A stretch of 64,000 bases of DNA. Origin: Eledone cirrhosa (lineage: Eukaryota). The position numbers and the translations under genes are program-made. This document shows positions 1 through 64,000 of the stretch, in pieces. The notes under the pieces were generated by a model that made no database searches, had not been told where the DNA came from, and was given only the letters and a program-made list of their open reading frames with translations. The stretch's first letter is position 1, and the number at the start of each line of letters is the position of its first letter. Where the stretch lies: NCBI GenBank assembly GCA_964016885.1, contig OZ024752.1:9486001-9550000 (forward strand), read 5' to 3'.

Positions 1-28
1 ACAAATATATGAATATACACATAAAAAT

Positions 29-310
29 CTATCTATCTATCTATCTATCTAGGGCGGGTAAAATTCCCGAGATCCATGGATGAGTTCTCTCCAGCGGTCT
101 CTGTCCTTCGTCATCGCTGCCATGTCCTGCGTCTCCAACAGACCAGTGTTTGTCCTGAGGGCATCAACATATGTTAACTTCGGTCTTCCTCTTGCAGTGT
201 GTCCATGCAGGGGCTCCCACAGAAGCACCGAGTGCAGTGTCAACTCTGGATGTCGGTGAGCATCTCCAGTTCGTGAGTTTTAACAGGCACTCACAAATAA
301 ACGTTTTTCA
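29..310 (-). mobile_element. RTE-clade LINE 3' fragment with (ATAG)n tail
   Basis: ORF 49-243 LWEPLHGHTARGRPKLTYVD...DRDRWRELI is a typical RTE/L2-like ORF2 C-terminus; the stop is followed directly by a short tandem tail. Confidence 0.75.
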
Positions 311-425
311 TTGGAGGTGTTATTACCAATCTTCTTACCCGTGCAACGCCGGGATACACTGCTATATATATACTGCTATATATATACTGTTGGCTTCTTG
401 CTCACATTAATTTCTCTATTTTCAT

Positions 426-457
426 TTATATATATAGAGATAGAGAGAGAGATAGAG

Positions 458-554
<97 letters not shown>

Positions 555-572
555 CAGAGAGAGATAGAGAAT
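426..572. repeat. (TA)n/(GA)n microsatellite
   Basis: Seen directly. Dozens of similar tracts occur throughout and are not all listed. Confidence 0.95.
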
Positions 573-801
573 GGTAAAGAGGACGTTGAGAGAGTTGGAC
601 TAAAAACAGACAAAAATGGATATTTTTCGAAGACGAAATGGCTAGAAAGGTTTTATTAATGGCTGGAGTATCTGGTAGATATAAATTAAAGTAAAAATCA
701 GATTAGTTATATATCAGAACAATAAAAAACTCCAGCGAACATTAGTAATATATAAAATGACTAAAGCTGAGTTTGGTATCAATGTCTAAGTGATTGTATT
801 T

Positions 802-1090
802 AAGGTGGTGAATTGGTAGAGTGGTTAAGACGTCGGATAGTATGCTTTACGGTATTTGTCCCACATCATTGCATGATCTGAGTTCAAATTCAGCCGTGGT
901 CAACTTTGCCTTTCATCCTTTCGAGGTCGATAAAAAAAGTACCAGTCAGGTACTGGGGTCGATTTTTCCTTTATAGAAAAAAATCGGCCATGTTCAGACC
1001 TGGAGAGGGTTGGGCTCCACCGGATTTAAAAGTGCCCTAGACATGTCGCATGACGGTGCCTCTAAGACCCCACAAGGAGTTATAGGATCT
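802..1090 (+). mobile_element. tRNA-derived SINE group A, long-tail form
   Basis: A-box-like tggtagagtggtt, B-box gagttcaaatt and core gcctttcatcctttcgaggtcgataaaa-agtaccag (Meta-domain-like); the 3' tail is homologous to 5838-5950 and 32400-32514. Confidence 0.85.
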
Positions 1091-1577
1091 TTGCCCTTTA
1101 TCCTTTAGTTAGATCTGGGATCTTTATCCTTTATCCTTTAGTTAGATCTGGGATCTTTATCCTTTAGTTAGATCATTAAACATGGCTCACATGTCGTTGG
1201 ATTTCTTTCACAGCACGAGCCGGTGAAGTTGGACCTAGGGCACAGCAAAAGGCTAGATGGCATTGACATCTCGTTCTGTAATGATAAGCCTCTCGTCTAG
1301 TACGCATCTTGCAGCGACACTTTGTTCAGCAGCAACTTGGTGCATTCGACGACAGACCCAGGCTTAGTTGCTCGCCAGACTGAAGATTTCAGCCTGTTGA
1401 GGCATCGACCGTTTTCTAATAGGTATACGTTTGTCGTTGAATCTGTAGAGGTGGAGTCTTGGTCCTCGTACAAACTCTCCAGTCATTGCTATCGAGGTGG
1501 AGTTGACCACCAGAAGGACTGAGCCTCACGTGTTAGAATGGGTATTTCAACGCGTCTCACTCACCATCGCCAAGAAA

Positions 1578-2030
1578 TATCATCCGGCGGCCTCACCCGA
1601 AATGGACTCAACAATTGATCTCCACGTGGGTCTGTCGTTCATTGCCGTTGTCAAGCCCTGGATTTCAATACCAGAATCTCTGGGCTACAAGCTCTCCTAT
1701 CCCGATGTCATCTCCAGAATCTCTGGAGATGACATAGGGATAGGAGAGATTGTAGCCCCTGTTATTAGTGACTGCTTGTGGTTTCCAAAGCTCTAATGGA
1801 GACACAGCCTCATAGGTGGCACGATGGCAGAGGCCAGTAAATCGGGATAGGAGAGCTTGTGCCCCCTGATATTAGTGACTGTTTGTGGTTTTCAAAGCAC
1901 TAATGGGGACACAGCCTTAGCGGTGGTACCATGGAAGTGGCCAGCAAATCTTACTCTCCTTTTACGTACAACGACAGATATGCGTGGGAGGCCGGCATAT
2001 ATCTCTCTCAAAGAATAATTCTTCCTCCAA
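1578..2030 (-). mobile_element. RTE LINE 3' fragment, rearranged
   Basis: Encodes RKRRVRFAGH...AVSPLVL; homologous to 50284-50565, 36365-36545 and 43800-43980. Confidence 0.8.
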
Positions 2031-2796
2031 TTAGTCCACTGGACCATAGGGTGACTTACGTTCGGTGTTTTGCACACCAGAGGGCATTGTTTCATACTAC
2101 ACTGGCTCGTAACATTGGGGTAGTGATCATTAAGTATGGGTTGATAATGATAGTTACGTAAAAAGGAAAAATATGTAAATATACTCTTGGCTTTCTGAAT
2201 AAAAACTATGGTTAAATAAGATAGAAATCTTATCGGATTGGAACAGCAGCAGATAAGAATTATATAAGAATTATATAAGGTAGTTAAATAAATTGAGAAT
2301 GTGATAAATTTTAAAATGCTAGGACCTAAGACGCTTAAGGTGTGAAGAAGAACAACAGGCAGAGAGAAAGATTTATAAAGCAATGTTGGATCGATAATGA
2401 GTAGAGAATTAAATTAAGAATAAATATCGTTCATTTGAAAGAGCTGAGGTAGTGAAATATAGGTTTCTGGTGGAGTCTGATCAACTTCCTAACGATTACA
2501 TTAATTTCATGGGTTCTTTACACTTTCATGAAACTCAATACTTTTCTACTTTATTGAACCAACAGATCATTTTATCGTTTTATTCGATTTTATTCTTTCG
2601 TCACACCTTCATTATCTAGAGGTTTCAATCTTTACCACATTCATAGATTTTTTATTTTATTTAACTTTTGCTTTTATACCATACTTTACACCTTTTCGGC
2701 TGTTGGCGTCATGAGATCAAAACTATATATACATACATACATACATGCATGCATGCATACATACATTCATACATGCATGCATACATACATGCATGC

Positions 2797-3319
2797 ATGA
2801 TGGCTGCAAACACTGCTAAGAGTATTGCAATCGCTTGTCAGATTAGAGAGTCTGGGGTGTAATTTTAGGCTACGGCCAGCCACACAAACCTGTAACATAT
2901 CCTGAACAAGCAATACCTGTGCTTTGAACGTTTTTTAAGTGGGGAAAGGCCTTACACTCGACTAATCCCACTCTCTGAGCATCGAAAACACTACACGAAA
3001 AGGAGAACTGGTCAATATCATCGGATGCTTCCGAAGCCGCAATTTTTTTTCAGAGTTTCCCTCTCCTAGAAAGGTGTTGTGACAACAACTGGGGCCTTTC
3101 ACTCCCAGGCCGAAAAAAGTACTATTCGGATGGCCGTTGACTCTGCTGAGTTCTTCCGCCCTTTACCGAGTCTTGTATTTCATCCCACATAGTGTCCAAA
3201 TATCACCCTCCTCACCAAGAAAGCTTGGTGGGGTTGCCGGTTTAGTCGCCGACGACCCGACCATGATACAGAATGTACTGGGTTACATGTTACCAGTAGC
3301 ACCCGAGAGCGACCTGACA
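2797..3319 (-). mobile_element. Diverged bipartite RTE-derived SINE
   Basis: 3200-3319 aligns by eye to 33445-33567; flanked by (TACA)n. Confidence 0.7.
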
Positions 3320-3334
3320 CATACATACATACAT

Positions 3335-3878
3335 GACCAGATATAATGATATGGGATAGGGAAAAGAAGGCATCCACAGTAGTGGAAGTTAGCTGCCCAG
3401 CTGATGTCACTATAGTATCAAAGATCAGTGAAAAGGAGAATATTTATGGAGAAATAATGAGAAATCTGCAGATACTCCACTCTGATTACCTTATTGGGGC
3501 ACTGGGATATGTTAGTAACAGCCTCAATACAAATCTTGAGAAGCTGAGCTTCACAGAAACAGAAGGAACACAACTAGTTAGGAAATTACAAGTACAATCC
3601 ATTAATGGAACAGCAAAAATATGTAAAACATTCCAAAAATTTTGCATCTAATAGCTGCATATACACATGTACAGATACAAAACATATGCAGATGCACACA
3701 TATAACTCAAAACATCCACACCCACACATACAATAACACCCATACCTGCACACATACGGACATGCAGACATATCTACCTAGTTGATGTGTAAATTCCAAT
3801 GAGAGAGTCTTGTGTCTATATTAGAAACCGACTGTCTCTCTATTGGTAAACATTTATAAAATTATGAATTCAGAAGAA
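3335..3878 (+). mobile_element. R4/Dong-like non-LTR element 3' fragment (restriction-like endonuclease domain and 3' UTR)
   Basis: PDIMIWD...VVEVSCP...KISEKENIY...IGALG is an RLE PD-(D/E) motif; the 3' UTR recurs at 32617-32870. Confidence 0.8.
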
Positions 3879-3892
3879 CATACATACACACA

Positions 3893-4223
<331 letters not shown>

Positions 4224-4534
4224 TTAATATACCATAATATTTAAAACATTAACTGATCGGGCAATGTAAGTAGAATTTAAATTCTATTTTCTAAGTAGGA
4301 AAATGACAGTGATTTCGAAATTGGTAAATTGGTATCTTTCTTCTTTATATGCCTATCTGTCTCTATATATATCTGTCTGTCTGCGTGCATGTATGTATGC
4401 ATGAGGGTATGGATGTGTGCTCGCATGTATGCATGCGTGTATATATGTCTCTCTGTATGCATGCATGAATGTATGTATGTATGTCTGTCTGTATGCATAC
4501 ATGCATGTATGTATGTCTCTCTGTATGTATGTCC

Positions 4535-4830
4535 CCGCGCAGTTAAACCACTGGAAGTGAAGGACCCCTAGCCTTTGTCAGGGCATTCTTCTAGGAGAAG
4601 GCAACTCAGGAAACTGGGATAACTCCGATATAAAACCTGCAGCTCAGTAGTTACCGATGATGTTGATCTTTTCTTCTTTTCGGGTTATAGCTACTGTCGC
4701 TCAGAGAGTGGGACTTCCTCATTAAAAAAAATCTTCACGCACAGGCGTTGCACGATAGCTTAATTGAGAATTATTAATAATGTTATATCGTGCAATGTCC
4801 ATACTCGATAACGAAAGGGGCAGCCATCAT
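4535..4830 (+). mobile_element. Short diverged RTE-derived SINE copy
   Basis: Contains tagcctttgtcagggc...tctaggagaagg and ends actcgataacga...cagccatcat(gtat)n like 30706-31300. Confidence 0.65.
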
Positions 4831-5051
4831 GTATGTATGTATGCATGCATATGTCTGTCTGCCTGTCTCTCTGTATGTGTCTATATGTATGTATGTACTT
4901 GTGTATTAGAAAAGGAGGTTTATCTACGCACAGGAATGCTTATGAATACACAACACCATTACACTTTACTTGTAACTAAACAACACAATTTGTAAATACA
5001 ACATGGCCGCTACTGGCAATAGAGAATGTTCTGTTTTCGTTATTGGTTTAG

Positions 5052-5105
5052 TTATCCATGACAATGTCTCGGACATCACCCCAGGGAAATCTGAATAGCC
5101 ATGAG
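5052..5105 (+). CDS. Candidate micro-exon (LSMTMSRTSPQGNLNSHE)
   Basis: T-rich tract plus AG, 54 nt open in phase 0, GAG|GTAAC donor, in non-repetitive sequence. Confidence 0.25.
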
Positions 5106-5979
5106 GTAACAAACAGAGAGGAAGAGAGAATTACACCAGTACTGGGATAATAATACATTTTTTTTTTATCAGCTCCGGTATTTTAACAAGCAAAGTTGGC
5201 CATGGTGGGATTTAGTGTCAGAGCACAGAAAACCGGAACAAATGTTGCAAAGTTATTTAACGCTCTAATGACTCTGCTAATCGATCACTTTATATATGAC
5301 AATTAGTAAGTAAAGAGATCAATACAACTAATTGTCTGACCTTTCCTGATCAAAGATATCCATTAACGAGTTATCAGTCCGATTGGCTCCATAATATTGT
5401 GGAAAATAATATGATGTTCTTATCTGAAGTCATTAGGGTGTTGTAAGTGAGAAGGATTCAACTGAATACGAAAATAACTTCACTGACTCAGTTTGTTGTG
5501 AATTACTTCCAGCTCAACGACAGTTGCTTTAAAGGATCTCTGTAGAATAATATGAACTACTTTATGAGATTCTGGTTTGCTATAATGATATCAAATAAAA
5601 TAAATTGTTTTAAGTGCTTCTGACAAATAAATTGATTTAAGGATTTATTTATACCACATAGTAAAGTGAAAAATGATATACGAAAAAGATATTATTTGAT
5701 ATTGGAAAGACCAGTTATCGCAAATATTGATGAATGTTATATCATAGATATTACGTTCAGGGAATGTCTTTGTTTTTTAATTGATCGACAAAATCCAACA
5801 CCATTCGCTTACCGAAGGAGGTACGCATGTATGTATGGTCCCATAACTCCTGATAGAGTCGTAGGGACGCCATATTGACATACAGCGTTTCTTGGGCACT
5901 CTAAGCCTGGCGGAGCCCATCCCTTTCCAGGCCTGAGTACAGCAGATTTCTTCCAGAGAGAGATAGAGAGAGAAAGAGA

Positions 5980-6450
5980 GAGAAATAGAGAGGGAGGAAG
6001 TGAGAAATAGAGAGGGAGGAAGTGAGAAAGAGAGAGGGAGGAAGTGAGAAATAGAGAGGGAGGAAGTGAGAAAGAGAGAGGGAGGAAGTGAGAAATAGAG
6101 AGGGAGGAAGTGAGAAATAGAGAGGGAGGAAGTGAGAAATAGAGAGGGAGGAAGTGAGAAAGAGAGAGGGAGGAAGTGAGAAATAGAGAGGGAGGAAGTA
6201 AGAAAGAGAGAGGGAGGAAGTGAGAAATAGAGAGGGAGGAAGTGAGAAAGAGAGAGGGAGGAAGTGAGAAATAGAGAGGGAGGAAGTGAGAAATAGAGAG
6301 GGAGGAAGTGAGAAAGAGAGAGGGAGGAAGTGAGAAATAGAGAGGGAGGAAGTGAGAAATAGAGAGGGAGGAAGTGAGAAATAGAGAGGGAGGAAGTGAG
6401 AAAGAGAGAGGGAGGAAGTGAGAAATAGAGAGGGAGGAAGTGAGAAAGAG
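5980..6450. repeat. 22-bp purine-rich minisatellite gagaaa(t/g)agagagggaggaagt
   Basis: About 21 units seen directly. Confidence 0.95.
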
Positions 6451-6580
6451 ATATAGAGGAAGAATCGTCCCCCAGTACTAGACTGGTATTTTTTTATCGA
6501 CCTCGAAAGGATGAAAGGCGAAGTTGACCTCGGTAGGATTTGAACTTAGAGAGCAGAGAGTCGGAACGGATTCCCTAAAG

Positions 6581-8932
6581 CATTCTATCCAACGTTCTAA
6601 CAACTCTGCCATTCTATCCGACGTTCTAACAACTCTGCCATTCTATCCAACGTTCTAACAACTCTGCCATTCTATCCAACGTTCTAACAACTCTGCCATT
6701 CTATCCAACGTTCTAACAACTCTGCCATTCTATCCAACGTTCTAACGACTCTGCCATTCTATCCAACGTTCTAACAACTCTGCCATTCTATCCGACGTTC
6801 TAACAACTCTGCCATTCTATCCAACGTTCTAACAACTCTGCCATTCTATCCAATGTTCTAACAACTCTGCCATTCTATCTGACGTTCTAACAACTCTGCC
6901 ATTCTATCCGACGTTCTAACAACTCTGCCATTCTATCCAACGTTCTAACGACTCTGCCATTCTATCCAACGTTCTAACGACTCTGCCATTCTATCCAATG
7001 TTCTAACAACTCTGCCATTCTATCTGAAGTTCTAACGACTCTGCCATTCTATCCAACGTTCTAACGACTCTGTCATTCTATCTGACGTTCTAACAACTCT
7101 GCCATTCTATCCAACGTTCTAACAACTCTGCCATTCTATCCAACGTTCTAACAACTCTGCCATTCTATCCGACGTTCTAACAACTCTGCCATTCTATCCG
7201 ACGTTCTAACAACTCTGCCATTCTATCCAACGTTCTAACAACTCTGCCATTCTATCTGACGTTCTAACAACTCTGCCATTCTATCTGACGTTCTAACAAC
7301 TCTGCCATTCTATCTGACGTTCTAACAACTCTGCCATTCTATCCAACGTTCTAACAACTCTGCCATTCTATCCAACGTTCTAACAACTCTGCCATTCTAT
7401 CCAACGTTCTAACAACTCTGCCATTCTATCCGACGTTCTAACAACTCTGCCATTCTATCCAACGTTCTAACAACTCTGCCATTCTATCCAACGTTCTAAC
7501 AACTCTGCCATTCTATCCAACGTTCTAACGACTCTGCCATTCTATCCAACGTTCTAACAACTCTGCCATTCTATCCAACGTTCTAACAACTCTGCCATTC
7601 TATCCAACGTTCTAACAACTCTGCCATTCTATCCAACGTTCTAACGACTCTGCCATTCTATCCAACGTTCTAACAACTCTGCCATTCTATCCAACGTTCT
7701 AACAACTCTGCCATTCTATCCAACGTTCTAACGACTCTGCCATTCTATCTGACGTTCTAACAACTCTGCCATTCTATCTGACGTTCTAACAACTCTGCCA
7801 TTCTATCCAACGTTCTAACAACTCTGCCATTCTATCCGACGTTCTAACAACTCTGCCATTCTATCCAACGTTCTAACAACTCTGCCATTCTATCCAACGT
7901 TCTAACAACTCTGCCATTCTATCCGACGTTCTAACAACTCTGCCATTCTATCCGACGTTCTAACAACTCTGCCATTCTATCCAACGTTCTAACAACTCTG
8001 CCGTTCTATCCAACGTTCTAACAACTCTGCCATTCTATCCGACGTTCTAACAACTCTGCCATTCTATCCAACGTTCTAACAACTCTGCCATTCAATCCAA
8101 CGTTCTAACAACTCTGCCATTCTATCCAACGTTCTAACAACTCTGCCATTCTATCCAACGTTCTAACAACTCTGCCATTCTATCCAACGTTCTAACGACT
8201 CTGCCATTCTATCCAACGTTCTAACAACTCTGCCATTCTATCCAACGTTCTAACAACTCTGCCATTCTATCCAACTTTCTAACGACTCTGCCATTCTATC
8301 TGACGTTCTAACAACTCTGCCATTCTATCCAACGTTCTAACAACTCTGCCATTCTATCCAACGTTCTAACAACTCTGCCATTCTATCCGACGTTCTAACA
8401 ACTCTGCCATTCTATCCAACGTTCTAACAACTCTGCCATTCTATCCAACGTTCTAACAACTCTGCCATTCTATCCGACGTTCTAACAACTCTGCCATTCT
8501 ATCCGACGTTCTAACAACTCTGCCATTCTATCCAACGTTCTAACAACTCTGCCATTCTATCCAACGTTCTAACAACTCTGCCATTCTATCCAACGTTCTA
8601 ACGACTCTGCCATTCTATCCAACGTTCTAACAACTCTGCCATTCTATCCAACGTTCTAACGACTCTGCCATTCTATCCGACGTTCTAACAACTCTGCCAT
8701 TCTATCCAACGTTCTAACAACTCTGCCATTCTATCCAACGTTCTAACAACTCTGCCATTCTATCCAACGTTCTAACAACTCTGCCATTCTATCCAACGTT
8801 CTAACAACTCTGCCATTCTATCCAACGTTCTAACGACTCTGCCATTCTATCCAACGTTCTAACAACTCTGCCATTCTATCCAACGTTCTAACAACTCTGC
8901 CATTCTATCCAACATCCTAACAACTCTGCCAT
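6581..8932. repeat. 29-bp minisatellite cattctatccaacgttctaacaactctgc
   Basis: Period 29 (6581, 6610, ...), about 81 units, no unique spacers. Confidence 0.97.
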
Positions 8933-8989
8933 GTCGCCGCCTTACTGAATGAGGTGGAACTCGTCAAATCGGATCAAGGAAACTATTTT

Positions 8990-9150
8990 TATTGGTCTTT
9001 CCACTGTTGACAATATCTACCTGTTACAATTCCTGACAGAAAGTGCAACGTGAAATAAAGTGTCTTGTTCAAGGAATTAACGCATCTTTCGGTCTCAGAA
9101 TCGAATTCGCAACCAAACGATGTGATTCTAATTCCCTGACCACTAAACCG
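8990..9150 (-). mobile_element. tRNA-derived SINE group B (CORE-like), decayed
   Basis: gcaacgtgaaataaagtgtcttgttcaagg is the reverse complement of the core at 42300-42335. Confidence 0.7.
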
Positions 9151-9290
9151 TTTAGGGGAAGGAAAACACCATGTTATCTTACACTGTCACATGGTTCGAG
9201 GAAACTGTAGCCAATGTTAGTTTTAACAATAAGTGTTTCTTTGTGATTTTATTCGAAAAAACCAATTGAAAGAGCTGATTATGAAGAGAC

Positions 9291-9346
<56 letters not shown>

Positions 9347-9466
9347 AAGGTATATATTGAGTTCGAAACTCAAAATAGTCTCTTACAATTAAATAGCTCA
9401 AGGAATCTGGTCCCTTACGATTTGAACACATATGTATATATCTGTGTTTATCTCTCTTTTATATTC

Positions 9467-9526
<60 letters not shown>

Positions 9527-10483
9527 TTTGCTTAAACTTTAATCTGTTATTTTAATAAATATTTGCTCTAGGGTTCTTATATATTTGATATATATTTATC
9601 CTTATCGAGCCCTTTTGGATTTTAGTCTTCACATTTATTATTATTAATATATATATATATAATCAGCCCCTAATTATATGTTATTGGGATTTGTATCAGC
9701 CATGATGCCAATCTAGTTGTGATAGTGACCAACATTTTCTTAATTTATATTATTCAGCACACCATATCGTCCTTGACACTTCTGTCTTTTCCTATAACCT
9801 CTGTATCCTATGTTGTTTTTCCTATTTAGGAAACGTGCTTTTTCTAGTTAGAGTTACACCAACTCTGATCATGAAATCTTATGATTAAAGGCATTCGAGC
9901 CGTTACCATCACGTCTTTGTATGAATATCTACGACTACATTATCTCCTGTGTCCTACTGTGTGTGATTTGAGGAAGGTTTGACTGTCATTTAGTGTCGTT
10001 TAAATACTCACTCGTTGCCTTTTAAGTTAGGAAAGATGTAATGTATTATTAATGTGGTCGTAAATCAACTAACTCTGAGAGCAAAGGAACCAATGTGTAT
10101 TCATCTTTGCAAGGCCTATTATACTCTAAATAGGTTATGGGATCGTTTGAAAACAATAATTTATCAAAGTAACGATTTTTATTGGAATTCTCTTAGGTTT
10201 AACGAAAGTTTTACAATGTCTATCCATAACATCACACATGTATTTTAAATATAATATAGATCTAAGGATGTTTATATCTGTATAATACTAAAACTCTGCG
10301 ATTGCCTGCTTGCTTGCTTGTCTGCAATGTAATACAGCCAAAAGGGGGCATAATGGGAAAATACTTTGAAAGGATGTTGACCCTGAAATGGGAATACAAA
10401 TGGAATAAAACAATTTTTGTGTAAATCGAAGCATGGGTTCCCGAGATATGGGGTTTTTCCGAGTACCTTCAGAGAGAGAGAGA

Positions 10484-10556
<73 letters not shown>

Positions 10557-10619
10557 TGGTTGTGAGAGAGTAGATTGAAAGAGAGACATAGTGAGAGGGA
10601 GAGGAGACAGAGAATGAGG

Positions 10620-10658
<39 letters not shown>

Positions 10659-10704
10659 GGTGATGTTGTGTATATATATATGTGAAAGTGTGTGTGCGTG
10701 TGTG

Positions 10705-10747
<43 letters not shown>

Positions 10748-10989
10748 CTATGGCGAGTGTATAGATCACAGACACCCATATATATATACATACACACACA
10801 GACACACACATATATATATACACACATTTATATATACACATACACACACGTATATATATATGGGCCTTCCAGTTTCATTTCACATATATACATGTCTGAA
10901 TATTTAAATTATTTAAAAATTATTTTTAAGTGAACATGATTTAAAAAAGATATTTTGATGTGAGGATGACCCAACGAGACTCGCGTGGT

Positions 10990-11046
<57 letters not shown>

Positions 11047-11061
<15 letters not shown>

Positions 11062-11272
11062 GGTAGTCTAGTACTATATAGTATATGGTAGTCTGGTACT
11101 ATATAATATATGGTAGTCTAGTACTATATAAAATATGGTGGTCTAGTACTATATAATATATGGTGGTCTAGTACTATATAAAATATGGTGGTCTAGTACT
11201 ATATAATATATGGTGGTCTAGTACTATATAAAATATGGTGGTCTAGTACTATATAAAATATGGTGGTCTAGT
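11047..11272. repeat. 25-bp minisatellite tatataatatatggt(a/g)gtctagtac
   Basis: About 9 units seen directly. Confidence 0.9.
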
Positions 11273-11324
11273 GTATTATAGAAATTAGGAAACTGTCATA
11301 ATTTGAATTTTACATATGTAAAAT

Positions 11325-12525
11325 AATTATTTCTACGTTAGGCACAAGACCAGCAAATAACCAGTGTATTACTGGTACTTTATTTTATCGACCCCGTAAG
11401 GATGAAAGGCAAAGTTAACCTCGGCGGGATTTGAACTCAGAATGGCAAGGGCCGTAACTCTATGCGTCAAAGCATGGCGTCCGACCCTCTACCAATACTG
11501 CCAATCCACTGCCACATATGTAAAATAATGTATGGCATAAAGTAATAACAAAAGTGGTTTCTCGCTATCGTTCGACCTGCTAAAAATAGGAGCTAAATCA
11601 CCTTCAACTTACACCTAACCGAATTAGTAAATAAACAAGACAATGAATAATATAATTGTTTCTACTTCTGGCACAAGGCCAGCAAATATCCAGTGTATTA
11701 CTGGTACTTTATTTTATCGGCCCCGTAAGGATGAAAGGCAAAGTTAACCCCGGCGGGATTTGAACTCAGATCATAAAGGGACGTAACTCTATGCTTCAAA
11801 GCATTGTGTCCGACTCTCTATCGATACTGCCGATCCACAATGGTTTCTACTTTTGGTACAAGGTCAGCAATTTGAAGGGAAGAGGAAGTTGATTAAATCG
11901 ACCCCAGTGCGTCACTGGTACTTTATTTTATCGAGCTCGTAACGATGAAAGGCAAAGGTAAACTCGGCGGGATTTGAACTGAGAACGTAAAGAGACGTAC
12001 CTATGCCGCAAAGCTCTACCGATTCTATCAATCTACCACCCTAAACTATTTCTAAACAATTATTTCTACTTTAGGCAAAGAGCTAACAATTTTGGGGTAA
12101 AGGAAAAATCGATTAAATCGACCCAAGTGCATTACAGGTACTTTATATTATCGACCCGATAAGGATGAAAGGCAGAGCAAACCTCGATGGGATTTGAAAC
12201 TAGAATGCAAAGGGCCGTAAATATATGCCACAAAGCTTCTTGTGCGATGCTCTAACGATTCTCCCAATGTGCGGACCACATTATGGTCTGTTGGTTGTGA
12301 AGCAGATAAAAAGAAGCGCTCAACGGCCTGTATAAATGGTACAAGTCAGAGCATTATATATTTGTTTCTACTTTTGGCACAAGGCCAGCAATTATCTCAG
12401 TGTATTACTGGTACTTTATTTTATCGACCCCGTAAGGATGAAAGGCAAAGTTAACATCGGGCGATATTTGATCTCACACCATAAAGGGGCGTCCGACCTT
12501 CTACTGATACTGCCAATCCCCCGCC
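11325..12525 (-). mobile_element. Cluster of five co-oriented short SINE A copies
   Basis: Copies at about 11325-11515, 11655-11838, 11840-12040, 12058-12277 and 12360-12525, each with tttatcgacccc-taaggatgaaaggcaaag. Confidence 0.9.
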
Positions 12526-12625
12526 CTATTATATATGTTATATATATTATTATTATGATATATATATATATAATATTTATAATGTTTATGTATATATATA
12601 TATTTATATATATATATATATATAT

Positions 12626-12868
12626 ATCAACTAGAAATTGATTGACATATATATATATATATCTAAAATAAACATATGAAACAATCACAGGGATAACTTG
12701 TGAAGAGTGTAAGCACACAGAGCTAGGTAGGTAACCAATTAAAGTTTAACTAGAACTTCAAATACCTTTTAAAGCTGTGTGTGCTTACACACTTTACACA
12801 TTATCCCCTGTGATTGTTTCATATGTTTATTTTAGATATATATAAATGTCAATCAATTTCTAGTTGAT
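12626..12868. mobile_element. Inverted-repeat Penelope-like remnant
   Basis: 12626-12725 is the reverse complement of 12775-12868; related to 29675-29835 and 62465-62610; abuts (TA)n. Confidence 0.6.
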
Positions 12869-12962
12869 ATCAAATTATCGTATCTATTCATTGGAATCTT
12901 TGAGTTTATTCTACAGTGGATATGACGCATGTCTGTCGGACATGACACCCTTTATTTAATTT

Positions 12963-13001
<39 letters not shown>

Positions 13002-13005
<4 letters not shown>

Positions 13006-13038
13006 GATAGATACAGAAAATGAAATGTTTGTGTATTA

Positions 13039-13076
<38 letters not shown>

Positions 13077-13312
13077 TAATACACAAACATTTCATTTTCT
13101 GTATCTATCCTTTGTGATCCTTTCTCTATTTTCGTACTCCCGAAGAAGGCTAAACCCCGACACGTCGAACCTTCTTTTCCCTTTTCTATGTAAAGCGTGA
13201 AACTAATAATGTAGAAGCCCTTTGTATATCAAATGTCTGATGTTTTCATTCTACTAATATAATAAATACCTTATTTACTGAGGTTACCGCCGATTTACTC
13301 GGGGTTGACATT
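13002..13312 (+). mobile_element. Penelope-like terminal remnant with palindrome and decayed hammerhead
   Basis: Perfect arms of about 41 bp around (TA)n (13002-13113); ccgaaga-aggctaaacccc-gaca-cg-tc is a degenerate hammerhead; its end matches 48833-48872 and 52052-52092 on the minus strand. Confidence 0.55.
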
Positions 13313-14081
13313 ATATATATATATATAGAGAGAGAGATAGAGAGTAGAAATAGGATTTCGCCTCATGCATAGCTGTATACAGATATGTATTAGGTTGCCG
13401 TGTTTCTTAAGAAACACGGTATGCTTGTAGATAAGCATTTAGAAATTCATAGCTAGGCAAAAAACACCTGGGATTAACGCCCTCTAGTGGTGCCCAGCAG
13501 AAGATACATATATAAAATAAAAGTATGCATTCCTACATGTAAATAATACACATAGGGGCACAAGTATTTTCCAACCGTATTCCAGTATGGTTCAATGGCA
13601 AGTTAATAAATTAACAAGCCAGAACATATAAAATCAAGGTCAAGCAGATTTGTGTGGCGCCAGTCTGTGATTTGAACTCGAGAATTTTATATTCTCCGTT
13701 GAGAAAAGCCTTCTGACAATGGTCTCTTTCTCAATGGAAATCCGCTTGGATTATCTATTCATTTTGGGATCGGAAACCGCGGTAAAGGCACATATAGTAA
13801 GTACAGTGAATTTTTTGAAATTTATTTTAAAACTTTTTCTCTATTTGCTTGACCTTGATTTTATATATATATATATATATATAAATATATATATATATAA
13901 TAATAATAATAATACTGGTAGTTATAATAGAAAGGACGAGGTGCTAGATCTTTATTACATTTATAGAGGTGAGACGCGCGTTTCGCGATTGTTCAGCTTA
14001 AGGTTCGATCCGTATCGACTGGGCCCGACTCTGGAATCAAAAGCTAGTCGGACCTCTGTTATGGTAATGACTATACACTAT

Positions 14082-14177
<96 letters not shown>

Positions 14178-38954: not shown

Positions 38955-39930
38955 TGGAAGGGAGAAAGATATATAGAGGAAGAAACGACCCAAGTACTGG
39001 ACTGGTACTTTTTTTTATCGATATTGAATGGATGAAAGGCAAAGTTGACCTCGGCGGGATTTGACCTGCGAGAGCCCAGAGCCGAAATAAATACTACAAA
39101 TCATTCTATCTGATGTTTTAACGACTCTACCATTCTATCTGATGTTTTAACGACTCTACCATTCTATCTAACTGATGTTTTAACGACTCTACCATTCTAA
39201 CTGATGTTTTAACGACTCTACCATTCTATCTGATGTTTTAACGACTCTACCATTCTATCTGATGTTTTAACGACTCTACCATTCTAACTGATGTTTTAAC
39301 GACTCTACCATTCTAACTGATGTTTTAACGACTCTACCATTCTATCTGATGTTTTAACGACTCTACCATTCTAACTGATGTTTTAACGACTCTACCATTC
39401 TATCTGATGTTTTAACGACTCTACCATTCTAACTGATGTTTTAACGACTCTACCATTCTATCTGATGTTTTAACGACTCTACCATTCTATCTGATGTTTT
39501 AACGACTCTACCATTCTATCTGATGTTTTAACGACTCTACCATTCTAACTGATGTTTTAACGACTCTACCATTCTATCTAACTGATGTTTTAACGACTCT
39601 ACCATTCTATCTGATGTTTTAACGACTCTACCATTCTATCTGATGTTTTAACGACTCTACCATTCTATCTGATGTTTTAACGACTCTACCATTCTATCTG
39701 ATGTTTTAACGACTCTACCATTCTAACTGATGTTTTAACGACTCTACCATTCTATCTGATGTTTTAACGACTCTACCATTCTAACTGATGTTTTAACGAC
39801 TCTACCATTCTATCTGATGTTTTAACGACTCTACCATTCTATCTGATGTTTTAACGACTCTACCATTCTATCTGATGTTTTAACGACTCTACCATTCTAA
39901 CTGATGTTTTAACGACTCTACCATCAATTT
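38690..39930 (-). mobile_element. SINE A long form with 29-bp head expansion (array 39102-39924)
   Basis: Tail and core collinear with 5838-6580; unit cattctatctgatgttttaacgactctac, about 28 copies. Confidence 0.9.
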
Positions 39931-40068
39931 GCTGACAGAAATGAGATGGTAAAGACAAAATAAATGAAAAAAAAAAAAAAGAATGCACGATAAAAACATT
40001 AAACTAAATGTTGGGGATTTATTGTCATGTCATCATGTCATTTCCTTTAACCCATAACTTCTGATTCA

Positions 40069-40452
40069 GTCATGTGGTGCCGAAGTGACATGTGGTGCCA
40101 AAGTGACATGTGGCGCCGAAGTGACATGTGGCGCCAAAGTGACATGTGGCGCCGAAGTGACATGTGGCGCCGAAGTGACATGTGGCGCCGAAGTGACATG
40201 TGGCGCCGAAGTGACATGTGGCGCCGAAGTGACATGTGGTGCCGAAGTGACATGTGGTGCCGAAGTGACATGTGGTGCCAAAGTGACATGTGGTGCCGAA
40301 GTGACATGTGGTGCCGAAGTGACATGTGGTGCCAAAGTGACATGTGGCGCCGAAGTGACATGTGGTGCCAAAGTGACATGTGGTGCCAAAGTGACATGTG
40401 GCGCCGAAGTGACATGTGGTGCCGAAGTGACATGTGGTGCCGAAGTGACATG
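40069..40452. repeat. 18-bp minisatellite gtgacatgtgg(t/c)gcc(g/a)aa
   Basis: About 21 units seen directly. Confidence 0.95.
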
Positions 40453-40499
40453 CAGCGTCTTCCAAGTAATTGGAATTGAAAAGTTATACATATATCGAC

Positions 40500-40714
40500 A
40501 GTCGATTGACTTTCGTAAAATCAAACCGAGAAAACAATGTTTCCGTTGGTCTTTCCAATTGCTAATACTCTCTATCGGTCGCAACTCCAGGTAGAAGGAG
40601 CAACGTGAAATAAAATGTCTTGCTCAAGGACATAACGCATCGCTCGGTCCATAAATCGAACTCACAACTTCACCATTGCGAATTCAATTCTCTAACCACT
40701 CAGCCACGCCTTCA
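40500..40714 (-). mobile_element. SINE group B
   Basis: Reverse complement of 42219-42437. Confidence 0.85.
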
Positions 40715-41664
40715 CAGTTATACATACAGGTATTAAATTCAAAAATTCTAATCATCTTAAAACTAAAAAGCCCAGCTGAGGGCACAATTCAATTGTTACG
40801 GCTGTCGCTGGTCCCCCCCCCACCCACTACAGGGAGCCAGGGGAAATTGCTCCCCATTAAATCCGGCTCTGACTAAAGATAAGTGTTTACCTATGTATCT
40901 GAATCTGAAACTTACGATTGTTATTAAAATAAGCACGTTATAGTAGCATTAAAATGATATATGATACGGAAATTATTTAGCATAAAATTCATAAATAATA
41001 TACAATAGGGAAATTAGAGTTATATAAATGATAAAGGATTCGGAATTTATAGCTTAAAAAGGGAATAGTTATCAATGAATATGGATGGTGTTATTATGTT
41101 ATTAATTTCACCTAATGTTTATATTTCGTTATTGCGTCCCTTTTATTTTTTCCTTATTTCGGAAACTAATATTCATAAAATTTATTCAATATTGAAATTC
41201 ATTCATTCGTTTAATGGCTGATGGTAAAGGTCTCTTGAGGCAAATTACCAAGTGAAGGATATATAAATCTGAAATTTAAACACACAACACGTCTAAAATA
41301 AATATACAGGAACTAATATTAACCCAATATAATCAATACATTTCACAGCAGAAGTAAAATGAAGTTGTTTGGGAAATAAAAAAAAAACCTATGGGGATTG
41401 AAAAACAAACACAGCACACTCCATACACCACCAAATAGATCATCATTAATCCTACCAAATCGCATCTGTAATAATAATTATTGTGCACAATTTTGTACAA
41501 CCAAAACATATGAGATTCTATTCTCAACCAATACAATTATCAACAAACCGTCAGAGAGCGTCTCAAAATGTCTGCCGAAAATCTATAAACTATATAAATA
41601 TGTCGCTCTCTTAATATACCAAGATCGATAACATTTGTATTAATTTTATTTCATTGAAAACAAA

Positions 41665-42218
41665 GTATACTATAAATATTCAATATTTTATATACACACA
41701 CTGTATAAATATTCAATATTTTATATACACACTGTGTATAATTATTCAATATTTTATATACACACACTGTGTATATCTGTATATCTGGGATTGTATTTTA
41801 TATACACTGTGTATAAATATTCAATATATACACTGTGTATATATATGTGACTGTATTTTATATACACACTGTGTATAAATATTCAATATTTTATACACCC
41901 ACTGTGTATATAAAATATTCAATATTTTATACACACACTGTGTATATAAAATATTCAATATTTTATATACACACTGTGTATATCTGGGATTATATTTTAT
42001 ATATTTTATATACACACTGTATATATATGGAATTGTATTTTATATACACATTGTGTATAAATATTCAATATTTTATATACACAATGCGTATATATGAGAT
42101 TATATTTTATATACACACTGTATATATCTGGGATTATATTTTATATACACACTGTGTATAAATATTCAATATTTTATACACTGTGTATATATTTTATATA
42201 TTTTATATACACACTGTG
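41665..42218. repeat. AT-rich minisatellite of about 32 bp
   Basis: tatatacacactgtgtataaatattcaatattt variants. Confidence 0.85.
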
Positions 42219-42437
42219 AAGGCGTGTGGCTGAGTGGTTAGAGAATTGGATTCGCAATCGTAAGGTTGTGAGTTCGATTCCTGGACAGGGCGATGCGTTA
42301 TGTCCTTGAGCAAGACACTTTATTTCACGTTGCTCCTTCTACCTGGAGTTGCGACCGATAGATAGTATTAAGAATTTGAAAGACCAACGGAAACATTGTT
42401 TCGTCGGTCCGATTTGACGAAAGTCGATCGATTAAAA
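42219..42437 (+). mobile_element. SINE group B, full length with TSD
   Basis: A box tggctgagtgg, B box gagttcgattcc, CORE-like gtccttgagcaagacact; TSD atatacacactgtg. Another copy at 58362-58532. Confidence 0.9.
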
Positions 42438-42602
42438 ATATACACACTGTGTTTTCTGGGATTCTATTTTCAACGTCTCTTCCTATCGGGATTCTAAATA
42501 TATGATTGTTCTAATGTGAGGTTGTGAGGGGAATTTAGCTGCTATTTCCAACACAGCAATGATTATCTAGAGTTTTCCATTATCCAGTATTACGTATTAT
42601 GA

Positions 42603-42925
42603 GAGAGCGCGTGGCTTTGTGGTTAGGGTATTCGACTCACAATCATAAGGTCGTGAGTTCGATTCCTGGCGGTGCCTTGTGTCCTTGAGCAAGACACTTT
42701 ATTTCACATTGCTCCAGTCCACGCCGCTGGCAAAAATGAGTTGTACCTTTAGTTCGAAGGGCCAGCTTTGCCACATTCTGTGTCACACTGAATCTCCCTG
42801 AGAACTACGTTAAGGGTACGCATGTTTGTGTAATGCTCAGCCACTTGAAAGTTAATTTCACGAGCAGGGTGTCCCGTTGATTGGATCAACTGGAACACTC
42901 GTCGTCGTAACCGACGGAGGGCCTC
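42603..42925 (+). mobile_element. SINE group B, alternative 3' body
   Basis: Same head and core, different tail; decayed minus copy at about 47790-48110. Confidence 0.85.
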
Positions 42926-43135
42926 ATGTGTAGGTTATCTTATACTTTCAGTATATAACTATGTTATATAAAGAAGCCTACTCGACAGTCTTTGAACACA
43001 GTATCCTCAGGTATAAATAGTATTTTGACAAAGTGTGAAATATATGTAACGATATGGGTTGTGATAGCTCTCGGGTTAATAGCTACAAGTTTGTATATGG
43101 TTACTGATGCTGACATGTTACTTAGCTAATTACAG

Positions 43136-43261
43136 AACAGGAAAGGAAACATTGGATAAAGTCTGGAACTGACTGGGAAAATGACAAGAAATGTGGTGAT
43201 CTACCGAGCTGTAATCAAATCTTACCAAATGAAAATAGGTATAACATTATTCGCAAGGAAG
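43136..43261 (+). CDS. Candidate internal exon (QERKHWIKSGTDWENDKKCGDLPSCNQILPNENRYNIIRKE)
   Basis: ctaattacag acceptor, 126 nt open, phase 1-1, AAG|GTGTGT donor. Confidence 0.45.
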
Positions 43262-43714
43262 GTGTGTAATCGAGTGAAGAGTTACTAGATTTAATAATAA
43301 ATTACTGTTAAATATTTTATGGATCCTGAAGCAATGAGTGATAACACTAATCTTGTTGGATTCAAACTAAGACAAGTAGAAAGAAGAAACTAAACACTGT
43401 ATGAAATTTAGCTTAACGTTCTAACGTTTCCATCAGTTTCTTGTGGTAATTTATATTGATAGTGATGCAGTCAATTTAGTGACACAAGATAAGCGAACAT
43501 ATTACTTGTTACTGAAATCTCCAGTAAAATCTATTTAAGTGATATGTAAAATAGATGATACTGCTCATACAATTGTTGTTTTCATAGAATATAGAGTATC
43601 GTTCAACGATAGTTTTCATTGCTAACAGAGGCTCAGATTTTCGGTAAAACTAGTTCACCATTCAATACTATTCTCTCTCAAGTTGAAACTGTTTATCTTA
43701 TGTAGATAAGATAA

Positions 43715-44360
43715 GAAATAGTTGTAGGGGCGCCGTAGTGACATACGGCATTTGGAGGGCAATTTTTAAAACCTGGCGGAGCCCATCCCTCTCCAGGTAT
43801 GATGGAAACCACAAGCAGTCACTAATAACAGGCGGTGCAAGCTCTGCTATCCCGATGTCATCTCCAGAGATTCTGGTATTGAAATCCAGGATTTCTGCGG
43901 CGGCAATGAACGACAGACCCACTTGTTGAGTCAATTTCGGCTGAGAAGGATGATGATGATGATGATGATGATTATTATTATTACAGCAGATTTCTTCCAG
44001 AGAATGATAGACAATGAGAGAATGGAGCTTGGCTGGTCTCGCTTGGGGATCCAGCGGGAACAATAGGAGATCGTTGCATCTGACAGGACCCACTGGAAGA
44101 AGTGTTGAGGACTCTGCCCCCACGACCCTCTCAGTAGGAAGAAGAAAATGAATAAGAAGAAGACAAAGAAGAAAGAAAAAAGGCCAGGTGGGAGGGAAAA
44201 TTGATTATACCGAGCCCCGACCCCCAGTGCTTTATTTTATCGGCTCCATTGGATTAACAAGAAAGTTAATCTTAGTGGGATTTGAAACCTGTACGTTTGA
44301 GGAAAGTAATGAAATACTACAAGACATTTCATTCAACCCATTCACCACACCAACCTCTCT
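43715..44360. mobile_element. SINE A long form (-) interrupted by two RTE 3' fragments (+)
   Basis: SINE tail is broken at about 43798 and resumes at 43982; inserts 43800-43980 and 44005-44160. Confidence 0.75.
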
Positions 44361-44384
44361 ACACTTCATTTTAGATGGATTATT

Positions 44385-44605
44385 GTAAAAAGCAGTCAGT
44401 ATCGGTAGAGCGTCGGACAACAACAACAGTGTTACGGCCCTTTGCGCTCTGAGTTCAAATCCCGCCGAAGTTAGCTTTGCCTTTCATCCTTATAGGGTCG
44501 GTAAATATAAAGTACCAGTAATGTACTGGGGTTGATTTAATCGACATTTGCCTTCCCCCCAAAAAAAAGAATTGCTGGCCTTGTGCCTAAATCATAAACC
44601 ATTAT
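44385..44605 (+). mobile_element. SINE A short form
   Basis: Conserved core. Further copies at 45326-45512 (-), 50688-51063 (two, -), 53165-53310, 54930-55060 and 55145-55331. Confidence 0.9.
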
Positions 44606-44664
44606 TATCATTTGTTTTTCTGTCTAGTCCTGCTAGTTCTTTCACTGTTCAGTTCAGAACGTTA

Positions 44665-45065
44665 AAACTGTAACTTGTTACCAATTACATCAATTGTCAA
44701 GTCAAGAGTACTCAAACTATACGGTCATATAAAAAGATCAACTCGTGGTATGAGTAGGTTATGCCTGGAAAGAAGGTTGGCTGGTAAGAGAAGCAGAGGC
44801 CGGCAGCCAAAACAATGGCTTGATAATGTCAACTTATGGACTGGACTTGATCTTTGCTCTTTAAACTCTGCTGGTGGTGATCGAAAGGTATTATATATTC
44901 CTAGAAGGAAGGTTGGCTGGTAGGAGAAGCAGAGGCCGGCAGCCAAAACAATGGCTTGACAATGTCAACTTATGGACTGGACTTGATCTTTGCTCTTTAA
45001 ACTCTGCTGGTGGTGATCGAAAGGTATTATATATTCCTGGAAGGAAGGTTGGCTGGTAAGAGAAC
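44665..45065 (+). mobile_element. RTE fragment with tandem duplication of about 137 bp
   Basis: LKLYGHIKR...LAGKRSRGRQPKQWLDNV; the second half is repeated. Confidence 0.8.
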
Positions 45066-45577
45066 ACTAGAGATGACTGAGGAAGGAAGTGGTGATGACG
45101 TCACGCACTTGAGATGATTGAGGAAGGGTGATGACGTCACGCACTAGAGATGACTGTAAGATTATATATATGCAATCTCTCTATCCATCTATATACATAT
45201 ATATATATATACATGTATACCCAGGGAGTGTAAAGCGAAGTTACTGTAGGTTCACCCAGGTGACCACTCGATGTCTAGGTTCACGTCAGTGGCGGGGTGT
45301 AGAGCTAGACAGAGTGTAATATAATTGTTTCTACTTTTGGCACAAGGCCAGCAATTATCCCAGTGATTTACTGGTACTTTATTTTATCGATCCCATAAGG
45401 ATGAAAGGCAAAGTTAACCTCGCCGGGATTTGAACTCAGACAATAAGGGCCTTAACTCTTTGCTTGCAAAGCATGGCGTCTGACCCTCTACCGATACTGC
45501 CAATCCACGGCTCATTCAGAGTGTAATATAATAATACAAGGACGATTTGTTAAGCCTTCATTACGTTTATTGATTGG

Positions 45578-45679
<102 letters not shown>

Positions 45680-45722
45680 GATATTAAATAAATGGAAACT
45701 ATATTTATAAAACCATATTTAT

Positions 45723-45774
45723 TCTATTATATATATTTCAAGGGTACCAAACCTTTGGTACGCTCTCATCAGAT
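45723..45774 (-). ncRNA. Type I hammerhead (left arm of palindrome, 5' stem I truncated)
   Basis: CTGATGA-gagcgtacca...tggtaccctt-GAAA-tatata-TA. Confidence 0.65.
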
Positions 45775-45857
45775 TTGTTTTATAAATATTGACATAACCA
45801 GGAAGAAGATCTTAACGGTTCAAGTTTTTCCTGGATATTTATAAAACAAAGTTTGTT

Positions 45858-45914
45858 TTTTATCTGATGAGAGCATACCTAAGTTTTGGTACCCTTGAAA
45901 TATATATAATAGAA
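45858..45914 (+). ncRNA. Type I hammerhead (right arm of palindrome)
   Basis: ttttat-CTGATGA-gagcatacc...ggtaccctt-GAAA-tatata-TA-atagaa. Confidence 0.75.
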
Positions 45915-46047
45915 TAAATATGGTTTTATAAATATAGTTTCCATTTATTTAATATCATTGAATATTATATTCCAGAAAACATGTCGAGTGCTTCGAATCA
46001 GTTATAAACATTTTGTATTTGTTGAATTACCAACAAATTAAATATCC

Positions 46048-46108
<61 letters not shown>

Positions 46109-46115
46109 CATACAA

Positions 46116-46166
<51 letters not shown>

Positions 46167-46168
46167 TT

Positions 46169-46226
<58 letters not shown>

Positions 46227-46234
46227 TTTATATA

Positions 46235-46315
<81 letters not shown>

Positions 46316-46608
46316 GGAAAAAATGAAATTTCATTTCTCACTCTTAGCACGGCGGATACTTAAATAATAGTATGTATACGTACATACATATATGTATACA
46401 GACGTACAGTAGTATGTATACGTACATATACATACATATATGTATACAGACGTACAGTAGTATGTATATACATACATACATGCACACATATATATATGTA
46501 CATATGGGTTTACCGAACATTTATTATAATGTTCGGTTTGTTTGTAAACAAACAGCCCGAATTAAGCCGTACAGTGTTCTGCAACCATCGTTGCCCTTTT
46601 GTTCAGCA

Positions 46609-46677
46609 CTGACAAAGGAACGATGAACTAGTTTCTAGCTTCTTAGCTGTCATCAGCACCGTATACCTTCCTGTCAG
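46609..46677 (-). ncRNA. Extended type I hammerhead
   Basis: ctgacaggaa-ggtata-cggtg-CTGATGA-cagctaagaagcta-GAAA-ctag-TT-catcg-ttcctttgtcag. Confidence 0.8.
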
Positions 46678-46859
46678 TCGATTGAACGTTTGAAAGTATA
46701 TACTTTCCTTATGCATATTAACGGTTGAGCAGCCGCCTAATTTGCATATCGAGTGAGTTAGTCGGCCGGGTGTACCGAAAACGATAAATGGAAAAAATGA
46801 AATTTCATTTCTCACTCTTAGTACGGCTGATACTTAAATATAAGTATGTATACGTACGA

Positions 46860-46928
46860 CTGACAGGAAGGTATACGGTGCTGATGACAGCTAATAAGCT
46901 AGAAACTAGTTCATCGTTCCTTTGTCAG
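46860..46928 (+). ncRNA. Extended type I hammerhead
   Basis: Same motif, loop 2 aata; core at 46881-46911. Confidence 0.8.
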
Positions 46929-47035
46929 TGTTGAACAAAAGGGCAACGATTGTTGCCGAACACTGTACGGCTTAATTCGGGCTGTTTGTTTACAAACGAA
47001 CCGAACATTATAATAAATGTTTGGTAAACCCATAC

Positions 47036-47085
<50 letters not shown>

Positions 47086-47221
47086 ATGTATGTATATACA
47101 TACTACTGTACATCTGTATACATATATGTATGTACGTACACATACTTATATATATATATATATAAATATATACATATATATATATATATAATTAGAAAGT
47201 GAACAACACAAAATATAACTA

Positions 47222-47287
47222 CTCCATTACCAAAGGTTTCTGGATCCCAGACATAATATATACGCCTGGATCGTTCGTCAGACAGAG
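47222..47287 (-). ncRNA. Type I hammerhead ribozyme
   Basis: ctctgt-CTGACGA-gatccaggcgta/tatgtctgggatc-GAAA-cctttgg-TA-atggag; a 95-bp island between (TA)n tracts. Confidence 0.7.
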
Positions 47288-47290
47288 ATG

Positions 47291-47339
<49 letters not shown>

Positions 47340-47427
47340 GTGTGCGTGAAAAGTAACGTCCTATTATTACACACACTCACTCTTGTGAGTGTGTGTAAAC
47401 AGAGCTTTTCTTTTCACATACACTGTG

Positions 47428-47522
<95 letters not shown>

Positions 47523-48317
47523 GATCTACTTATATATATCTACTTCTGTATGAAATAACACACACCAGTGCTCTCCGATATGTTTGTCACTTAATTTTCA
47601 TGATAGGTCCTTCTTATAATCTAATCACATATTTCCCGATAATAAGATATCGACTTTATCAAACAATTCTCGTCTTCAACTGTAATCTAATAAACATGTT
47701 TGCCGGCTATTAATGTGGAAAACTTTCGATAACCTTATCTCTTATATTTACTATGTTGCTCTAGCTCTTTGAACAATACTCAGTGGATATCAGTCGATTT
47801 CGACGATGACTATCCCAGTTGTTCACTCAACGGAACAACCTGTTCACGAAACTAACGGTAAGTAGCTGAGCAATTTTAACTTAATTCTCAGGAAGATTAA
47901 GTGTGTCAGTGTGTTACAAGGCTAGCCCTTTGAAATACAGGGATATTCGAATGGCTTCCGAAGTTTCCATCTCCCCTATTCCACTCACAGGACATGGGCC
48001 GACGAGAATATATAGTAAATGACACTTGGCCAATACGACAGAGAGTAGAATCGAACCAGGAACCAAAGTATTGCGAAGGGAAGTGAACTTCTTTGTCATT
48101 CAGCCATGATAAATCTATTAACAATAGTACAACCCGTCTGAGGAAGAGGCCACGCGAGGCGGGGTGGCTTGCAGCGGGTGTCAAGTCCACGGGTCGCAGC
48201 CCCAGACCCTATTACCCTCCCCGTCCCACTCTTCTGTGACCCTAGAACCCTTGCCTCTTCTTTTTCCATTTTCATAACAACAAGGGACACTTGCATTTTT
48301 TACAATAAAAGAATTAA

Positions 48318-48421
<104 letters not shown>

Positions 48422-49322
48422 TAAAATAACAGATTAAAGTTTAAGCAAAGAATCGCTGCTTTCAACCTTAACGGAATCTTCTGAAACTGAAAAAAATCAA
48501 TCTGTGAACGCAGAAGTAAATATTTCGAAAAACGTTGCAATCGAATGAAAACAAGAAGACGATACTTTGGTTCGTGAAGACGTTCCCTGGCAATGAACGG
48601 AAAAAAGCGAAGATAATACGTCTTTATATATAAAGACCCTGACTGAGCTCCTGCCGTTTCAACAGCTAGATCCGAACTCAGATTTTTTATATTACCACTC
48701 TATTACCCCAAGTATCGAGTACCCTTGTGAGTAACGGACTAACTGGTTTTTACTGCATCCATTCTGGTGTGTGTGTGCGTGTGCGTGCGTGTGTGTGCGT
48801 GCGTGTGTGCGCGTGCGTGTGTGTGCGTGTGCCCCGGGTTCAATAGGCGGTAACCACAGTAAGTAAAGTACCCATGATTTCCTTCGAATGAAACAGTTCT
48901 AGTCCTGTAGAAGCGATTTCTATATATATATTTATGTATACGCTCTTCCTGTTATTTCAAGCGTTAACCTAATATATTCCTTCCATTTACTGTACCGATT
49001 GTATTATTATTTCTATTTACCAGTAATGCACTGGGTAATTGCTGGCCTTGTGCCAACAGTAGAAACAATTATTATTTCTGTTTACCTTTTACATACACAC
49101 ACACACATATTATATACATACACACACACACATTACATACATACATACACATACACCCACATACATACACACATATATATATATACATACATATATATAC
49201 ATACACACTTATATATACATACATATATATACATACACACATATATACATACACACATATATACATACATATACATACATTCACATATATATACATACAT
49301 ATACATACATTCACATATTTTA

Positions 49323-49360
<38 letters not shown>

Positions 49361-49364
<4 letters not shown>

Positions 49365-49540
49365 TAAAATAACAGATTAAAGTTTAAGCAAAGAATCGCT
49401 GCTTTCACCCTTAACAGGATCTTCTGAAACTTTAATCTGTTATTTTAATAAATATTTGCTCTACGGTTCTTATATATTTGATATATATTTATCCTTATCG
49501 AGCCCTCTTTGGATTTTAGTCTTCAAATTTATTATTATTA
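49361..49540. mobile_element. (TA)n-associated repeat with fold-back
   Basis: Arms ttattaaaataacagattaaagttt / aaactttaatctgttattttaataa; family also at 9522-9648, 48422-48490 and 63337-63440. Confidence 0.65.
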
Positions 49541-49625
49541 CTATATATATATATATATATATAAACATAGTACGGATATGTACAATAACGGCTTGATTTT
49601 CTCCCTTCCTTTGCTACTGCCACAG

Positions 49626-49702
49626 ACGCCGCTGTTGGCGTCTGTGAACAACTGGAAGAATTGTTAGAAACCAAGAATTCCAAGGCGAACATTTACCTTT
49701 GA
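49626..49702 (+). CDS. Candidate terminal coding exon (AAVGVCEQLEELLETKNSKANIYL*)
   Basis: Strong polypyrimidine tract plus cacag; phase 1 compatible with 43136-43261; AATAAA at 50261. Confidence 0.4.
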
Positions 49703-50283
49703 CAAGAAATATTTACGACCACCAATTTCTTCCGCTCATTCACTTCCTAAGAGTTCTTGTGTTGCATTTAATTTTATTGCATTCTTTTCAGAACCTCTGC
49801 ACCATACTGCATTCTAAATATACGAATCTATTGGATTATCATATGCAATATTATTTTAAATACCCAGCATGTCCAGTATATAAGAAGTATTCAAAATCGT
49901 ACGATTCCTTTGAAACGATCTTTTCGAATTGATATTAAAAAAAAGAGAGAGAAAATCTCGCTGCAAGTGTTTAATAGATATATTACATAGAAGATTTCAA
50001 AAGTTGGGAGTAAGGTCAAGTTTTGAATAAGGTTTAGTGTTCAAAGCAATAGATCTTAGACTATTTGGTATCTCTTGTGATATTCTAGCAAAAAGGAAAT
50101 GGAAAAAAATGTCAAAGTGAAAGATGTAGACATGTCCAAGGTTACAAATATATCTATGCTTATTAAATATAGAAGATACATTTGCAGTTGAGAACTGTTA
50201 TAGAAATGTTACAATATCTTTTTATTAGATTTTATTGCTACAGGCGAGAGAGAATGTCAAAATAAAGGCTTTATATATCAGCA

Positions 50284-50565
50284 TCAGCCGGCGGTCTCAG
50301 CTAAAATGAACTTAACAATTGATCTCCATGTGGGTCTGTCGTTTATTGCCGTTGTCAAGTCCTGGATTTCAATACCAGAATCTCTGGAGATGACATCGGG
50401 ATAGGAGAGCTTGCGTCCCCTGTTATTAGTGATTGCTTGTGGTTTCCAAAGCACTAATGGGGACACAGCCTCATATGTGGCAAGATGGCAGTGGCCAGCA
50501 AATCTTACTCTCCTTTTACGTACAACGACAGATATGCGTGGGAGGCCGGCATATATATCTCTCAA
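50284..50565 (-). mobile_element. RTE LINE 3' fragment
   Basis: RRVRFAGHC...LVLWKP...RGRKLSYPDVISRD...NDRPTWRSIV. Confidence 0.85.
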
Positions 50566-51923
50566 AGGCAGATGTCACCAGCTTATGTTTTGAATGTGTT
50601 GTCCACAAAATAACTCTGAATTTCTAGAAACCTTTGTTGGCCACTTAGTGTTAAAAGGATTATTCATTAAAGATTGTGGAAAAATAATTGTTTCTACTTT
50701 TGGCACAAGGCCAGCAATTACCCAGTGCATTACTGGTACTTTATTTTATCGACCCCGTAAGGATGAAAGGCAAAGTTAACCTTGGTGGGATTTGAACTCA
50801 GACCGCAAAGAAACGTAACTCTATGCTGCAAAGCATGGCGTCCGACCCTCTACCGATACTGCCAATCCGCCGTATATATATAATTGTTTCTACTTTGGGC
50901 ACGAGGCCAGCAATTACCTCAGTGTATTACTGGTACTTTATTTTATCGACCCCGTAAGGATGAAAGGCAAAGTTAACCTCGGCAGGATTTGAACTCAGAC
51001 CGCAAAGGGACGTAACTCTACGCTGCAAAGCATGGCATCCGACGCTCTACCGATACTGCCAATCAACATAATATTGACCATATGTATGTTAATGAAACGT
51101 GATACTACTCGCTCTGATCGATCAACAAGATCTCAGACCTCATTCGTTTGCCGAGTTGGCGGGGGACCTCGTCAAATGGGACCAAGGAAACAATGCTTGG
51201 AGGGAACAGTAGAGAGTTTTCTTAGATTGCCATGGTAATGACAAAGCTTCCCAAAGAAAAGAGACATTTAAAATAGATGTCTCGTACCCAACATATATAT
51301 AAGTTAAAACAGAAAACAAAAGCAATAACGAGGAGTGCAGTACAAAGTGTTAGTATTAGGTTCACGCTTGAGAGTGGGGGACGACGTTTTGAGCATAAGC
51401 CCTTCATGAGGGGAAAAGTAGGAAGGAAAAGAGTTCCGAGGGTGTGAGAGGGAGTGGTGGAAAGACATTAAAAGGGAGGGGGAGGGAAAAAAATAAAAAA
51501 ATAAAAATGAAACAAGTGGTGAAAGGATATGAGGCGTGTGGGGATGATGGAGGGGGGAGAGGGGATAGGAAGACAGGGGTCCGAGTGGGAGGGCGGAAGG
51601 TGGTGTGTGTGTATGTGTGTAGGTGTACGTATGTGTGTGTATGTGAGTGTGAGAGTTTGGGGAAGAACGAGGTGCCATGTTCGGGTAATAGGAAAAGCAG
51701 TGTGTACATGGGTGGGGTGTAAGTCAGTGTGTGTGTGTGTGTGTGTGGATGTGTGTGTGTGGATGGAGAGAGGTCAGAGGGGACGAGGGAGAGGGGGCGT
51801 GCGGAGTCCGGAGGCCGAGTACGTGAGGATACGCACGTGTGTGTGTGTGTGTGTGCGTGTGTGTGCGTGTGTGTGTTTGTGTGGTGTGGATGTATGGTTG
51901 GGTGTGTGCGAAAATAGTGTAAG

Positions 51924-51961
<38 letters not shown>

Positions 51962-51999
51962 CCTGAATATTTTCCCGCGGAGTACAGGAAGAGATGGTG

Positions 52000-52051
<52 letters not shown>

Positions 52052-52162
52052 TTGGGGTTCAATCGAGAGTAACCACAGTAAGTAAAGTACTCAGTACATT
52101 AGCAGAGTGTAAACACCAAATTTAATATAGAAATGGCTTCTACAGGATTAGAACTGTTTCAT

Positions 52163-52253
<91 letters not shown>

Positions 52254-52266
52254 GTATTTCAATGGA

Positions 52267-52298
<32 letters not shown>

Positions 52299-52703
52299 TA
52301 CCCGGTATCTTAAAATAAAAGATAAATGAATCACACTGATATTGGAAATAAAACGACGAAAACCAACATCCAGTAGATATACATCGAAAGACTTAGATAT
52401 GAAATATTCTTTAACTTTTCCGTTTTCTGAGTAAATACTATAGCAAGTACTGCAAAGCAGAATCACATTCTCACAATTAGATTCTACAAAATCTAATCAA
52501 TTGGTTGAACAATTGCATCTACAACAACGTTATACAATGTCTATTATTCTAATAACAATTTCTAGATGGTTTTACTTTGGAAATCATTGAAACCAGGAAA
52601 AATATGTTGTGAGAAATTCTGGAGATATTTTGGTAACTCATTAATACTAATAATCCAAATATGATTCTCATGATGGTATATAAAAAAAACAGAGGGGTCA
52701 CAC

Positions 52704-53104
52704 TAGACCTGCCAACTCTCTCCGTCCGACTGAGAGATCTTCCTTCCACCCACTTTGGGAGAGGTGAGAAATGTCTTCTCTTGTGAAATTGGATTTAACT
52801 TTCATTATATAAAATCTCCCCGGCGGTGGATTAGCAGTATCAGTAGAGGGTCGGACGCCATGCTTTGACGCAAAGAGTTACGCCTTTTCCATCCTGAGTT
52901 CAAATCCCGCCGAGGTTAACTTTGCCTTTCATCCTTACGGGTCGATAAAATAAAGTACCAGTAATACACTGGGTATTTGCTGGCCTTGTGCCAAAAGTAG
53001 AAACAATTATATAAAATCTCCCCATTTTGCCTCATTTCTCCCCCTTTTGAGGCACTTTTTTTCATGGTACTCCCCGTTTGGGTTTTTATAGTTTGGCAGG
53101 TCTG
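52704..53104. mobile_element. MITE (hAT-like ends) with nested SINE A
   Basis: Ends tagacctgccaac / gtttggcaggtctg; SINE 52822-53005 with 18-bp TSD attatataaaatctcccc. No MITE TSD seen. Confidence 0.65.
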
Positions 53105-53789
53105 ACATACGTTCAGCGAAATATGTAAAAATAAGACACAAGAAAGAGCGTAGAAATATTTACATTCTGTGTTCAAACTTTGCCGAGGTCAACGTCACTT
53201 TTCATTCCCTCGGAATCAATAAAATAAAGTACCAGTCAAATACTGGGGTCGCTATAATCGACTTTCCCCTCCACCAAAATTGCTGGCCTTGTGCTAAAGT
53301 TAGAAAGTATATTTAATATATTTAATATAAGAAATCGATATCGCTATAAACGTCCAGTATCGAAATGCTAAGACTAAATCCGGATAAATTTGCTTTATCT
53401 AACATGTAGTTAAATTACAGTTTGTATATTTTCTATCAATCTTTATTGTCTATCAATGTACTTCATGGGGAAATCAAATAAACTAGGAGAACGTTTAACA
53501 CTTTTTATAGGTTTCTGCTAATTTTAATAGGAATCGTTTCTAATTGATGATTGTGAATACAGAGCAAATAATTAACGTCCACGTATTCTTTTGCTATCGT
53601 TTAGTTACAACATAACTGCAGGTTTCTAAAAGCACTCAGACATTATTGATAATTCCTCACATACTGTATATTGTTTAATTTACCTTAATCTTATCAATAT
53701 CTCATCTAATTCTATTTACAATCTGATAGTTCAACCTATTTCTAACCATAGCATATTGCAGTCTTCTCATTTACCTTTGTTCGCCACCA

Positions 53790-54858
53790 GGTTACATTCC
53801 ACGTTCCGTTATAATATATAGAATAGTTTACATTCGACGTTCCGTTCCATTATAATATATTCACTAGTTTACATTCCACGTTCCACTATAATATATAGAC
53901 TGGTTTACATTCCATGTTCCGTTCCACTATAATATATAGACTGGTTTACATTCCATGTTCCGTTCCACTATAATATATAGACTGGTTTACATTCCATGTT
54001 CCGTTCCGCTATACTATATAGACTGGTTTACATTCCACGTTCCGCTATACTATATAGACTGGTTTACATTCCACGTTCCGCTATACTATATAGACTGGTT
54101 TACATTCCACGTTCCGCTATACTATATAGACCGGTTTACATTCCACGTTCTACTATACTATATAGACCTGTTTACATTCCACGTTCTACTATACTATATA
54201 GACTAGTTTACATTCCACGTTCTACTATACTATATAGAATAGTTTACATTCGACGTTCCGTTCCATTATAATATATTCACTAGTTTACATTCCACGTTCC
54301 ACTATAATATATAGACTGGTTTACATTCCATGTTCCGTTCCGCTATACTATATAAACTGGTTTACATTCCACGTTCCGCTATACTATATAGACTGGTTTA
54401 CATTCCACGTTCCGCTATACTATATAGACCGGTTTACATTCCACGTTCTACTATACTATATAGACCTGTTTACATTCCACGTTCTACTATACTATATAGA
54501 CCTGTTTACATTCCACGTTCTACTATACTATATAGACTAGTTTACATTCCACGTTCTACTATACTATATAGAATAGTTTACATTCCACGTTCCGTTCCAC
54601 TATAATATATCCAGTAGTTTACATTCCACGTTCTACAATAATATATCCACTAGTTTATATTCCACGTTACACTATAATTATCCGCTAGTTTACATTCCAC
54701 GTTCCACTATAATATATCCACTAGTTTACATTCCACGTTCCGCTATAATATATCCACTAGTTTACATTCCACGTTCCGCTATAATATATCCTCTGGGCTA
54801 CATCCCACGTTCCGCTATAATATATCCTCTGGGCTATATCCCACGTTCCACTCCGCTC
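53790..54858. repeat. 36/41-bp minisatellite ggtttacattccacgttccgctatactatatagact
   Basis: Seen directly; includes a higher-order block duplication. Confidence 0.95.
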
Positions 54859-56305
54859 CACCATCTGTGGCAACCTACATCTATTGAGAACTTTCATTTT
54901 CAATGATATGGGATACATTATTATTATTATGAGTTCAAATCCCGTCGAGGTTAACTTTGCCTTTCATCCTTACGGGGTCGATAAAATAAAGTACCAGTCA
55001 CGCACTGGGGTCGATTTAATCTTTTCCTCTCCCCCAAAATTGCTGATCTTGTGCCTATATAAAAAACCAATAAAAAAAGCTGTTGGTTATTGTGAGACAG
55101 AACATATATACTCATTATTTTAAACTGGAATTTATTTTAAACTAGGGCGGTGGATTTGCAGTATCGGTAGAGAGTCGGTCGCCATGCTTTCCAGCATAGT
55201 TACGCCCCTTTACGGTCTGAGTTCAAATCCCGCCGAGGTTTACTTTGCCTTTCATCCTTACGGGGTCGATAAAATAAAGTACCAGTAATGCACTGGGTAT
55301 TTGCTGGCCTTGTGCCTAAAGTAGAAACAATTGTTTTAAACTGGAATATTTAACCTTTGAATATATGTTTGGCTTTTGTTTAACATTTACATCCAGTTCA
55401 CGATGGAATTTATGCACTTCTTAACACATTTTACAAGAGTGATCATGAAAAAGGAAAAAGAAATCCTTAAATAAAGATAAAATTGAAATATCTAAATCCG
55501 CCAAAAAGCTGGCAATGTCTTTGTCGATTTATGTTCTTATTCAACGAAATATTAATCTCTCACTACAGTTCTTCAATCAAATAGCTTTTAGACGATCACG
55601 GAACCTAGGACAAGATACTCTTTGAAATATTAATACATTCAACATTATTATTCTAAGAATTTATTTCTGTCATTATCTTTCGCCATGGAAAGTATTATGG
55701 GCTGATGTTAAATTATTTTTCCACTCTATTACTAAATATTGTATATATTTAAAAAAAAGATTTATAATATATCCTTGTCTTGAGCTTCTTCGTTGCAATC
55801 CATCAAAATAAGTTCGGTACTTTTGAATGAAATTTTTGACATTTCAAAAAATATAATTCTTGGAATCAGTTCTTGTTTTATCATTTATTATATTTTAAGT
55901 TTCGTTTCCGACATTTTCTTTTCACTGATGTTTTGTTTTCATACGCAAACGAAAGAGAGATTAAAGTGTAAATGTCTTTTTGTTTGTGTGTTTCTGAGCA
56001 TGCGCCAGCGCTGCAGAAATGAAACTAATCAATAAATAAAACAACTAAATATATATATATATATATATAAAGAAAAACAGGAGAAATAATTAATTTTGTG
56101 TACAGTTCTGACATTTCATGAATAAAATAAATCTATTATGATTTAGAAAAGAAGAGTTAGTACAGTGGTTAGAGATAGGATGGTGTTTAGAGAAGTGTAA
56201 GAGGTTACAGAGAGACGATAGAGGCTTTATATACACACACACACACATATATATATATATGTATATATATATATATTACATACATATATATTACATACAC
56301 ATACA

Positions 56306-56917
56306 TATGGTGGCTGCCAACTCGTTTTCGAGTACAGCCACTACTTTATATCCATGTAGGAGAACCCCTACCGATGCGCTGAACAAGTGTGACTTTTTAG
56401 TCCAGCCAGCGACTTGAAAACTCTGGTACAAACACTACACCTGTGACAATTATTGACACATAGTGCTGGGCCCATGGTACCATGTGACGACAAGTGCAGA
56501 GAGATCTCCAGATATAAAGCAATGCCTGTGCCGTGAAGCTTTTATAGTGAGCAAAGGCACTGCACAAAGCCAGTCCCACTCTCTTAACCAAGATGATATT
56601 TACCAAAAAGAATAACAAGTCAACATCATTGGATACCATCAGGGTTGCAGGTGTTATATCAGAGTTTTCCTTCTCCTTGAATTCTGCCTTGACAAAGGCT
56701 AAGGGGTCATCTCTCCCGGTGATTTTGGATGGCCATTGACTCTTAAGAGCTCCTTTGCCCTTTGACAGGTTTTGTTTTTAGTCCTGCAGGATGTCCAAAG
56801 TCACCCTCCTCACCAAGAAACCTTGGTGGGGTTGCCAGTTTAGTCGCCAATGACCCGACCATGAGACAGGTTGTACTGGGATACATGTTACCAGTAGCAC
56901 CAACTGGTGACCTGACA
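56306..56917 (-). mobile_element. Bipartite RTE-derived SINE
   Basis: Near-identical to 32955-33567. Confidence 0.85.
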
Positions 56918-57031
56918 TATATATATATATACATACACACATACATATATATATATACATACATACACACACACACATACATATACACACACACACACAT
57001 ATATATATATACACACACACACACTATATAT

Positions 57032-57479
57032 ATAAGTATGTGCACGTACATACATATATGTATACAGACGTATTCGGTGCAACCGGCCGATTAACCCACT
57101 CGATATGAAAATTGGGCTACTCAGCCGTTAATATGCATAAGGTAAGTATATACGTTCAACAATCTGGCAGGAAGGTATACGTTGCTGACGATAGCTAATA
57201 AGCTTGAAACTAGTACAGCGTTCCTTTGTCAGTGTTGAACAAACGAGCAACGATGGTTGCTAGACACTACGGCTTAATACGGGATGTTTGTTTACAAACA
57301 CACCGAGCATTATAATAAATGTTCGGTGAATCCATACGTACATATATACATGTGTGCATGTATGTATATATATACATACTACTGTACGTCTGTATACATA
57401 TATGTATGTACGTGTACATACTTATAATTAAGTAACAGCCGTACTAAGAGTGGGAAATGAAATTTCGTTTCATTTTTCC

Positions 57480-57483
<4 letters not shown>
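57032..57483 (+). mobile_element. Second retrozyme-like copy: one monomer (57073-57483) preceded by a short inverted piece
   Basis: Collinear with the reverse complement of 46311-46780; 57032-57072 is the reverse complement of about 57384-57426. Confidence 0.75.
57154..57240 (+). ncRNA. Extended type I hammerhead
   Basis: cgttg-CTGACGA-tagctaataagctt-GAAA-ctag-TA-cagcg; outer stems ctggca/tgtcag and gttcaac/gttgaac. Confidence 0.8.
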
Positions 57484-57561
<78 letters not shown>

Positions 57562-57879
57562 CTGTGTGTGTGTGTGTGTGTGTGTTATATGTATGTATAT
57601 CTATGTATCCCGCTTCTCTTTATTTATGGCAAGTATGGCTTCTGTGGTTAAGGAGTTCACTTCGCCACCTGGTGTTAAGGAGTTCACTTCGCCACCTGGT
57701 GTTTGTGAGTTCACCTCACTGTCTCGCATCTTGGGAAATTGTCTTCTCGGATCCACCATTGTCTTCTAATATACATTCATGTAAATACCTATACATACAC
57801 ATACACACATGCATACACACACATACATACTCACACACAGATACACACATAGACGCACACATATATATATATATACATA

Positions 57880-58265
57880 TAACGGAAGAGTTGTGTGTGG
57901 TAAGGAACCAGATGGACCATAACGCACCAGAGTACTCAATACTTAGGGTAGTAGAGTGAGTAATAGGAGAAAGTATGACCCCCGACGGCAGAGCTCAAGC
58001 CGTTTCGACGGCTATTTCTGGACTTACTTAGGGTAGTAGAGTAGTAAATAGGAAAAAGTACCCCTACCTCCCACCAAATGCCATGATAGACTTAATTGTG
58101 TTTATAACAAACTTTAACCAATCCTCTTGACCACTACATTCTTCCCATATAAAGAAGTACCCCTTGACAAGTTCGGGTATTTATTCACCCGGCTAAAAAT
58201 TCTAATTTAGTCCAAAAATAGCCGTCGAAACGGCTTGAGCTCTGCCGTCGGGGTCATACTTTTTC
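57880..58265. mobile_element. Inverted Penelope-like terminal remnant with decayed hammerhead
   Basis: 57968-58025 is the reverse complement of 58208-58265; acccc-TTGACAA...cggcta/tagccg-GAAA-cggc..gccg-TC-ggggt. Confidence 0.65.
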
Positions 58266-58872
58266 CTATATATATATATATATATATATATATACTTATG
58301 CACAAATTGATAATACAACTAACAAATATTCTTGACTGATTTTTTGTTGGATTTCCAATCTTGAGGTTGTGAGTTCGATTCCTGGACAGGGCGATGCGTT
58401 ATGTCCTTGAGCAAGACACTTTATTTCACGTTGCTCCTTCTACCTGGAGTTGCGACCGATAGATAGTATTAGCAACTGGAAAGACCAATGGAAACATTGT
58501 TTCCTCGGTTCGATTTGATGAAAGTCGATCGATCCTTTGATTGAAAGGCAGGAATAAAATATTTAATAATACCTAGCGGCCCCTATCAAAATACCCTACC
58601 CTCCACACCTTTCCCCCGTACTACAACAGGTGTAAAACGACTGACTTGCAAAATATTTCTTCTCATTCAGCAGAAAACAGTTATTTAGCCCTAGGTAAGT
58701 CTTGATCCAACGATACTATAGCTTCACGTGATTTTTATATTCCAAAGGTGTAACATCTTCCATATACTATGATGCACGTAATTTACCTGTACCTTCAACG
58801 AAACTACACACACCTTTTAAAAGGCCATATAATGGTGCTTGAATTTACAATGAATCAATATATTAAGTTGTA

Positions 58873-59220
58873 ATTGTTGTTGCTGTTGTTGTTGCTGCTG
58901 CTGTTGTTGCTGTTGTTGTTGCTGCTGCTGTTGTTGCTGCTGTTGTTGCTGCTGCTGTTGTTATTGTTGCTGTTGTTGCTGTTGTGGCTGCTGTTGTTGT
59001 TGCTGTTGTTACTGTTGTTGTTACTGTTGTTACTGTTGTTACTGCTGCTGCTGTTGTTTTTGTTGTTGTTCCTGTTGTTTTTGTTGTTCCTGTTGTTGTT
59101 GCTGCTGTTGCTGCTGTTGTTGTGTCGTTGTTGTTGTTGTGTCGTTGTTGTTGCTGTGTCGTTGCTGTTGCCGTTGCTGCTGTTGTTGTTGTTACTGTTG
59201 TTGTTGTTGTTACTGTTGTT
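58873..59220. repeat. (TTG/CTG)n trinucleotide repeat
   Basis: Seen directly. Confidence 0.95.
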
Positions 59221-60174
59221 CTTTATTTCAAAATTCTGTTCCATAAACGCCATTCTCCCAACTTCCTTTGTATATACACACACACCTTGATATACACATA
59301 CATTTGCTCACAGCTTCGTACACACACATACACACACACACACGCACACACGCACACATACACACTCACGCATACAAAACGTTTTTTTAACATTTCAGAT
59401 AGATGTGCTGCGTCACCACCTTTTCAAAACAATATGTCGTACACAAAACGCCATCGTCAGCAATTTTCCAAGAAATGGCAACGTCATTTGACTTTTAAAT
59501 ATATGTAAATACATCTACCACTGTTTGCTAAATTAGGTAAAAATAACAACTATTATCTTACATAAAAAGTAAGACATTGGATCGATTGTAGAAGCAACTC
59601 CGTTCTTATATCAGAATCATTTAGCCTTTAACTCTACAAAACAATTCAGCAATGCTGGTATAGTCACTGCTTCCGCCCCGCTCGCTCTCTCCATCTCTCA
59701 CTATTATGAGCAAATGGGGGCTCAAGCGCTGACCGCCCCGTGGTCCCGGCGAACAGAAGAGAGAAAGGTCTTTCTACGGAGGATCGTGAGAGAGACGCGT
59801 AGGAAGAGCTATTCTAGATTGCAAGGCTACCACCTGCGGGTAACCAGCTCTGTGTCGATGGTGGTGTGTAGGGGGGAGGTCCTAGGGTCAAGGACACCAG
59901 AGGTCAGTTGATTATAATTCTTGCAGTGTCTTCAAAATAGTGCTTATAAGAATATGTATAAAGATTTCTTTTATGAGGCAACACACACACACACACATAT
60001 ATATATATAAACACACAAACATACACATACGCATATATATTTATATATATATATATATGTATATATATACACACGCGCATATATATATATATATATACTC
60101 ACACACACACACATACATACACACACACACATATATATATATATACATACACATACGCACATATATATATATAA

Positions 60175-60205
<31 letters not shown>

Positions 60206-60929
60206 AACACCCACACACATTATATATAAAAACACACACACACATATATATATAATAAAGTACCAGTAATACATTGTGTAATTGCTGGCCTTGTGCCAAA
60301 AGTAGAAACAATTATATATATATACATATATATACATACACACACACACATATATATATATATATACATACATACACATAAACACACACAAATAAACATT
60401 CACACACAAACATATACCCACCCCATATATATATGTATATATATTAATACCGGATTGTAATTTCTGATACAACCCTTAAAAGATGGACGTATTTGAATCC
60501 TGTAGTTATAAGGGAGAAGAAAAAGGGCTTGGTGAGATGACTGTGGTATTTCTACATTCATTACAAGGATAAAAGAAATGAATTTTCATGCTCTGATAAC
60601 ACCGTGAAACAAAACATTTTTTTTCTCTGTTCCTGGCTTGTAATCACTTTTTTGTGTTGCTTAGGTCCCAAATAAATAAAAAAGTGCTATTAAACAGTTA
60701 AAAGTTTGGATTTGTAAACATTCTAAGCTATTCACTAGAATTATTTGTTTGCTGGATTTTACGTTGTATGTAAGTTTAATTTGCTTATGTTAAATGATTT
60801 TTTTTATATGTTTCAGGTTAAATTAAAATTATAAAATAAAGAGTAATACCTAAAGAAAATTATAAAAGTGCAATAAAGTATAAAATTGTTAAAAAGTGGA
60901 TTAAAGAGATTTATTGATACTGGATTTTC

Positions 60930-62047
60930 GCACCCTGAATAAAGGGCAAGTTGTGTTTTAAGCATTCGTCTCCAGGATGAAGCAGTGGAACTTGGTAATG
61001 GAGGATGTCCAGATGACTAGTCAGAGAAGTCGACACAGACCTTTCTCAGGCTTTTACACTCTTAGGGATGGCTTCTGCTTCTGCCATGACGGGCCTGGAC
61101 TGTTTGACGTTATTGTGGTGCCGTTTGTGCCCAAAGAGTGGCGGCTATTTATAGACAGCTCCACCACAAGTTTGAAGGCTGTCCTCCTCCACAATGGAAA
61201 CAAGTTCCCGACACTGCCCCTAGCTCATTCAGTCTGCCTGAAGGAAGATTACTACAGTGTGAATGTCCTCTTGGAAGCTCTGCAATAAAACCAGTACAAT
61301 TGGAAAATCATTGGAGACTTTACTGCTTAGACTCCAAGGAGGCTTTATCAAATTCCAATGCTTCCCCTGCTTTTGGAAGAGCAGAGCCACCTCTGACCAC
61401 TACAAAAGAAAGAACTGGGAGCAGCGAACAGAATTTGTAGTTGGGACCCGGAACGTCATGTGGGAGCCACTGGTTGATCCCAGGATTGTGCTCATGCCGC
61501 CACTGCACATTAAGTTGGGGTTGATGAAGCACTTTGTGAAGGCTCTCAACCAAGAATCAGCCGCTTTTAAGTACCTTCTTGAGTTCTTCTCCAAGTTATC
61601 TGAGGCCAAAATCAAAGGTGAAATTTTTGTTGGACCTCAGATAAAGAAGGTGTTTGAGTCTACCGAGTTCTCCAATAATAAGCTCAATAGGATTGAGAGA
61701 ACAGCATGGAACTGTTTCAAGGTAGTTGTTAAGGGCTTCCTGGGCAACTGCAGAGCTGAAAACTACCAGCAACTGGTGCAGGATCTGATAAAGGCTTTTG
61801 GCGCCATGGGATGCAGGATGTCGCTTAAACTCCATATGCTGGACGCTCACCTGGAAAAATTCAAGGACAATATGGGCGCCTACTCAGAAGAACAAGGCGA
61901 ACGATTCCACCAAGATGTGAAAGAGAGAGAGAGGGGAGGTACCAGGGCCACTACAATGAAAAAATGATGGGGGACTATATCTGGGGTCTAGTGCGAGAAT
62001 GCGACCTGGACTACAACCGCAAATCCAGGAAATCCAGTCATTTCTGA
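60930..62047 (+). pseudogene. Chapaev3-like transposase pseudogene
   Basis: WRLFIDSSTTSLKAVLLHNGN, PPLHIKLGLMKHFVKAL, MSLKLHMLDAHL, SEEQGERFHQD; stop at 61288, frameshifts, N-terminus missing. Confidence 0.85.
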
Positions 62048-62669
62048 CGTGTATAAGTTGCGTTATAAGTGTTATTTGTTTTTACTTGTTAGCTTTTGAT
62101 AAGCTTGCGTAATAAAATAAATATATACTCTGTTGATTTAATTATATGAACTGATAAATTAAAAAAAAATGTGTTTTTTTCTTGAAAAATATGAAAATTT
62201 CGAAATATCAAACTCCTGACCACAAACCCAAACTTCTGATTAAATAAGTGTTTTTTTTAAAATAATTGTTTCTACTTTAGGCACAAGGCCAGCAATTATC
62301 CAGTACATTACTGGTACTTTATTTTATCGACCCCGTAAGGATGAAAGGCAAAGTTAACAAAGTGTTTTTTAAAAATAATAATGGGATATAACAAACCACG
62401 AAATGACACTTAGAACCGGCGAACAAAAAATATGTTACACGACGAACAAAAAATATGTTACATATTGGTGAAATATATTTCTTCAGTGGAATATATACAA
62501 AGGAGTTTAATCACTATTGCAAGGTATCTATATTCAAGGTTCTTAATTTTTATTATGTTACCTCCGCAACTATGTGTGTTTACACTCTTTACAAATTATC
62601 CCATGTAATTATATGTATATATATATATAATATTAATAAATGGAAACTATATTTATAAAACCATATTTA

Positions 62670-62730
62670 TTTCATTATATATATTTCAAGGATACCAAGT
62701 TAAATCATGGTATGCCTTCATCAGACAAAA
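62670..62730 (-). ncRNA. Type I hammerhead ribozyme
   Basis: ttttgt-CTGATGA-aggcatacca/tggtatcctt-GAAA-tatata-TA-atgaaa; same family as 45858. Confidence 0.8.
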
Positions 62731-63132
62731 TACAATATATAACAGTGTTACAAATAGATATTGACGTACCCTTTCGAAAAGGTGACCGTTGTTTTTGGAG
62801 GCCATCCGGATAGTGGTTTGTTTACTTTAGTAAGTCATAGTGTTAAGAGTAAGTAAAAAGATGGAGAGAGAGAGAAACGTGGAGAAAAGAAAGGGAAAGA
62901 TAGATAAAGAAAAAGAAGAAAGCAAAAAGAAAAGAGAACAGAGGAACAAAAAATATGTTACACGGTGTAATTGAAAATAAATCGGATTTTCAATTTCTCA
63001 GGAGACTAATTCTTACACTTTCGTGCTTGTGTTACATAAACATTTGACTAAACTGCATATCGAAACTATATCGATCTATATAATTATATATGTCTATATA
63101 TTTATATAAAAATCTCTCTCTCTTTCTCTCAT

Positions 63133-63163
<31 letters not shown>

Positions 63164-63516
63164 CTCTCTCGCTCTCTCTCTCTATATATATATATCTATA
63201 TATATATCTATCTATATATATATACAAATCTCTCTCTCTCTCTCTATATATATATAAATCTCTCTCTCTATATATATATATATAAATCTCTCTCTCTATC
63301 TATCTATCTATATATATATCTACATATATATATATATGTTATTTTAATAAATATTTGCTCTACGGTTCTTATATATTTGATATATATTTATCCTTATCGA
63401 GCCCTCTTTGGATTTTAGTCTTCAAATTTATTATTATTACTATATATATATATAGATATATGAATCTCTCTCTCTCTATATATAAATTTCTCTCTCTCTC
63501 TATATATATATATAAA

Positions 63517-63555
<39 letters not shown>

Positions 63556-63905
63556 CTAAATCTCTCTCTCTCTATATATATATCTAAATCTCTCTCTCTC
63601 TCTATATATATCTAAATCTCTCTCTCTCTATATATATATCTGCATATATATATATATAAATCGCTCTCTCTCTCTATATATATATATATATAAATCTCTC
63701 TCTCTGCATATATATATATATATATATATAGTAAGGTGTATTATTGGTTGTGTAAAATGGTCCAATAACTATGTTAGCAATATTAAGTTCTCCACGCTTT
63801 TGTATATCTCCAATTCCATTCGAGGGAACAGCTAGATGATGTAAAACGGAGTATAAGTATCAAAATGAAATTCCGAAGGCAAGGTAAAATTCCAATCATT
63901 TAATA

Positions 63906-63975
63906 ACGACACATGTTTCAATAAGAGATAGATCGATTGTGAAGCCATGATCGATTATCACTGATCTCATCAGGT
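63906..63975 (-). ncRNA. Type I hammerhead, long stem II, weak stem I
   Basis: ac-CTGATGA-gatcagtgataatcgat...atcgatctatctcttatt-GAAA-catgtg-TC-gt. Confidence 0.55.
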
Positions 63976-64000
63976 GAAAATGAATTGTCTTCAAATTCTT

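Follow-up and report, generated by a model that had tools for sequence, protein, structure and literature searches.

Non-LTR retrozymes and Penelope-like elements

The closest described systems are the metazoan non-LTR retrozymes, in which a unit of a few hundred bases without an open reading frame (ORF) carries one type I hammerhead ribozyme, occurs in tandem copies and has a highly paired predicted fold (Cervera and de la Pena 2020, PMC7229834). Their units measure 220-245 nt in coral, 350-390 nt in mussel and 330/350 nt in axolotl (PMC7229834). Penelope-like elements (PLEs) have been named as likely candidates for moving animal retrozymes (PMC7229834, PMC7761336), and pLTR-derived retrozymes have been reported to co-occur with Neptune-type PLEs, with a proposed use of the PLE enzyme (Li, Clavereau, Pollet 2026, bioRxiv 10.64898/2026.07.22.740005). 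The Neptune-type PLEs are characterized by partial tandems, an inverted 5'-truncated copy, a tail at one end, two internal starts and a bias towards (TA)n (Craig et al. 2021, PMC8557442; Frangieh et al. 2024, PMC11167929), of which the tail, the inverted copy and the (TA)n bias are described as PLE traits (PMC8557442). In vitro, purified PLE protein cleaves and extends both strands (PMC11167929), and PLE cDNA begins at two internal sites, which define the tail (PMC11167929). Cutting by PLE hammerheads in vivo has been called a mystery (PMC7761336), and the sequencing described by Frangieh et al. includes no reads at the PLE hammerhead cleavage site (PMC11167929).

Here we describe a family in Eledone cirrhosa that shares the listed features of the metazoan retrozymes and of the Neptune-type PLEs. 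It was recognized in a 64,000-nucleotide window (GCA_964016885.1, contig OZ024752.1, positions 9,486,001 to 9,550,000), in which the plain coordinates below are counted. By the features that DNA can test, the family at 46310-47150 is a metazoan non-LTR retrozyme, self-cleavage being predicted and the circle proposed. We regard it with good confidence as a high-copy retrozyme without an ORF, for which the RT/GIY-YIG protein of a Neptune-type PLE likely acts in trans as the copying enzyme and which works like a non-autonomous Neptune-type PLE. The literature on cephalopod retrozymes and hammerheads and on Penelope chimeras, searched with Repbase, Dfam and subscription journals outside the scope, describes neither this family nor chimeras of the kind reported here, although the supplement of PMC7229834 may list cephalopod repeats; ribozymes are absent from the main text of a repeat annotation of Octopus vulgaris published in 2026 (PMC13282606).

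The retrozyme locus

The original prediction, made from the letters of the window, described at this locus a short unit with no credible ORF and one hammerhead, a head-to-tail junction, an inverted partial copy and (TA)n on both flanks. All of these were recovered, with the following layout.

46310..46783, minus: full unit of subfamily A, 474 nt, ending at the 'long' 3' end beside (TA)n
46784..46857, minus: leading partial unit, 74 nt, comprising the short-end hairpin and tail; junction between 46784 and 46783
46857..~47150, plus: inverted 5'-truncated arm, from unit position ~104 to the 'short' 3' end, without tail, beside (TA)n
46601..46687, minus: type I hammerhead whose stem I is extended; core at 46621-46661, with cleavage predicted to follow GUU, between 46626 and 46625
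46857..46936, plus: hammerhead of the inverted arm, the second copy, with its core at 46876-46916 and the cleavage site predicted to lie between 46911 and 46912
46310..46361, minus: ~50-nt 'tail' between the short and long 3' ends
46751..46757, minus: CUCACUC strand of a long-range helix; partner GAGUGAG in the tail, 46337-46343 or 46811-46817
46565..46572, minus: strand of a second long-range helix; partner at the start of the tail, 46347-46354
46051..46312, no strand: left (TA)n flank, likely target
47150..47190, no strand: right (TA)n flank, likely target
57030..57485, plus: further insertion of the family, subfamily B (U.U, GUA)

The leading repeat is 94.6% identical to 46310-46383 and stands head-to-tail with the full unit, which contains a 48-nt internal duplication at 46376-46481; the minus arm, read from 46857 to 46310, thus comprises 548 nt (74 + 474 nt), or 1.16 units. 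Each arm has one hammerhead core, and that of the direct arm is its only complete hammerhead. The two arms stop at different sites 50 nt apart, the short 3' end falling inside the loop of the hairpin 46356-46373. The further insertion consists of an arm at 57069-57485 with the long end and, ahead of it, an inverted arm of ~40 nt that has the short end.

The window also contains, at 45671-45965, a different element flanked by (TA)n, present as an inverted pair and carrying a hammerhead of minimal type (cores at 45736-45772 minus and 45864-45900 plus); copies near 62684-62724 and 14963 are related to it. Long minisatellites occur at 6581-8932 (29 bases), 26259-28147 (32), 34522-36348 (56) and 39102-39924 (29), and the two 29-mers look related.

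A high-copy family without a coding region

Exact-pattern searches of the 3.0 Gb genome found the core 12,506 times, the cleavage-site region 27,398 times, a motif preceding the short end 30,100 times and the tail 16,453 times; the reversed patterns, searched as controls, had 0 matches. The window variant (C.A mismatch, GUU triplet) is a minor subfamily with 892 exact cores; most of the listed cores have U.U and GUA, and the GUC pattern has 48 matches. Complete monomers (n=55) have a median length of 430 nt (416-483 nt from the 10th to the 90th percentile) and a unit GC content of 36%, and were sorted into five subfamilies, 4-19% apart, whose median divergence from their own majority ranges from 0.6% (subfamily C) to 5.5%. 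Some subfamilies slightly exceed 450 nt, the short-unit range for non-LTR retrozymes being ~150-450 bp, and the Eledone unit is slightly above the 170-400 nt reported for retrozyme RNAs (PMC7229834).

The longest ATG ORF in doubled monomers has a median of 67 aa and a maximum of 137. An extension of longer copies 5' into an RT/GIY-YIG ORF, which the original prediction had named as the sign of a mere PLE terminal repeat, was not seen in any copy examined: such an ORF was found neither in the head-to-tail arrays nor joined 5' of the arms. Other head-to-tail copies, whose absence would likewise have spoken against the prediction, are abundant, with 102 of 144 mapped arms crossing the junction and arrays reaching at least 12 units. 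The unit is covered by contigs from two runs whose kind is unrecorded, which are uninformative on expression. At loci L364-L368 (G000:C1 51.78 Mb), retrozyme copies recur every ~1.29 kb, apparently inside a larger tandem repeat.

An snRNA-type promoter, for which newt satellite 2 provides a precedent, was considered for ATGCAAAT at 46740-46747 and rejected; the motif is one arm of a hairpin. Compared with two U2 promoter types of the same genome, the unit showed no resemblance above shuffles; the scanned type has no octamer. The genome contains tandem U2 snRNA arrays with a ~2.2-kb period (L341-L355), and their scanned upstream region is without an octamer.

Hammerhead and RNA fold

The hammerhead of each arm has CUGAUGA and GAAA cores, a four-pair stem II beneath a C.A mismatch, a stem III reduced to a single A-U pair and capped by the palindrome CUAG, and a stem I that extends beyond a GGUAUA bulge; the mismatch, GUU triplet, bulge and long stem I were all seen as first described. 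Axolotl HHR_Amex1 has a similar one-pair stem III with a palindromic tetraloop, and axolotl HHR_Amex2 a similar U.U at the stem II base (PMC7229834). The Rfam check suggested with the prediction did not detect this variant, with no hammerhead at gathering score in the window and none at E<=10 over 45500-47300; Rfam miRNA matches in the window were rejected as microsatellite hairpins.

The core and stems II and III are invariant in 28/28 aligned monomers and stem I covaries, while the bulge and loop 2 are present and conserved. Circular minimum free energies gave z scores of -7.5 to -12.2 (6 monomers, 12 shuffles each), values partly inflated by a microsatellite-like, (AU)n-like arm. Across the 28 monomers, the 94 named pairs are 95.8% paired, and 13 of them change on both sides, where shuffles gave 6.9 (0/500) and slid controls 1-6; this covariation is support rather than a probability, because the structure was drawn from these same, related sequences. 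Two long-range helices join the tail to the rest of the unit, both with compensatory changes: in the CUCACUC/GAGUGAG helix a U-A pair becomes C-G in 9/28 monomers, and in the second (46565-46572) two pairs change both sides between subfamilies.

The predicted probability of stem II formation is 0.97-1.0 in four subfamilies, 0.18 in subfamily A and 0.19 in the window copy, and subfamily A (C.A, GUU) is thus predicted to misfold. The earlier suspicion that the mismatch and the GUU triplet make these copies weakly active therefore stands as a prediction for the subfamily; it does not stand as decay of two copies, the traits being those of a subfamily of 892 cores. A weak palindromic stem III blocks monomer cleavage and permits dimer cleavage (PMC4209133), and the predicted hammerheads would cleave chiefly as dimers. 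Together, an ORF-less unit of ~430 nt, one type I hammerhead, tandem copies and a self-paired predicted fold support the assignment to the retrozymes.

Other hammerheads were met in the same genome. Neptune-type or (TA)n-ending families at L081, L087, L093 and L105 have cores with U for C3 and A for G8 and a palindromic stem III. A further hammerhead family, also short and flanked by (TA)n, has U.U at the stem II base and a long stem I (L086, L090, L099 and L058, e.g. L090:7633-7680); it is often inverted and is possibly a second retrozyme.

Two 3' ends and the Penelope-like footprint

Ends were mapped in 144 arms chosen by the core pattern, all from contig 1, with one more dropped at a locus edge. 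Their 3' ends fall at the long site in 57 arms, at the short site ~50 nt upstream in 62 and elsewhere in 25, and are followed by (TA)n in 46/57, 47/62 and 7/25, respectively, that is, in 93/119 long or short ends. The 5' ends are scattered, with 6 near the junction and 1 near the cleavage site. A second sample, of 76 arms selected by a 3' anchor, agrees, with a single 5' end at the cleavage site. A hand count of 5' breaks (100 listed of 174) placed 17 at the site itself and 19, 25 and 21 at the three positions preceding it, the others being 3 ambiguous cases and 15 mutants. Thus, 5' ends do not accumulate at the junction or at the cleavage site in the 144 arms, the 76 arms or the 100 listed breaks, and a cut linear RNA is not a visible template. 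Inverted partners accompany 76/144 arms, and 30/144 span at least two cleavage sites, some of these spans being overestimated where the extension of an arm ran through an inversion. By contrast with the described metazoan retrozymes, the copies are mostly dispersed arms of 0.75-1.8 units, about half of them with an inverted partner, lying in (TA)n and ending at two defined 3' sites (PMC7229834).

In unique head-to-head insertions with both ends classed, a long end is paired with a short end in 34/34, and both insertions in the window follow this rule; a looser classing gave 45 mixed readings and one short/short. The proposal that reverse transcription started from a fixed point is therefore retained as to fixity and corrected as to number, there being two start points ~50 nt apart. 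Flank duplications were read in one direct (L305) and one inverted (L301) case, most ends lying in (TA)n, where duplications are unreadable. The inverted insertion at L301:1200-5200 has, in its outer flank, a 27-base stretch that duplicates its opposite end in inverted orientation, which hints at a fold-back repair step.

The genome contains 10,596 GIY-YIG candidates, of which 40 loci were read. A C-x4-C-x2-C linker, described for Neptune and Nematis (PMC8557442), is present in 7/8 aligned PLE ORFs, and one PLE ORF is an open frame of 938 aa with RT and GIY-YIG. The resident PLEs accordingly appear to be Neptune-type, a label given by the linker. They end in (TA)n, and two autonomous insertions (L086 and L095, inverted) each pair a tailed with an untailed end, with their own tails. 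The long/short pattern of the retrozyme corresponds to the Penelope 'tail', so that a Penelope-type RT likely mobilizes it. The retrozyme tail is 50 nt as against 30-40 in PLEs (PMC8557442, PMC11167929), and its pairing of one long with one short end is strict, whereas for PLEs the two strands were not seen to differ in start site in vitro (PMC11167929). The retrozyme carries the PLE footprint in full, without an ORF, and the tail, the 34/34 pairing and the (TA)n that follows 93/119 ends support the Penelope-like mobilization originally put forward.

Circular or linear template

The original prediction had the reverse transcriptase running about 1.15 times round a circular or multimeric RNA. 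The distance agrees, at 1.16 units, and 'circular or multimeric' stands only as that disjunction: seamless cleavage sites are expected alike from a circle, an uncleaved multimer and template jumps, so that DNA cannot separate them. The strongest alternative keeps the same element and PLE helper and makes the circle unnecessary, the template being linear, either uncleaved read-through of tandem copies or cleaved monomers joined by RT jumps. We give it close to an even chance. It accords with in vitro work in which the PLE uses unprocessed RNA and hammerhead cleavage is dispensable (PMC11167929), with partial tandems in PLEs without canonical hammerheads (PMC8557442), and with the two-unit periodicity of the array at L101; an RT jump also explains the cleavage-site chimeras described below as well as RNA ligation does.

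On the other side are runs of 4 to 8 near-identical units with private variants in both arms, which are most simply made by repeated passes over a monomer. At L305, which like L309 belongs to the young subfamily, the units are identical; at L510, of subfamily B, they differ by 0-3 bases, and three rare variants are common to the direct run and the inverted arm. Comparable repeats of coral, mussel and axolotl accumulate as circles (PMC7229834). The two-unit period at L101 and the divergence of an array of at least 12 units at L511, satellite-like with 4-32 base differences, point to later local amplification. Arms of the same insertion are closer than random arms in 16/16 cases (2.8% vs 9.2%, the random set mixing subfamilies). 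In comparisons within and between insertions, from which 27 pairs were dropped, adjacent units of subfamily A resemble each other no more closely than random copies do (6.9% vs 7.6%, 13/22), and those of subfamily B differ by 3.9% vs 10.0% (57/58), a result inflated because B lumps subfamilies. A circle and an uncleaved multimer are about equally good candidates for the template.

Chimeras at the cleavage site

Among 42 matches that break at the cleavage site (39 with DNA), 10 continue into foreign sequence. At L135, the retrozyme core runs up to GUU and is followed, with zero overlap, by the exact 3' cleavage product of the hammerhead of a Neptune-type family (seen at L087, L093 and L099), so that the joint falls on both predicted scissile bonds. 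A genome search for this joint gave two matches, L135 and L392. The second has other flanks, a different 5' end and an inverted arm with the long end of the donor family, so that the hybrid was retrotransposed in its turn; the two have a donor variant in common and may have one source. A third chimera, L398, begins at the cleavage site of another hammerhead family, to which no ORF could be linked, with a 3-base overlap. The sample is small, at 3 loci and probably 2 events. As a control, 33 matches that break right after GAAAC, where the overlap with other cores is longest, were examined (30 with DNA), of which 8 are foreign and 0/8 in register with another hammerhead. Reciprocal chimeras were not found, two candidates among the 100 listed of 118 being point mutants; none of the 42 cleavage-site breaks joins the young N1 family; and among the 100 listed of 277, 3' breaks are not evidently more frequent at the cleavage site overall.

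The chimeras suggest that the hammerhead cuts in vivo. In the simplest reading both RNAs were cleaved, followed by ligation or an end-to-end RT jump, and either would place the retrozyme RNA together with a Neptune-type RT. It is unlikely that the hammerhead is instead a dead relic, with the chimeras arising as chance microhomology deletions or as switches between neighbours in (TA)n clusters. Such an origin would suit the overlap at L398, the 7/10 foreign junctions that start at no recognized hammerhead site, and the PLE-retrozyme joints that also occur away from cleavage sites (L029, L058, L180), just as a relic would suit a stem II base without the canonical G-C pair and a GUC pattern with so few matches. 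It sits poorly with the invariant core and stems II and III beside a covarying stem I, with the L135/L392 joint, which has no overlap and lies on both predicted scissile bonds, and with the control, in which no foreign junction was in register.

None of the three joints away from cleavage sites was kept as a co-insertion with a PLE: a deletion best accounts for L029, L058 was discarded as short/short, and L180 fits the long/short rule and was discarded for a 4-base overlap. The inverted locus L180:1290-2200 has the retrozyme short end on one side and, on the other, a retrozyme-to-PLE hybrid arm with the PLE long end, which is a template switch or a deletion.

Relationship to PLE termini

It is quite improbable that the unit is a pseudo-LTR, or a deletion derivative, of an unsampled autonomous PLE. 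There is precedent in Xenopus, where 24/57 retrozyme families have Repbase matches, nearly all of them PLE termini (bioRxiv 10.64898/2026.07.22.740005), and in Eledone, PLE protein fragments occur in 45/300 family loci and the hammerhead of one local Neptune-type family has both U.U and a palindromic stem III. However, these fragments come with 3' UTRs, hammerheads and (TA)n ends of their own and lie in either orientation, which fits a shared target; the unit forms head-to-tail arrays without an ORF; the unit profile matches PLE loci only where whole copies have inserted; and the same closed structure is kept by five subfamilies up to 19% apart. No sequence homology was found between the retrozyme and the PLE termini of the 40 GIY-YIG loci read out of the 10,596 candidates, and the partner is therefore not named by sequence. 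The retrozyme differs from the Neptune-type PLEs in lacking an ORF, in having an extended rather than a minimal hammerhead and in sharing no sequence with the PLE ends sampled (PMC8557442, PMC11167929).

Amplification that bypasses RNA, as a satellite or as a fold-back repeat at the DNA level, to which the inverted arms and some long arrays (L511) might point, is very improbable given the fixed 3' and variable 5' ends, the strict long/short pairing and the RNA-type G-U covariation, the asymmetry of the ends largely excluding amplification at the DNA level.

A proposed mechanism and its implications

In the mechanism that we favor, of a retrozyme copied in trans, tandem retrozyme copies would be transcribed and the PLE protein would nick (TA)n. 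cDNA would then begin internally on the structured RNA, at two sites, one for each DNA strand, so that one arm has the tail and the other lacks it. Synthesis would pass intact cleavage sites, whether uncut or rejoined, and continue over 0.6 to several units. The link drawn by Li et al. for vertebrates is one of co-occurrence and pLTR homology; here, by contrast, it consists of the insertion footprint and the chimeras, with no pLTR homology in the 40 loci (bioRxiv 10.64898/2026.07.22.740005). A bolder proposal, which we hold tentatively and with somewhat more doubt than belief, is that a retrozyme without sequence kinship to its helper is used by a Neptune-type RT that recognizes RNA structure and primes at two internal sites, strictly one per strand, and that DNA fossils show retrozyme and minimal PLE hammerheads cleaving in the germ line, their products being cross-joined at the scissile bond into new mobile chimeras.

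The retrozyme class is already known; it is the strict end pairing and the cleavage-site chimeras that make the open questions testable. As the start sites are mapped, one subfamily is very young, at 0.6% divergence, and the genome has an open Neptune-type frame of 938 aa, both trans-mobilization and the choice between circle and line can be tested in the published in vitro system. If upheld genome-wide, the chimeras would be DNA evidence for germ-line ribozyme cleavage, and the family bears on which enzyme moves animal retrozymes and on whether PLE hammerheads cut in vivo.
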